Both the position numbers and the translations under genes were made by a program. A stretch of 64,000 nt of DNA from a virus: positions 1-64,000 of IMG/VR virus record IMGVR_UViG_3300009182_000043. One strand, given 5' to 3'. Of this stretch, positions 1 to 64,000 are shown one piece after another (the stretch's first letter is position 1; every line of letters starts with the position of its first letter). The notes under the pieces were generated by a model. The model was not told the origin of the DNA, made no database searches, and saw only the letters and a program-made list of their open reading frames with translations.

Positions 1-667
1 TACCAACACCACCGCCACCTGAACCACCTGATGGGAAATTACCGTTAGCGTTAGTATCACCATACGCAACACCACCACCACCGCCGCCGCCGCCGTTACC
101 TGCACCGGCTGCCGGGCCTGAACTTGCACCAACATAAGCATCCGCGCCGGCGCCGCCATCACCTGAATAACCACCTGCACCACCACCTGCACCAGAACCA
201 TTACTACTTACTTGTTTGCCGCCGGTGCCGCCATTCCCGCCACCGTCACCTACATATGTACCGCCCAATGCATTTGCTGTACCGTTTAAGCCACCACCTT
301 GACCACCACCACCTTTAACTGTAGCTGCGGTTATAAAATAGCTATCACCACCCGTAACACCATTGCCTGCAAGATTTCCAGGAGTGTTACCTTGACCTAC
401 TACAACTGTGTATTGTAGTCCAGCAACAACAGGAATACTATTTTTATAACCTAATCCTCCTCCACCGCCTGCCCGAGCATTTGAACCGCCCGAACCGCCT
501 GCACCAATGCATACTACTGACACTTGTCTTACTCCTGTAGGACATGTCCATTGATATGTTCCGGGAGTGGTATAGTCTTGTTGACCATAAGGTTCATAAT
601 ACGTGGCTCTGAATTTTAATTTTGCACTTATTAAGCCAGAACCACTAAATGAATTAAGTCTTAACAT
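1..667 (-). CDS. Glycine-rich virion/fibre-associated protein (partial, runs off left edge)
   Basis: Not in ORF track. ATG at 667 reads MLRLNSFSGSG...YTTPGTYQWTCPTGVRQVSVVCIGAGGSGG...GGGGGLGYKNSIPV..., the typical phage glycine-rich domain; no stop before position 1. Confidence 0.85.
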   Translation of the reverse strand, partial: MLRLNSFSGSGLISAKLKFRATYYEPYGQQDYTTPGTYQWTCPTGVRQVSVVCIGAGGSGGSNARAGGGGGLGYKNSIPVVAGLQYTVVVGQGNTPGNLAGNGVTGGDSYFITAATVKGGGGQGGGLNGTANALGGTYVGDGGGNGGTGGKQVSSNGSGAGGGAGGYSGDGGAGADAYVGASSGPAAGAGNGGGGGGGGVAYGDTNANGNFPSGGSGGGGVG

Positions 668-669
668 AA

Positions 670-1872
670 TTATCCATAGTATGCAGATTGTCCTAAAACA
701 ATCCAAGCAGAACTAGTTCTTACTAAGCTAAAGGTAATTACGTCAATTTTAGATGCATTACCAGTTCCAGTAATAGTTGCAATCCATTTGATAGTTTGTG
801 CTACACCGTCAATCTGTACGGCTGTGGGTATATAGGGTGTTGCACCCTGATTAACTAATATAGTAACCATCAACACTCTACTATCGGTAGTTGGGACATT
901 AGTAAAATTGGCAGTAAAATTAGCTGATGGGGTAGTATGATAAAATACTGCGCCAGTACTTAAATCATGCACAACTACTCCAGTTGCGCCGGTCTTAGTT
1001 AATAAAATATCTGCTGATAAACCATAAGAAACAGTACCTGAAACAGTTAAACTTGTAAGTGTACCTAAACTTGTGATATTGGGTTGTGAACTACTATAAA
1101 CTGTGTTAGCAACAATTGCATTTGGTACTTGACTACTTGTATTACTGATATTGATATTTGTAATATTTGCTACGCTTGCAACTAATGTACCAGTAACTGA
1201 TGCATTAGTTGATACAACTTTACTATTTGCAATATCTAATGTAAGAAGACTTGTTCCGGCTAATGTTCCATTATTATTAAATTGAAATTGAGTATTGCTA
1301 CCACCGGCTTGTGCTGTATTGATTGCAGGACCAAACGTCATTACTTCAATTGGCGCAGCATTTGTGGGTGCGGAAGTAAATGTTAATGTTGTCCCGCTAA
1401 TGCTATATGCAGTTTTTTGTTGAGTTACACCACTAACAGTTACTAATGTATAGTTTTTGTTTGTTGGAGTTGTGCTTAATGTATATGTTGTTCCTGAACC
1501 ATTACCAGTAAAACTATCAAATGTTAATCCAGTCAATACACCAACACTGGCTGCATTCCATGATTTAATTTCAATGACAGCGCCAACATCGGGTATACCA
1601 GTAAATGTTACTATGTTTGTTGATAGTGTATATGCTGATTTTAATTGACTTACACCATCAATGTTAATATTGATAAAGTCTGCACCACTTGGGGTAAGAC
1701 TTAGTGTGAATGCTGTGGTAACACCATCACCGGTAAATGTATCAATGTATACACTTAATGAAGGTAATGTAGCAGGATTACGTGTCCAAGAACTATAAGT
1801 ACTGTTGTAGGTATATGTGATACCATTTTGTACCGCTACTTGATTATTTGTTGGACTACTTGGAAATGCCAT
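670..1872 (-). CDS. Fibre-like structural protein, 400 aa
   Basis: N-terminal MAFPSSPT motif, two FTG(D/N)G..T..TLS modules, GSNTQFQFN and QPNITSLGTL motifs shared with neighbours. Confidence 0.8.
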   Translation of the reverse strand: MAFPSSPTNNQVAVQNGITYTYNSTYSSWTRNPATLPSLSVYIDTFTGDGVTTAFTLSLTPSGADFININIDGVSQLKSAYTLSTNIVTFTGIPDVGAVIEIKSWNAASVGVLTGLTFDSFTGNGSGTTYTLSTTPTNKNYTLVTVSGVTQQKTAYSISGTTLTFTSAPTNAAPIEVMTFGPAINTAQAGGSNTQFQFNNNGTLAGTSLLTLDIANSKVVSTNASVTGTLVASVANITNINISNTSSQVPNAIVANTVYSSSQPNITSLGTLTSLTVSGTVSYGLSADILLTKTGATGVVVHDLSTGAVFYHTTPSANFTANFTNVPTTDSRVLMVTILVNQGATPYIPTAVQIDGVAQTIKWIATITGTGNASKIDVITFSLVRTSSAWIVLGQSAYYG

Positions 1873-1888
1873 TTTTTACCTTATTCTA

Positions 1889-1896
1889 TATTTATA
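1889..1896 (-). promoter_or_regulatory. T4-type late promoter TATAAATA
   Basis: Exact T4 late consensus on the minus strand, 16 nt upstream of ATG 1872. Confidence 0.7.
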
Positions 1897-1897
1897 A

Positions 1898-4800
1898 TCA
1901 CCAACTTGTTGTTCCGCTAAATTTAGCCCAAGTATTAGTGGCTACACACACATACAAATTACCACTACTATATGCCATTTGTCCGGGTGTTCCTGTTGCA
2001 GTATTACTTATGGGTGCGGTAATATTTAAGAATATATTTGCAAAACTTAATCCACCTGCACCGTTACTTACTATTGCTTGACCATTACTACCGCCTGCTA
2101 TAGATACGTTTGCTAAATTTAATGTTGTTGGGACTGTTGTAGTTGTAGTAGGGCTTGATATATCTACCCAGTAACTAGCACTACCGTCATTTATGTATTC
2201 ATATAAAACATTAGCTGTTGTGTTAAACCATTGGTCAGCAATATTTGCAGTACCCGGTGGTGTTGTAGCCGCAGTATAAGTTAATGAAGTTCCGCCTCCA
2301 CCACCACCTGAAGGTGTGCCCCAACTTAAATTACCTGCACCGTCAGTTGCTAGATATTGACCTGCACTACCGCCAGTAATACGTACATTACTTACGCTAC
2401 CTAAATTAGTAATACCCGATACTGTTAAGCTTGTTAGTGTGCCAACACTAGTAATATTAGATTGAGTTGCATTTATTACTGTGTTTGCTGAGTTAGCATT
2501 ACCATATAGATTACCAATAAAGTAATTAGCAACAGCCGCATTACCTAAATTAGCATTTCCACTAGTGACATTTCCTACAACTTCAAGATTTCCTGTTACG
2601 TTTGCATAACCACCAATGTTTGCACCAGTAGTTGTTACAGTCATTATATTCGTAAACCCACCAACAGTAAAACTTACATTGCCATTTGCAGTTGCAATGA
2701 ATACGTTACTACTACCATTAAAGATATATCCAGCACCACCCAATCCAGTTAAGTTACTGCCATCACCATAAATATATTGACCTTTAACTATACCGCTGTT
2801 AGCATATACGTTGCCAGATGTAATGTTAGTAGTGACTGCTAAATTGCCTAATGTACCTACGTTATTGACGTTATATTGATTTGCTGTACTTAATGTACCG
2901 GTCAATGCACTTGCGCCAATTGTCCCTGCGTTTGCAAATACATTACCAGCAGTTATATTACCGGTTCCTAATAATACAAATCCAGAACTCGTTAAGTTAG
3001 CCGCTGTTGTACCATTGACAGTGAATGTAATATTAGCGTTAGCTGTTGGAATTCTAATATTACTAGTACCATTAGCAATTTGTCCGGCTGCATCTAACCC
3101 TGTTAAATAGAATCCATTACCTACAAAGTAGTTACTACCTACATCTATATTACCAGTACTAGTTATTTTTCCTGCTACGTTTACACCAATACTTGTAACC
3201 GTTACTACGTTTGCTGTGCTTGTGACCGATATGGTTACATTACTATTAGGGGCAACAACTACGTTACTATTACCATTAATTAAAGAAACTGCTGTTGAGG
3301 CTGCTATACCAGTAATATTAGCGCCATCACCAACTAAAATAGTTGATGCATTACCAACTTTTGTAGCTAAGATGTTACCGGTTGTTGTTAAATTACCACT
3401 ACCCAAGTTAGCATAACCAGCAATATTAACACCAGTACTTGTAACCGTTACTACACCGGCAGTGCCACCAACACCCATTGTGATATTACCACCGCTTGCG
3501 GTTATGTTTACATTACTTGTTCCATTTGCTAAAGATGCTACCGCAACAGAACCAGCACTAGCAAATACACCATTACCATATAATACATTACTTGAATTAC
3601 CATCTTTATTAATAGATGATATATTTCCTATATTAGTAGCAACAATATTACCAACAGTAAGATTACCAGTTGCCGCATTAAATGATAAGTTTGCATTACT
3701 TGCGTATGCATAGTTTGCAGTAGTATTGCCACTAACAAACACTGGATAGAAAGTGCCAGTTGTTTGTGTAGTTACTACACCATAATCACTTACGTTAGCA
3801 TAAGCAACGTTTAGATTAGCCACACGTGTTGTGCTTGTTATCGTTAATGGAGCCGTGCCTGTTGCTATATTACTTGTTAATGTACTTGCTATAACTGCGG
3901 TTGTTGCATTTAAATTACCAACGTTAGCATTTCCCGTAGTACTAATTGTGTTAGAACCAAAACTAGCTAGATAAGTAGATACACTACTATTATTATAGGT
4001 AACTGCGGTGGCTGCAAATACACCATTACCATATAATACATTACTTGAATTACCATCTTTATTAATAGTAGCAATATTACCAATACCTGACACGTTAGCC
4101 ACTGCTACTGCATTAGCAGTTGTTGCATAACTTACTGCACCAGTTACATTTGCACCTTGGATATTGCTTAAATTATTACCAGAACCACTAAAATAACTAG
4201 CTATTACATAATATGCACCAGATATATTACCACCGCTACCCGCAGTAGTAATATTACCAGCAACATTCATGCCAGTACTTGTAATCGTTACTACGTTTGC
4301 TGTGCTTGTAACCGATATTGTTACGTTACTATTAGGTGCAACAACTACATTACTATTACCATTAACTAAAGAAACTGCGGTTACCGCTGAGACTCCTGAT
4401 AATCCACTACCGTTACCTAAGAAAAATCCGGCTCTTACATTTCCAAAACTATTGAATGTTGTTACTTCACTTGAAACTGTTACGTTGCTACCAAATGCAA
4501 ATTCACTGTTTGAACTATCCCAACCCATGAATGCGTCTACTGCTTGGGTAGTGTAGTAATGTAAAAGTTGACCACGATCTTTGCTATCATTACTTGTTAA
4601 GGCTGCGCCGTTTGCGCCACCACCTAATTCTATTATTGGGTCAACTACACGTGTAGTTGTAGAGTTAACCGTAGTGGTCGTGCCTGAAACTATTAAATTA
4701 CCGCTTAGTGTTAAGTTAGCACCAGAAATATCACCCGTTGCTGTTATTGTTCCGTTGCCAAATACAGTATTCGCTGTTGCATTACCTACAGTCAATCCAG

Positions 4801-5716
4801 TTAATGTACCAACTGATGTGATATTACCTTGTGCGGCTGTTGTTACTGTACCTGCAGTAGTTGCACTACTTACGGTACCACTTACATTAGCACCTGCTAC
4901 TGAGTTGGCTGTTGTTGCGTATGCGACTTCACCGCTGACATTTGCTCCTGCTACTGCATTAGCAGTTGTTGCATAAGTTGCTAAACCAACAGCACCTGAA
5001 ACATTTCCACCTGCTACTGCATTAGCAGTTGTCGCATAACTTACTGCACCCATTACATTACTGCCGGATACAGCATTTGCGGTTCCGGCATATGTAACTG
5101 CTCCGGATACGTTAGCACCGGCTACTGCATTAGCAGTTGTCGCATAACTTACTGCACCGGTAACGTTAGCACCTTGAATATTGCTTAAGTTATTACCACT
5201 TCCACTATAGTAATTTGCTATTACTAGATTACCAAGATCAGCATTTCCAGATGATATATTACCAGTAACTAATAGACTACTTAGTGTACCTAAACTTGTG
5301 ATATTACCTTGAGCGGCTACAGTGATGTTACCCGCATAGGCTGCAAAATTTGCGTTTCCTACAGTTCCCGAAACATTAGCACCAGTTATATTGGTTAGTG
5401 CGGCACCGTTAGCAGTAATATTATCAACTGTTAATCTATTTGTGCTTTTATCAAATACAAAGTTTGCGCTTGAACCTAAGGATCCAGCATTATTGAATTG
5501 AACTTGGGTGTTAGAACCAGATGCGGTAACAGCACCACCTATAGGCCAAGCCACACCGTTAGCATATTGTAGATTATCTGTTTTTACATAATTAGCTGTT
5601 GCTATATTTCCAAGATTGGCGTTTAATGCGACAAGGTTTCCGGTAGCTGTTACATCGTTGAATGTATAGTTACCGGTTACATCTATTACTCTGGGTCTAA
5701 TCTTTTCTATTGACAT
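1898..5716 (-). CDS. Long modular fibre-like protein, 1272 aa
   Basis: Asn/Gly/Thr/Ala-rich; ~18-aa GANVSG..YATTAN repeats; DPIIE...AFMGWD module; internal duplications; C-terminal GQMAYSSGNLYVCVATNTW motif. Confidence 0.85.
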   Translation of the reverse strand: MSIEKIRPRVIDVTGNYTFNDVTATGNLVALNANLGNIATANYVKTDNLQYANGVAWPIGGAVTASGSNTQVQFNNAGSLGSSANFVFDKSTNRLTVDNITANGAALTNITGANVSGTVGNANFAAYAGNITVAAQGNITSLGTLSSLLVTGNISSGNADLGNLVIANYYSGSGNNLSNIQGANVTGAVSYATTANAVAGANVSGAVTYAGTANAVSGSNVMGAVSYATTANAVAGGNVSGAVGLATYATTANAVAGANVSGEVAYATTANSVAGANVSGTVSSATTAGTVTTAAQGNITSVGTLTGLTVGNATANTVFGNGTITATGDISGANLTLSGNLIVSGTTTTVNSTTTRVVDPIIELGGGANGAALTSNDSKDRGQLLHYYTTQAVDAFMGWDSSNSEFAFGSNVTVSSEVTTFNSFGNVRAGFFLGNGSGLSGVSAVTAVSLVNGNSNVVVAPNSNVTISVTSTANVVTITSTGMNVAGNITTAGSGGNISGAYYVIASYFSGSGNNLSNIQGANVTGAVSYATTANAVAVANVSGIGNIATINKDGNSSNVLYGNGVFAATAVTYNNSSVSTYLASFGSNTISTTGNANVGNLNATTAVIASTLTSNIATGTAPLTITSTTRVANLNVAYANVSDYGVVTTQTTGTFYPVFVSGNTTANYAYASNANLSFNAATGNLTVGNIVATNIGNISSINKDGNSSNVLYGNGVFASAGSVAVASLANGTSNVNITASGGNITMGVGGTAGVVTVTSTGVNIAGYANLGSGNLTTTGNILATKVGNASTILVGDGANITGIAASTAVSLINGNSNVVVAPNSNVTISVTSTANVVTVTSIGVNVAGKITSTGNIDVGSNYFVGNGFYLTGLDAAGQIANGTSNIRIPTANANITFTVNGTTAANLTSSGFVLLGTGNITAGNVFANAGTIGASALTGTLSTANQYNVNNVGTLGNLAVTTNITSGNVYANSGIVKGQYIYGDGSNLTGLGGAGYIFNGSSNVFIATANGNVSFTVGGFTNIMTVTTTGANIGGYANVTGNLEVVGNVTSGNANLGNAAVANYFIGNLYGNANSANTVINATQSNITSVGTLTSLTVSGITNLGSVSNVRITGGSAGQYLATDGAGNLSWGTPSGGGGGGTSLTYTAATTPPGTANIADQWFNTTANVLYEYINDGSASYWVDISSPTTTTTVPTTLNLANVSIAGGSNGQAIVSNGAGGLSFANIFLNITAPISNTATGTPGQMAYSSGNLYVCVATNTWAKFSGTTSW
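4870..5175 (-). repeat. Degenerate ~54-nt tandem repeat (18-aa units)
   Basis: GANVTGAVSYATTANAVA-type units repeated about 5-6 times. Confidence 0.8.
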
Positions 5717-5720
5717 ATTA

Positions 5721-5727
5721 TATTTAG
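5721..5727 (-). promoter_or_regulatory. Late promoter (CTAAATA), 4 nt from ATG
   Basis: Minus strand reads GACTAAATA-TAAT-ATG (ATG 5716). Confidence 0.6.
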
Positions 5728-5742
5728 TCTAAAGAAACCCAA

Positions 5743-8475
5743 TTATTTCTGCGTTTTAATCCAACCCTGTGTGCTATTATAGTAAACTAATGTAAAAGCT
5801 GAACGATTTGTACTAACTGTTAAGTCTGCACTTGCACCTTCAATCTTGCCACCATTTCTTGCAACAATAATATTCTTTGTTCCTGCATTTCCGGTAGCAT
5901 CAATAACACCAACTTCATCTCCCAAGCTTGCACTTGATGGTAACGTTAATGTTACATTTGCAGTTGTGTCAATCAAATAACGCACGCCTGCAATTGCAGT
6001 TGTACTTGAGTTAATACCTTGATATACATACCCTGCAGAACCAGCAGTTCCGCCGTTAATGATTGTAATTTCAACGATAGCACCATTTGGTGGAGGATCA
6101 CTAAATGTAATAACTGCACCAGTTAAACTATAAGAAGACCTTGGTTGAAATACACCGCCAATTGCTACTAAAGTATAGTTGATATTTAACGGAGTTGAAC
6201 TCAATGTTTTCATCGTCCAGCTACCGTCACCTGTGTACGTATCAACACTTAGTGTTGTTGATGGTAATGAACTCCAACTTAGTACACCTGCTCCGTCTGT
6301 TTTTAAGAAGTAATTTGCACTACCACCAGTAATTGTTACATTTCCTATAGCACCTAAGTTAGTTGTGCCTGATACTGCTAAACTTGTTAATGTACCAACT
6401 GAAGTGATATTTGGTTGTGACGCAGTTGTTACTGTACCTGCAGTAGTTGCACTACCAGCAGATACTGCATATGTTGCATTTGCAACAGTACCACTAACAT
6501 TGGCGCCTGCTACTGAATTTGCAGTTGTTGCAAATGATACTGCCCCTGATACATTAGCGCCAGCTACTGCATATGCATTTAATGCATTACCAACGTTACC
6601 GGTAACATTAGCACCTGTAATTGAGCTTAAACTTGAACCATTAGCAATTACATATCCGGCTGTTACATTACCAGTAGTTAATAAATTACCGCTACCTAAG
6701 TTTGCGTAACCAGCAATATTAACACCAGTAGTTGTAATAGTTACCACTCCTGCAGTACCTCCAACTGCCATAGTGATGTTACCATCAGCCGTTGCAATGT
6801 CTACATTACTTGTTCCGTTTGCTGTTTTCTGAGCAGTTGATGCTTGTACACCGGTTAATTGACTACCATTACCAAAGTATACATTAGCACGTACATTACC
6901 ATAACTATTCCATGTAACTACTTCACTGGTAACTGATACATTACTACCAAATCCAAATTCTGCGTTTGAGTTGTCCCAACCCATAAACGCATCTATTGCT
7001 GATCCTGAATAATAATGTAGTAATTGACCTCTATCGTATCCGTCATTGCTACCTAATGCACCACCAGCAGTATTACCACCTTGTTCAATAATTGGATCTT
7101 TTACTCTGAATGATGTTACGTTTGCATATTCAAAAGCACCAGAAACTGTCAAGTTACCAGTGATTGTAGAATCACCAGACACTGTTAAACTTGTTAGTGT
7201 ACCTACACTAGTAATATTTGGCTGAGCCGCAGTATATACAGTACCTGCAATCAATGCATTAGATACTTGACCGCTTACATTAGCACCGGCTACTGAGTTA
7301 GCTGTTGTTGCATAAGAGACAGCACCTGTAACATTAGCACCGGCTACTGAATATGCGTTTAGTGCATTACCAACGTTACCGGTTACGTTTGCACCGGCTA
7401 CTGAATATGCGTTTAGTGCATTACCAACGTTACCGGTTACGTTTGCACCGGCTACTGAATTCGCAGTTGTTGCATAAGTTGCTAGTCCAACAGCGCCTGA
7501 TACGTTAGCACCGGCTACTGCATTGGCTGTTGCCGCAAAACTTACTTCACCTGATACATTAGCACCTGCTACTGCATTAGCAGTTGTTGCAAATGATACT
7601 GCACCAGTAACATTTGCACCGGCTACTGAGTATGCATTTAATGCATTACCAACATTACCTGATACATTAGCACCTGCTACTGCATTAGCAGTTGTTGCGT
7701 ATGCGACTGCTCCGGTAACGTTTGCTCCAGCTACTGAATATGCATTTAATGCATTACCAACATTACCTGATACATTAGCACCTGCTACTGAGTTAGCGGT
7801 TGTTGCGTATGCGACTGCCCCGGTAACGTTAGCACCTGCTACTGAATATGCATTTAATGCATTACCTACGTTACCGGTTACGTTTGCACCAGCAATATTT
7901 GATAATTTATAACCATCAGCAGAAATTAAATCTACTGTTAATGTCTTAGTAGTTGAGTCAAATGTTAAGTTAGCACTTGTTCCCAATGTTGCACTATTGG
8001 CATTATTAAAGAAAAGTTGAGTATTACTACCGGCAATATTAGCATTACCAGTACCAGTTGTCATTGAGTACCAACTTAGAGTACCAGAACCATCAGTTCT
8101 TAGAACTTGACCGTTTGTACCACCTGATATGTGTAAGTTTGCTACTGCACCTAACGTTACATTTGCAGTTGTAGTAAAATCAACTATACCAGTAGCATTA
8201 CTAACTGTTAATCCAGTTAAGCTACCAACGCTTGTAATATTACCTTGTGCGCTTGCAGTTACATTAACAGCAAGCGTAGCGTTGGCTACTGTTCCTACAA
8301 CGTTTGCACCCTGAATGTTGTACAGTGCATTACCGTTGCCACTAAAGAAATTAGCAGTAGCTAAATTACCTAAGTTAGCATTTCCGGTGAATAAATTTGC
8401 TGTAACATTAGCATTTGCAAACGTGAATGTGTCAGTTTGGTCTATGCTAAACTGTCTAATCTTTAATAGTGACAT
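5743..8475 (-). CDS. Modular fibre-like protein, 910 aa
   Basis: 18-aa tandem repeats; DPIIEQ...AFMGWD module; YTGDG module; C-terminal AG.RY.IDT..TLTLP...GD..GVID..G...KNIIVARNG..I domain resembling T4 gp9/gp34-type attachment domains. Confidence 0.85.
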   Translation of the reverse strand: MSLLKIRQFSIDQTDTFTFANANVTANLFTGNANLGNLATANFFSGNGNALYNIQGANVVGTVANATLAVNVTASAQGNITSVGSLTGLTVSNATGIVDFTTTANVTLGAVANLHISGGTNGQVLRTDGSGTLSWYSMTTGTGNANIAGSNTQLFFNNANSATLGTSANLTFDSTTKTLTVDLISADGYKLSNIAGANVTGNVGNALNAYSVAGANVTGAVAYATTANSVAGANVSGNVGNALNAYSVAGANVTGAVAYATTANAVAGANVSGNVGNALNAYSVAGANVTGAVSFATTANAVAGANVSGEVSFAATANAVAGANVSGAVGLATYATTANSVAGANVTGNVGNALNAYSVAGANVTGNVGNALNAYSVAGANVTGAVSYATTANSVAGANVSGQVSNALIAGTVYTAAQPNITSVGTLTSLTVSGDSTITGNLTVSGAFEYANVTSFRVKDPIIEQGGNTAGGALGSNDGYDRGQLLHYYSGSAIDAFMGWDNSNAEFGFGSNVSVTSEVVTWNSYGNVRANVYFGNGSQLTGVQASTAQKTANGTSNVDIATADGNITMAVGGTAGVVTITTTGVNIAGYANLGSGNLLTTGNVTAGYVIANGSSLSSITGANVTGNVGNALNAYAVAGANVSGAVSFATTANSVAGANVSGTVANATYAVSAGSATTAGTVTTASQPNITSVGTLTSLAVSGTTNLGAIGNVTITGGSANYFLKTDGAGVLSWSSLPSTTLSVDTYTGDGSWTMKTLSSTPLNINYTLVAIGGVFQPRSSYSLTGAVITFSDPPPNGAIVEITIINGGTAGSAGYVYQGINSSTTAIAGVRYLIDTTANVTLTLPSSASLGDEVGVIDATGNAGTKNIIVARNGGKIEGASADLTVSTNRSAFTLVYYNSTQGWIKTQK
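7276..7890 (-). repeat. 54-nt tandem repeat array (two alternating 18-aa unit types)
   Basis: 7337-7390 and 7391-7444 are identical 54-mers; units VAGANVTGNVGNALNAYS and VAGANVTGAVAYATTANS alternate. Confidence 0.9.
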
Positions 8476-8499
8476 GGTTATCCCTTTTCTTTATATTTG

Positions 8500-8507
8500 T
8501 ATTTATC
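8500..8507 (-). promoter_or_regulatory. Late promoter GATAAATA
   Basis: Minus-strand GATAAATA upstream of a purine-rich RBS and ATG 8475. Confidence 0.65.
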
Positions 8508-8520
8508 TTAGTTATAGTAA

Positions 8521-8577
8521 TTATGTGGTGATTTCTACCCAATTTGTACTATTCTCATCCCAAAAATACATATCATT
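8521..8577 (-). pseudogene. Probable 3' remnant of a deleted small fibre-associated gene
   Basis: Right after the TAA at 8578 the same frame reads NDMYFWDENSTNWVEITT*, resembling the Y.WDE...W.E C-terminus of small phage proteins. Confidence 0.45.
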
Positions 8578-9564
8578 TTAACTCAACCCTAAAGTTGTGA
8601 CTTCAACTAGTGCTCCGTTAGGGGGTGCAGAACTAAATGTAAGTATTGCCCCGCTTACACTATATGAACTCTTTGGCTGCATAACACCTTGCACTACTGC
8701 AAATGTATAATTTTTGCTAGTAGGTGTAGCTGATAAGGTAAATGCAACAGTAGTACCGTCACCTGTATACTCATCTACTGCGCTATCTAAATGTGAAGTA
8801 TCTGCGGACCAACTTAGATTACCAGCTCCGTCTGTTTTTAATAGATAACCAGCACTACCACCAGTAATATGTAGATTACTAATATTTCCTAAACTTACAT
8901 TAGCACCACTAAATGCTGTGTTACCGGATACGCTTAGATTAACTAATGTACCTGTACTTGTAATATTTGGTTGTGCCGCAGTTGTTACTGTTGCGGCAGT
9001 ACTAGCAGATACACTAGTTAACTGACTACCATTACCAAAATATACGTTAGCACGTACATTACCGTATGAGTTGAATGTTACTATTTCACTTGTAACACTT
9101 ACATTACTACCAAATGCAAACTCAGCATTTGAGTTATCCCAACCCATGAATGCGTCTACTGCTTGGGTAGTATAGTAATGTAAAAGTTGACCACGGTCTT
9201 TGCTATCATTTGAACTTAATGCGGCTGCATTTGCTCCGCCACCTTGTTCAATTATTGGATCTTTTACGTATATATTTGTTACGTTAGTGTATTCAGTTGC
9301 ACCATTAACCGTTATATTACCGGTAATAACTGCATCACCGGTTAATGTTAATAAATTAGTTGCACTGTTGAATGTAAAATTAGCACTTGCACTTAATACA
9401 TTGGCAGTATTAAATTGCACTTGTGTGTTGCTACCGGCAGCCCCAACACTTCCACCACTGGAAATTTGACTATCAACATAGTTTTTTGTAGCCGCATCGG
9501 AAGCAATTGAAGGGTCAGAAATATTCTTCAGTTGCGTTGGGGATGGGAATGATAATGATGCCAT
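8578..9564 (-). CDS. Short modular fibre-like protein, 328 aa
   Basis: DAATKNYVD motif, GSNTQVQFN, DPIIEQ...AFMGWD module, C-terminal YTGDG module. Confidence 0.85.
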   Translation of the reverse strand: MASLSFPSPTQLKNISDPSIASDAATKNYVDSQISSGGSVGAAGSNTQVQFNTANVLSASANFTFNSATNLLTLTGDAVITGNITVNGATEYTNVTNIYVKDPIIEQGGGANAAALSSNDSKDRGQLLHYYTTQAVDAFMGWDNSNAEFAFGSNVSVTSEIVTFNSYGNVRANVYFGNGSQLTSVSASTAATVTTAAQPNITSTGTLVNLSVSGNTAFSGANVSLGNISNLHITGGSAGYLLKTDGAGNLSWSADTSHLDSAVDEYTGDGTTVAFTLSATPTSKNYTFAVVQGVMQPKSSYSVSGAILTFSSAPPNGALVEVTTLGLS

Positions 9565-9565
9565 T

Positions 9566-11986
9566 TTATGATGTAATTATAATAGATGCTACTTGACTAA
9601 AAGTAGTAAATCCCCAGACTTTATAAGCCTGACCAGAAATAGTAACATCACCAGTTGCGTTTGGTGTATCTACAATATCTGACCCCAAGAATATGTGTTT
9701 AAATGTATGTGATGCCGTAGTTGGTGTTGCCATCCAAAGATAATCTGATGATGTAGTATTGGTATTAGCATAAGAAGTACCAATTACAATGTTTGCAGTA
9801 CCATGACTGTCGCTTGTAGTAAATGTTGGTACAGTACTATTAGATGTTATCTTCCAAAACAACGGGTAATATTTAGTTGCCGCAGTTACTGTACCGTTAA
9901 CAGTAGCGGTCATTGACCTACTACCAGCACCATATTGACCAGCACCATAATAATCACTACTTGTGATAGTATAATTCATTGTACTATCTAATGAAGTACT
10001 AGTTCCGCTTGTTTCACCAGAACTTGTTAATGTACCAGAAATACTATTTGCAGTATTAGCATAAGATACGTTACCACTTGCTACTGTTGCACCACTTGTT
10101 GTAGTTGCATTCCAGTTAAATGTCTGATTCAAGCTCCAATATGGAACTGATGAGCTTGGGAAAGTACCACTTAATGCTGTTATATTGAATGGTACAGGTT
10201 GATTGTTTGTTAATGTTGTTCCAGTAGATGTGTAAACACCTCTATTTGTAGTTAAACTTACACTTACTGCATCTGATGTATTAGTCTGCGTTCCTGCGCC
10301 AGTTAAGTATGAACTTGGAATCGTGTATGTTCCGTTAGCTGTGATGTTCAGTGCTAATAGATTTGCTCCAGTTACATTACTGCTACCAATATTAATATAA
10401 TCACTACTTTGTACATTGAAAGTTGCATTTGCTAGACTGAATGTAACGTTAACATTTTGTGTATTAACAGTTCCTGCAATGTAGTTTGCATAAGCATTCT
10501 TACTAGAACCACCGCCATACCAAACGTCTGTTGTACTCAGTGTTACAGGACCTAACTGAGCAATTGTATATGTACCACCTGGGTAAGCTGGATCAGTATA
10601 ACTTACACTTACATCAATTGTAGAACCTGCAACAATATTAGAGATGGTAGATACAATTGCTATTCCACCTGATGATTGTAATGCGGCGCCTGCACTTACC
10701 CAAGTTAGGTTACCAGTACCATCAGTTTGCAATACATAATTTGGTGTTCCACCTGTGATATGTAAATTACTTACATTTCCCAAACTTACATTAGGTCCAG
10801 TGAAGTTAACGTTACCAGAAACAGATAAACTTGTTAATGTTCCAACTGATGTAATGTTAGGTTGATTACTTGCTGTTACTGTACTAGCAGTAGTAGCACT
10901 TGATGCCGCTACGTTTGTTAATAATCCACCATCAGCAACAATTTTATCTACTGTTAATGTTTTAGTTGTTGAATTGAATGTTAAATTTGCACTGCCTGCT
11001 AAATTAGTACCATCATTATATTGAATCTGCGTGTTACTACCGCCAACGTTAGCATTACCAGTACCACTATAACTAGTTACCCAACTTAAATTACCATTAC
11101 CGTCTGTAGATAATACATAACCAGAACTACCACCTGTGATTCGTACATTTGCGGGTGGACCCAAATTAGAAGAACCTAAAACATTTAATCCAGACAATGT
11201 TCCAAGACTTGTAATGTTTGGTTGTGCATTTGTTGTTATTGTACCTGACAAGTAAGTAGCACTTACTAAATTACCACCAGACAATGAGTTTGCACCGCCC
11301 ATTGTAGTGTTAAGTAGTGTACCAACTGATGTTATATTTGGTTGAGATGATGATGTGACTGTACTAGCAGAACCACTTAGATTACCTAAGAAATTATTAG
11401 CACGTACATTACCTAATGTATTAAATGTTACAATCTCACTTGTTACTGATACATTGCTACCAAACGCAAACTCTGCATTTGAATTATCCCAACCCATGAA
11501 TGCGTCAATGGGTGCAGTTGTATAGTAATGTAATAATGTTCCGCGATCCTTTAAATCATTAGTTCCAAGTGCAGTTCCATCAACACCTCCACCTTGTTCA
11601 ATTATTGGATCTTTAATGTTTACTGTAGAAACGTTAGCATACACTAAGCTTCCATTTACAATTAAATTACCAGAAAGTGTAGCATTATTACCGGTTAAAT
11701 CACCGGTGATTGTTAATGATGTTAGTTGCCCAACTGATGTAATATTGGGCTGTGCGTTTGTTGTTAACGTGCCTTGATAGTAATTAGCAATTACTAGATT
11801 GCCTAAACTAGCATTTAATGCAGTTACATTTCCAGTACTGAATACGTTACCCTTAACGCCAATACCACCGGCTACTTTTAATGCGCCGGTAGCATTGCTG
11901 GTAGCGGCATCTTGACCACTGATGTCCAAAACAGTGTCAATTGTAGCGTTACCATATATTCTTGTCCCTGATCGTAAGAGTGCCAT
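9566..11986 (-). CDS. Modular fibre-like protein, 806 aa
   Basis: N-terminus (LRSGTRIYG) shared with the 1442-aa gene; GALKVAGGIGV motif; DPIIEQ module; unique C-terminal half. Confidence 0.85.
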   Translation of the reverse strand: MALLRSGTRIYGNATIDTVLDISGQDAATSNATGALKVAGGIGVKGNVFSTGNVTALNASLGNLVIANYYQGTLTTNAQPNITSVGQLTSLTITGDLTGNNATLSGNLIVNGSLVYANVSTVNIKDPIIEQGGGVDGTALGTNDLKDRGTLLHYYTTAPIDAFMGWDNSNAEFAFGSNVSVTSEIVTFNTLGNVRANNFLGNLSGSASTVTSSSQPNITSVGTLLNTTMGGANSLSGGNLVSATYLSGTITTNAQPNITSLGTLSGLNVLGSSNLGPPANVRITGGSSGYVLSTDGNGNLSWVTSYSGTGNANVGGSNTQIQYNDGTNLAGSANLTFNSTTKTLTVDKIVADGGLLTNVAASSATTASTVTASNQPNITSVGTLTSLSVSGNVNFTGPNVSLGNVSNLHITGGTPNYVLQTDGTGNLTWVSAGAALQSSGGIAIVSTISNIVAGSTIDVSVSYTDPAYPGGTYTIAQLGPVTLSTTDVWYGGGSSKNAYANYIAGTVNTQNVNVTFSLANATFNVQSSDYINIGSSNVTGANLLALNITANGTYTIPSSYLTGAGTQTNTSDAVSVSLTTNRGVYTSTGTTLTNNQPVPFNITALSGTFPSSSVPYWSLNQTFNWNATTTSGATVASGNVSYANTANSISGTLTSSGETSGTSTSLDSTMNYTITSSDYYGAGQYGAGSRSMTATVNGTVTAATKYYPLFWKITSNSTVPTFTTSDSHGTANIVIGTSYANTNTTSSDYLWMATPTTASHTFKHIFLGSDIVDTPNATGDVTISGQAYKVWGFTTFSQVASIIITS

Positions 11987-12012
11987 GCTGTTTTTATACC
12001 TTACTTATATAC

Positions 12013-12246
12013 TTATGTTATTCCAGATACTTCGTCAAAAACTCCGGAAATTTTTAGTACACCCGTATTTAGCTGTTGCATGGCCTTACTATTTTCGGTG
12101 CCTGTGTATTCATCCAACGTATAAGCAAACACCCCATTAGGGGTGATGCTTATATTTGCTTGGCTGATTTCGCTGAACCCTATACTGTTGTTTTTATCAC
12201 AATATAGGTTTCCTGTGTTACCCAATCTTGCCGCAATTGTAGCCAT
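12013..12246 (-). CDS. Small structural protein, 77 aa, paralog of the termini of the 315-aa LamG protein
   Basis: RBS GGAG upstream; fills the gap between co-oriented genes; sequence similarity to 16625..17572. Confidence 0.8.
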   Translation of the reverse strand: MATIAARLGNTGNLYCDKNNSIGFSEISQANISITPNGVFAYTLDEYTGTENSKAMQQLNTGVLKISGVFDEVSGIT

Positions 12247-12257
12247 AACATCTCCAA

Positions 12258-15200
12258 TTAATTGAAGATGAAGTCTAAACTACCTGATGTTGAGTTGTAT
12301 TGAATATATGCCGCACTTGCTGTGTTACCACTACCAACTGCAAAACCAACTGCCTTACCAGCATAAACATTACCTTCAGCAGAGATACCGCCCTTAGTGT
12401 GAATAGCACTACCAACAGCCGCACTAGTTGCATCAGTTGTACTGTTTGCAGTAATATAGTTGTTAGAAGTAATATTGTTTGCAGTGATATTACCTGATGC
12501 TTCAACAACACCTACTACGTTAGCCCCTGTTCCAGAAACTGTAAGAATTGTAGAACCTGCAATTGTTGTTACAGCATCACCGCCAGAAGTTGCAATGCTT
12601 ACATTACTTGTACCATTAACAATTCTAGTTGTATCGTTAGATACGAAACTTAAATTACCTGCGCCATCTGTCTGAATAATTTGACCAGCAGTACCACCAG
12701 AGATATAAACATTACCAATTGCATTTAAGTTTGATGTTCCACTAACTGCCAATGATGTCAATGTACCAACGCTTGTTACGTTTGGTTGAGATGCTGTTGT
12801 CAATGTACCTGTTAAGTAAGTAGCCTTAACTGTACCTGAATTAGCATAAACATTACCGGCTATTACACTACCAGTAACGTTAGCATTAGTACTTGCATTG
12901 ATTGTAATTACGTTAGCATAATCAGTTGTCAATGTATTTGTACCTGCGTTAAATGCTAAGTTAGCACTATCAGTTAATCGGTCAGTAGAAACTTCAGCAA
13001 ACGTGATGCGTCCACCTGTCAAATCAGTAACAATAACGTTGGCTGCTGTAAGTGTGCTAGTAACGTTTGCAGTACCTGTAACTTTCAATTCGTTACTTGC
13101 AAATGTCAAATTAGCATCATCTTTCAATGACTTATCACTATCAACAAACGGAACACGTGTAGCTGTTAATCTTGTAACAATAACATTGGCTGCGTTTGCA
13201 GTGCCAGAAAGTTCAACATTACCAACAGTTAATTTTCCTGATCCAAATGTGAATGCAGAGTCATCAACTAATTTACCACTTGTACTTGCATATGTAACAC
13301 GACCAGAAGTCAGTGTAGAAACAAATACGTTAGAAGTTTCAACTTTACCAGTAATGTTTGCATTACCATCAACTGTAAAGACATTACCTGTTGGGTTAAA
13401 TGTAAACTTAGCACTTGATGCAAAATTATTATCAGTGTTGAACTGGATATAATTATTTGAGCCAGATGCTTGTTGCAAGTCCCAAGCTTGACCGTTTGCA
13501 TAGAACAAATTATCTGTTAAGATACCATTACCTGCGCCAAAGCCAGAAATATTTCCTGAAACAGACAAGCTTGTCAATGTTCCAACACTTGTTATGTTTG
13601 GTTGTGATGCTGTTGTTAATGTACCTGTTAAATAGTCAGTCTTAACATATCCACCTGTACCAACATTTACACTTAAGTTTCCACCAGTATATAGTAAATT
13701 AGAGCCGTCATTAGCTAAGTCACCGTATGTACTATACGATTTAACTGTACCTGTACCTGTACCAACACCTGAAGCAGTAAATCGTGTACCCACAGTATTA
13801 TTGGCTGCTCCTATTAATGTATAGTCAGTAGTACCAGCTGATACGATTTCGTAAGTTCTGCCTGCCATAATAGCAGTAGCATTTATAGTAGAACCATAAT
13901 GAATTGTTACATTAGTAGCAAATTGAACGGAACCATTTGAACCAGCTACTTTAATGTTACCGGAAATATTACCAGTAACGTTACCTGTTAAGTCACCGAC
14001 GAATGAGCTTCCAGCTCCTAGTGTAACGTTACCGTTACTGAATACAACACCACCAAAGTTAGCATTGTATGCAAAGATATTGCTTAATGTTAAGTCAGCA
14101 AGGTTTGCGGCTACTTGGGCAGCATTTGAACCATAATCAACTACATTATTAACTACTGATACGTTTTGTGCTAAAACGAATGTTGAGTTAGAATTATCCC
14201 AACCCATGAACAAGTCTTTATTCACACCACTAGTACGTGTATGCATGAATAAACCACGATCATAAGCATCATTGCTTGCTAGTGCCGCTCCGTTTGCGCC
14301 GCCACCTAATTCAAATAACGGGTCAGTTAGCTGAGAAACTGTAGTGTTAACGCTTGTTGTTGTACCTGTAACTGTTAAGTTACCAGTAATAACTGTATTA
14401 CCTGCATTCAAGTTACCAGTTACATTTGCATAACCAGTAAGAGTAAGATTACCCGTAGCATTTACATCTACTACGTTAGCAATGTTGGCAAATAGATAAT
14501 TAACACCGCTAATGTTACCACCAGAACCGCCACCAGTAACAATGTTACCGTTAACTGTTAGGTTACCAGAACCGTATGTTAAGTCTGAACTGTCTACTAA
14601 TTTGTGATTTGAATCAGAGAATACAAGGCGTGTATCAGTTAAATTTCGTACAACAGCATTACCTACGTTTGCATTAGCATTTAACTGTAAGCTGTCAGTA
14701 GTTAAAACATTACCTGTTGTGTTGAATGATAGATTTGCACTTGCATCAAAGTTATTATTTGTGTTAAACTGAATTGCTCCGTTACTACCTTGAGCTTGTT
14801 GTAAGTCCCAAGCTGATCCATTAGCATATAACAAATTATCTGTTTTGATATTAGTTGCGGCTACGTTACCTGTAACAGTTAATACGTTACCATCAAATGT
14901 TAGATTTGCGCTATCTTGTAATTTACCAGATAAACCTGCAAGTGTAACACGACCAGATGTTAGATTATTTGAAGTTACATTGGCTGCAACTAGTGCACCA
15001 GTTAAATCAACATTACCAACTTCTAGTTTAGAACCAGCTGTTGTAAATTTGAATGTGCTATCATCAGTTAATGACTTGTCTGTATCAACAAACGGAACAC
15101 GTGTTGATGTCAAGCTTGTAACAATAACTTCGGCTGCATTTGCAGTACCACCCAATGTAGCGTTGAAAACTGACAATGTATTGCTTGTTGAATTGAATGT

Positions 15201-16586
15201 TAAGTTAGCACTGTCAATCAATGCTTTTGTTGCGTTAGCAAAAGGAATGCGTGTATCACCCAAGCTAGTAACAATAACATTGGCTGCATTCGCTGTACCA
15301 GATAATGTAGCATTAGCAACTGTTAATGTACTTGTACCTGTAGTATATTTGAATGTTGATTCACCAACTAATCTACTATCACCATTTAAGAATGGAATTT
15401 GATCCTGAGACAAATCTCTAACAATAGCACTACCAACGTTTGCTGTACCAACGTTACCAGATCCAGTTGCAATCATTGATTTTACGTTTGCAGTACCATC
15501 AGAAAAGATAGCTGCATTTGAATTGACTTTTAATGCGCCAGTACCAACAGTCAAATTACCATTATTATTAAGTGTAACATTACCACCGGAAGTTTCTAAA
15601 ACTACACTAGATGAAGTTAGATTAGCGTATGAAGTTCCACCGTTTAATATAGCAGTAGTGGTAGCTAAAATTGAAAGATTTCCACCTTTAATGTTACCAA
15701 TAGCGGCAGTCATGTTGATGTTGCCTTCAATGTTTGCCGCGCCACCTAATACTAAAGCAGTTGTGCTTACTGTATTGCTTGATTTGTCAAACGTGAAACC
15801 TGCTGTTGCGTTTGTAGTACCACCATCGTTAAATCCTACTTGTGTATTCGCACCAGGAGCACTTGTAGTACCGCTAACAGTTCCGTGAATTGTTCCGCCA
15901 ACCCATAAATCACCAGCAATACCTGTACCACCACCAACAATCAATGCACCTGTTGTTGTGCTTGTACTTGATGCTGTATTAGCCGCATTAATTTGACCTG
16001 TAGCTGTAATTGTACCATTTGTTGTAATAACTACATTACCTGTAGTACTAGCATTACCAATTTGTAAACCAGTTAAATTACCAAGACTTGTTATGTTACC
16101 CTGTGATGCACCAGTAACTATACCTGCATATGCTGAATTGTTTGCATTTGATACTGTACCAGTAACATTAGCACCAGTAATATTTGCTAGTGTGTCACCT
16201 TCACCTATAAAGTGAGATGCTTTTACGTTACCATATGTTGCTACAGTGATGTTACCATCTTTTCCAGCACCTTCGGTAGCAGATGCACCAAATTCAAATT
16301 GCCCATTAGTTGTGTGCCAACCCATGAATGCTTTAGTATCCGCACTACCATTCCAGTAGTGCATTAAAATACCACGTTCTTTTCCATCATCAGTTGTTAG
16401 TGCCGCTCCGTTTGCGCCTGTGCCCAATTCAAAGATTGGATCTTGTAATTGAGTAACTGTACTGTTAACTGACGTTGTAGTACCAGTAACTACTAAGTTA
16501 CCGCTAATTGTAATATTGCCTACGGTTAGTGTTTGGTCGACTTGTGCATCACCATAAATTCTAGTACCGTCTTTTAATTTTGCCAT
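12258..16586 (-). CDS. Long modular fibre-like protein, 1442 aa
   Basis: Two DP.FELG...FMGW modules; repeated LT..R(V/I).F....K.L.D...(F/L)TF units; TDNL.YANG.AW motifs. Confidence 0.85.
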   Translation of the reverse strand: MAKLKDGTRIYGDAQVDQTLTVGNITISGNLVVTGTTTSVNSTVTQLQDPIFELGTGANGAALTTDDGKERGILMHYWNGSADTKAFMGWHTTNGQFEFGASATEGAGKDGNITVATYGNVKASHFIGEGDTLANITGANVTGTVSNANNSAYAGIVTGASQGNITSLGNLTGLQIGNASTTGNVVITTNGTITATGQINAANTASSTSTTTGALIVGGGTGIAGDLWVGGTIHGTVSGTTSAPGANTQVGFNDGGTTNATAGFTFDKSSNTVSTTALVLGGAANIEGNINMTAAIGNIKGGNLSILATTTAILNGGTSYANLTSSSVVLETSGGNVTLNNNGNLTVGTGALKVNSNAAIFSDGTANVKSMIATGSGNVGTANVGSAIVRDLSQDQIPFLNGDSRLVGESTFKYTTGTSTLTVANATLSGTANAANVIVTSLGDTRIPFANATKALIDSANLTFNSTSNTLSVFNATLGGTANAAEVIVTSLTSTRVPFVDTDKSLTDDSTFKFTTAGSKLEVGNVDLTGALVAANVTSNNLTSGRVTLAGLSGKLQDSANLTFDGNVLTVTGNVAATNIKTDNLLYANGSAWDLQQAQGSNGAIQFNTNNNFDASANLSFNTTGNVLTTDSLQLNANANVGNAVVRNLTDTRLVFSDSNHKLVDSSDLTYGSGNLTVNGNIVTGGGSGGNISGVNYLFANIANVVDVNATGNLTLTGYANVTGNLNAGNTVITGNLTVTGTTTSVNTTVSQLTDPLFELGGGANGAALASNDAYDRGLFMHTRTSGVNKDLFMGWDNSNSTFVLAQNVSVVNNVVDYGSNAAQVAANLADLTLSNIFAYNANFGGVVFSNGNVTLGAGSSFVGDLTGNVTGNISGNIKVAGSNGSVQFATNVTIHYGSTINATAIMAGRTYEIVSAGTTDYTLIGAANNTVGTRFTASGVGTGTGTVKSYSTYGDLANDGSNLLYTGGNLSVNVGTGGYVKTDYLTGTLTTASQPNITSVGTLTSLSVSGNISGFGAGNGILTDNLFYANGQAWDLQQASGSNNYIQFNTDNNFASSAKFTFNPTGNVFTVDGNANITGKVETSNVFVSTLTSGRVTYASTSGKLVDDSAFTFGSGKLTVGNVELSGTANAANVIVTRLTATRVPFVDSDKSLKDDANLTFASNELKVTGTANVTSTLTAANVIVTDLTGGRITFAEVSTDRLTDSANLAFNAGTNTLTTDYANVITINASTNANVTGSVIAGNVYANSGTVKATYLTGTLTTASQPNVTSVGTLTSLAVSGTSNLNAIGNVYISGGTAGQIIQTDGAGNLSFVSNDTTRIVNGTSNVSIATSGGDAVTTIAGSTILTVSGTGANVVGVVEASGNITANNITSNNYITANSTTDATSAAVGSAIHTKGGISAEGNVYAGKAVGFAVGSGNTASAAYIQYNSTSGSLDFIFN

Positions 16587-16624
16587 TTTATTTTTCCTTT
16601 GTTTCTAAAAGTTAGTTTAGTGAT

Positions 16625-17572
16625 TTACACTATACCCGTATGTTCGTCAAACTCATTTTGAACTAGCAACTTACCATTTTTAAATTGTTTCATTGCTCCG
16701 TTGAATGTTGTTGATGATGGTGAACCCGCATCAAATGTTGCACTACCGTTATTTGTAACTGATTGTGTACTATCTGAACTATCAGTTACTAAACTACCTG
16801 AATCTATTACTTTTAATAATAGCTTCGTACTTGATCCAGAAATAGCACTGATGTTTACTCCTGAATTTTGTATTTTTTGTAATGGGTTGATTGGTGTGCT
16901 GAAAGTATTAGTATACACTGCTAGACCTTTTACAATTCTAAATTGTGTAATCTTGCCTACAAAATAACCATCCTTAACACCTGCTGTTGCATTTTGACCA
17001 ACATCGCTTAAATCTATTTCGCCGCCAATTGCTAATGCACGTGATGAAGTTGAATCATATGGTGTGTTATCTACTATTCTTGCTAAACCATTGATATAAA
17101 CTTTAGCTACACCACTGCTTTTAACTAAAGCAATATGTGTCCACGCATTAGCATGAAAAGAATTTGATCCGCTACCAATTGGTGAACCAGAACCTTTCCA
17201 ATAGTATACTTGAGTTCCCATTATTTCAACGTTATCTCCGTCTGGGAAACACCATAGACGTTGATATGCAGATGAGGTAGAATAAAACCATCCTTCGATT
17301 GTAAAATCGCTTGTACCAAACTGAAAATCTCCGGTACCTGCCAATGAAAGATACTGAGTTGTACCATCAAATAAAACAGATCCGCCGGAAGGTTGTCCTG
17401 AAGGCAATGTAATTTCGTCTAATTCACCAGCAAAGATATTTGTCTTTGTAACTTTGTGATTAGAATCAGTAACTTCATCAAATCCGGTACTTAAATCACC
17501 AGGTGTAATACCAGCAGTGTATAGTGTACCATCATTTTTTAATCTTGCTCCAATTGTTGTCGGTGCGCTCAT
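16625..17572 (-). CDS. Concanavalin A-like lectin/LamG-domain virion protein, 315 aa
   Basis: GSVLFDGTTQYL...FGTSDFTIEGWFY...WTHIALVKSSG...YING...GYFVGKITQFRIVKG.AVYT is a LamG-like signature. Confidence 0.8.
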   Translation of the reverse strand: MSAPTTIGARLKNDGTLYTAGITPGDLSTGFDEVTDSNHKVTKTNIFAGELDEITLPSGQPSGGSVLFDGTTQYLSLAGTGDFQFGTSDFTIEGWFYSTSSAYQRLWCFPDGDNVEIMGTQVYYWKGSGSPIGSGSNSFHANAWTHIALVKSSGVAKVYINGLARIVDNTPYDSTSSRALAIGGEIDLSDVGQNATAGVKDGYFVGKITQFRIVKGLAVYTNTFSTPINPLQKIQNSGVNISAISGSSTKLLLKVIDSGSLVTDSSDSTQSVTNNGSATFDAGSPSSTTFNGAMKQFKNGKLLVQNEFDEHTGIV

Positions 17573-17584
17573 GTTTTTCCCTAA

Positions 17585-18112
17585 TTATTTAAACTGAAAT
17601 TCAAAGCTATCAACTCCTGAGTTGTAACCTAAACTTCCTTTTGGTGTTGTTCCGCCGCCAGTTAAGTTAATGTTACCACCTACAGTTAAATCTTTAGCTA
17701 TCCCTACACCCCCTGAAGTGACTATTGAGCCAGTTATTGTGGACGTAGAGTCTGTAGTACTATTTATCGTAAGTGTATTATTTATCGATATAGCGTTGAA
17801 ATTTGCCCCATCTGCAACAATATTTCCCAAAAAAGTAGCGGTTGTTGCGTTTGCATTTATCAAATACCCATTAATATCAATATTTCCCGAAAGTGAAATA
17901 TTTTGAAATCTATTGGCTGCATTACCAATAGAATAAGTAGCATTTGCGTTTGGAATTAAATTACTAGCAACATAGTCTTTGACTTTAAGAACAGAAATAT
18001 TAGCTAGGTTAGTAACCGTAATACTAGCTACATTAGCGTTGCCTGAGGCTGCGTCTAAGCTTATATTACCAGTTTTAATCCCAGTCTTAACGTTAAAATT
18101 CTTATATGTCAT
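17585..18112 (-). CDS. Short fibre-like/adaptor protein, 175 aa
   Basis: KNFNVKTG N-terminus; GSIVTSGGVGIAKDL motif; C-terminus like the 1442-aa protein. Confidence 0.8.
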   Translation of the reverse strand: MTYKNFNVKTGIKTGNISLDAASGNANVASITVTNLANISVLKVKDYVASNLIPNANATYSIGNAANRFQNISLSGNIDINGYLINANATTATFLGNIVADGANFNAISINNTLTINSTTDSTSTITGSIVTSGGVGIAKDLTVGGNINLTGGGTTPKGSLGYNSGVDSFEFQFK

Positions 18113-18125
18113 TTTCTTATTCTTA

Positions 18126-19568
18126 TCAATCTTTAATGTAAGTAGCCAAATAATTCAACACTGTGGTAGTTGCACCAATTCTAGAAGCATATAAATTCAC
18201 ATTTCCACCAGCTATACTTGTACTCACGCTTACTATATCAGTGTCGTCGGAACTAATATATCCATAAACAGTAATATAACTATCTGTACCATCATGTATA
18301 ACTAACGCTTCTAGTGCTTCATAAGTCGTGCTATTTGACACTTTTATTATATATTTAGCAGTTCTATAAGTTGTTATTGGGAACGTATCAATTAAAGTTT
18401 CGGTTGTAATTGTGATGTTTGCGCTGTTACCAACAATGCTTCCCATTGCTAGTGTACCAGGAACTTTTACAGTTGTATTTGATGTTCCAATTGTAATATT
18501 GCTTATTGCGGAAGAACCAATTCCTGTAAATATTCCGGCTGCTCCGCTTGTTGTGTTTGCGGCAATTGTTGCATTACCAAGACTTATTGCACCGTAACTA
18601 GCATCTCCGCTTGAATTAATATTAACTGCATTTAGATTAGCAGTACCACTAAGTTTAGTAGCGTCTAATCCACTTAGATAGTATCCGTTACCTAAATAAT
18701 AATTAGTGCTGATGTCTATATTTCCACCAACTGCTAATACGTTTGAGGTATCATTAAATGTGAATTTAGAACTATGTGTAGCTGTATTTGAACTAGAGAT
18801 ATAAATTACATGAGTATTACCACTACTAAAATGTAGATTACCGTATAAATCATCTGCTACTAGATTTCCGCTAATAGTAACATTACCAGTACCATTTGGA
18901 TCAATAACGATACTATCATTTGTGTTTACACTACTGATAGTATTACCAACAATGTTCAAATTACCTAAATTAGCATTTGAAATAGTAGAACTAGATGTAG
19001 TACCAAGACCAATATCTCCGGTGTATCTTGCACCAGTGATATAAACGCTCTTACCAGTGACACCGGTACCAATTCCTGTTGGAATGTTTGTACCAATAAA
19101 GTGTAGTACACCTGACTGATAATCAAAGTACCATTGGTCATCAAGAGCAGTTGGACTTGTTACACCTGCAGCCGTAATCTTGTTTGCAGAAATTGTTACT
19201 TGAGTTGTTTTATTAGAACCAGTTATTCCTGAGTTAGCAATATAAACACTAACAATATAGTCAGCACCAAACTCAGGACTTATCCAGTCAGTTAAATTTG
19301 TTTTCCAAGTTCTGTTATCTGCGGCACTATTATCTTCTGTACATTCAACTGTAGTTGCACCTGAATAAACAGTAACAACCGTACTTGATGTAGCAATACT
19401 AGCTGAGATTAAATCTGAACGTTGCCAAATTCTATCGCCGCGAATTAATAATGGGCTAGAAATGCTTTCTTCAAAACCCTGCTTGGTTGTTCCCAAGTCA
19501 GTCTTAGTTTTACCGTAGGCTATTTTCTTCCAAAGATAATCAACTTTTTGTGAGTCTGAAATAGCCAT
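18126..19568 (-). CDS. Virion structural protein, 480 aa
   Basis: QKVDYLWKK N-terminus; WYFDYQSGVLHF; C-terminal IDTF...YRTAKYII...YG domain shared with the 756- and 226-aa genes. Confidence 0.8.
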   Translation of the reverse strand: MAISDSQKVDYLWKKIAYGKTKTDLGTTKQGFEESISSPLLIRGDRIWQRSDLISASIATSSTVVTVYSGATTVECTEDNSAADNRTWKTNLTDWISPEFGADYIVSVYIANSGITGSNKTTQVTISANKITAAGVTSPTALDDQWYFDYQSGVLHFIGTNIPTGIGTGVTGKSVYITGARYTGDIGLGTTSSSTISNANLGNLNIVGNTISSVNTNDSIVIDPNGTGNVTISGNLVADDLYGNLHFSSGNTHVIYISSSNTATHSSKFTFNDTSNVLAVGGNIDISTNYYLGNGYYLSGLDATKLSGTANLNAVNINSSGDASYGAISLGNATIAANTTSGAAGIFTGIGSSAISNITIGTSNTTVKVPGTLAMGSIVGNSANITITTETLIDTFPITTYRTAKYIIKVSNSTTYEALEALVIHDGTDSYITVYGYISSDDTDIVSVSTSIAGGNVNLYASRIGATTTVLNYLATYIKD

Positions 19569-22500
19569 TAACTAAAGCTCCATGATGTAATATAATCACC
19601 TGATGCTAGTGCAATACTAAACAGTACTTGATTACCTGAATTCCCTGGTGAGCTTGTACTACCTTCACCAAACGTTATTTTATACGTTGCCCCTGATATT
19701 ACTGAACCTGTTGGTACTACTGAACCGTCAGCACATCCGCTATCGTTTGCACCCGCTACCCCTGCACCAAAATATGCAACGTGTGCATCTAACCATCCGT
19801 TAGTTGCATATGGTAGTGAATCTGTTACACCCGGTACTGCAAAGCGCAAGCCAGAAATCTTACCTGTAATTGTCACACTGAAGCTACTCTTACTCGCTCT
19901 TACAAATGCACCTCTGAAATACTGTGTACCACTACGTCCAGTAGACAAATTAGGTCCTACTGGTAAGTAACCAGTTGACAAGTCAGTTACAAAATTCTTT
20001 AATTGATTGAAACGAACAATTGCTTCATCAGTACCTGCTACTGTTTGAGCGCCAGACCATAGACCACTTGTGTAATAGTTTGTTGCTGTTACATAAGCCG
20101 GTGTAGCGCCTGATGCACTAGCAATTACAATACGTTTGGCAGCGTTGCTATTTGGTACAGCACCTACAGGGATAGTACAACTGATATTATCCTCTACAAA
20201 TCCGCTAGGAGTAGCATTGAATACTTGAATCTTTTTAGTATGTGTAGCATAAGCACTTGAACCATTAACATTAGTTGCCAAAAACTTGATGGTTTGAACT
20301 GCGGCTACTCCAGCGACACCACCAATGTTAATTGTCTGACTACCAATTGTATATTGATTGCTACTTGTATTACCTGTATTAGCGTTTGGTATTCCACCTG
20401 ACAAGAATGTACTAGCGCCATCTAAACTACTATAAGTCTTAGTCTGTGATGCAATTACGTTTCCTGTAGTGCTTTCATCATTTGTGCCGGCTTCAATTTG
20501 GAATGGTGTAGTTGTATTTTGATATGTTTGACCAATCCAGTTATAGATATTAGCACCAGTTAAAGTAATTGTTGGGCTACCTGTATTGTAGTATGGAATA
20601 CCTGAGACATAACGATAAGTTCCGTTTGTAGCATTGCTGATTGTGGCAACTGATACATCAACTGTTGGCACACTTGTTACATCATCTTTTACAAATTCAA
20701 CAATGTTTGTGTTACCAGTTGCTGTATGACTTATTTTGAAATTGTTTACCCCTACTGACAGTACAGAGTTTGTTTTAGATATTTTTGCTTTGAAGCCTTT
20801 ATATAAACTAGGGCTATAAATTGATGCTCCAAATGTAGTTGTTGCACCTGTAGCATCCAATAAATTATAGTCACTTTCTGATGATAACACCAATGACTGA
20901 TTGGTTCCAGAATTATCACTAGAAGTTAATGTAATGTTACCATCTTCTGAGCCATTAATAAATGCACGTAAGTATCCACTGTCAGCATTGTATGCAAATG
21001 TTGACATTACTACAGTTTCTACCGGAGTGCCTGTAGTCACACGACTAATGCTTGATCCTGCTGTTGTAGATACTGTTCCACCTGTGTTATTTGCAAAATT
21101 GACTGCAAGATATGGGCTTGTTCCAACACTAGACTGGAAAGCAATAGTCTTACTGCTTAGTCCGTTTGGTGCAGAAATACTTGGGTTATAGATTTTAATT
21201 GATGAGGTGCTGTTTGGACCTGTTGCAATATAAGAAGGTGTCGCTGTACTATGACTTGTTAATGTCAATGTAATTGTTTTAGTTCCTGTACCAGAATTTT
21301 GTCCAGTAGCATAAACATGGCTCTTACGTCCGCCACCTACACCACCGGCTACACTATCACTACTGATTGTGTCAGTATTTCCATCGCCCCAATTAATTGT
21401 ATACGTTACAGTTGCACCTGAAGTATTTGTAGTTGTGTTCTCCAAATAGAATGTATCACCCTCGCTAACATACAGTGTGCTACCAGTTAATGCACTACCA
21501 CCTATACTACCTCTATACAAACTGAATCCAACGATTGGATTAGCGGTATATATGATAATGTAGCCGGTGCGAGTAAAGCTTGCTTCACTACCCTTACCAG
21601 AACCACCATTATTGTATGCTCTAACTGTTACAGTGAATGGACTACCTGAATTAGTAGAATAAGTATGAGTTGGTGTAGTAGATGTAGCACCTGTAGTTTG
21701 ACTGCCATCACCCCAATCAATATCATAGCGATTTGGATTACCTACGCTTGTAATTGTCAGTGTAACTAGTGTTCCTGCACCACCTGCTGTTGGGCTAGCA
21801 GTAAAGCTAACACTCTTTACATAAGTATTGTTTCGCACATTTTCAAGTGCTTCGTTTAAATCGTCAATTGCGTCAGTCACTTTAGTCTCTGTTGTCCATG
21901 ATGTTATTGAACCCGGTGATACTAAGTCGGTATCTATAGGACCTCCTAAAGGTATTGTATTACCTACACTACCCGAAATTCCACCAGTAACACTAATAGT
22001 ACCATTAATTATAATATTCCCAGTAATATTTGCATCTTGTTGTACTTCTAAATTTCCTACTCTTAAATTACCATACTCATTGAATGTTACTACGTTGTCA
22101 GTTACTGATACGTTACTGCCCAATGCAAATTCTGCATTACTAGTATCCCAACCTATAAATGCATCAACTGGTGTTGTGGTATAATTATGAATTAGTGTAC
22201 CACGATCCATATTATTGTTTGATACTAATGGATTACCGTTTTGTCCGCCACCTATTTCAGTTATTGGGTCTGTTACGTAAGTTACAGTAGTTTGAATATA
22301 AGTTACTGCACCCTTAACATCTAAATTACCTTGAATTGTTGCATCTCCGGATACTGATATGTTATTTGCAGAAATATTACCCTGAGCATCACGCAATACA
22401 AGTGTATCACCGGTAGCTGAGGTGTTTGAATTAATAAAGCCGGTACTAACATCAACCCATGCATACCCAAGATTTTGCGGATCTTTAAAATATTGATAAA

Positions 22501-25500
22501 CTTTAGAAGTATCTGTGTCTAACCACATATCCCCTAATTTAGCATTGGTTGGTGCAGTTGCTTGTGTTGCAAAGGTAGTAACTACTTTTCCGTCACGTGT
22601 AAGATTATTACCTACACTTAAATTACTTGTAATTTCAACTGAATTTGATGTCTTGTCAAACAATACTGTAGATGTTTTTAATGTTCCGCCATCGTTATAC
22701 AATATTGCTTTGTTAGCACCAGCAACTAATATATCTCCAGAAAAACTACCAGACATATGTGTAGCAATGAAACTTGATGCTGTTACACTTCCAGTAACCA
22801 CCAAGTTTCCACCAATTGACTCATCTCCAAGTACATCTAAACTAACTAGTGATCCAACACTAGTAATATTTGGCTGTGCATTGGTTGAGACTGTGTTAGC
22901 AACAGTAGCCTGTGTTGCTAAATCAGAAGTGTCTGAATGACCAGCATTATCAGCATATACGGCATTTGCTACTTTACCTAAAACATTTCCGCCTGTAATA
23001 TTTGATATATTACTACCGTCACCCGCTAGATAATCGGCTGATAGTAATTCACCAACAGTTAAATTCACTGCAATTGAAGCAGAATCATTTACTATCAAAC
23101 TTACTAAAGTGCCTACACTAGTAATATTTGGTTGACTACTTGCAGTTACATGCAATGCATAATTAGCAACGTTAGCTTGCGCCGTATTGTCAGCAAACAC
23201 AGCATTTGCTACTTTATCTGTAACGTTTGGACCATAAATATTATATAAACCTGATGCTTCACCTGCAACATTACCTACAGTTAACATATTGTTAACTATA
23301 CCGCTATTAGCAGTGAACGTATCTAGCGTAGTAGGTCCATTAACGTTTAAGAAGTTTAATATACCAATTTCGTTAATGTTTGGTTGAATGTTATCGTGAA
23401 CCACATTAGCAATATAAGCACTGTCTGCTGTTAAACTTGATCCTGCAAAATTTGCATAATTTGCATTTGCTACATCACCTTGTATGTTAGCACCGGAGAT
23501 GTTTCCAATTTGATAACCGTCACCAACTAAGTAAATACCGGTGATTGTGTCACTAGCAGAAATATTAGAAACGCTTATGTTTCCTGATACTGTTAAATCA
23601 GTTAATGTGCCGACACTAGTAATATTTGGTTGATAATTGGTAGTAACTGTTCCGGCACGTAATGCAGTGTTTGAAATGTTTGCAAAGTTTGCAGTATTTG
23701 CTTGTTTGGCTAAATTAACGTTACCAACAACATTAGCACCTTGAATGTTTGCGAGATATGTAGCATTACCTGAAAAGAAATTAGCAATTGCTATATTACC
23801 TAATACGGCATTTCCAGCAGTTAAATTACCTGAAACATTTAATAAGGTAAGCAACCCAACAGCAGTAATGTTTGGTTGATCTCCAATTACGACATTACCA
23901 GCATAGTTGGCATAGTTGGCATTTTCAGCACTATCAGAGAAAATTGCATTAGCTACTTTTCCAGTAATATTTGAACCAGTAACACTAGTTAAATTGCTTC
24001 CATCACCAATAAAATAATTACCACGGATTTCGTCCCCAAGGTTTGCGCTACCAGAAGTTATTACTCCAGAAATTGTTAAACTTGTTAGTGTACCAACACT
24101 AGTGATATTTGATTGAGCACCTTGAGTTACATAGCCTGCTAAACCTGCATTGTCAGAAAAGATTGCATTTGCGACTTTACCAGTAACATTTGCTCCGGTT
24201 ATATTACTTAAATTGCCACCCTCACCAATAATATGAGTGGCAATAATATGGTCACCTAGACTTGCGTTTTGTGATGTAATTGGTCCATCAACTGTTAAAC
24301 TGGTCAATGTACCCAAACTAGTAATGTTTGATTGATCGGCTGCTGTTACATGTCCTGCTAATAAACTTGTTCCTGCACTAACAGAATAAGTAGCATTTGA
24401 TACTTCACCTATTACGTTTCCACCAGTAATTCCAAATAATCTGTAACCATTACCAACAAAGAAATTAGCGGTTACTACATTACCAAGACTTGGGTTAACT
24501 GTAGGACTTACTGCTAAACTAGTTAGTGTTCCAAAGCTTCTAATATTTGGCTGTGCTGAATCATTAACTGTATTTGCAACTCCTGCGATACCTGCACTAT
24601 TTGCATAAACTGCATTCGATACAAAGCCAGTAACATTTGCACCAGTAACATTTGATAGTCTACTACCGTCACCAATAAAATAACTAGCATGTAAATTGCC
24701 GTATTCATGTATAATTAAATTGTTTGCAACTAAACTTACATTACTTGCAACAGAAAATTCTTGATTTGTATCATCCCAACCAACAAACGCATCAACTGCA
24801 TTATTTGTGAAATAATGCATTACTGTACCGCGAGCATTATAATCATCTGCTTGAGTTAGTACACCACCTGTTGGGTTTGCACCTAATTGAAGAATTGGAT
24901 CTTCAATACGTATTGTTTGAACATCTGCATAAATTGCATTACCTTCAACAATAAGATTACCAACAATAGTAGCATCACCTCCAACAATTAGTGATGAGTT
25001 AGCAATTAATGCACCGGTAACTGTTAGATTTGCTAAATTACCAACTTGATTAATGTTTGGTTGATAATTACCAATAACAGTAGTTGACGTATTAGATTGG
25101 GTACTGTTTAATGTAACCAGTGCATAGTGTGCATAGTTAGCATTTGCGACTTCGCCAAATACATTTGCCCCTGCAATATAAGATATTCCTGCACCGTTAC
25201 CAGCAAATGATGTTGCATTAAGTTGACCAGTAACATTGTTATATGTTAGTGTAGCATCACCACTAAATGCACCATTATTATTAAACTGAATGGATTGATT
25301 GCTGCCGCCGGGTGTTGTTAGTGCCGCATCTTTAAAGAATAGTGTTCCAAACCCATCAGTAGCAACTACTTGGTCAGGATTTCCACCTTGAATACTAATG
25401 TTACTAATACTACCAAGATTTGCAAAGTTACTAACTTCTAGGGAGTTGGCTATTATATTACCATTGCTGTCAACAACTGCTATTGTGGGTTCTAGTCCTA

Positions 25501-25540
25501 CTGAGAACCCTGATTGCGAATTAAACTTTTTTAATGCCAT
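19568..25540 (-). CDS. Very long fibre-like protein with PKD (Ig-like) domains, 1990 aa
   Basis: Many QPNITSVGTL repeats; two DPI...GWD modules; two I.WGDG PKD motifs near 21.25-21.8 kb. Confidence 0.85.
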   Translation of the reverse strand: MALKKFNSQSGFSVGLEPTIAVVDSNGNIIANSLEVSNFANLGSISNISIQGGNPDQVVATDGFGTLFFKDAALTTPGGSNQSIQFNNNGAFSGDATLTYNNVTGQLNATSFAGNGAGISYIAGANVFGEVANANYAHYALVTLNSTQSNTSTTVIGNYQPNINQVGNLANLTVTGALIANSSLIVGGDATIVGNLIVEGNAIYADVQTIRIEDPILQLGANPTGGVLTQADDYNARGTVMHYFTNNAVDAFVGWDDTNQEFSVASNVSLVANNLIIHEYGNLHASYFIGDGSRLSNVTGANVTGFVSNAVYANSAGIAGVANTVNDSAQPNIRSFGTLTSLAVSPTVNPSLGNVVTANFFVGNGYRLFGITGGNVIGEVSNATYSVSAGTSLLAGHVTAADQSNITSLGTLTSLTVDGPITSQNASLGDHIIATHIIGEGGNLSNITGANVTGKVANAIFSDNAGLAGYVTQGAQSNITSVGTLTSLTISGVITSGSANLGDEIRGNYFIGDGSNLTSVTGSNITGKVANAIFSDSAENANYANYAGNVVIGDQPNITAVGLLTLLNVSGNLTAGNAVLGNIAIANFFSGNATYLANIQGANVVGNVNLAKQANTANFANISNTALRAGTVTTNYQPNITSVGTLTDLTVSGNISVSNISASDTITGIYLVGDGYQIGNISGANIQGDVANANYANFAGSSLTADSAYIANVVHDNIQPNINEIGILNFLNVNGPTTLDTFTANSGIVNNMLTVGNVAGEASGLYNIYGPNVTDKVANAVFADNTAQANVANYALHVTASSQPNITSVGTLVSLIVNDSASIAVNLTVGELLSADYLAGDGSNISNITGGNVLGKVANAVYADNAGHSDTSDLATQATVANTVSTNAQPNITSVGSLVSLDVLGDESIGGNLVVTGSVTASSFIATHMSGSFSGDILVAGANKAILYNDGGTLKTSTVLFDKTSNSVEITSNLSVGNNLTRDGKVVTTFATQATAPTNAKLGDMWLDTDTSKVYQYFKDPQNLGYAWVDVSTGFINSNTSATGDTLVLRDAQGNISANNISVSGDATIQGNLDVKGAVTYIQTTVTYVTDPITEIGGGQNGNPLVSNNNMDRGTLIHNYTTTPVDAFIGWDTSNAEFALGSNVSVTDNVVTFNEYGNLRVGNLEVQQDANITGNIIINGTISVTGGISGSVGNTIPLGGPIDTDLVSPGSITSWTTETKVTDAIDDLNEALENVRNNTYVKSVSFTASPTAGGAGTLVTLTITSVGNPNRYDIDWGDGSQTTGATSTTPTHTYSTNSGSPFTVTVRAYNNGGSGKGSEASFTRTGYIIIYTANPIVGFSLYRGSIGGSALTGSTLYVSEGDTFYLENTTTNTSGATVTYTINWGDGNTDTISSDSVAGGVGGGRKSHVYATGQNSGTGTKTITLTLTSHSTATPSYIATGPNSTSSIKIYNPSISAPNGLSSKTIAFQSSVGTSPYLAVNFANNTGGTVSTTAGSSISRVTTGTPVETVVMSTFAYNADSGYLRAFINGSEDGNITLTSSDNSGTNQSLVLSSESDYNLLDATGATTTFGASIYSPSLYKGFKAKISKTNSVLSVGVNNFKISHTATGNTNIVEFVKDDVTSVPTVDVSVATISNATNGTYRYVSGIPYYNTGSPTITLTGANIYNWIGQTYQNTTTPFQIEAGTNDESTTGNVIASQTKTYSSLDGASTFLSGGIPNANTGNTSSNQYTIGSQTINIGGVAGVAAVQTIKFLATNVNGSSAYATHTKKIQVFNATPSGFVEDNISCTIPVGAVPNSNAAKRIVIASASGATPAYVTATNYYTSGLWSGAQTVAGTDEAIVRFNQLKNFVTDLSTGYLPVGPNLSTGRSGTQYFRGAFVRASKSSFSVTITGKISGLRFAVPGVTDSLPYATNGWLDAHVAYFGAGVAGANDSGCADGSVVPTGSVISGATYKITFGEGSTSSPGNSGNQVLFSIALASGDYITSWSFS

Positions 25541-25559
25541 AAATTTTTATCTGGCTCTC

Positions 25560-27830
25560 TTAAATTGTACTAAACTGTGTAGTCCACACAGTTGAATTAC
25601 TACTAGAAGGACTAACTGTTAATCTTATATTGCCACCTGCAAACGATACAGCTAACACACCAGTTAAACCTCCCATATTAACACTCCCATATACAGAATA
25701 GTCTACAGCAGTACCATTATGCACAGCAGAAACTGACTCAACACTATATTTAGCACCCATAGATTCTTCACCTTTTACAGTAAAAATTACTCCTCGGATA
25801 CCAGTTGCGCTTACACTTGCTATAACTTGATTTGGTACTGTGCTAGTTGTAGTCACAGTAGACCATAAAATTTTTGTTTGACCTAACGAAATACTATTAT
25901 TTGACGTTAAATTATTTGACGTTAAGTTACCAGTAACTGTTACATTACCCTTAATACTAGTTACTGCGGTAGATATGTCAACTACATTAGCAGTACCAGT
26001 TGTGCTGATAGTTACATTGCTATTAGGATAAACAGATATACTGCTGTTACCACTAGCAAGTCTATTACTTACTGGAGTGGTAAATGCAATTCCACCAAAT
26101 CCATTGGTAGTTAATACTTGTCCGGCAGTCCCATCATGCGATGGATAAATTAATCCACCTGCAACTAATTGATTGATGTTTGCTGTACCACTTATATCTA
26201 CATTAGCAAGTGTACCAACACTAGTAATTTGTGGTTGTGCTGATGTTTGAATTGTTCCTTCTAAGTTACCAATAAAAGTGTCTGCTTTGATGTTTGCGTA
26301 CTGTGTAGATTGCACTGATTCGTTTGGATATCCAGTAACATCTTCTCTTGCTTCAAATTGCCCAGCAGATGTTTTCCATCCAAAGAATGTATTATACGGG
26401 CCTGATCCATCAAACTTATAATTTTGTAATATTAAGCCGCGGTCTTTACCATCATATGCTTCAGCATCAGCTCCGTTACCAGAACCACCTAGTAATATCA
26501 ACGGATCTTTTACAGCTAAATTAGTTACATTAATATATTGTGTGCTACCGCTTACAGTTAAATTACCACTAATAGTTGCATCACCCTGAGCAAAGATGTT
26601 TCCGGTGCGTACTGTGTTACTAGTCATATTGCCAACAAAATTAGCATTGCCAGTAGTCAATACACCATTTACATCAGTCAATATTGTAGTACCTAAACTA
26701 ATACCATTTGCTGATACGTACAACTGATTCCATTTAAAATTATCACTACCTAAATCATACGTAGAATTAGTAATTGGAATTAAATTTGATTTAACGTTAT
26801 TCACAACTGTTAAGTTACCTGAACTTAAATTACCTAAATATGTAGGTAAATAACTCGAAACGTTGCTATTACTATATGTTGAAAAGGGATCACCATTACT
26901 ATAATAAAATTGATTGGCAGAAATAGCTCCGATTATATTAGCACCTATACTAGAAACAGTGAGTATATTAGCTGTACCAGCAATACTTACATTAAAGTTA
27001 CCGTTTAAATCAACACTTGCATTACTTGAACCATTGCTGATATTAGCCGTGTTTAGTGATATGAACCCTAAATTACCAGAACCATCTGTTACGATTACTT
27101 GTCCAGGTAATCCGTCAACTGAGGGGTATTTAATTCCACTTGCAGTTAATCTATACGTATTTGTTCTTCCACTAACATTCATTGATTGAGCATTAGCATC
27201 AGTACTAATATTCAACGAATAAACATTTGCGGCTCCACTAACAGTTAATGAATTTAATACACCTACACTAGTAATACTTGGTTGAGTTGGTGTAGTTAAT
27301 TGTCCGCCAACAAATGTACTTGTAATTTGAGATGCATTTATTGTTGATACTTGAAAGGATCCGTCTAATGTTAATACATTAGCCAAATAGTCAAATTTGA
27401 GTGCGTCACTTGCACCGGCGTTACCTACATTGTTGTAAAGAATTGCAGTATTAGTTCCGGGTACAACAATATTACCAGATATATTTCCAACAACGTTACC
27501 TAAAAAGTACGCGGCTGTGATATTACCAGAAGCGGTAATTTTACCTTGAACATCAAGTGTATTTGTTATTGGATTGAATTTAAGATTATCGCTTGCACCA
27601 AATCTTGGGGGTACTGCACCACTATTGATTTGAATTGCGTAAGGTGAGCCTGCAGGCTCAGAGAAGTTATAAGGTACTCCGTTAGCATAGAAAAGATAAT
27701 CAGTATAAACACCGCTGGTTGCCGAGACATTAGACGTTGTAATGTCGCCATTTGGTAATACAACAACATTAGCGATTTCTCCTACAGAGAAACCGCCCAT
27801 TGAGTTAAACGCGGTAATTATTGCTGACAT
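25560..27830 (-). CDS. Fibre-like protein, 756 aa
   Basis: FNS.GGFSVG N-terminus; YPS.DG..GQV..T.G.G motifs; KDPLI module; shared C-terminal domain. Confidence 0.85.
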   Translation of the reverse strand: MSAIITAFNSMGGFSVGEIANVVVLPNGDITTSNVSATSGVYTDYLFYANGVPYNFSEPAGSPYAIQINSGAVPPRFGASDNLKFNPITNTLDVQGKITASGNITAAYFLGNVVGNISGNIVVPGTNTAILYNNVGNAGASDALKFDYLANVLTLDGSFQVSTINASQITSTFVGGQLTTPTQPSITSVGVLNSLTVSGAANVYSLNISTDANAQSMNVSGRTNTYRLTASGIKYPSVDGLPGQVIVTDGSGNLGFISLNTANISNGSSNASVDLNGNFNVSIAGTANILTVSSIGANIIGAISANQFYYSNGDPFSTYSNSNVSSYLPTYLGNLSSGNLTVVNNVKSNLIPITNSTYDLGSDNFKWNQLYVSANGISLGTTILTDVNGVLTTGNANFVGNMTSNTVRTGNIFAQGDATISGNLTVSGSTQYINVTNLAVKDPLILLGGSGNGADAEAYDGKDRGLILQNYKFDGSGPYNTFFGWKTSAGQFEAREDVTGYPNESVQSTQYANIKADTFIGNLEGTIQTSAQPQITSVGTLANVDISGTANINQLVAGGLIYPSHDGTAGQVLTTNGFGGIAFTTPVSNRLASGNSSISVYPNSNVTISTTGTANVVDISTAVTSIKGNVTVTGNLTSNNLTSNNSISLGQTKILWSTVTTTSTVPNQVIASVSATGIRGVIFTVKGEESMGAKYSVESVSAVHNGTAVDYSVYGSVNMGGLTGVLAVSFAGGNIRLTVSPSSSNSTVWTTQFSTI

Positions 27831-27843
27831 TTTTTATGCCTTA

Positions 27844-28524
27844 CTATTTGTATGTAGTAACCATTATTTTATAACTAGCTGGGTTAGATAATAATGGTGA
27901 AACTGTTAATTCTATATTTCCAGTGTTATATCGGACTTTGAAATCCCCTACACCCCCGTTAATATCAATGGTTCCGAATTCTGAATAAGCAATTTGAGTA
28001 CCTAAAATGCTTGCGAGTAATTTTGTTGTTTGTCTAGAATTAGCAGTAACATCGTCTGCTATAATCATGTATTCTACTGCTGAATTATTTAATCCGCTGA
28101 CTGATTGTAATACTTGGTCGGCTCCTGCACTATTTGTACTTGCAAATAACATTCTTGTTGAGCTAAATTCATAAACTCCTGCGCCCATTGTAAGAGAGTT
28201 AGCTATTAAATTTCCGTTTATAGTTACTAGATTGCTAACTTCATTGAATGTAAAATTTGTATTACCGGCTGCTATTCCGTTTTTTACAAAAGCGATAGTT
28301 GTATCAGGGGCGTCAATTTTAACATCAGCAACAATATTTCCTACTAAATTTCCATAAAAATTAGTTGCAGTTACATTTCCAACAGCAACAATATTTCTAC
28401 CAACATTAATATTGCCGCTAATGTTTGCATAAGGTGCTGTTATATTTCCACTGTCATTGATAATTGATACAGGGGGGATACCAACTGTATATCCGCCTGC
28501 TGAGTTGAAGGGTTCTGCTGCCAT
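27844..28524 (-). CDS. Short fibre-like/decoration protein, 226 aa
   Basis: FNSAGGYTVG N-terminus and C-terminal domain paralogous to the 756-aa protein; first gene after the capsid gene. Confidence 0.8.
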   Translation of the reverse strand: MAAEPFNSAGGYTVGIPPVSIINDSGNITAPYANISGNINVGRNIVAVGNVTATNFYGNLVGNIVADVKIDAPDTTIAFVKNGIAAGNTNFTFNEVSNLVTINGNLIANSLTMGAGVYEFSSTRMLFASTNSAGADQVLQSVSGLNNSAVEYMIIADDVTANSRQTTKLLASILGTQIAYSEFGTIDINGGVGDFKVRYNTGNIELTVSPLLSNPASYKIMVTTYK

Positions 28525-28546
28525 GTATTATCCTAGATTTATTATG

Positions 28547-28554
28547 TATTTATC
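28547..28554 (-). promoter_or_regulatory. Late promoter GATAAATA for the fibre array
   Basis: Lies between the capsid terminator and the AGGA RBS/ATG 28524. Confidence 0.7.
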
Positions 28555-28578
28555 ATTATTAGCAAACAGATGCCCAAC

Positions 28579-28602
28579 AAAAAAGGCTCCTAAGAGCCCT
28601 TT
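28579..28602 (-). terminator. Intrinsic terminator after major capsid gene
   Basis: Minus strand: AAAGGGCTC-TTAG-GAGCC-TTTTTT. Confidence 0.8.
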
Positions 28603-28643
28603 AAGTAACTTCCCATCCCGAGGGTAAAAAGTTTCAATTCCGA

Positions 28644-29840
28644 TTATTGGAATGTTAGGTTGCTTACAGCAATCTCACCAACGTAGTCAGCCGCATTACC
28701 AAAAGATGATGCAGTATTTGTCAATTCGATGTAACCATAACGTGTCATGAATGATACGACTGGTTCGAATGTTGATGGATCTAGAACAACACCACTGCTC
28801 ATCAACGGAATGTATGGGCAATAGAATGCTGCCGCGTCTGTCTCGCTAGAACCTTTATAACCAACCAATACTGGTGTAGTGTCAGGTGCATAAGAGTCAA
28901 CGAATACACGCATAGCGCCATTCAATGTACCAACAAACTTAGTATTTGTAGGAGCTTCGAATGTACCTTCTGTTGTACGTGCAAATGCAGATGTTGTAGC
29001 AGATTGTAGAACTGTTAAACTAGCAGATGAAACAACTGCCCAATTACCAGCACCACGGCGAGTGCGTTGTGCAATCAAGTTAGCAACACGATTGATTAGA
29101 ACAGCTAAAGCAGCATGTTCGTCACCAACGTAAGTAGCTGTACCACTTACTGTAGCTTGGTTGAATGTGTACTCTGTTGTTGCTAAAGTACGTAGAGATA
29201 AAAGAATCTCTTGGTCGATTTCAGCAGTGATTTCTTGTGCAAGTGCGGCCATGATTTCTGCTTCAACGTCAATACCATGTTGAGACTGTGCATCTTGTGC
29301 TGCCTCAAATGTCCAACGTGCTTGCAATTTACGTGACTTAGCTTCAACAGCTTGACGTAGAATCTGTACGGAAATTTGCTTACCGCCATTACCTTCTAAA
29401 GTCGCTGTGTTGTTACCAGTATAGCCTGTAGATGGGCTACCATCTTTAGTCATTGTAGAATATGCTTGAGCAATTTTGAATGGGCTCAATGCTTCTTCAC
29501 CAGCTTGAATGCTTGTGTTGGCTGCACTGTTGTCTGTTAAGCTAGAAGCATAACGTACACGCAATGTATGAATTTGACCAACTGGACCTGTCATTGGCTG
29601 AACGCCTACCAACTCGTTAGCAATAACTGTTGGCATTACACGACGGATAACTGGAAGAATAACACGATTAAGTGTTGCAATATTGCCTGCTGTGGTTGTA
29701 CCAGCAACAGATTCTTTCAATAGTGACTTGCGAGTGTTTTCTAAGATTACACCCATTGTTGAGCGGCGAGTACCCTTAAGACCTTCAAGTAGGGCTTCTT
29801 TGGTCTCGTCCCAACGGCTTTCTAATAGAACTTGTGACAT
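28644..29840 (-). CDS. gp23: Major capsid protein, T4 gp23 family
   Basis: ILPVIRRVMP...GVQPMTGPVGQI; VEAKSRKLQARWTFEAAQD; FYCPYIPL; FMTRYG; RBS AGGAG. Confidence 0.97.
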   Translation of the reverse strand: MSQVLLESRWDETKEALLEGLKGTRRSTMGVILENTRKSLLKESVAGTTTAGNIATLNRVILPVIRRVMPTVIANELVGVQPMTGPVGQIHTLRVRYASSLTDNSAANTSIQAGEEALSPFKIAQAYSTMTKDGSPSTGYTGNNTATLEGNGGKQISVQILRQAVEAKSRKLQARWTFEAAQDAQSQHGIDVEAEIMAALAQEITAEIDQEILLSLRTLATTEYTFNQATVSGTATYVGDEHAALAVLINRVANLIAQRTRRGAGNWAVVSSASLTVLQSATTSAFARTTEGTFEAPTNTKFVGTLNGAMRVFVDSYAPDTTPVLVGYKGSSETDAAAFYCPYIPLMSSGVVLDPSTFEPVVSFMTRYGYIELTNTASSFGNAADYVGEIAVSNLTFQ

Positions 29841-29869
29841 GTTAATATTCTCCTAATAATGTCTTTTGT

Positions 29870-30970
29870 TTAGAGCCCTGCCAAACGTCTAAGGTCGATT
29901 ACGTTATCACGGTCTTCAACTTCAACTTGTTTTGCGGCAGATTTATCACCTGTAACTGCTCTAACACTTTCTGAAAGCATAGGCTTTTTAGGCTCTTTCT
30001 TTTCAGTAATGTTATTAAGCACTGCGGGTAGACACTTATCAAAGGCGGTCTTCAGACGAGGTGTTTGAGTGCCTTCTAGTAAGTTCTTCATCAATGAAGC
30101 TTTTTCTTCGTTTAATGTGGCTAATAACTCGCCCATTATTTTTTCACGTTGATTAGATTCTTTGATAACACGAACTTCACGTTCTTTACTTTCAACCAAT
30201 GCTTTTGCTTTCTTCATTGATTGATAGGATTCAGCTAATTTCTGATCCTTTTCTTGAATTTGCATCATTAGATTACGTGTGTCAGCTTTCTCATTTAAAT
30301 GAGTAGCACTGAACTCGCTTGCATATGATTCAAATATACGGCGACCAAAATCATTCTCACGTGCGATTTTGATATCTTCTTTCAATTGGCCAATTTCACC
30401 TTTAAGATGTGTGCTAACAACTGTATTCATTCTTTTAGCTGATTCTGATACAAATTTTGCTTTAAGAGATTCTAGTTGTTTGCGACCTTCAGCAACTAAC
30501 TTAACCTTAGCTTCAACAACTGCTTGCTTGTCTTGTGCGAATTCTTTAATTTCGCGGGCAAGAGCATGAACGATAAATTGTTCTAATTTTTGTTGACTTT
30601 CTTTTTGAATCTGACGGTCAGAACGCAATTCTTTAATTTCTTCGGCTAATTTCTCAACCATAAAATTATTGAATTTTCCTGCGCTTTCACGTAGCTTCAT
30701 TTGTGCTTTAACACGGTCTTCATTCATTGCTTGTCTTTCATGTTGAAATTCTTGAATTTCTTCTGAAAGACCATTGGTAACCATCTTGTCAAGGGCTTCG
30801 ACCATTACATCTTTGTCGTGTTCATAACGTTGTGCGAATTCTTCACGTAATTCAGCACGTACTTGTTCCTTAGCTTCATTCAATTTAGTTTCCCAAGCTT
30901 CGTTTATAGCGATGCTTGTTTCTTCATTGATGATTCCAGATTCAAGTAATGGTTTGATAGCGTCTAGCAT
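29870..30970 (-). CDS. gp22: Prohead scaffolding/core protein
   Basis: Coiled-coil, Glu/Lys-rich; lies between protease and capsid genes as in T4-like phages. Confidence 0.85.
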   Translation of the reverse strand: MLDAIKPLLESGIINEETSIAINEAWETKLNEAKEQVRAELREEFAQRYEHDKDVMVEALDKMVTNGLSEEIQEFQHERQAMNEDRVKAQMKLRESAGKFNNFMVEKLAEEIKELRSDRQIQKESQQKLEQFIVHALAREIKEFAQDKQAVVEAKVKLVAEGRKQLESLKAKFVSESAKRMNTVVSTHLKGEIGQLKEDIKIARENDFGRRIFESYASEFSATHLNEKADTRNLMMQIQEKDQKLAESYQSMKKAKALVESKEREVRVIKESNQREKIMGELLATLNEEKASLMKNLLEGTQTPRLKTAFDKCLPAVLNNITEKKEPKKPMLSESVRAVTGDKSAAKQVEVEDRDNVIDLRRLAGL

Positions 30971-30982
30971 ATCTTTTTCCCT

Positions 30983-31618
30983 TTATTTAATTTTGAGGTC
31001 TCTAATGAGGCGAGTTACTTCCTCTTTTAGATATCTCTGAACCTTACTATTACTCTGTGCGTCTTTTGCTACATCTAACATTCTATGACCATTTCTCATA
31101 TTCATAAGACCTTCATAGATTGCTTTAGGATAAGCATTAGGTGCGCTCGGTTGAGCAACAATATCCACAGTGACTATTTCAAAGTCACTAACACGGCCAC
31201 TACCATCGTCTACGTTACCGCTTCCTCTGCTAGATACGCCTAGTTTGACACCACTCTCCAACATGGTAGACACTAATTGTCCCATTGGAGTTGGTAAAAT
31301 TTTTAATTTGCCGAAACCATTTGGTCCGTCCATCCACATATTAGTAATCATATGTGACACGCGGTCTAAATTAATTTTCAAATCATCTGGGTGATCCACT
31401 TCACCTAGAACTGAATGACCTTCTTTGATTTGTTCATTTAGAGTATCTACAGCAGATTCAATCTCAGAAACAGGATACACACGCTCATTAGCGTTGCGTA
31501 CCCCACCCTGGATAAAGATGCCTTTCATGTAAAGGCTCTTTAAACTACCTTCACCCGTACTTTCAACCACCATACTAGCACGGTCGAAAGTGAGGTTTTC
31601 TCTAAGATACAAAGCCAT
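30983..31618 (-). CDS. gp21: Prohead protease
   Basis: GIFIQGGVRNANERVYP, LGEVDHP, GVSSRGSG, DIVAQPSAPNAY motifs. Confidence 0.95.
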   Translation of the reverse strand: MALYLRENLTFDRASMVVESTGEGSLKSLYMKGIFIQGGVRNANERVYPVSEIESAVDTLNEQIKEGHSVLGEVDHPDDLKINLDRVSHMITNMWMDGPNGFGKLKILPTPMGQLVSTMLESGVKLGVSSRGSGNVDDGSGRVSDFEIVTVDIVAQPSAPNAYPKAIYEGLMNMRNGHRMLDVAKDAQSNSKVQRYLKEEVTRLIRDLKIK

Positions 31619-31630
31619 TGCTCTCAGTCC

Positions 31631-32527
31631 TTATCTTCTTTTGATAACTTGTTTTGTAGACTTTTTAGATTCGCCTACAATAGATTTATTGTTCTGACCT
31701 TCTTTGCCCTTGCCATTTGCTGGCTTAGCTACAGATTCGCCTTTTTCGCTGAAGTTCTTGCCACCTGGAGCATTTTTATATGTACCAGGAATAGTTTTAG
31801 ATGTTGGCTTTAGTAAACCACCGTGTGTACCACCTTTACCGGCTTCTTGGCTACCCATTGAAATTGGCTTAGCACCAGTTTGAATAATCTTTGGTTTTGT
31901 CAATGCGATACTTCTTACGTTGTCACCGTCATCACCGCCGATGTTACTGCCATATAAGCCAGGAACTTTCTTCAACTGAACAGATTCTTCTAAAGGATCT
32001 TCACCTTCGTCATCAGATTCTTCAGCTTCCATCATTTCATCATCGCCGGAATCTTCTTCACCTTCTTCATCGCCCATATCTTCTTCGCCTTCTTCGTGAC
32101 CCATTAGTTCTTCGAATTCAGCCATTAATTCGTCTAGTTTATCTTCTAAATCAACTACACGGTCTTCTAAATCTTCTTCGCCGCCCATTTCCATGTCATC
32201 ATCGCCGCCGAATTCTTCGTGATCCATATCATCTTCTTCGTCATCCATGTCAATGTCAGCAAACTCATCATCTTCTTCGGACATAGCTTGACCGGTCATA
32301 TCACCTTCAACTTCGTCCATCATGTCGCCAACTTGGTCAGATTCTTCCATATCGTCATTTGTTTCCTGAACGCTTACGGTATAACCTTCTTCTAATTCTT
32401 CATCCATCATTGATTCATAGATTTCGCGGCTTTTTTCAACTACGATATCATGAAACAATGCTTTAGCTTGTTCTTCATTCTCATTGATAATTAAATCAAT
32501 AAGTTGTTCAAATTTTCTATTATCCAT
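31631..32527 (-). CDS. Highly acidic prohead core-like protein, 298 aa
   Basis: Asp/Glu-rich centre and basic C-terminus; occupies the T4 gp67/68 position; RBS AGGAG. Confidence 0.7.
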   Translation of the reverse strand: MDNRKFEQLIDLIINENEEQAKALFHDIVVEKSREIYESMMDEELEEGYTVSVQETNDDMEESDQVGDMMDEVEGDMTGQAMSEEDDEFADIDMDDEEDDMDHEEFGGDDDMEMGGEEDLEDRVVDLEDKLDELMAEFEELMGHEEGEEDMGDEEGEEDSGDDEMMEAEESDDEGEDPLEESVQLKKVPGLYGSNIGGDDGDNVRSIALTKPKIIQTGAKPISMGSQEAGKGGTHGGLLKPTSKTIPGTYKNAPGGKNFSEKGESVAKPANGKGKEGQNNKSIVGESKKSTKQVIKRR

Positions 32528-32561
32528 TGTTTGTTCTCCTATAAGAATGGCTTTGTAAGAT

Positions 32562-32568
32562 TATTTAG
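32562..32568 (-). promoter_or_regulatory. Late promoter CTAAATA for head genes
   Basis: Upstream of RBS/ATG 32527; overlaps an 8-bp inverted repeat (32564-32583). Confidence 0.6.
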
Positions 32569-32648
32569 TACGTGGGTACTAAAACGACTGATTAACTGCT
32601 ATTTTTTTACGTTTTTATCTAAGATAATAGATTTTTATGACAAATCTA

Positions 32649-32876
32649 TTACATTGCTGGCGCCGCAGGCTCTGCTACGGGCTTATATTGTTTGCGTACT
32701 TTTTTAAGATTTTGCGTTCTTTCATAGTCACGTACTTCACGCATTTTACGTAACTTTCTTATTTGACGTAATGTAAGTTTAGTCTTACGGCTTTCTTTCC
32801 ATTTAGGTTTGCTGTTATCATCTTTTTCGTCTTGATAACCCTGTATAGCTGGATCGAACATTTCAAATAATTTCAT
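32649..32876 (-). CDS. Small basic head-module protein, 75 aa (start corrected to 32876)
   Basis: MKLFEMF...SRKTKLTLRQIRKLRKM; the longer ORF-track start overlaps the portal gene; late promoter directly upstream. Confidence 0.8.
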   Translation of the reverse strand: MKLFEMFDPAIQGYQDEKDDNSKPKWKESRKTKLTLRQIRKLRKMREVRDYERTQNLKKVRKQYKPVAEPAAPAM

Positions 32877-32881
32877 ACAAT

Positions 32882-32889
32882 TATTTATC
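32882..32889 (-). promoter_or_regulatory. Late promoter GATAAATA, 5 nt from ATG
   Basis: Minus strand GATAAATA-ATTGT-ATG. Confidence 0.65.
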
Positions 32890-34668
32890 TTACATTGACG
32901 GTGCGCCTGCCGGGGCGCCAGCGGCTCCTGCAGGCATTGCATTAGGGCCTGCAACACCCGGAGCCACATCTGGTGGCATTCCCTCTGGGTTTTCTTCGGA
33001 AGTAGAAGCTTCTTCTTCATCAGTATCCAAATCGCTTGCACTTATACCAATACTACGTAAGTCACTGCCCTTAACTTCGGTTTCTGCTGGCTCCTCACGC
33101 TCCTCTTCCCACATTTCTTCGTTTTCTTTGATTTCTTCTTCGCTCATACCCAGGAAACGCTTCATAGCAAAACGCTTACTGATATACGGGAACGCTTCCA
33201 TAGCTTGGAACGTAGCGACACGGTCTTTATCTAATTCGCTTTGACGATAAGCCGCAAAGTTTTGTGGTTCATTAAATTTAATATCAAATAAGCTTGATTC
33301 AATGTTGAATCCTCTCCAACGTAGGAACAACTTAAATTCTTCGTCTAGCTTTTTGCTGATATAATTCTGTAAACGTTTGCAATATTCGTTAAATCTAAAT
33401 TCTTGAATCATTGCTGTGCCAACACGTCCGTCATTCAATACGTTTTGACTATCATCAGGACCTGTTGGTAAATAACTACTTGGAACACGTAATCCACGTG
33501 CTAATCTATTATTAAAGTACTTTAAGTCATCGATTTCACCAAGATTTTGTCCACCTTGTAGCATAGTGACATCGCTACCACGCCCGTCTGCTGTTACTGG
33601 AAAGAAGTAATCTTCGTTGATGCTTAATGGATTATAACTAGCATCCATAATGCTAGTACCACCTTGTACTGAAGGTATACGTCTTTGATGAATTTCATTC
33701 TTAATACGGTCAACGAAAGCCATAGCCATATGACTTGGCATGTTACCAACGTCAATCTTAAACACTCTGCGCTCTGGTGCACGACTTATGCGATAGATAA
33801 GAATAGCATCTTCAAGCAATTCTTTTTGCTTGTAGACTTTAAAAATGTTTTCAAGTATTGACTGACCAAACGGCCAAAAGCGGTCTAGACCTTCAGTTAA
33901 ACTTAAATGCACAATATGTTCAGCATCAATGGCTGCTTCGTTCAAACCCAATGCAAAACGACTACCTGCAGTACCTGTTGGCATACTTGGAACCGTATAA
34001 CCCTGAGCACTACCACCGCCACCTGTACCACCAAAGCCTGTACTTGGATTGGCTGCAAAATCGGTTGAAACTTTCTGTGCTACAGTTAAATTTTGTAGGT
34101 TTAAATTGATATCTTTAAGAACATATTGTTCCGGAAGTTTGCCTTCACTTTCGTTAACAATGACTTTTGTTACTTTGGTCATGTCAACCCAATATAGTTT
34201 GAAGTTTTCAGGGTCACGTAGGAAAACCTGATCCCCGTATTTGATAGCATTTCTAAAGACTTTAAACACTCTAGTGTCAAACTCGTTTAGTTTACACCAT
34301 TGTTGTAGTTGTTTTGTGATGATTTCAACTTCATGGGGAGTTGGATCTTCTTTGTATTCTACATTAAATGGAGTATTATTATGTTCGTTGCGCTGTGTAC
34401 TGAATTCAGCAATAATATCTAAACATGCATTAACTTCTGCGTCCACATCCATCATTTCATATTGATTATAACGCTCAATACGATTTGGGTGACCAGTATA
34501 AACTTCTGGTAAGCGACTTTGATAATTTTTATACCCAAAGTCATTATTATTGTAGCCACCATCGGATGTGCTACCACCATTCCAACTACCCTTATTGCTG
34601 TTGCTTCCAGAAATAGGGCTAAGAATGCCGTTTGGATTTGGATCGGAAAAACGCTTTTTATATGCCAT
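32890..34668 (-). CDS. gp20: Portal vertex protein
   Basis: LEDAILIYRISRAPERRVFKIDVGNMP; EDYFFP; LQGGQNLGEIDD; GLRVPSSYL. Confidence 0.96.
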   Translation of the reverse strand: MAYKKRFSDPNPNGILSPISGSNSNKGSWNGGSTSDGGYNNNDFGYKNYQSRLPEVYTGHPNRIERYNQYEMMDVDAEVNACLDIIAEFSTQRNEHNNTPFNVEYKEDPTPHEVEIITKQLQQWCKLNEFDTRVFKVFRNAIKYGDQVFLRDPENFKLYWVDMTKVTKVIVNESEGKLPEQYVLKDINLNLQNLTVAQKVSTDFAANPSTGFGGTGGGGSAQGYTVPSMPTGTAGSRFALGLNEAAIDAEHIVHLSLTEGLDRFWPFGQSILENIFKVYKQKELLEDAILIYRISRAPERRVFKIDVGNMPSHMAMAFVDRIKNEIHQRRIPSVQGGTSIMDASYNPLSINEDYFFPVTADGRGSDVTMLQGGQNLGEIDDLKYFNNRLARGLRVPSSYLPTGPDDSQNVLNDGRVGTAMIQEFRFNEYCKRLQNYISKKLDEEFKLFLRWRGFNIESSLFDIKFNEPQNFAAYRQSELDKDRVATFQAMEAFPYISKRFAMKRFLGMSEEEIKENEEMWEEEREEPAETEVKGSDLRSIGISASDLDTDEEEASTSEENPEGMPPDVAPGVAGPNAMPAGAAGAPAGAPSM

Positions 34669-34672
34669 GAAG

Positions 34673-34679
34673 TATTTAG
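34673..34679 (-). promoter_or_regulatory. Late promoter CTAAATA, 4 nt from portal ATG
   Basis: Minus strand GCTAAATA-CTTC-ATG. Confidence 0.6.
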
Positions 34680-34682
34680 CTT

Positions 34683-37199
34683 TTAAGCCGCCATGTATGT
34701 TTTTATATCGTTATGAATAATATTGCTTCGTTCAACATTTAATATCAACTCATCAAATTGATTGTTTATAAACGATAATAAACTTAAATCAATACCATCA
34801 TCTTGTTGTTGTATTGGAGTTGTCATAGGTGCAGGTGGTGGTGTTTCGCTACCCTGCATCATAGAGTCTATATCTATGGGAATTCCCCCGTCACGCAATG
34901 CTATTAATGCTTCACGTCCATGCATCTCAATCATATTTGACCCGTTAACTAATCCACCTTGTTTAAGTTGTTGTAGATGCTCTGGGTCATGTATAGGTCT
35001 TTTTAGTCCAAATTTCTTTAAAAATCCATTTTTATCTAAGTATTCTGCTTGAGTTTTATTAACATCAACTGCTCGACCGGTATTATGCGGGCCTAATCCC
35101 TTTTTAGGATCCATAGGAGTTGTAATTTTACCAAATTTACTATCGTATACAGTAGGATTATTTGGTCCACCGTTGTTTCTTACCCAAGCATCGTATAATT
35201 CTTGTTGTTCTTCAACTGTACGAAAAGACGAATTTAATTCTAATTTTTCTTTTGTAGCGTTGTAATACTCTTGTGCCATTAAAGTTATGCGTTGTGACAA
35301 TTCTTTATTTTTACTTGCTAACATGTTAAAATGGTCAAGATCACCGGATCTGCTAGTAAATTTAATGTATTTTGATGCTTCGCTGATATCTACAGTAGAG
35401 GTACGATTTCTAATTTCAAGATTAAGCTGTTGCTGTTCTGCCTTTTTTTCTCTATATTCTTGACCCTCTAATCCAGTACCTTGTTTTCTTACCCTAGCTT
35501 CTTTATTCATTAATTGCTGTCTTTTTTCAACAAGATCCGAATAAGAATCTTTACCTAATAATGTTTGTTTTACATTTTTTTCTTCTTGTAATCTGGTTTT
35601 GGCAGCCTTTATTGTTGCTTGTACTACAGGATCATTTGGTGTAGTTTTGTTTACCTTTTCAAGTATTTCAATGTCTTTTTCTTGTTTTGTAATTCTTTCT
35701 TGAATTCTTTCTACTGTTCTAATTTTTAATCCTACTTGTTTTAATTCAAGAGAAATATCATCGTGTTTTTTCTTTAACTGATTTTTGTCACCCAACATTA
35801 TTTGAACTTCTTCAAATGCATTTTTAAGTTCACCGCCGGATATCCAAGCACCAGATGCTGCCGCATAGTAAGCAACAGACCTCACTACACCTATTAAGAA
35901 TTTAAATACGGTTGATGCTATTCCAGCAAAACTTTCTACAAGTTTATTTTTCAATTGCCCAGCAGTTCTTTCAGTATCTAGTCTAGTATCTTCTGTTTTC
36001 TTAAGGTCATCATCTTTTGCAGCCATATTTTTAATTAATTCTTCGACTTCCTTTTCACTCTTTGCAGATAGTATTTGATCCGTTCTTTCTAATACTTTGC
36101 CACTAATACCAGTTTGTTTTGCATATTCATCACTAATTATCAAATTCTTTTTTTGATTTTGCATAAACTCTTGATAATATTTTAAAATCATTTTCGTACC
36201 TTCAGCTCCAGAAATTCTGCCGGTTTTTACACCTTCTGCAATTTCACGTGCTTTACCACGGGTAACGTACATCATTGCATTACCTTCATCAGTAGTAGCC
36301 TGACCATTTGCTAAGAAGTCACTAAATCCTTTTGCAATGTCAGCACTAACAGTACCCAACGTTACCATTGCTTTATCCATTTCTTTAGCTTCTTTTTCAT
36401 TACCGTTTCTTATCATCAATGTTTTTTGCATTTGATAAGTTGCATCAAGTCTTAAATCTGCTAGTCTTTTGGCAGTTTGGTCTCTTGTTTCCCCAGTCAT
36501 AGATGTTAATACTGTCAATGATTTTGCATATTCTAATGTAGCTTTTTTAATTTTTATATCATCGTTTTCCATTGGTGCAGTATAACCAGTCAAATACTTT
36601 ATTGCTTCACTTTGTATTTCTAGCATTCTATCTGGATTAACACCTAAACGTAAAAATTCAAGTTGAGTATCATGTGTTGAAAAGATTTTACCTAAACGTT
36701 TTGCCGCAGTTGATGTATCAGGACCTAAATTTCTTAATGCCGGTCCAATATTAACAATAGAATCACCTAATTTACCGATATTTTCAATGTATCTACCGGC
36801 TTCTGTTCCTATGTTTTCAAAATCAACAGTGGTTAATTTAGCAGTTGCCCCGATAGATTCTAATCCATCATATGCATTATTAAGAGCATCAACTTGTTTT
36901 AAATAAGCATTGGTTGCACTTTCTACACCCTTAATAAAAAGAGTAATTGCCATTCCTGTTTTTGAACTAGTACCAGAAACATGTGTAAGTGCATTTGATG
37001 TTGATGTAATTAACCCTGCCCATTTACTAGTATCAGTACTAGTATCTCTTATAGCCGAAAAGGCAGACTTTGATATATTTGCTATATCTTTGAATGCTGT
37101 TACTAATTTTTTTAGTGAGCTAGCGGATGTTTTGGTACTACTAGTTATATCACCGGCAGCAGTACCTAATTGACTAATTTCTCTATCAATATTAGACAT
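34683..37199 (-). CDS. Tape-measure-like protein with peptidase M15-type (Zn peptidoglycan peptidase) domain, 838 aa
   Basis: Long helical body; SSFRTVEEQQELY...HNTGRAVD...DPEH motif; C-terminal HG.EA.I.L.DG.IP motif. Confidence 0.7.
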   Translation of the reverse strand: MSNIDREISQLGTAAGDITSSTKTSASSLKKLVTAFKDIANISKSAFSAIRDTSTDTSKWAGLITSTSNALTHVSGTSSKTGMAITLFIKGVESATNAYLKQVDALNNAYDGLESIGATAKLTTVDFENIGTEAGRYIENIGKLGDSIVNIGPALRNLGPDTSTAAKRLGKIFSTHDTQLEFLRLGVNPDRMLEIQSEAIKYLTGYTAPMENDDIKIKKATLEYAKSLTVLTSMTGETRDQTAKRLADLRLDATYQMQKTLMIRNGNEKEAKEMDKAMVTLGTVSADIAKGFSDFLANGQATTDEGNAMMYVTRGKAREIAEGVKTGRISGAEGTKMILKYYQEFMQNQKKNLIISDEYAKQTGISGKVLERTDQILSAKSEKEVEELIKNMAAKDDDLKKTEDTRLDTERTAGQLKNKLVESFAGIASTVFKFLIGVVRSVAYYAAASGAWISGGELKNAFEEVQIMLGDKNQLKKKHDDISLELKQVGLKIRTVERIQERITKQEKDIEILEKVNKTTPNDPVVQATIKAAKTRLQEEKNVKQTLLGKDSYSDLVEKRQQLMNKEARVRKQGTGLEGQEYREKKAEQQQLNLEIRNRTSTVDISEASKYIKFTSRSGDLDHFNMLASKNKELSQRITLMAQEYYNATKEKLELNSSFRTVEEQQELYDAWVRNNGGPNNPTVYDSKFGKITTPMDPKKGLGPHNTGRAVDVNKTQAEYLDKNGFLKKFGLKRPIHDPEHLQQLKQGGLVNGSNMIEMHGREALIALRDGGIPIDIDSMMQGSETPPPAPMTTPIQQQDDGIDLSLLSFINNQFDELILNVERSNIIHNDIKTYMAA

Positions 37200-37201
37200 T
37201 G

Positions 37202-39535
37202 TTATCCCTTAACACTTTGTAACATATCTTTTTGCAATCCATTGTTTTCTTTCATCACACTTAATAAAATATTAAGTTTATTTGAAATTGATTCAAGTGC
37301 AATACCAGCCATCTTACTGTTAGATGTACCTGGTGCTGAAGTGCTAGTAGGATCAACGTTTGTTTTTTTCAAGTTCTGTATATATGAATCCATTAATGAA
37401 TTAACACCTGATGAATTAGATAATAAACTATTTCTGTTATTAGACATGAAAGAAACTGGAATAGAATCGCCATTTGGTAACGGAACCACTGCATAATCTT
37501 TATTACCAGGCATAACAGTTTTATATCCAGAATCTGGTCCTTGTAAAACCCCACCGGAAGAAAACGTTTTATTAATTTTACCACCTTGACGCATTTTCAT
37601 AACAGGTTTAGTATCTGCTGTTGGAAGTTGCGGATTAGGAACACTACTATCTGAAGGAGTTGCATCTACTTGAGGTGTATTTGCATTTGTTTGTGCAGAT
37701 TTATTGTCACTGACAGTTGCTGTAGTAGTTGTAGCTTTAGTTTTAGAATTTTCTTCTTTTTGTTCTTGTTGTTTTTTAAGACTTTCGTCAACTTTTTTAT
37801 AATTTTCACCATCACGTATTCTTCTAGCTTTATCAATTGCCATTAACTGTTTGTTAACTTCATTTAATTCTTTTTCTGCATATCCTTCCATAGAACCAGT
37901 ATCACCTGATGTTGGGTCTTTAATTGCATTTGCATCTTCTTCTCTAGCTTTAGCAACTGCTTGTTGTTTTTTTTCTAGCTCTGTGGTTAATTCTTTTTGT
38001 TGTTTAATTAAATCTTCGGTTGAATCAAACAAATAAGGTAATTCAGGTGGCATGTCTACCCAATCACCAAATTTCTTCATAAACCCTTTCATCAATACTT
38101 GCAAACCTTTCATTAAAGCTTGGAATCCAGTTGTCACTGGTCCTTGTATCAATTCAATGAAAGAATCAAATGCTGTTGAAAGTGCGGCGCTTGCATTATT
38201 GCTTGTATTTTGAATGTCTTTATTGGAATCAACACGATTTTTTGCTTCCTCAAGTTCTTTTTGTTTAGCTTCAAGCGATCCTTCAGCTACATTTTTATTA
38301 AGATTAGCCACTCGTTCTGCTGACATGTTCATTCTTGCCGCTAATTCAGGATTAGCTTTAAGAGAAGTAGCCATTTGCATTAATGTTTTATTACCACTTT
38401 CATTTAATTTGTTTATTAAACCTTCACCAGTTAATTTACCACTCTTAAAATCTTGCATCCAATTAGTAAATTGACCTTGAGTTTCACCCAACATTGATAC
38501 GACTGACTGAGACATTTTTTGAGGACTTGACAATGCGTCCATAAATGCTTGAGCCGCAGTACCACTGACATTACTACGCATCATCTGCGCCATTGATAGG
38601 TACATATCTGCTTGTTTTTTACCTGCTTCAGTTGTACTCAATTCACGTAATGTTATATTAAACGCAAAATTTTCTAAATCTTTTTTTCTATTTTGTGAAA
38701 TAGTTTCTGTTGTCTCACCCGTCAATGCGGCAAGTGATGCCAACGTAGTAACATACTTCAATGATTCGTCACTTAATTGCTTAGGTTCTTTAGCTCGGGA
38801 TTGATTTAACATCCCTTGTTGTTTTACATAATCAGCTTGATACTTTGTTAATTTTTCTTGACTTATACCAATCGTATTAAATTGATTACGTATAAGATTT
38901 TGTTCTTCTTTGGATTTAGTTGCAAAACTTGCTATTTCGGCAAATTTTTTCATACCCTCGCCAGACGTATTACCCAATGACATTAAACTTGGTCCAAGGT
39001 CACTAATAATCTTTACAAGTTTTAATGATTCTCCGTTAACTGGTAAATAATTAGCATCCTTTGCTAAATCACCAAGTGTCTTAGTAGTAAATTGTGCGGC
39101 TCCACCTAGTTCTGCTAGTTGGTCAAATCCTTTATTAAGATTGTCTACTCTACCAAATACACTGTCAACAGTACTAGTAAAGAGTTTTGTAAATGCTCCT
39201 AATACTGCGCCCACTGGGCCCAATGACATCAACAATGTACCTAAACCATTTCCAGCAGTGTTAAGCGCATTGCCGTATTTGGATAATCCATCTTGTCCAG
39301 ATGTTAATGCTCTTGAAAATTGAATAGCCCCGGAACCTAATTCATTTAGACCCCTAGCAGCCATGTCTAATGTTTGACCTGCTTCTCTAGTACTAAGTGA
39401 TAAATCTGAAGTAGCTGAACCTAAACGACCTGCTTCACGTGACCAAGCATCATTTAACGAACCGGCAACGGATGCCATTCGTGCATTTTGCTCGTCAATA
39501 AGCCTTTGTGTTTCTTGGGCAGAATTATTATCCAT
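37202..39535 (-). CDS. Tape-measure-like protein, 777 aa (paralog of downstream gene)
   Basis: Helical and Ala/Gly/Ser/Lys-rich; shares L..(L/M)TGET and C-terminal GG..G...AVVPL..G..IPV motifs with the 838-aa gene. Confidence 0.65.
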   Translation of the reverse strand: MDNNSAQETQRLIDEQNARMASVAGSLNDAWSREAGRLGSATSDLSLSTREAGQTLDMAARGLNELGSGAIQFSRALTSGQDGLSKYGNALNTAGNGLGTLLMSLGPVGAVLGAFTKLFTSTVDSVFGRVDNLNKGFDQLAELGGAAQFTTKTLGDLAKDANYLPVNGESLKLVKIISDLGPSLMSLGNTSGEGMKKFAEIASFATKSKEEQNLIRNQFNTIGISQEKLTKYQADYVKQQGMLNQSRAKEPKQLSDESLKYVTTLASLAALTGETTETISQNRKKDLENFAFNITLRELSTTEAGKKQADMYLSMAQMMRSNVSGTAAQAFMDALSSPQKMSQSVVSMLGETQGQFTNWMQDFKSGKLTGEGLINKLNESGNKTLMQMATSLKANPELAARMNMSAERVANLNKNVAEGSLEAKQKELEEAKNRVDSNKDIQNTSNNASAALSTAFDSFIELIQGPVTTGFQALMKGLQVLMKGFMKKFGDWVDMPPELPYLFDSTEDLIKQQKELTTELEKKQQAVAKAREEDANAIKDPTSGDTGSMEGYAEKELNEVNKQLMAIDKARRIRDGENYKKVDESLKKQQEQKEENSKTKATTTTATVSDNKSAQTNANTPQVDATPSDSSVPNPQLPTADTKPVMKMRQGGKINKTFSSGGVLQGPDSGYKTVMPGNKDYAVVPLPNGDSIPVSFMSNNRNSLLSNSSGVNSLMDSYIQNLKKTNVDPTSTSAPGTSNSKMAGIALESISNKLNILLSVMKENNGLQKDMLQSVKG

Positions 39536-39548
39536 GTATTTTTAGCCA

Positions 39549-39572
39549 ATAAATATGTATAAGTGTATTTAG
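39549..39572. promoter_or_regulatory. Pair of oppositely oriented late promoters
   Basis: ATAAATA on + (39549-39555) and CTAAATA on - (39566-39572), between divergent genes. Confidence 0.55.
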
Positions 39573-39602
39573 TGTATAAAAACTACCATTTTAGGAGAAA
39601 TA

Positions 39603-40433
39603 ATGAGTATTGAAAACAACCCGTTAAAGCAGTATTTCCGCCGCCCAAGTATCTATTTAAAGTTACCTAGCGGGGGATTAGGGTATGAGTTTGGTGTTAT
39701 TGACATGCCCGAAACAAAAGAATTACCAGTGTATCCAATGACAGCAATTGATGAGATTACTAGCAAAACCCCAGACGCATTGTATAACGGATCCGCTGTT
39801 ACAGATATTATTAAAAGCTGTGTACCCGCGATAAAAGAGCCATGGAAAATAACCACAGTTGACTTAGATGCTATTTTAGTTGCAATACGTATTGCAACCA
39901 ATGGTAGCGAAATGGATATGGAAACTACATGCCCTAGTTGCAGTGAGGAAAGCAAATATGGAGTTAATCTAAGTATTGTATTGAATAGTTTCAAAGCAGG
40001 GGACTACGAATCAGGATTGACTCTCAATGATTTAAAAATTAAATTTAAACCATTAAATTATAAATCATTGTCTCAAAGTAGTGTGAGACAATTTGAAATT
40101 CAAAAAGCTATTATGTCAATTGACAGAATGGAAGATGGTCCTGATCGTGAAGCTAAATCAATGGATCTGTTAAAAGTTATAACCGATTCTACGTTAGATG
40201 TATTAGTCAACACGATTGATTATATTGCTACACCCGACGCAATTGTAAATGACCGTATTTTCATCGTTGAGTTTTTGCAAAACACAGACAAAAAGACATT
40301 TGAAACTATTAAAGACTATAGTGTCAATTTACGTGAAAGCACACAAACTAAACCCCTACAAATCAAATGCATACATTGTTCACATGAGTATGAACAATTA
40401 TTTACATTGAACGTAAGCGATTTTTTCGCTTAA
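39603..40433 (+). CDS. Baseplate hub/tail assembly chaperone, T4 gp26-like
   Basis: LKLPSGG, PMTAIDE, DLDAILVAIRIAT, two CxxC pairs (CPSC, CIHC), ends DFFA; RBS AGGAG. Confidence 0.75.
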   Translation: MSIENNPLKQYFRRPSIYLKLPSGGLGYEFGVIDMPETKELPVYPMTAIDEITSKTPDALYNGSAVTDIIKSCVPAIKEPWKITTVDLDAILVAIRIATNGSEMDMETTCPSCSEESKYGVNLSIVLNSFKAGDYESGLTLNDLKIKFKPLNYKSLSQSSVRQFEIQKAIMSIDRMEDGPDREAKSMDLLKVITDSTLDVLVNTIDYIATPDAIVNDRIFIVEFLQNTDKKTFETIKDYSVNLRESTQTKPLQIKCIHCSHEYEQLFTLNVSDFFA

Positions 40434-40463
40434 GGCTTCTATACCTCGATCCCGAGGGTATGG
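40421..40463 (+). other. Putative programmed -1 ribosomal frameshift signal
   Basis: In-phase heptamer T_TTT_TTC (40421-40427); -1 frame open into the 40460 ORF; downstream hairpin 40439-40463. Confidence 0.7.
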
Positions 40464-40657
40464 GTAAGCTGTTTGATGGAATGGAACGGGAGACTAAAGC
40501 TATTAAAAAGAACTCCGCAAGAATAGCTTGGTATATGCGTGGGGCGTTGACCTATGAGGATGTACTAAATCTTAGTCCAGACGAATTAAAATCAGTTAAT
40601 GAAATCATTGAAGAAAACTTAGAGACTACTAAGAAAACACAGATGCCGTTCTTCTAA
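40421..40657 (+). CDS. -1 frame extension of the chaperone (gp51-like small ORF)
   Basis: Reads FFRLRLLYLDPEG-MGKLFDG...WYMRG.LTYED...KKTQMPFF; no Shine-Dalgarno before ATG 40460. Confidence 0.7.
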   Translation, partial: FFRLRLLYLDPEGMGKLFDGMERETKAIKKNSARIAWYMRGALTYEDVLNLSPDELKSVNEIIEENLETTKKTQMPFF

Positions 40658-40711
40658 TCCATGGAATGTCATTTGATAATCTTAGGGTTAGTATTGTGTT
40701 CATTCATTGGG

Positions 40712-40804
40712 AGATGAACTGCGTTCATCTAAGTACTCGCTATCGCTCGTCCTTATTTGTTTTACGGTCTTTTAGTTTAATTAATTGTAATTTGTTTATT
40801 TGTA
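40712..40804. other. AT-rich tract with short hairpins, origin-like element
   Basis: Hairpin AGATGAAC/GTTCATCT (40712-40730); GAGCGATAGCGAG on the minus strand; strand-skewed AT tract ~40754-40808. Confidence 0.35.
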
Positions 40805-41172
40805 TTAAGGACTATATTGCCGCTTAGAAAGCCATGGTAGTGCTATTCAGCACTACCAATGGTAAAGGTATGTTTGCCATGCCCGTCGTCCATAGTCATC
40901 TATTCCCCGAATAATCGACTCTTTTTTGTCACTATTCGCCACCGGTTGCTCTGTAGGGTTTACTGGGTCTGTAGTTGAAGCTATTAGGTTCTGCCTAATT
41001 CTTCAGCAACGCATGTTACATATTCGCAAGATAAAGTAAAATATGTACTCATTGAAGGTTCGCTTTGACGAGAGCCTTCTCGGTGTTCCATGTTATTGCT
41101 AACATGCATACTCCAGAATCCAACGGCACAGCACAATCTGTACAGTCTCAAGGAGGACTTGCAACCAAGCCT
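40805..41172 (-). ncRNA. Putative large structured non-coding RNA of unknown family (~350-370 nt)
   Basis: No ORF; GC-richer than flanks; long-range 5'/3' closing helices plus at least 7 local stems; most G-U pairs and a GCAA tetraloop work on the minus strand. Confidence 0.65.
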
Positions 41173-41180
41173 ACGAATTT

Positions 41181-41741
41181 TTAAATATTAATAGTAAGTG
41201 TGGACTTTGTGTCTGTATTTTCAATTGACTTTGTGTCTGCTGAATATGTTTGTACTAATTTGGTATTGTGTTTAAAGAATAAATCGAATTCCATGAGGTA
41301 CCAATCACCAAACTTTTCGCTTCCGTAAAAGAAAAAATTATCGGTGATCCATGTTAGCTTGCATTGCACAGCAACATAACGACCCTTACGATTAAACTTC
41401 ATAAACAGAATGTTTAAATCGTCTGGATCGGCTACATCAAGTAGTTGTTCTAACCAAGAATCCAATATTTTGTGTTCACCTGATAATAACAAGTGAAAAG
41501 GAAAATCAGCGTAAAACTTGCATTCTACGTTCATCTTCGGAAAGCTTTGTCCGGGCACAATATCACCCTTAAAGCTACGAATCTGACCTTCATGTAGAAT
41601 CTGTGTTCTAGATTGATTCTTGCCACCAACGTAAGCACCGGAACCAGGGGCACGAATAAAGCTTTCACTATATTTTTCGCTTAGATATTTTGCGATTTCT
41701 CGCTCAAACCCTGATCCTTTGTTCTTACTCGGTGATGGCAT
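41181..41741 (-). CDS. PD-(D/E)XK nuclease, Holliday junction resolvase (Hjc-like)
   Basis: SKNKGSGFEREIA...RAPGSGA...GDIV...NVECK; likely start MPSPSK at 41741. Confidence 0.8.
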   Translation of the reverse strand: MPSPSKNKGSGFEREIAKYLSEKYSESFIRAPGSGAYVGGKNQSRTQILHEGQIRSFKGDIVPGQSFPKMNVECKFYADFPFHLLLSGEHKILDSWLEQLLDVADPDDLNILFMKFNRKGRYVAVQCKLTWITDNFFFYGSEKFGDWYLMEFDLFFKHNTKLVQTYSADTKSIENTDTKSTLTINI

Positions 41742-41748
41742 AGACATA

Positions 41749-41756
41749 TACTTATC
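41749..41756 (-). promoter_or_regulatory. Variant late promoter GATAAGTA
   Basis: One mismatch to the GATAAATA motif, 7 nt from ATG 41741. Confidence 0.45.
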
Positions 41757-41777
41757 TCTTGTGTGCAACTTTCAAAA

Positions 41778-43850
41778 TTATTCTACGTCTACTGCTGTAC
41801 TATATGTGGTAAAGCCATTTTCTTTCACGACTTTCAATACGCTAGGAACTCGTCCGGCTAATTCTTCACGATGACTAACAAGCCAAATAGACTTATGTCG
41901 TCTACGTGACATGTCCTTAAGAATAGCAATAGCGTTTTCAACACCCATTGTGTCTAGCCCACTGTCAATCAATTCGTCAATAAACAATGTATTGATTGGT
42001 GCATATAAGTTCTCCCAAACATCACGAAAAGCAAAACTCAAGCCTAGAATCAACCGATTACGTTCACCACGACTTAAATTGTCAAAGTCAAGTTCACGGC
42101 CCAACTCAGTAATTTCAACTGTTAAATCATTTTGAAATACTACTTGATGTGGTAAGCCAATCTTATCTAAGTAATGTGTTAAGCGACTATTCAAATATGA
42201 CAGATTTTGGTCAATGATTTTCTTACGTACAAAACTATCTTTGCTAGTTAAAATATCTAACAAAAACTTTTGATGTTCCATAGTCTTAGTTAGTTTATTG
42301 ATTGCTTCAAAATCAATTGCTTGCAACGCATTACTTTCCATCTCTGTAACCTGTTCAGCATATGGATCAGACTCAGCAGCCTTAGTTTCAATTTGCTGTA
42401 ACAACCCTGATACTTTGCTACGATGTTCAATCGCTTGTGCTTCTGTATCATAATGCGTAACTGGCATAGGACCCACTTCAACCGAGGTAAGTTCTGCTAA
42501 TTGTTCAGCATATGGATCAACTTCTTTTTCTTTTTCAAGAATCTTTGTACGAATGTTTTCTGCATCACTACCATGACGAATTGCTTCTGCTTCTGTCTTG
42601 TAATGTGTCTTAGGCTTATCTCCCAATACAATGTCTTTATCGTTTAATTCTTTTAATTGATTCAACAGTGTAGTAACATGAAATTGTGCATCTTCTAGCA
42701 TCTTTTCTTTATCTGCTAGAACCTTAGCGTGTTGTTCGTCATGGAAATCTTGACCGCAAGCATAACATTGATGTGCTAACAACTTTATAATTTCAACATT
42801 TAATTTCTCAATTAACTTGTTTTCTTTATCAATGTCCTTATTGATTCGTGCAACTTCTTTGTCTCTGTCTGCAATTTCTTTTGACTTGTTATTATACTCA
42901 ACCAAGGCACGATGTGCTAAGATTTCTTGTACGATATCTATTCTGGTTAGTTTTTCTGCTTGATTTAATAAGTCAGTAACATCTTTATCTTGCTTTTGCT
43001 TCCAAGCAGTTTGTCTAGCCAATAATGCATTATATGTATCTTGTTGTTTCTTCTTTTGATTCCAGATTACTAACTCTTTATGTGCTAGTAATTCACTATC
43101 AATATCAATTTGTGACAGTTCATCATATTGTGCAACTAAGTATGCTAAGTCATTTTCATGTTTCTTTTGCCAAAGCCCTTGTCTGCGCTTTAAACTTTCA
43201 ATTTGTTCTTTTACTCGCTTGTTGGCTTCTTCAATAGCTTTGACTTTAAATTCTTCACCTTGAATACTATCTTTAGTATCTTTCAACAGTACCTTAATTG
43301 TTTCTGCTTTTTCAGAAAGTAAAGTAATACCTAACAACTGTTCAATGATTTCACGTTGTTCGTTATTTTTTAATGCTAAAAATGGTTCTGAATATGTATT
43401 CAATGCTACGATATGACGAAACATGCTACTAGACATACACAATACTTTTTCAATTGCTACTTGTGTTTCTTTGTTCTCACCCTGTGCATCGTCCGTACCT
43501 TTTTGTAAATCATTATTTACATAAAATCGTAATAGATTTGGCTTACGACCACGCTCAATCTTATAGTCAATGCCACCAACACTGAATTCAAGTGTAACTA
43601 GCATACCCTTTCCATTTGTACGATTAACTAAATTATCTTTTCTGATACTGTTAATGGGTACACCAAACAATGCATATGATAGACCTTGAATAAGACTGGT
43701 CTTACCTGTACCATTACGAGCACCGTCACCACCTAAGTCTAAGTTCTCACCTAGAATAAGTGTTAAGTCTTGTCGGTTAAAATCAACTGCTTGTGTGACT
43801 TGACCAATTGATAGAAAGTTTCGTAATGTAATGTTCTTTAATAATATCAT
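41778..43850 (-). CDS. gp46: Recombination endonuclease ATPase subunit (Rad50/SbcC-like)
   Basis: Walker A NGTGKT; CYAC zinc hook; LSRGE signature; LFIDE Walker B; VSH. Confidence 0.95.
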   Translation of the reverse strand: MILLKNITLRNFLSIGQVTQAVDFNRQDLTLILGENLDLGGDGARNGTGKTSLIQGLSYALFGVPINSIRKDNLVNRTNGKGMLVTLEFSVGGIDYKIERGRKPNLLRFYVNNDLQKGTDDAQGENKETQVAIEKVLCMSSSMFRHIVALNTYSEPFLALKNNEQREIIEQLLGITLLSEKAETIKVLLKDTKDSIQGEEFKVKAIEEANKRVKEQIESLKRRQGLWQKKHENDLAYLVAQYDELSQIDIDSELLAHKELVIWNQKKKQQDTYNALLARQTAWKQKQDKDVTDLLNQAEKLTRIDIVQEILAHRALVEYNNKSKEIADRDKEVARINKDIDKENKLIEKLNVEIIKLLAHQCYACGQDFHDEQHAKVLADKEKMLEDAQFHVTTLLNQLKELNDKDIVLGDKPKTHYKTEAEAIRHGSDAENIRTKILEKEKEVDPYAEQLAELTSVEVGPMPVTHYDTEAQAIEHRSKVSGLLQQIETKAAESDPYAEQVTEMESNALQAIDFEAINKLTKTMEHQKFLLDILTSKDSFVRKKIIDQNLSYLNSRLTHYLDKIGLPHQVVFQNDLTVEITELGRELDFDNLSRGERNRLILGLSFAFRDVWENLYAPINTLFIDELIDSGLDTMGVENAIAILKDMSRRRHKSIWLVSHREELAGRVPSVLKVVKENGFTTYSTAVDVE

Positions 43851-44068
43851 TTTAATTTTCTAAAAAAACTGTCTTTGGATGATTTCTCAGCCTGCAACGT
43901 TCGTTCTATTATGCCTTCTAATTTCAGTTTAACTGAAATCAACGTCTTTTGTTCTCTTAAGCTACCTAAGTAAGAATGAGTATTAGTCAACTCAGATAAA
44001 GCAATACCTAAATGCTTGTTTACTTTAATCAACGATTCTAATTCTCTAACTTCTCTGGGTATCTTCAT
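43847..44068 (-). CDS. Hypothetical protein, 73 aa
   Basis: Overlaps the gp47 stop and gp46 start by 4 nt each, implying translational coupling. Confidence 0.7.
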   Translation of the reverse strand: MKIPREVRELESLIKVNKHLGIALSELTNTHSYLGSLREQKTLISVKLKLEGIIERTLQAEKSSKDSFFRKLK

Positions 44069-45078
44069 AGGTTATTGTAAATCTCTAACAAAATTCGTTT
44101 ATCAAATGTGTTTGATTCAATGCTGTTAATCTGGTCGATGACAATCTGGTCTACACTTTCAAACTTAAGACCATCAAATCCTTGATTCTCTCTTTGTTCA
44201 ACCTTCATAGGTATCAATGTCATCTCACGTAGTTTGTGTTCTGGTATCATAGTTTCACGTATGAAGTTTGCTTCTTCATAGCTAATATCAATATCAAGAT
44301 GTACTCTAACATGACTGTCAATTAATAGCAACCCTTCAGGGTTTTCTAAGATATCACTAAGTTTATGTACTCTAAATATGGGCTGTCTTGGCCAACTATG
44401 AAAGACTGGTTCAACTCCCCATTCCAATATCATCATGCCACGTGCATCATCACCTGCATCAGCATAGTTATGTGGGAAAGCATTACCGATATACCAAATG
44501 TTTTTCTTTGCTTGTCGTTTATGAAAATGCCCACTGAATACTTTATCAAAGCCAGTAAAATGTTCACTACTAATTTCACCATGATCGGGCATCTCTACCA
44601 TAGCATTCATGTAGAAACTTGGTAATTCAAAATGACCAAACATATATTTGCCAGATAATTTTTGAACTTTCTTATAGTCATCTTGTACAAGCCAAGGTGC
44701 AATAACAACATCACCTTGACTAAACCAATCATTAACGATTGTCACGTTAGGTAAATGTCTAGCCCATTCAACTGAATGAATGTCTCGCTTGTCTCTATAA
44801 TAAAGGTCATGATTGCCGGGTATAAAGAATACTTGGTCAAATGAAGCACTTAATTTCTCAAGTGCTTGTAGACCAAAGGTCAATGTGTGAATATTAATAC
44901 TAGCACGGTGATGATTGTAATCACCTAAAAAGAAACAGGTTTCACAACCCTCTTCTTTTGCTTTTTTAATAAACCAGTCTACAAAATTAGCACAGTCTTG
45001 ATTGTGCTGTAAACTGTTGCTCTTAAGTCCAAAATGAATGTCAGTAAAAACTGCGGCTTTTTTGAAAAGGTTAGTCAT
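44065..45078 (-). CDS. gp47: Recombination endonuclease nuclease subunit (Mre11/SbcD-like); start corrected to 45078
   Basis: DIHFG, LGD, GNHD, GHFE, SGHFH metallophosphoesterase motifs. Confidence 0.95.
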   Translation of the reverse strand: MTNLFKKAAVFTDIHFGLKSNSLQHNQDCANFVDWFIKKAKEEGCETCFFLGDYNHHRASINIHTLTFGLQALEKLSASFDQVFFIPGNHDLYYRDKRDIHSVEWARHLPNVTIVNDWFSQGDVVIAPWLVQDDYKKVQKLSGKYMFGHFELPSFYMNAMVEMPDHGEISSEHFTGFDKVFSGHFHKRQAKKNIWYIGNAFPHNYADAGDDARGMMILEWGVEPVFHSWPRQPIFRVHKLSDILENPEGLLLIDSHVRVHLDIDISYEEANFIRETMIPEHKLREMTLIPMKVEQRENQGFDGLKFESVDQIVIDQINSIESNTFDKRILLEIYNNL

Positions 45079-45084
45079 TCGTAT

Positions 45085-45114
45085 ATTATATAGGAAACGG
45101 AGGTGCAAAAGCAA
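45085..45114 (-). promoter_or_regulatory. Sigma70-like early/middle promoter
   Basis: TTGCTT-18 nt-TATAAT, 6 nt before the gp47 ATG. Confidence 0.6.
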
Positions 45115-45128
45115 CTCCGTTGGTTAAA

Positions 45129-46034
45129 TTATTCTTCGTAGACGGTAGAACTAGTTCCAACACCTTGGCGTGACCAGCTTGGATTAAGCCCGTTCATTTC
45201 TAAAATATCATCACGGATATTTTGATTGCGCTTTTCGGTGTTCAATACACGACAGAAACTATTAGTAATAGCCGCTGTATAATATGCAAATGGGTTTGCC
45301 GATTTAGCTTCATTGAAACGTAAGCCAACATATGTAAGTTGTAGAATGGCTGAATTACGCATCTCATCATTGTATGTGTACCCGCGCCAATTAAACTTCA
45401 TTGCGTATTTTTCACATAACATAATGTACATACGGGCAAGCTTGTTGGTGATATTTCCATGATCCTTACCAAACTCACCGTTTTCTAAATCACCTTTCCA
45501 ATGACTTTTTCCGATAACTCTGAAAGTGTTTGTGCTATCTAAGCGGAAGTGCTGAAACGGCGGGAAGTTGACTTTAACATGTACCATGTCGTCAACTTCT
45601 TTAGCAGTAGTAGGATCTTCTAAGTCAGCAAAAATCTCATCAGCATCGCCCTCGTATTCAAAGATATCTTTAGCAGTTTTCTTTTTGTCTACCTTACGTG
45701 GTTGTTTGGGTGCGACCGGAATATGATCCCAAGTCATTACTCTAAACACTAAGTCTGTTGTAGGAATAGATATTGGATCAGTCGTGCCTTTAGCAATACC
45801 CTGCTCAACATCCAATCTTTCAGCACGATTTTCACGTGCTAACTGAATGTTTTCTGGCTTGTATGCGTATTCTAAGCTTTGGGGAATGCTAGCTTGGGGC
45901 ATATCCACGATAAAATCATATCTATGGTCTGTGTCTGCTAGAAAAGTGCAATATGAGTTTTTGCTACTGTGAATCTCTTTTAAAATGTCTTTATTATTTA
46001 AATAATTTACTGGTTTTTTAGTTATGATAGTCAT
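45129..46034 (-). CDS. gp55: Late-transcription sigma factor
   Basis: YLNNKD, NWRGYTYNDEM, FNEAKSANPFAYYT...SF.R....EK motifs; adjacent to gp47/46 as in T4-like phages. Confidence 0.9.
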   Translation of the reverse strand: MTIITKKPVNYLNNKDILKEIHSSKNSYCTFLADTDHRYDFIVDMPQASIPQSLEYAYKPENIQLARENRAERLDVEQGIAKGTTDPISIPTTDLVFRVMTWDHIPVAPKQPRKVDKKKTAKDIFEYEGDADEIFADLEDPTTAKEVDDMVHVKVNFPPFQHFRLDSTNTFRVIGKSHWKGDLENGEFGKDHGNITNKLARMYIMLCEKYAMKFNWRGYTYNDEMRNSAILQLTYVGLRFNEAKSANPFAYYTAAITNSFCRVLNTEKRNQNIRDDILEMNGLNPSWSRQGVGTSSTVYEE

Positions 46035-46052
46035 AAGTGGTTAATGTTTCCT

Positions 46053-46088
46053 TGTTACAATTGTAACAGAATTGTAGACAAAAAGCAA
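46053..46088 (-). promoter_or_regulatory. Sigma70-like promoter with overlapping perfect palindrome
   Basis: TTGCTT-17 nt-TACAAT (extended TG); TGTTACAATTGTAACA palindrome at 46053-46068. Confidence 0.6.
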
Positions 46089-46131
46089 CTATTTTTATTA
46101 GGAAAAGGTAAAAATAGCACTTTTTAGTAGC

Positions 46132-46146
46132 GATAAATATATTTAG
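46132..46146. promoter_or_regulatory. Late promoter for baseplate operon plus abutting opposite-strand copy
   Basis: GATAAATA on + (46132-46139) followed directly by TATTTAG (CTAAATA on -). Confidence 0.6.
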
Positions 46147-46159
46147 TAAAGGTTTAAAT

Positions 46160-47236
46160 ATGGCAACGAATTATGGATTAACAGCACCTTCAGTAGCACC
46201 CGGCGAAGAGCCACTGGCTCAAACACAAAATAGTATACTGACTGCAATAAACACTGCTCCTGTGTCAAGCCCTGCACCGGTATCATATTCAATTTATTCT
46301 GAGGGTACCCCCAATTTGAATGCGATGTCTCTCAATCAAACTTCTAATACTCTCCCTGAAAATCCAAGTAATACTAATGCCGCACAAGAGACCCCAAATT
46401 TTAAAGTACCTGTATCGGGACTTCCTAGCAACGACTGGAGATTAACTCTAAAACTTGCACCCAATTCAACGTATTTGTATAACGCACCAGACCCCGGCAT
46501 TTTAGCTCCTTTAAAAGGTAAAGGAGTAATATTTCCATATACTCCTTCTATTAACATGAACTATACATCAAATTATGAACCAACTGATTTGACTCATAGC
46601 AATTATAAAATATATCAATACAAAAATAGCAGTGTAGGTGAAATAACTATACAAGGAGATTTTACTGCACAAGACACAAGTGAAGCAAATTATTTACTAG
46701 CAGTAATTCATTTCTTTAGATCCGCTACAAAAATGTTCTATGGTCAAGATAAAAATCCACCAAACGGAACTCCTCCCCCACTATGTTATCTAAGTGGGTT
46801 TGGACAGTATCAGTTTGATAAACATCCGGTAGCAATATCAAGTTTTAGCTATCATTTACCTGCTGACGTAGACTATATTAAGGCAGGGGTGTTGACAGGT
46901 CCTGGTTCCACTCCTAGCCAAGATGTAAAAACTTCCGAACCAAAAACTAAGGTTCCTCCTAGCACCAAGGTAGCAAATTTTGTATCAAATTTTGTCAGTA
47001 GTAAATTATTAAGATTAGAATCGTCTAAGTTAAAACCAAACGCAAAAATAGCAGATCCTGTATTTAAGGCAAATCAAATTGAATCACCTACTTATGTTCC
47101 AACTAAAATAAGCATTAATTTAACTTTATTACCAATCGTCAATCGTTACGATACAAGTCAGCGTTTCAGTTTAGAAAAATATGCAGAGGGAACATTATAT
47201 AGTGGTAGTTTATCTAACGACAAAGGTATTTGGTAA
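46160..47236 (+). CDS. Baseplate/tail-tube-initiator-like protein, 358 aa
   Basis: GVIFPYTP...HSNY...GDFTAQ...HFFRSATKMFYG...GTPPP; first gene of the baseplate module; function inferred from position. Confidence 0.55.
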   Translation: MATNYGLTAPSVAPGEEPLAQTQNSILTAINTAPVSSPAPVSYSIYSEGTPNLNAMSLNQTSNTLPENPSNTNAAQETPNFKVPVSGLPSNDWRLTLKLAPNSTYLYNAPDPGILAPLKGKGVIFPYTPSINMNYTSNYEPTDLTHSNYKIYQYKNSSVGEITIQGDFTAQDTSEANYLLAVIHFFRSATKMFYGQDKNPPNGTPPPLCYLSGFGQYQFDKHPVAISSFSYHLPADVDYIKAGVLTGPGSTPSQDVKTSEPKTKVPPSTKVANFVSNFVSSKLLRLESSKLKPNAKIADPVFKANQIESPTYVPTKISINLTLLPIVNRYDTSQRFSLEKYAEGTLYSGSLSNDKGIW

Positions 47237-47538
47237 TGGCATTATATAACGCATCTAGTCCATATCACGATTCAAGCATAGTGAATAATCAATTTTTGGA
47301 TATTATGGTCAACAGACCTATACCCAAAGACCCTATAGATATGTATTGGGAAATAACTCAAACATATCATTTACGTCCTGATTTATTGGCATACGACTTA
47401 TATGACAATGCTGGTTTGTGGTGGGTTTTTGCACAACGAAATCCAAATCGTTTAAAAGACCCACTGTTTGATTTTGTTGCAGGAACATCAATTTACTTAC
47501 CTCAAATGGCTAACATAAAACCCGCCCTAGGATTATAA
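47236..47538 (+). CDS. gp53: Baseplate wedge protein, gp53/LysM-like
   Basis: RPDLLAYDLY....WWVFAQRN motif; TAATG overlap with the upstream stop. Confidence 0.75.
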   Translation: MALYNASSPYHDSSIVNNQFLDIMVNRPIPKDPIDMYWEITQTYHLRPDLLAYDLYDNAGLWWVFAQRNPNRLKDPLFDFVAGTSIYLPQMANIKPALGL

Positions 47539-47539
47539 G

Positions 47540-50005
47540 ATGGCATTTGAATTTACCGACGAACAACTAAAATGGTTGGGTAACGCAGACAAGCAAGACC
47601 CGTATGTTTTAGCACGTATGCCGGGACCAAAACCCCCGCCTAGTTATTTTACAAACCCCAAGGATCAAGCACTTGCAAAACAACGTTTTGCATCGGTGTT
47701 TGTTGAAACTGCGGAAATACCCGAACAACCTTCGGTGACTCCGGATCTTCCTGCTACAAATAACGAATTGACAGATGATGATTCAACCGACTCAACTTCT
47801 ACTGCTACTATACCGGTTGCAACAGAACCGGTTGTAGCAACGGAAGAAGAATACACTCCTGGTATGCCCGGAGCCAGAACATATAATCCATTGAGTAGAT
47901 TTAGTAGCTACAATTATCATATAACATTGTATATGATAACTCCAATGGCATATAGTAATTTTGTAGAAAATGGCAGTATTAATCCTTCAGGAATGTATAT
48001 TGTCGCTGAATCCGGTGGTACAAATGCAGACGGAAAGAATCAGCGTTTATTCAACTTAGATTTTTATATAGATGATTTAACATTTCAAACTTTTTTAAAC
48101 ACCAAAGACACTGGTGGACCTAGTGTTGATTCTATTGATTTTAATTTTAAAATATACGAACCTTTTGGTTTTAATTTTCTAACATACTTAAAAGATGCGG
48201 CATTAAAAGTTGCTCGCTTAAGTACGCTTCCTGGAGCAGAAAAAGCTACACACCACATGCAACAATTATATATGATAGGAATTAAGTTTTATGGCTACGA
48301 CCAAAACGGTGATTTAGTAACCAATGATTCACTTAATAAATTAATACCTAATTCAAAAAACGGTTCAAATCTTCAAGCTAACCCAGACAGTGGTATTTTT
48401 ACAAGGTATTTACCAATAACTATCATTGATTTTCAATTTAAATTAGATGGAAAACTAACTGCATATGCAATTAAGGCTGCTAACGTGTCCGTTGCAAAAG
48501 GCAATGGCGTAGCCAGAAATCAAATTAAAAATCCTCAACAAGTGGTAGGGAAAAATGTCGAAGAAACATTGATGAATTTAGAAAAAGTTATAAACAAAGA
48601 ACAAACCGATCAATTAGATAAAGAAGAAATTAAAGTTGCAAATAAATTTATAATAAAATTTGCTAATCCTAATTCTAGAAGTATTAAAGATGCTACAATA
48701 ATTACTTCAGCCGAAGCACAGCGAATAAAATCAAACATTACTGGATTAAAAGAAATTAACGATGTTAGCCAAGTGAATGATAAAAATGCAAGTCAGGCAC
48801 AACCAGATAACAATACCCGCAGTGTAAGTTTTGCTAAAGGTACTGCTATTACACAAGCAATTGAAAGAATTATTGCACAAAGTACTTTTATAACTAATGG
48901 GTTAAGTAGAAATTTAACAGAAGATGAAGAAAACGCTGATGATAACAGTAAATCAGGATCTGGTAAAAAGATGAAATGGTTTGTTATAAGCCCGATTGCA
49001 AAAATTATAGCTTATGATACTACTGTCAATGATTTTGCATATGAAATAACTTACTTGATTAATGAGTATAAAATACCTTTTGTAAGGTCTGCTTTTGTAA
49101 AAAATGTTGAAGGATATTATGGACCTCATAAACGATATCAATATTGGTTTACTGGAAAAAACACAGAGGTCATTAGTTACGAACAGAAATATAATGGTTT
49201 ATATTATATGGATACACCGGTAAATCCTGAACCCGGAAAAGAAATGCCCAACACCGGTGGGTATGCCGCCCCATATAATACAAACACCCCGTCAAACGCA
49301 GATACTTCTACTATGTTTGAAAAGGGAGGTGAAGCTATTGGAAGTTTAAGAACTAACCTATACAATCCGGCAGATCAAATAACATCATCTATTACTATAA
49401 TAGGTGATCCTGATTTTATCGTAACTACTGTTGGAGTAGACTATACTGCATATGAATCTTTTTACGGTGCTGACTACTCAATTGACCCTCACGCAGGGCA
49501 AGTGTTTATTGAAATTGACTTTAAACAAGTAATTGATTACAACAATGATACTGGTGTAATGGCTGCAAATGATAAATTGAGTGCATATAATTATCCAAAG
49601 TCTTTAAAAAATGTTCAAGGTATAACTTACATGGCAAAGGATGTTGTGTCAACATTCTCAAGAGGTAAATTTACACAAGAACTACACACTGTGCTTTGGA
49701 GCCCGCCCACAGACGATAATTCATCAACTTCTAACTCTGAATCAAATAGAGAAAATCAAAAAAATGCAGAGACAAAAAATAAAGATAATGCAAAAGGAAA
49801 ATTGGTTGGTTTTTCTTCAGAAGAATCTACTGGTGGTGATTCTTCAGTTTTAGCTTCTAGTGATACTTCAACTGGTCGTGAATTTGGTAATTTGCCAGAT
49901 AACTTAGAAAGTACGAACACTCCAACAACAGCAGGCGCAAAAATTATGAGTGTAAATTATCCATACAATCAAAGACCAGATGATGATAATTCAAGTTATG
50001 CATAA
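47540..50005 (+). CDS. Baseplate hub-like protein (gp27-like position), 821 aa
   Basis: NPL..F.SYNY, IYEPFG, ITIIGDP, STFSRGKFTQEL; directly upstream of the spike gene. Confidence 0.55.
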   Translation: MAFEFTDEQLKWLGNADKQDPYVLARMPGPKPPPSYFTNPKDQALAKQRFASVFVETAEIPEQPSVTPDLPATNNELTDDDSTDSTSTATIPVATEPVVATEEEYTPGMPGARTYNPLSRFSSYNYHITLYMITPMAYSNFVENGSINPSGMYIVAESGGTNADGKNQRLFNLDFYIDDLTFQTFLNTKDTGGPSVDSIDFNFKIYEPFGFNFLTYLKDAALKVARLSTLPGAEKATHHMQQLYMIGIKFYGYDQNGDLVTNDSLNKLIPNSKNGSNLQANPDSGIFTRYLPITIIDFQFKLDGKLTAYAIKAANVSVAKGNGVARNQIKNPQQVVGKNVEETLMNLEKVINKEQTDQLDKEEIKVANKFIIKFANPNSRSIKDATIITSAEAQRIKSNITGLKEINDVSQVNDKNASQAQPDNNTRSVSFAKGTAITQAIERIIAQSTFITNGLSRNLTEDEENADDNSKSGSGKKMKWFVISPIAKIIAYDTTVNDFAYEITYLINEYKIPFVRSAFVKNVEGYYGPHKRYQYWFTGKNTEVISYEQKYNGLYYMDTPVNPEPGKEMPNTGGYAAPYNTNTPSNADTSTMFEKGGEAIGSLRTNLYNPADQITSSITIIGDPDFIVTTVGVDYTAYESFYGADYSIDPHAGQVFIEIDFKQVIDYNNDTGVMAANDKLSAYNYPKSLKNVQGITYMAKDVVSTFSRGKFTQELHTVLWSPPTDDNSSTSNSESNRENQKNAETKNKDNAKGKLVGFSSEESTGGDSSVLASSDTSTGREFGNLPDNLESTNTPTTAGAKIMSVNYPYNQRPDDDNSSYA

Positions 50006-50028
50006 TATTGTAATGATGGAAGATAAAA

Positions 50029-53000
50029 ATGACTAATAACGTAGTAAAAATCAAAGGAACCACTTCTGCTAATAAACAGGGTAAGGGTGGTAGTATCAGT
50101 ATAAACTATGCAGTAAAAGGTATAGTAAAGAACGTTATAGATGCAAACAGATCAGGAAGAATTCAAGTGTTCATTTCTGATTTTGGTGCAAAAGACGAGA
50201 ACGCAGTAACAAGCTGGACTACAGTAAGTTATATGAGTCCTTTCTTTGGTATTACTCAGGGAGACAACGGCAACGGAAGTAGTGGTGAAGGCTCATTTAA
50301 AAACAACCATCACAGCTATGGTTTTTGGGCTGTACCGCCTGATATAGGAACTGAAGTCATATGTATATTTTTAAATGGTAAACAAGATTTTGGATATTAT
50401 ATCGGCTGTATTCCAAAAGTAGGATTGCATCACATGGTTCCTGGCATAGGTGCTTCAAGTCACATAAGTTCAAATAGTAGTGAAGCTGATAGTTACGGCG
50501 GTGCAACAGCATTGCCTGTTGTAGAATGGAATGACGTTGGTAATGACGAATTAAGTAATTTTCTTGATGTTAATCGTCCAGTACATAGTGCAGTTGCAGG
50601 ACAATTGCAACAACAAGGTTTATTACGTGATCCAATTAGAGGTGCAATTTCAAGTTCTAGTATGCGTGAAACACCATCACGTGTGTTTGGTATATCTACA
50701 CCCGGTAGACCTATATATAAAGGTGGATTGGGTGACGGAGTTAATGATACTGCTATTGCAGAAGGTATACCGAAACAAACAGACAGTAATCTTAAAGTAA
50801 CTTCTCGCCGAGGTGGACATAGTTTTGTGATGGATGACGGTAGTGTAGAAGGACAAAATCAATTAATAAGATTGCGTACAAGTTCTGGTCATCAAATTAC
50901 TATGAGTGATGATGGTCAAACTTTATTTGTGATACATGCCAATGGTCAGAGTTATGTAGAGTTGGGCAAAGAAGGCACTGTAGATATCTATTCAATGAAC
51001 AGTTTTAATGTTCGCTCACAAGGAGATATTAATTTTCACGCAGACAACAATGTCAACATACATGCTGAAAAAAAACTTAACATATATGCTGAACAAATTA
51101 ATATTCAAAGTGACAAAGAAACTAATATACGAATCGGAAGCGAATTTACACAACATACAGTTGGAGACCATACACTTAAAGTTGATAAGGGGTTGAGCAT
51201 GAACTCAACATCAGATGCTTCTTTGGCATCAAGTGCAACAACATATATAAACGGTAGTGTTATTAACTTGAATACCGGTGCAACTTCATTAAACCCCGAA
51301 GCAGTAAAATCATTTACTAAAACATCGCATGTTGATACATTATCTGATAGTTCTAAGGGTTGGGTGGTAACCCCAGGAAAACTTAACAGTATAACCAGTC
51401 GTGCCCCTGCACATACACCTTGGGCAAATGCTAATTTAGGAGTTGATGTTCAAGTAAAAGCTTCTGCTAGCGATTCATTACCTAGCCCACCGTCAGCTCA
51501 AGTTGATGCAGTAAATAGTTCAGTTCCAACTAATCCAAAGAATCCTACTTATCCTGCAGTTGCCGCAACCGTACCATCAGCAGATTCAACAGGGGAATTA
51601 GATAAAGGTACAACTCAAGCAATTATTTCTCAACAAGCAGTGACCGTAGCAAACGGCCCGGCTAAAGATGCAGTTTCCGCAGGTTCTGGTGTAGTGGACA
51701 TTAATGGTACAAAACAAGCAATATTAGGAAAATTAGGACAAACACCAACTCAACTAGAACAAGCTGGGATTATTAAACCGGGTAGTGCAGCCTTGGCCAA
51801 TTCATTGGTAGCAAAAGGCAAAACAGTTGAAGAAGCATTACCACCAAGCTTGTTTACTGGGAAAGACGGAGTCAATAGTGTTTCAGATTATGTACAAAAT
51901 CCTAAGGCGCAAGTGTCCGGTGCAACCACTATAATGGAAAACGGATATAGCTCTCTCAAATCTTCTGGAATAATTACTGGTAAAGAAAGTCAATCTAGTG
52001 TTGGTGGGTTGTTATCTAGTTCATTAACACATGGGTCAGACGCAACTATTGGGTTTGTTAAAGGATTAGGCACTACAACACAATCAACTAGTACCGGCGC
52101 TAAGATAAGTTCAAGTATTACTGATGGAAATTATGCAGCCAATTTAAATGAAAAATCTATGAGTTCAACAGGTACAATAGGAGATTCAATTAAGAAAACA
52201 ACAACCTCAATAATTGATAACGCAAAAAATGCAGCCTCAAAAGGATTTGATGCGGTTAAGTCAGTTTTCAAAGGTTTTTCTGCTAATAAGCCCGTAAACT
52301 TAACAGTCGCTACAGCAGAAAATGATCCTAATTATAAACCGGCGTTTGTTAAAGACCCGGCAACAGGCAGAGATGTTAGAAATTTTAGCGATGCAGAGTT
52401 AGCACAAATGAAGTCTAATAACAGTGAATTAAACAAAACACTAACTGCAAGCATGGGACTTCAACCCGGCGGATCATTGTCTACTTCTTTATCTAACGAA
52501 GGATCTGCTCTTAAAAACTCAATATCAACTTCAAGCACCTCGGAAAGTTCTATGAGTGCATTGACCTCTCCAGCAAATAATTTAGGACTTACTAACGGAA
52601 GCGGGTTAAAAAGTTTAACTAATGGAGCGCCCGATTTGTCAGCATTAGCAGGTGCACCTAGTACAGAAAATTTACCGGTCAAATTGCCACAGAACGCACA
52701 AACTATAGCAAAATCTTCATCACCAACTGGTACTACATTAAGCAGTGTAACTTCTCCTGGATTAGGTTTAGGAGCATTTGAAGATGGATTAGCGTCATTG
52801 GGTTCTTTTGTTAACAAGGCTGATCCTGCTAGTTCAAAACCTAATTTAGGGGCTATACCCAAAGGTGGTGAAAATAGCACTGTTCTTCCTACTTTCGCCG
52901 TAGATACAGTAGACCGAACAGAACTTAATTCATTGTCAAAATCTTTACTGGGACCGGGGGTCGCACTACCAATCACTTCGGGCGGTGCATTGAACGTAAA

Positions 53001-53226
53001 ACCATTAAGTGCGGAATCATCTGCCAAATATGATACTTTGAAAAAAGAATTAGACGATTTAGATAAAAACAAAAAATGGGACCTACAAACCGCAAAAAAT
53101 AAAGCTGAAAAGAAATACGGAGCTGACAGTGCAGAATATGCGAGCGCCAATCAGGATTATAAGGATTGCATCAAACGCATTGAGGATATTAGAAAAGAAA
53201 TGTACAGTTTGACTACAGGACAATAA
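50029..53226 (+). CDS. gp5: Baseplate central spike protein with long C-terminal extension
   Basis: OB-fold (D..RSGRIQV, SYGFWAVPPDIG.EV), GGHSFVMDD, RTSSGHQITM, beta-helix repeats, RAPAHTPW. Confidence 0.8.
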   Translation: MTNNVVKIKGTTSANKQGKGGSISINYAVKGIVKNVIDANRSGRIQVFISDFGAKDENAVTSWTTVSYMSPFFGITQGDNGNGSSGEGSFKNNHHSYGFWAVPPDIGTEVICIFLNGKQDFGYYIGCIPKVGLHHMVPGIGASSHISSNSSEADSYGGATALPVVEWNDVGNDELSNFLDVNRPVHSAVAGQLQQQGLLRDPIRGAISSSSMRETPSRVFGISTPGRPIYKGGLGDGVNDTAIAEGIPKQTDSNLKVTSRRGGHSFVMDDGSVEGQNQLIRLRTSSGHQITMSDDGQTLFVIHANGQSYVELGKEGTVDIYSMNSFNVRSQGDINFHADNNVNIHAEKKLNIYAEQINIQSDKETNIRIGSEFTQHTVGDHTLKVDKGLSMNSTSDASLASSATTYINGSVINLNTGATSLNPEAVKSFTKTSHVDTLSDSSKGWVVTPGKLNSITSRAPAHTPWANANLGVDVQVKASASDSLPSPPSAQVDAVNSSVPTNPKNPTYPAVAATVPSADSTGELDKGTTQAIISQQAVTVANGPAKDAVSAGSGVVDINGTKQAILGKLGQTPTQLEQAGIIKPGSAALANSLVAKGKTVEEALPPSLFTGKDGVNSVSDYVQNPKAQVSGATTIMENGYSSLKSSGIITGKESQSSVGGLLSSSLTHGSDATIGFVKGLGTTTQSTSTGAKISSSITDGNYAANLNEKSMSSTGTIGDSIKKTTTSIIDNAKNAASKGFDAVKSVFKGFSANKPVNLTVATAENDPNYKPAFVKDPATGRDVRNFSDAELAQMKSNNSELNKTLTASMGLQPGGSLSTSLSNEGSALKNSISTSSTSESSMSALTSPANNLGLTNGSGLKSLTNGAPDLSALAGAPSTENLPVKLPQNAQTIAKSSSPTGTTLSSVTSPGLGLGAFEDGLASLGSFVNKADPASSKPNLGAIPKGGENSTVLPTFAVDTVDRTELNSLSKSLLGPGVALPITSGGALNVKPLSAESSAKYDTLKKELDDLDKNKKWDLQTAKNKAEKKYGADSAEYASANQDYKDCIKRIEDIRKEMYSLTTGQ

Positions 53227-53236
53227 AGGAAAAAAC

Positions 53237-53686
53237 ATGGCAATATATTATGGATTCTCAACACAACATATTAATTCAATTAGGTCTAACGATATACCTA
53301 CAGGATTATCTAATTACAATAAGAAAATAGGTACTTCTTCAGTCGGGGCAAAAAAGTATAAAGTCACGGATGATGAATTAGTAATATTAGATTTCCTCAA
53401 TGCGCTGAATATTCCGCAAGGATCAAAACCGGGAAAAGCTTCTTATGGTACAAATATTTGGAATTTTATATATGAGCCAAATACTCCTGATACCGTTGCA
53501 TTACTTAAAGAAGAATTGTTAAGAATTTCTAGAATGGACCCAAGATTGATTATTAATTCAATTGATGTTTACTCTCAAGAAAATACAATTGTTGCACAGA
53601 TTGAGTTGGCAATAAATCCAACAAATCAAGCACAAACATTGAGTATTATGTTTGACCAACAAACAAATACTGCTACGCTAGCTTAA
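53237..53686 (+). CDS. gp25: Baseplate wedge/sheath initiator
   Basis: G.K....YGT.IW..IYEP......DPR motif. Confidence 0.85.
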   Translation: MAIYYGFSTQHINSIRSNDIPTGLSNYNKKIGTSSVGAKKYKVTDDELVILDFLNALNIPQGSKPGKASYGTNIWNFIYEPNTPDTVALLKEELLRISRMDPRLIINSIDVYSQENTIVAQIELAINPTNQAQTLSIMFDQQTNTATLA

Positions 53687-53705
53687 AAACCGGTATTTTT
53701 ATAAC

Positions 53706-53713
53706 GATAAATA
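53706..53713 (+). promoter_or_regulatory. Late promoter GATAAATA
   Basis: 21 nt upstream of ATG 53735. Confidence 0.65.
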
Positions 53714-53734
53714 TATTAGAGAGATACTACATTT

Positions 53735-56700
53735 ATGGCCACAAGTTCTAGACAATCAACAATATTTGGTACCAATGATTGGAAAACCATCTATAAAACT
53801 TTCAGTCAAGCTGATTTCCAAAGCTACGACTATGAAACTCTGCGTAAAACTTTTGTAGATTATCTAAGAACTCACTATCCAGAGACTTTTAATGACTATA
53901 CCGAGAGTTCAGAGTATATAGCATTGTTGGATATTATTGCGTTCATGGGGCAAAGCTTAAGTTTCCGTGACGATTTAAATACACGTGAAAATTTTATTGA
54001 CACAGCAGAACGCCGTGATAGTGTTATTAAACTAGCAAATTTAATTGGGTATAGCCCAAAAAGAAATTTGTCCTCTGAGGGCTTTTTAAAAATAGTAGGA
54101 ATTAGAACTACTGAAAATATAAGTGATATTAATGGGGCTAATTTGGGTGGTAGGACAATCACCTGGAATGATCCGTCAAATGGTAATTGGCAAGAGCAAT
54201 TCAATACTGTTTTAAATGCGGCTTTAATTAATTCGCAAAGAATTGGTCGTCCCGGAAATACAACTACGGTGTTGGGAATTAAAACTAGCGAATATAGTAT
54301 TCAAATACCAGCAGATGCACTACCTGTAGTACCCTTCAATGCTACAGTTAGCGGAACTACAATGAACTTTGAATTAGTTAGTTCCAGCACTGTTGGAAAA
54401 GATTATATCTATGAATTGCCACCAAAAGCAAACGGAATATTTAATATATTGTACAGAAATGATAACTTAGGTTACGGAGGATCAAATACCGGATTCTTTA
54501 TGTATTTTAAACAAGGCACATTAAAGACTCAAAATTTTTCTTTGTCACAAAAATTATCAAATCAGATAGTCAGCGTAAACATTGAAAATATTAATGATAA
54601 TGATGTTTGGTTATTTAAAATTGATCCTGTAACAGGGGAACTAACCGAGTGGAAAAAAGTTGATAATATTTTTAACAACACATATTCATTATCTAACAAG
54701 AATAATAACCAAGTATTCTCTGTTGGCTCAAGATTTAACGACCAGATAAATTATATATTTGGTGATGGTGTGTTTGGTGAAATACCAATTGGAAACTTTA
54801 GAGGATATGTAAGAGCAGGTAACTCACTTCAATATAATATTGATCCAAGTGAAATTCAAGGAACCGCTGTTTCTTTTAGTTATGTTAGTAAAACTAATAG
54901 AGTTGAAACGTTAACAATAACTCTACAGCTAACACAACCTGTAACCAATGCACAAACACGTGAACCAATATCAGATATTAAATTACGTGCTCCCACAAGA
55001 TACTATACACAAAATCGTATGGTAAATGGTGAAGATTATAACGTATTCCCAAAAACATTGTACAGTAGTGTATTAAAAAGTAAAGCATTGAATCGTAGCA
55101 GTATTGGAACTTCACGCAACTATGATTTATTAGACCCAACTGCAAAATATTCAAGTGTTAGTGCATTTGCTGAAGATGGTGCATTGTATCAGAAAACTGA
55201 CAATGAGTTTAGAACATTTACACTAGAAAGAGGAACAACAAGTGTGATAAGTTTTTTAACTAATAACTTGTTGTCTATATTATCTAACCATAAAATGTCA
55301 CAGTTTTACATTTCTAACGCAAACAGATTTTCACCAACTACAAGAGATTCAATAACTGGTCAACCAATTTATAATGTATGGAAACAAACTTCATACAACT
55401 ATACAAATATTACAGGTTATTTCAATATTAGTGATACTGCCGTACCTGTAGGAATATATACTACTGGAAATATGAAATATTGTACTACAGGAGCATACAT
55501 TAAATTTATTGCACCTAGTGGATATGTTTTTCAAAACAATAAATTAATTCCAAAATTATCACAACCCGGAGACGTTACATATCTTTGGGCTACTGTTGTT
55601 GATGTTGTGAATGACGGATACAACGGAGGTTTGGGTAATTTAGCTTCTGGATTGGGTCCAATTACACTTAGCCATAATATACCATCAGGTTCAATAGTAG
55701 ACACAATCATTCCGGTGTTTGATAATATTGTTCCTGCTATCTTAATTCAAAATGCAATAGCACGTTGTAACATAAATCAAAGTTTTTCTTTAATGTATAA
55801 CAATTCATTATCATTGAATGATCCAAATAGATGGACAATTTTTGATTATTCAGAAACTAATTTCTTAGTTAACTTTAAAAGTTTAGGTAATGGTTTGTAC
55901 TCAGTAACCAATAAAGCACTATCATTTTACTTTGGTAGTGTTAATGATACAAGATTTTCTTTTGATAAAACAAAGATTATATACGATCCACTTAGTGGAA
56001 AATCAACTTATGATACTATAAGAATTTTAAAAACAAACTCACTTCCAAGTTCAAATTCATCTTTCTCGTCTGATATATATTTGGCTGTAGTAGGACAACC
56101 AGTAGAATCTGATGGTTATGTGGATGATTATTCTGTAGAAGTTAGCATTTTAGACCCAGAAAATAATCAAATTATTGGTAATCCTGATTTTTTTGATGAC
56201 GTTACTGCATACAAGAGTGTACCAAACGCTTTTGTGTTTGTTGAAAAAATAATTGATTACAATTTATTAAACAAATTCAAAATCATCCCTAGTACAAATA
56301 TTGAAACCAGCTACGGTACATTGAATCAAATTCAAAATGTAAAATACTTATACGAAATAGGTCAGCGTTTTTATGCATTTTTAGATAAAAAATATTATCA
56401 AACTGCAATTGATTCTACTTCTGCTAATTTTATATTAGTAAATGAAATAAGTGGTATTTATAATTATTCAGGAAGACAAGGACTGTATTTTCAATACAAA
56501 CATAACAGCAGTAGTACTTCTAGAATTAATCCTGCAACCACAAATATTATAGATATGTACCTTGTGACTCAATCATATTATATACAATATAATCAATGGA
56601 TCACTGATACTACCGGTAAAGTTGTTGAACCAACTGCACCTACAATAAATGAGTTAGCACAAAGCTATGGTAAAATAGAAAATTATAAAATGTTAAGTGA

Positions 56701-57088
56701 TAGTGTAATTCTAAACAGTGTCAAATTTAAACCTTTGTTTGGGTCTAAAGCAGATTCTGAATTACAAGCGGTAATTAAAGTAATTAAAAATTCAACTACT
56801 ACCGCAAGTGACAGTGAAATAAGTATCTCTGTTATCAACAGTATCAATACTTATTTCAATATTAATAATTGGGATTTTGGGGACACGTTTTACTTTAGTG
56901 AATTAAGTGCGTATTTACATAGTGAACTGGGAGACTTTATAGGGTCTGCTATTTTAGTTCCAAAGAATCCTAAACTAAAATTTGGCGATTTGTATGAAAT
57001 TCGTAGCGCACCTAATGAAATTTTTATAAGTTGTGCTCAAGTCTCTGATATACAGGTTATCACATCACTAACTGCAAATGAATTTTAA
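53735..57088 (+). CDS. gp6: Baseplate wedge protein
   Basis: DF.SYD...L, D..ESSE, ENFIDTAERRDSV..LA..IGY.P, IFGDGVFG.IP, AP..Y.TQNRMVNGEDY. Confidence 0.85.
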   Translation: MATSSRQSTIFGTNDWKTIYKTFSQADFQSYDYETLRKTFVDYLRTHYPETFNDYTESSEYIALLDIIAFMGQSLSFRDDLNTRENFIDTAERRDSVIKLANLIGYSPKRNLSSEGFLKIVGIRTTENISDINGANLGGRTITWNDPSNGNWQEQFNTVLNAALINSQRIGRPGNTTTVLGIKTSEYSIQIPADALPVVPFNATVSGTTMNFELVSSSTVGKDYIYELPPKANGIFNILYRNDNLGYGGSNTGFFMYFKQGTLKTQNFSLSQKLSNQIVSVNIENINDNDVWLFKIDPVTGELTEWKKVDNIFNNTYSLSNKNNNQVFSVGSRFNDQINYIFGDGVFGEIPIGNFRGYVRAGNSLQYNIDPSEIQGTAVSFSYVSKTNRVETLTITLQLTQPVTNAQTREPISDIKLRAPTRYYTQNRMVNGEDYNVFPKTLYSSVLKSKALNRSSIGTSRNYDLLDPTAKYSSVSAFAEDGALYQKTDNEFRTFTLERGTTSVISFLTNNLLSILSNHKMSQFYISNANRFSPTTRDSITGQPIYNVWKQTSYNYTNITGYFNISDTAVPVGIYTTGNMKYCTTGAYIKFIAPSGYVFQNNKLIPKLSQPGDVTYLWATVVDVVNDGYNGGLGNLASGLGPITLSHNIPSGSIVDTIIPVFDNIVPAILIQNAIARCNINQSFSLMYNNSLSLNDPNRWTIFDYSETNFLVNFKSLGNGLYSVTNKALSFYFGSVNDTRFSFDKTKIIYDPLSGKSTYDTIRILKTNSLPSSNSSFSSDIYLAVVGQPVESDGYVDDYSVEVSILDPENNQIIGNPDFFDDVTAYKSVPNAFVFVEKIIDYNLLNKFKIIPSTNIETSYGTLNQIQNVKYLYEIGQRFYAFLDKKYYQTAIDSTSANFILVNEISGIYNYSGRQGLYFQYKHNSSSTSRINPATTNIIDMYLVTQSYYIQYNQWITDTTGKVVEPTAPTINELAQSYGKIENYKMLSDSVILNSVKFKPLFGSKADSELQAVIKVIKNSTTTASDSEISISVINSINTYFNINNWDFGDTFYFSELSAYLHSELGDFIGSAILVPKNPKLKFGDLYEIRSAPNEIFISCAQVSDIQVITSLTANEF

Positions 57089-57106
57089 ACCAGTGGAAAA
57101 ACAATA

Positions 57107-60100
57107 ATGACATCTCAAGTAAGAACGCTTAATTTTCTTCCTGAAATATTTAGGACATCATCTAACCAACAATTTTTAAGTGCAACACTGGATCAGTTGG
57201 TTACTCCACCTAAATTGGATAAAATAGAAGGGTACATTGGTAGAAAATTTGAATATGGATTAACTGCTAGTGATACCTATATTCCCGAAACAAATAGTAT
57301 TAGACAACATTATCAATTAGAACCAAGTGTTGTCTTTACAAAATCAAATACTAGTACCGCAGTTGACGTATTAACTTATCCGGGACTAATTGATGCATTG
57401 GCAGCGGAAAATGGTTCAGTAGTAAATCATTCTAAATTATTTCAAAATCAATTTTATTCATGGGACAGTTTTGTTGATATGGACAAACTTGTTAATTTTA
57501 GTCAGTATTATTGGTTACCTGATGGGCCGGATAGTGTTGAGATAACCACAGACTTACTACACAATGAACTTCTTTTCATTGTAAAAGATGAGACAATTGA
57601 TTATTCATTCACTGCCAATGACAAAGCTTTGGGTAAAAATCCTGAAATAAAATTATTACGTGGCGGCACATATACCTTTCAAGTAGACCCAGCTTCCAAA
57701 ATGTACATACAAACTAGTCCTGGTATTTCGGGTGTTGATCCTGCTAGAAATAATGTAAGTTCTAGAGAAATATACGGAGTTGATGGCAATGGAAACGGTA
57801 TAATTACTTTTACTGTACCTCATGTAAACGATCAGGATTCTTTTATATACGCAAACAGTATTTTTGTTGATTTGATATCTACAATACCGTTTGATAGCAT
57901 TCATGGAAAAGCATTAAGTACATTTAAAAACTTAGATAATGTAAATATTTTAAATGATAAAATTATAATGTTTTATGGGTTTGCACCTAATCAAACCGCA
58001 CGTATTGTTAATTTTTACGATGATGGTACTTTGGATAATCTTACTTTTGATTCTAGTACTCCCACCGTAGTTAATAACTATTTTTACAAAATTAGTTTAG
58101 TTGCAGATGAGACCGGAGATCCTTTAATCTCATTATCAGAGTACAAGCAAATACCAACCAATCAAAAAATAACTATTACCAATGGAAAACAATTTATTGG
58201 AAAATCTTTTGTACGCAATGAATTTGGAGAGATAATTTTACTACCACCAATCACTGCTAATTTAGACACCTTATATTACCAAGATTCTAAAAATTCTTTA
58301 AAAACAGGAACAATCAAATTAATTGATAATCAAGACAGCCACGCTATAAACATTGAAACTGGTATATTAGGAAAAAGAAATTACACTAGCCCGTTGGGAG
58401 TAAAATTTACTAACGGATTAAAAGTATATTTTACCGGATTGGTTTACCCACAAAATTACAAAAATAAAAATTATTATGTTGAGGGTGTTGGTTCTAGCAT
58501 TTACCTAGTACCCGAATCAGAATTGTTAGTTCCAGAAAAATTTACTGAAAACGTATACAAATATTACGACACCGAAAATTTTGACACTTCAGGTTTTAGT
58601 GAAAGACTAAATGTTCCTGTTAATAAAGACTATATAACCATTAACAGAAAAGCACAAAATAGAAACGCATGGAGTCGAAGCAACAGATGGTTCCATATTG
58701 ACGTATTAAAGAATACTATAAAATATACAAATGGTTCTATTGCTCAGAATGCATTGAATAATCAATTAAATCGTGCAAACAGACCTATCATAGAATTTTA
58801 TCCAAATTTAAAATTATTTAATACTGGCACTGTTCACAAATCATTTGTTGATTTTATTGATACTGTTACTACCAATGTAGATTCTCAGATATTAGGTCAA
58901 ACATCTTATATGATAGATACTAGTATACCGTTATTCGATGGTGCTAGAATTGTTTTTACAAAAGATAATAATATTGAAGTTAAAAATAAAATCTTTATTG
59001 TAAAATTTCAAAAATTATCGGTTAACGCAACTCCTGTTATTACATTAACTAATACACCGGAGGATGTAGTTCTTCCTGACGAACAAGTTGTATCCTTAAA
59101 AAACAATATTAATAAAGTTTATTACTTTAATGGTTCAAATTGGAATAGTTCTCAAGCAAAGACATTAATAAATCAACCTCCTTTGTTTGATGTTTTTGAT
59201 ATTAATGGTATTAGCTTTAGTAATCAATCATATTATAATGGAAGTAATTTTGCCGGTAGCAAGTTATTTTCTTATGCTATAGGTACAGGTGGCAACGACA
59301 GTGTTTTAGGATTTCCTATTAAATATAGCTCGGTTTCTAATGTTGGTGACATAAGCTTTAACGTTAACTTCAATAGTGATTCATTTAATTTTATTAAAAA
59401 TACTATATCAACTACATATAAAATAACTGACGGGTATGTACATAATTATACATCACGAACCAAATACAACAGAAAAATAGGTTGGGAAACAGCAAAAGGA
59501 GAAAGTTTTCAGTATCAAGCATTTGATATTAACTATTTGATTGGTCCAAGTAACCCGTCTTTGATTTTTAATATTTTACCAGTTGATGATACAGCAACTC
59601 CATGGCCAATAACAAAATTATTTATTGATAGTGTAGAACAAACAGCCGATCAATATACTGTCACTAAATCAACTGCAAAAAATCAAACTACTATTAGTTT
59701 ATTGAATCCTCCTAAAAGCAATACATTATTGCAGATATTAATATACAGCAATGACCCGTTAGACCCTAATGCATACTATACAATACCTAGTAATTTAGCT
59801 AACAATCCATTCAACGTAGATATTGAAGAATTAAGTTTAGGTGATTTAAAAGGACAATATCAAAGTATTTTCACAAATAGCAGAAAAATAACCGGTGATG
59901 TTTTTGGTTCAAATAACTTTAGAGATTCCGGTGATTTGATTCCCTATGGAACTAAAATAATTAGAAACAGTGCGTCACTAGTCAATACAGCAGTTTTTTT
60001 AAGAAATAGAGAATATAACTTAATTGATGCATTGACCTTTAATGAATATCAGTATATAAAATTTAAACAATTACTTTTGAATACTGTTGACCAATCAGAT

Positions 60101-63100
60101 TATACACCTTATATGTCAGGTGCAACAATGTTAGACGATGCTTTACAACAAATTGCATCTTACAAGCAAGAATCTGAAAGCTTCTTTTGGTCAGATATGC
60201 TTCCGGCAAGAGCACCCTACATTTCAAAGAATTATGTTTTTAATACATTTATTGACACCAGTTTCTTCCCATTAAGCAGAATATATGATTTTGACAACGC
60301 AAATTATTATTCAGTGTTGGTATATTTAAATTATGTAGAGAATGGAATTACAACCTCAGAACAATTGGTAAGAGGGCGTGATTATATTGTAAGTAAAACA
60401 GAACCTAAATTACAAATTACAAAAGATTTATTGCCTGGACAATCAATAACTGTCAACGAATACAATAATACATATGGTAGTTATGTACCAAACACACCCA
60501 GTAAATTAGGATTGTATCCCGCAGTTGAACCGGGCATTGTGTTAGACAATACTTATTTGATACCTACATATTTTATTAGAGGACATGACGGGTCTCTTAC
60601 TAAGTTATACGGTGACTATCAATATAGTGTACTAAAAGATTTTAAAGATAAGGTTTTATTAGAGTTCGAAACACGCATCTATAATAATATTAAAGTAAGT
60701 GCTAGTATACCTATAAAAGAAGAAGATATTATTCCTGGATACTTTAGAAACACTGGCAATTCATTAGAAGAAATTCAAAAAATATATACAGGTAATTTCT
60801 TGGATTGGGTTGGAAAAAACAACATTGATTACGCTAATCAATTTTATTCACCTAGCGAAAAATTTACTTGGAACTACGCCGGCGGTGTTGATAAATTTGG
60901 TAAAAGAGTTATTCAAGGATTTTGGAGAGGTATATACCTGTGGTATTTTGATACTACTACCCCGCATTCTACACCATGGGAAATGTTAGGATTAGTTAAT
61001 AAACCTACATGGTGGGACGGTAAATATGGTGCGGCACCGTACACAAGCGAAAATAAAGTTCTTTGGACAGATATTGAAGCAGGAAAAATCAACGGAACTG
61101 TAAACCCTGCAAGAGCAAGACCAAGATTATCAAAAATATTACCGGTTGATAGCTATGGTAATTTAAAAAATCCATTTACTTCTGTTGTAAACGAATATAC
61201 TGATGCTGTATTTGATAAAGATTGGCAAGTAGGAGATATGGGTCCGGCTGAGTACAGTTACAGAAAGAGTAGCAATTACCCATTTGATTTAATTAAAATT
61301 CTTGCACTAATGAAGCCTGCTAAGTTTTTTGCTTTAGCACAAGATTTAGATTTATATGCGTTTAGTTCAGAATTCAATCAATATATGCTAGACGGATTTC
61401 AACATGATAATAAAATTCCGTTACTATATGGAAGTGGCACGGCTCAACACAGTTACATGAATTGGATAGTTGATTATGTACAAAATACAGGTCATGTAGG
61501 ATACGATAAAGTTAGTTCATTGTTGAATAATCTAGATGTTAGACTTACATATAGAGTCGCTGGATTTACGGACAAAGAATATTTGAATTTCTATCTTGAA
61601 AAATCAAGTACCAATTCAAATAATGCTTCATTGTTGTTGCCTAACGAAAGTTATAATGTTCTACTGTATCAAAATCAAGTCACTAATATAATTAGATTTA
61701 GCAGTATTATAATACAAAAAACTGCTGCCGGCTATAAAGTTTCTGGTAATAGTCAAACACGTGCATATTTTATAACGTATGTTAGTAAAAACACCGGTAA
61801 TACTAGCTATGAAGAAATAACAGTAAATGGTATAACTGTAAATATACCAATTTTATATGAAAAAACTATAACGTATGTACCTTATGGTATTGAGTTTACT
61901 AGTCCACAAGAATTATCTGAATTTATAGTTAATTATGGTAGATATTTAACAGACCAAGGACTTATTTTTGAAAATCAAGAAAATGGTTTTATTTTAAATT
62001 GGAATCAAATCGTAGCAGAAGTCTTATACTGGGTGAGTGCAGGATGGGAAAACGGCAGTTTAATAAATGTCAACCCATCAGCTAACAGATTAGTAATTGA
62101 TAAAGAAAATTTAATTGTACAACCACTTACATTGCATAATCAAAACTATGCACTAAATCAAAACTTATTTGCAATTAATATAAGTGACTTGGGAATTACT
62201 AGAGATGGTACAAGATTCGAAATCAAACCATTAAATGACGGTGATACTATTGCATACTTCACTGCACAAATGAGTTCGTTAGAACACATCGTTGTATTTG
62301 ATAACAAATCTTTGTTCAATGATACTATCTTTAATTCACAGACTGGCTTACGTCAAAATAGATTGTTCCTTAGAGGTCTAAAGAGCGCAGAATGGAATGG
62401 TACAATGAATGCTCAGGGTTTTATATTAAATCAAGACAACATTGAGGCTTGGACATCAAATATAAAATATACTAAAGGTTCAATTGTTACGTACCAAAAC
62501 AAATATTGGATGGCTAATAAAGTTATACCCCCTTCACTAACATTTAATGTGAATGATTGGATAGAAACTAATTACGCACACATTCAAAAAGGATTATTAC
62601 CTAATGCAAGTACACGTGCAGCCGAAAGTGTTTTGTATTATGATATTAACAATGCTAATTTAAAAAATGACGGAGACGTATTAGGATTTTCGTTAATTGG
62701 ATACAGACCGCGTGATTATCTTGCGGCTAGTGATTTATCAGATATTTCACAAGTAAATTTATTTAAAACAATGATATCTGAAAAAGGAACAAAGAATATC
62801 ATTGATGCTGTTCAAAATATTAAGTTAGATATTGGTCCTATCACATATGATGTTTATGAAAACTGGGCTATAAAAACTTCTGAGTATGGCGGTGTTGCAA
62901 ATAAAAACTTTATAGAAATTGTTTTAGATAAAAAGTTATTGACCGGAAATCCCAATATTATTGGAATTGTCAAAGATGTTCCAGAAACATATTTAATGCA
63001 AACAATACCGTTATCTATGCCCAATGGTAATTTTAGTAATTTTGGTGTTCCGATAACCAGTACTAATATTTTACCAATAAAAACAGGAGATAATTTAGAG

Positions 63101-64000
63101 TTACTGCCAACTGCTGGGTATGTTAATTTTAATGATATTAAAATACATAGTTTCCTTTATGAAACACTAAACAACAACGCAGTAAGTATTAAGGACCTAT
63201 ATCAAGGTGATTATATATGGTTAGCTGACGAACTTAGCACTTGGACAGTACTAACTCCAGTACCAATGGGGACTATTAATAATGTTCTAAGAGTTGTTAA
63301 TGTAATTAATAATTTGAATGGAACTTGTTCTATTGTTTTTGATAATTTTCATAATTTACCAATTTATGCTACATTTATGATTATCAATTATGATGCTAGT
63401 GTTAATGGATTTTATAGAGTTAACAAAGTAATTGATTCAAACACGGTGCAAGTTGATTTGTCATTACCTGCTAGTACTAGTGCCATCACAGCTACTGGTA
63501 TATGTGCAAAATTTCAAAAACAACGAATCGCTAGTACAAAATATATTTCTGATTTAAAATTAATAAATGATGGTGTAGGTAATCAAAAAATTTGGGTTGA
63601 TGGTGACAGTAATTCTAATTGGACAGTTATACAAAAAACAATAAATTATAAGTTTATTGATACGGTAAAATTAGGTTCAACTCAACGTTTTGGAGAGTCT
63701 ATTGCATATGATGATGATGCAGGAGTATTTGTGGGTGATCCGTCTTTAGGAACTGTTTACAGATATGCACCGTTAAATCAATTAAACACCGTTAGTTCAT
63801 ACGAATTAAAAGAAACTATCAACCTTGGTTCAAATTATGGAACTGCAATAGCAAAGAGTAACGATATATTAGTAGTAACTGCACCTAGTGACGCCTCTAG
63901 TAAAATTTACATTTACGCATTGCACAAAAGCAACCATACTGCAATAAAATTGAATCAAACAATTACTATTTCAGGTAAAAAAGTTGGAGAGACAGTAGCT
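57107..64000 (+). CDS. Giant baseplate/virion structural protein (partial, >2290 codons)
   Basis: Not in ORF track, consistent with no stop inside the window; MTSQVRTLNFLPEIF..., YQLEP, NFSQYYWLP.GP, NAWSRSNRWFH; follows gp6 (gp7-like position). Confidence 0.8.
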   Translation, partial: MTSQVRTLNFLPEIFRTSSNQQFLSATLDQLVTPPKLDKIEGYIGRKFEYGLTASDTYIPETNSIRQHYQLEPSVVFTKSNTSTAVDVLTYPGLIDALAAENGSVVNHSKLFQNQFYSWDSFVDMDKLVNFSQYYWLPDGPDSVEITTDLLHNELLFIVKDETIDYSFTANDKALGKNPEIKLLRGGTYTFQVDPASKMYIQTSPGISGVDPARNNVSSREIYGVDGNGNGIITFTVPHVNDQDSFIYANSIFVDLISTIPFDSIHGKALSTFKNLDNVNILNDKIIMFYGFAPNQTARIVNFYDDGTLDNLTFDSSTPTVVNNYFYKISLVADETGDPLISLSEYKQIPTNQKITITNGKQFIGKSFVRNEFGEIILLPPITANLDTLYYQDSKNSLKTGTIKLIDNQDSHAINIETGILGKRNYTSPLGVKFTNGLKVYFTGLVYPQNYKNKNYYVEGVGSSIYLVPESELLVPEKFTENVYKYYDTENFDTSGFSERLNVPVNKDYITINRKAQNRNAWSRSNRWFHIDVLKNTIKYTNGSIAQNALNNQLNRANRPIIEFYPNLKLFNTGTVHKSFVDFIDTVTTNVDSQILGQTSYMIDTSIPLFDGARIVFTKDNNIEVKNKIFIVKFQKLSVNATPVITLTNTPEDVVLPDEQVVSLKNNINKVYYFNGSNWNSSQAKTLINQPPLFDVFDINGISFSNQSYYNGSNFAGSKLFSYAIGTGGNDSVLGFPIKYSSVSNVGDISFNVNFNSDSFNFIKNTISTTYKITDGYVHNYTSRTKYNRKIGWETAKGESFQYQAFDINYLIGPSNPSLIFNILPVDDTATPWPITKLFIDSVEQTADQYTVTKSTAKNQTTISLLNPPKSNTLLQILIYSNDPLDPNAYYTIPSNLANNPFNVDIEELSLGDLKGQYQSIFTNSRKITGDVFGSNNFRDSGDLIPYGTKIIRNSASLVNTAVFLRNREYNLIDALTFNEYQYIKFKQLLLNTVDQSDYTPYMSGATMLDDALQQIASYKQESESFFWSDMLPARAPYISKNYVFNTFIDTSFFPLSRIYDFDNANYYSVLVYLNYVENGITTSEQLVRGRDYIVSKTEPKLQITKDLLPGQSITVNEYNNTYGSYVPNTPSKLGLYPAVEPGIVLDNTYLIPTYFIRGHDGSLTKLYGDYQYSVLKDFKDKVLLEFETRIYNNIKVSASIPIKEEDIIPGYFRNTGNSLEEIQKIYTGNFLDWVGKNNIDYANQFYSPSEKFTWNYAGGVDKFGKRVIQGFWRGIYLWYFDTTTPHSTPWEMLGLVNKPTWWDGKYGAAPYTSENKVLWTDIEAGKINGTVNPARARPRLSKILPVDSYGNLKNPFTSVVNEYTDAVFDKDWQVGDMGPAEYSYRKSSNYPFDLIKILALMKPAKFFALAQDLDLYAFSSEFNQYMLDGFQHDNKIPLLYGSGTAQHSYMNWIVDYVQNTGHVGYDKVSSLLNNLDVRLTYRVAGFTDKEYLNFYLEKSSTNSNNASLLLPNESYNVLLYQNQVTNIIRFSSIIIQKTAAGYKVSGNSQTRAYFITYVSKNTGNTSYEEITVNGITVNIPILYEKTITYVPYGIEFTSPQELSEFIVNYGRYLTDQGLIFENQENGFILNWNQIVAEVLYWVSAGWENGSLINVNPSANRLVIDKENLIVQPLTLHNQNYALNQNLFAINISDLGITRDGTRFEIKPLNDGDTIAYFTAQMSSLEHIVVFDNKSLFNDTIFNSQTGLRQNRLFLRGLKSAEWNGTMNAQGFILNQDNIEAWTSNIKYTKGSIVTYQNKYWMANKVIPPSLTFNVNDWIETNYAHIQKGLLPNASTRAAESVLYYDINNANLKNDGDVLGFSLIGYRPRDYLAASDLSDISQVNLFKTMISEKGTKNIIDAVQNIKLDIGPITYDVYENWAIKTSEYGGVANKNFIEIVLDKKLLTGNPNIIGIVKDVPETYLMQTIPLSMPNGNFSNFGVPITSTNILPIKTGDNLELLPTAGYVNFNDIKIHSFLYETLNNNAVSIKDLYQGDYIWLADELSTWTVLTPVPMGTINNVLRVVNVINNLNGTCSIVFDNFHNLPIYATFMIINYDASVNGFYRVNKVIDSNTVQVDLSLPASTSAITATGICAKFQKQRIASTKYISDLKLINDGVGNQKIWVDGDSNSNWTVIQKTINYKFIDTVKLGSTQRFGESIAYDDDAGVFVGDPSLGTVYRYAPLNQLNTVSSYELKETINLGSNYGTAIAKSNDILVVTAPSDASSKIYIYALHKSNHTAIKLNQTITISGKKVGETVA

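What the first reader, a model, noticed from the sequence alone, without database searches (positions are those of the whole stretch)
40805..41172. Unassigned ~350-nt highly structured RNA downstream of the resolvase gene
Seen: the 520-nt gap between converging operons has no ORF yet is dense with helices. On the minus strand the ends pair long-range: UUGAGACUGUA (41151-41141) with UAUAGUCCUUAA (40816-40805), and GCCGUUGGA (41127-41119) with UCUAAGCGGC (40828-40819). These enclose CAUGUUA-GCAA-UAACAUG (41106-41089, GNRA loop), GAAGG/CCUUC (41079-41054), UACAUAUU/AAUAUGUA (41047-41017), a GUUGCU/AGCAAC branch with inner hairpin (41010-40945), CGAAUAGUGAC/GUCGAUUAUUCG (40938-40908) and a 10-bp hairpin (40858-40835). 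A further hairpin lies 5' of the closing helix (41172-41155). G-U pairs in the closing helices work only on the minus strand. Inference: a phage-encoded multi-domain ncRNA co-transcribed with gp55-gp47-gp46-resolvase. Short segments (AGUAAACCCUACAGAGCAA, AUAGAUGACU) echo RNase P RNA, but its hallmark GAGGAAAGUCC is absent, so it may be a new class.
Basis: partly seen in the sequence, partly recalled or inferred. Interest (0 to 1): 0.85.

Follow-up and report, generated by a model that had tools for sequence, protein, structure and literature searches.

The report
Knotted structured RNA of jumbo phages
The gene-free gap behind a small nuclease gene of this uncultured lake-water giant T4-like phage encodes a real, intricately knotted RNA of about 360 bases that hundreds of related phages keep; it is a far relative of an orphan catalogued motif (Polynucleobacter-1), and its job is still unknown.

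Summary
The finding is real. The minus strand of about 41171-40811 encodes a conserved structured non-coding RNA. The homologous stretch follows the nuclease gene in all 80 related loci fetched, and 114 further IMG/VR loci share the synteny. The central domain is 92% paired (77.5% shuffled, 32-41% slid), and 33 of 40 pairs change on both sides. There is no period-3 signal, and G-U pairs outnumber A-C 4:1.

Its two long-range closing helices do not hold in relatives. The RNA is instead locked by two pseudoknots that share the strand 40907-40896, a CUCC/GGAG helix and an apparent base triple. Two distant positions always carry the same base, which is unexplained.

Rfam gives no match, and RNase P RNA, tmRNA and introns are rejected. 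The RNA is not wholly new. Sister phages carry a true Polynucleobacter-1 RNA (RF01718) in the same slot, and my model of the central domain matches directly 3' of it in 12 of 21 such loci. This is therefore a new, uncatalogued variant of a phage RNA superfamily.

Function is unknown. My best guess is a trans-acting, protein-binding folded RNA made as the tail of the gp55-gp47-gp46-nuclease operon. The scan has met this RNA before on other genomes.

The parts
40811..41171 (-). Core of the structured non-coding RNA (about 361 nt), type A of the superfamily
   Evidence: Conserved in all 80 loci fetched with the nuclease and in 114 pattern-fetched IMG/VR loci. RNAalifold finds compensatory changes in 47 of 79 pairs. 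Not coding.
41156..41171 (-). P1 hairpin, which starts within about 10 nt of the nuclease stop codon
   Evidence: 92% paired, with up to 5 pair types per position. The stop-to-CCUCC distance is 8-48 nt.
41111..41155 (-). P2: CUCC (41155-41152) pairs with GGAG (41114-41111) and encloses hairpin P3 (41147-41122)
   Evidence: P2 is 100% paired, with C-G changed to U-A in 4 relatives (2 independent events). In P3, 41147-41122 is 100% paired as G-C, A-U or G-U.
41089..41106 (-). P4 hairpin with a GNRA-type tetraloop (GCAA in the window)
   Evidence: Stem pairs show 3-5 pair types. The loop is GCAA, GUAA, GCGA or GUGA in most relatives.
40940..41085 (-). Central domain. P5 (41085-41081/40944-40940) closes a four-way junction of P6 (41079-41054), P7 (41052-41013) and P8 (41010-40945), with linkers of 0-2 nt
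   Evidence: the count of structure pairs on A2: 92.3% paired against 77.5% shuffled and 32-41% slid; 33 of 40 pairs change on both sides. Model R1 finds one copy in each of two complete jumbo genomes.
41029..41034 (-). PK-A 5' strand (UUAUCU) in the loop of P7; it pairs with 40901-40896
   Evidence: 98% paired against 35-50% when slid. Each of four pairs changed about 11-14 times in concert on the tree.
40965..40968 (-). PK-B 5' strand (UCCC in relatives, ACCC in the window) inside the P8 domain; it pairs with 40907-40904
   Evidence: 98% paired. The first pair occurs as U-A, A-U, G-C and C-G (16 changes on the tree). The window itself has an A-A mismatch there.
40896..40907 (-). Single strand GGGAAUAGAUGA, which supplies the 3' strands of both pseudoknots
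40957..40957 (-). Third base of an apparent base triple on the last pair of P5 (41085-40940)
   Evidence: 40957 equals 41085 (U/U 90, C/C 22, A/A 16), and both are complementary to 40940.
40908..40938 (-). P9 hairpin
   Evidence: 91% paired, with many compensatory changes.
40832..40862 (-). P10 hairpin, nearly invariant (GGUAGUGC...GCACUACC)
   Evidence: 97% paired. The loop-closing pair switches between U-A and A-U.
40816..40889 (-). Twin boxes GACGG-K-CAUGGCAA (K = 40882) and CAAA-K-CGGCAA (K = 40823)
   Evidence: The two K positions carry the same base (G/G, U/U or C/C) in 58 of 62 representatives, with at least 11 concerted changes. The relation is not Watson-Crick.
40713..40757 (-). Two conserved tail hairpins after an AU-rich, variable linker. 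They may be the 3' end of the primary transcript and/or face-to-face terminators
   Evidence: Conserved in all relatives. They are the only part alike at sequence level in RF01718-type phages (nhmmer E down to 3e-10). The first has tandem G-A/A-G only when read on the minus strand.
41181..41768 (-). PD-(D/E)XK resolvase-like nuclease gene directly upstream
   Evidence: Pfam PF24608 at 8.8e-24; PHROG 'RusA-like Holliday junction resolvase'.

Best explanation
Shown:
- The minus strand of about 41171-40811 encodes a folded non-coding RNA of about 360 nt. The primary transcript may run on to the tail hairpins at 40713, giving about 460 nt.
- It is the 'type A' form of a superfamily of large knotted RNAs. 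These sit directly behind the small nuclease gene that ends the gp55-gp47-gp46 operon of aquatic T4-like jumbo phages.
- The fold has a 5' domain (P1-P4), a four-way junction (P5-P8) and a 3' domain (P9, P10).
- The fold is clamped by two pseudoknots that both use the strand 40907-40896, and by an apparent base triple.

Inferred:
- The RNA is made as the 3' tail of the operon transcript, perhaps trimmed at the AU-rich stretch before P1.
- It acts in trans as a folded RNA. No gene follows it on its strand, so it cannot be a leader or riboswitch.
- The many invariant or nearly invariant nucleotides outside the helices, gathered in junctions, point to a specific binding surface or pocket.

The mechanism I commit to is a stable protein-binding scaffold or decoy RNA that is present while the replication and recombination genes are expressed. 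This functional step is untested.
For: - Conservation and synteny.
- Covariation: 47 of 79 pairs. The central domain is 92.3% paired against 77.5% shuffled, with 33 of 40 pairs changing on both sides.
- Pseudoknots: 98% paired against 28-90% when slid, with 11-16 concerted changes on the tree.
- Not coding.
- Minus strand, from G-U 865 against A-C 205.
- No room for its own promoter, and no late promoter box.
- Converging genes lie downstream.
- One copy per complete 524-kb and 367-kb genome.
- Lake-water RNA libraries hold contigs over 40919-41156 at 21-28x, against about 3-4x on the nuclease gene. One contig bridges the two. This is weak evidence.
- In sister phages the slot keeps a related RNA while the nuclease in front of it is swapped from PD-(D/E)XK to a GIY-YIG type.
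Against: - No experiment or raw-read mapping shows the transcript's ends, strand or abundance. The contigs could stem from DNA in the RNA libraries.
- No partner protein is known.
- PA5oct and SCTP-2 carry a homologous nuclease (42% identity) with no such RNA next to it, so the nuclease does not need the RNA.
- The degree of sequence invariance would fit a ribozyme equally well.
Confidence: 0.45

Rival explanations
1. It is a ribozyme. Examples would be self-processing that frees it from the operon mRNA, or another RNA-catalysed reaction. On this view the knotted core forms an active site rather than a protein-binding surface.
For: - There are many invariant unpaired nucleotides in junctions, a double pseudoknot, a base triple and a GNRA loop. 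These features are typical of ribozyme cores.
- The RNA must be separated from the mRNA if it acts alone, because the stop codon lies 8-48 nt before the CCUCC box.
Against: - No Rfam ribozyme family scores, even at E<=10.
- No conserved cleavage-site signature could be named.
- Large ornate RNAs without known catalysis show the same kind of conservation.
Confidence: 0.15
2. It is a cis-acting 3' untranslated element of the gp55-gp47-gp46-nuclease mRNA. Candidate roles are a decay barrier, a processing signal, or a brake on expression of the potentially toxic nuclease.
For: - It starts within about 10 nt of the nuclease stop codon in every locus, and no insertion ever separates the two. Insertions do occur between gp46 and the nuclease, and between the RNA and the converging genes.
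- The slot keeps a nuclease plus an RNA even where the nuclease fold is swapped.
Against: - Simple hairpins suffice as decay barriers. A 360-nt fold with two pseudoknots and many invariant unpaired bases is far more than that needs.
- Homologous nuclease genes in PA5oct and SCTP-2 have no such tail.
Confidence: 0.15
3. It is an origin or primer transcript. The RNA, or transcription through it, would start DNA replication as at T4 oriF/oriG, with the AU-rich linker as the unwinding element. Another first reader (e1-6104186) and one earlier follow-up (e1-5635830) proposed this.
For: - An AU-rich, variable linker follows the core (40810-40758).
- The locus is a point of converging transcription.
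- The neighbouring genes act in recombination-dependent replication.
Against: - R-loop primers need no conserved tertiary fold, yet here pseudoknots and a base triple are under selection.
- No iterons or direct repeats stood out in the sequence or the alignments; I ran no repeat search.
- The GC-skew shifts at the locus coincide with the change of coding strand.
Confidence: 0.07
4. It is a diverged member of a well-known RNA class: RNase P RNA, tmRNA, a group I or II intron, GOLLD, ROOL or 6S.
For: Its size is similar to that of tmRNA and RNase P RNA.
Against: - cmscan finds no such family at gathering score or at E<=10 in the window and in six diverged relatives.
- ARAGORN finds no tmRNA.
- GAGGAAAGUCC is absent.
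- The RNase-P-like words have other, covariation-backed roles (PK-A, P8/P5).
- There are no flanking exons.
Confidence: 0.03
5. It is not an RNA at all, but a protein-coding stretch or a DNA-level site.
For: Folding z-scores are alike on both strands. Small ORFs exist in the window copy.
Against: - There is no period-3 signal, and 90% of indels are not multiples of 3.
- The small ORFs are not conserved, because the P4 stem that holds the AUG covaries.
- G-U outnumbers A-C.
- The compensatory changes and the base-triple pattern fit a folded single strand.
Confidence: 0.01

Closest known systems
Polynucleobacter-1 RNA motif (Rfam RF01718; Weinberg et al. 2010, Genome Biol 11:R31, PMC2864571, Additional file 1)
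   Same: - Same genomic slot in related T4-like phages: behind a small nuclease gene that follows gp46, facing the converging small ORF and gp26-like hub genes. Seven of seven tested loci are true RF01718 matches at 39-117 bits.
- The paper also notes that the motif lies downstream of a gene with a cyanophage P-SSM2 homologue, and that a 3' half is 'not always detected'.
- My model of the window RNA's central domain (R1) finds its best match directly 3' of the RF01718 match, on the same strand, in 12 of 21 such loci (E down to 3e-7).
- The two tail hairpins are alike at sequence level.
   Different: - The RF01718 model finds nothing in this genome (E<=10) or in five related jumbo genomes (E<=1).
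- Its hallmark box CACUAUCCUUNACAGGACG is absent.
- RF01718 covers only the 5' 141 nt of the sister RNAs. The window RNA has a different 5' domain (P1-P4) in that place.
- The window RNA's 3' domain (model R2) is not found in RF01718-type loci.
- The nuclease in front is mostly a 143-aa SegE-type GIY-YIG protein there, and a PD-(D/E)XK protein here.
Large 'ornate' RNAs of unknown function, some phage-borne (GOLLD RF01998, ROOL RF03087, OLE, raiA)
   Same: It is a large, multi-domain, pseudoknotted RNA with many invariant unpaired nucleotides. It has no known function and is carried by phages.
   Different: There is no sequence or structure match. It is smaller than GOLLD and ROOL (sizes from my own knowledge). 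It sits at one fixed syntenic place behind a nuclease gene.
Bacterial RNase P RNA (RF00010/RF00011)
   Same: It has a similar size, a four-way junction, long-range pseudoknots, a GNRA loop, and short similar words (ACAGA..CCGG, AGAUGA).
   Different: No model match. The CR-I box is absent. The topology differs, and the similar words take part in other helices supported by covariation.
3'-UTR-derived small RNAs and RNA antitoxins that hold a neighbouring nuclease in check (such as ToxI of type III toxin-antitoxin systems)
   Same: It is an RNA encoded next to a nuclease gene, probably cut from the same transcript. Its pseudoknotted fold could bind a protein.
   Different: It is ten times larger and is not repeated. 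The nuclease here is a DNA-junction-type enzyme, not an RNase. No binding has been shown.

Membership tests
Polynucleobacter-1 (RF01718) | Match to the Rfam covariance model at or above 37 bits | tested here: not met
   No match in the window at gathering score, none at E<=10 in 40400-41500 or in the whole 83-kb record, and none at E<=1 in five related jumbo genomes. Positive control: 7 of 7 sister loci score 39-117 bits.
Polynucleobacter-1 (RF01718) | Hallmark box CACUAUCC-UUNACA-GGACG (a small hairpin inside the long-range helix) | tested here: not met
   No match in the window with up to 3 mismatches.
Polynucleobacter-1 (RF01718) | Genomic context: downstream of a small phage gene, in T4-like phages | tested here: met
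   The order gp46, small nuclease, RNA, then converging orf65 and hub genes is the same in both RNA types.
Superfamily that includes the RF01718-bearing RNAs | Shared central domain (P6-P7-P8) | tested here: met
   The best R1 match lies directly 3' of RF01718 on the same strand in 12 of 21 loci. Six of these have E<0.001.
Superfamily that includes the RF01718-bearing RNAs | Shared 3' domain | tested here: not met
   R2 finds nothing in nine RF01718-type loci. Only the tail hairpins are alike.
RNase P RNA | Match to the Rfam models; CR-I box GAGGAAAGUCC forming P4 | tested here: not met
tmRNA | tRNA-like domain plus tag reading frame | tested here: not met
   ARAGORN finds none in the window. 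No Rfam tmRNA match.
Group I/II introns | Match to the intron models; flanking exons of an interrupted gene | tested here: not met
   No Rfam match. The RNA lies after a stop codon and before converging genes.
GOLLD / ROOL / OLE / raiA | Match to the Rfam models | tested here: not met
Riboswitch or leader | A gene downstream on the same strand | tested here: not met
   The next genes converge from the other strand.

The most novel reading that the evidence does not exclude
The conserved four-way junction (P5-P8, linkers of 0-2 nt), held rigid by the two pseudoknots, may be an RNA mimic of a Holliday junction. It would bind and temper the junction-resolving nuclease encoded just upstream. A resolvase made early from the same transcript as gp46/gp47 would then not cut the branched replication intermediates before packaging.

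This would explain why the slot always pairs 'small nuclease + RNA' even where the nuclease fold is swapped. The window and its relatives have a PD-(D/E)XK protein and the RF01718-type phages have a GIY-YIG protein. In Cronobacter phage GAP32 an EndoVII gene borders an 804-nt gap at the same place. The substrate shape stays the same while the enzyme changes.
Probability: 0.1. Interest if true: 0.9.

Novelty: new variant of a known kind. Interest (0 to 1): 0.7.

Why it matters
Large RNAs with conserved tertiary folds are rare, and almost every one studied so far turned out to do something fundamental.

This RNA is present in hundreds of uncultured freshwater jumbo phages, always at one place behind a recombination nuclease. 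Its fold is defined well enough here for structure probing and cryo-EM to start: helices, two pseudoknots, an apparent base triple and two same-base positions.

The link found here also recasts an orphan Rfam motif, which was filed in 2010 as a probable cis-regulator. That motif appears to be the 5' third of a much larger phage RNA from the same superfamily.

If the RNA controls a junction-resolving nuclease, primes replication or is catalytic, it would add a new RNA-based layer to T4-type phage DNA metabolism.

Tried and rejected
- **Rfam, window:** nothing relevant at gathering score in the whole window or at E<=10 in 40400-41500.
- **Rfam, relatives:** nothing relevant at E<=10 in six diverged relatives.
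- **tRNA/tmRNA scan:** none found.
- **Cultured-phage DNA search:** blastn of the gap against 50,697 phage records gave no match.
- **Sequence profile:** an nhmmer profile of the core found nothing in the PA5oct and SCTP-2 loci.
- **Model R1 on cultured phages:** no credible match in the whole PA5oct, SCTP-2, GAP32 and Atu_ph07 records, and none at the syntenic place with filters off.
- **Model R2:** no match either.
- **RF01718 on GAP32 and Atu_ph07:** nothing found. GAP32 does have an 804-nt gene-free gap at the same place.
- **Bacterial genomes:** a central-motif scan of 185,579 genomes gave 62 matches. None is the RNA by R1, so they are chance hits.
- **Promoters and terminators:** the sigma-70-type promoter and intrinsic terminator scans gave nothing useful. 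The conserved (U/A)AUAAAAAU before P1 contains the stop codon and is not a TATAAATA box.
- **A conserved small ORF behind the GGAG box:** rejected, because the AUG lies in the covarying P4 stem.
- **Third partner for the twin positions:** a mutual-information scan of the aligned columns found no third covarying column.
- **Sequencing runs:** only contigs of relatives in lake-water RNA libraries were available, with word shares of 0.05-0.12. They show presence, not strand, ends or level. Parts without cover mean nothing.
- **Literature:** Fremin et al. 2023 (PMC10690425) lists phage candidates of only 29-151 nt and does not describe this RNA. A 2026 preprint on noncoding families has no relevant text.

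Full report
**Context.** The window is 64 kb of an 83-kb IMG/VR virus record. It is a T4-like jumbo myovirus, distantly like Pseudomonas phage PA5oct and Cronobacter phage GAP32.

On the minus strand lie these genes:
- gp55 late sigma factor (45129-46034)
- gp47 (44065-45114)
- gp46 (41778-43850)
- a 195-aa PD-(D/E)XK nuclease (41181-41768; Pfam PF24608; PHROG 'RusA-like Holliday junction resolvase')

From the other side converge a gp26-like baseplate hub gene (39603-40433) and a 65-aa ORF (40460-40657). The 523-nt gap between them has no ORF above 55 aa.

The nuclease protein fetched 307 relatives in IMG/VR. All 80 loci kept carry the gap homologue directly behind the gene, at 70-95% identity over about 470 nt. 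Of these, 114 are true members in the same gene order and four are chance matches.

RNAalifold on 65 distinct sequences predicts 79 pairs, 47 of them with compensatory double changes. On a non-redundant set (65 sequences under 90% identical), the central domain gives these counts:
- 92.3% of cells paired, against 77.5% in column shuffles and 32-41% when partners are slid
- 33 of 40 pairs with changes on both sides
- covariation score 0.40 against 0.16

Column variability has no period-3 signal, and only 10% of indel runs are multiples of three. G-U cells outnumber A-C cells 865 to 205, and most A-C cells lie in the poorly aligned P8a, so the RNA is read from the minus strand.

**Architecture (minus strand, window coordinates).**
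- P1: 41171-41166 with 41161-41156.
- P2: CUCC 41155-41152 with GGAG 41114-41111.
- P3: 41143-41138 with 41131-41126, extended by the covarying pairs 41147-41122 and 41146-41123.
- P4: 41106-41100 with 41095-41089, with a GNRA-type loop.
- P5: 41085-41081 with 40944-40940. It closes a four-way junction.
- P6: 41079-41075 with 41058-41054, plus 41071-41069 with 41062-41060.
- P7: 41052-41050 with 41015-41013, plus 41047-41040 with 41024-41017.
- P8: 41010-41005 with 40950-40945, with a variable inner hairpin.
- P9: 40938-40908.
- P10: 40862-40832.

A mutual-information scan over all column pairs of 143 distinct sequences found two pseudoknots:
- PK-A joins the P7 loop (41034-41029) to 40901-40896.
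- PK-B joins 40968-40965, inside the P8 domain, to 40907-40904.
- Both are 98% paired (PK-A 35-50% when slid; PK-B 28-90%).
- By Fitch parsimony on a FastTree tree, four PK-A pairs and the first PK-B pair each changed 11-16 times, nearly always on both sides together.

Two further patterns appeared:
- Position 40957 carries the same base as 41085 (U/U 90, C/C 22, A/A 16 of 143). Both are complementary to 40940, which is the pattern of a base triple on the last pair of P5.
- Positions 40882 and 40823 lie in two boxes that both end in GGCAA. They carry the same base (G/G, U/U or C/C) in 58 of 62 representatives, with at least 11 concerted changes. No third column covaries with them. I cannot explain this.

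The two 'closing' helices do not hold.
- The outer one is 56-63% paired across the family.
- The GCCG/CGGC core of the second is 96% paired but invariant, and it uses the same letters as P3.
- The two relatives with A at 41127 keep the P3 pair and break the long-range one.
- The extension of the second helix is 24% paired.

The 'RNase P echoes' are the 3' strand of PK-A and the P8/P5 junction. No RNase P, tmRNA, intron, GOLLD or ROOL model scores, even at E<=10.

**Transcription.**
- The nuclease stop codon lies 8-48 nt before the CCUCC box in 66 distinct loci, so any promoter would have to lie inside the gene.
- TATAAATA occurs only twice in the window (11.6 expected). One copy sits in front of a gene; none lies upstream of the RNA.
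- No insertion ever separates the nuclease and the RNA, whereas extra genes are found between gp46 and the nuclease and between the RNA and the converging ORF.
- Contigs from lake-water RNA libraries cover 40919-41156 at 21-28x, against about 3-4x on the nuclease gene. One contig bridges both. These are contigs of relatives and could stem from DNA, so this is only a weak hint.
- Two tail hairpins (40757-40734, 40731-40713) follow an AU-rich variable linker. The first carries tandem G-A/A-G only when read on the minus strand. The plus strand has a U-rich run after it, so the pair may be face-to-face terminators.

**Relation to known RNAs.** Earlier follow-ups of this scan on other genomes named Polynucleobacter-1 (RF01718) as the closest known family. 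I tested this.

Against membership:
- The RF01718 model finds nothing in this genome (E<=10) or in five related jumbo genomes (E<=1).
- Its hallmark box is absent.

For kinship:
- That box fetched 120 IMG/VR loci. Seven of seven tested are true RF01718 matches at 39-117 bits.
- They sit in the same slot. Of the 120 loci, gp46 lies upstream on the same strand in 89, and the converging hub gene follows in 83 and the small ORF in 63.
- The gene just in front is a 143-aa SegE-type GIY-YIG nuclease in the two loci examined. The PD-(D/E)XK type was detected in only 7 of 120.
- My model of the window's central domain (R1) finds its best match directly 3' of the RF01718 match, on the same strand, in 12 of 21 such loci. 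E is 3e-7 in L293, 7e-5 in L300, and below 1e-3 in four more.
- At sequence level only the tail hairpins are alike (nhmmer E down to 3e-10).
- The 3' domain model R2 finds nothing there.

The window RNA is therefore not a member of RF01718. It belongs to the same superfamily, and RF01718 is the 5' third of the sister type. Weinberg et al. had noted a 3' half that was 'not always detected' and a neighbouring gene with a cyanophage homologue.

**Range.**
- R1 finds one copy in each of two complete jumbo genomes of 524 and 367 kb.
- It finds none in PA5oct, SCTP-2, GAP32 or Atu_ph07.
- None of the 62 hits of a motif scan over 185,579 bacterial and archaeal genomes is the RNA.
- PA5oct and SCTP-2 have a homologous nuclease without the RNA.
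- GAP32 has an 804-nt gene-free gap at the same place, next to an EndoVII gene. My models do not match it.

**Function.** Nothing computed here shows what the RNA does.
- It cannot be a leader or riboswitch, because no gene follows on its strand.
- The size of the conserved tertiary fold argues against a mere decay barrier or R-loop primer.
- I commit, at about 45%, to a stable trans-acting protein-binding RNA released from the 3' end of the recombination operon.
- Rivals are a ribozyme (15%), a cis-acting 3' UTR element (15%), an origin transcript (7%), a known class (3%) and no RNA at all (1%); the rest is left open.
- The most novel reading still open (about 10%) is that the four-way junction mimics a Holliday junction and holds the upstream resolvase in check. 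That would fit the swapping of nuclease folds in front of a retained RNA.

**Novelty.** No paper found describes this RNA. Fremin et al. 2023 list only candidates of 29-151 nt. Because of the link to RF01718, I file it as a new variant of a known, though orphan and only partly catalogued, kind. The scan has found the same RNA family before in other genomes. That neither raises nor lowers the score.

Noticed in passing
window 40713-40757: Two tail hairpins are conserved in all relatives and even in the RF01718-type sister phages (nhmmer E down to 3e-10). The first has a GA/AG tandem around a 2-bp stem whose pairs covary (AC/GU to GC/GC). They may be face-to-face terminators or a fourth domain of the RNA.
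   Followed up: partly
window 40882 and 40823: Two positions 59 nt apart always carry the same base (G/G, U/U, C/C), with at least 11 concerted changes. The relation is not Watson-Crick and no third partner was found.
   Followed up: partly
window 40968 with 40904: The window's own copy has an A-A mismatch in pseudoknot PK-B, where its closest relatives (L001-L005) have U-A.
   Followed up: yes
window 1889-1896 and 56455-56462: TATAAATA, the T4 late-promoter box, occurs only twice in 64 kb (11.6 expected by chance). One copy sits 17 nt before the start of the gene at 670-1872. The word seems to be avoided outside promoters.
   Followed up: partly
L125, L140 (oriented +281..+779 and +601..+1099 after the RNA pattern); L168, L176, L180, L189: In some relatives an extra gene is inserted between the RNA and the converging small ORF. 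One is a 165-aa protein starting MTIYLYKKTHNITGLKYLGKT, which looks like a GIY-YIG homing nuclease. Another starts MKIYFNGDSH, which looks like an SGNH hydrolase. The identifications are by eye only.
   Followed up: no
L291 3130-6340: Two radical SAM genes (368 and 523 aa; the first has a weak SPASM match) lie among the genes inserted between gp46 and the small GIY-YIG nuclease in an RF01718-type phage.
   Followed up: no
L389 2107-2910 (Cronobacter phage GAP32, record about 177397-178200): An 804-nt gene-free gap lies at the same syntenic place, between a 58-aa ORF after a hub-like gene and the EndoVII gene next to gp46. Neither R1, R2 nor RF01718 matches it.
   Followed up: partly
L201 1479-2990 (Pseudomonas phage PA5oct, record about 75670-77180): About 1.5 kb between the baseplate hub region and the resolvase gene holds only four annotated ORFs of 38-50 aa. 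It could hide non-coding RNA. R1 gives only a 7-bit match there.
   Followed up: no
L312 7285-7424: A weak R1 match (E 0.008 within that search) lies 5.7 kb from the RF01718 match of the same 328-kb contig. It may be a second, diverged copy.
   Followed up: no
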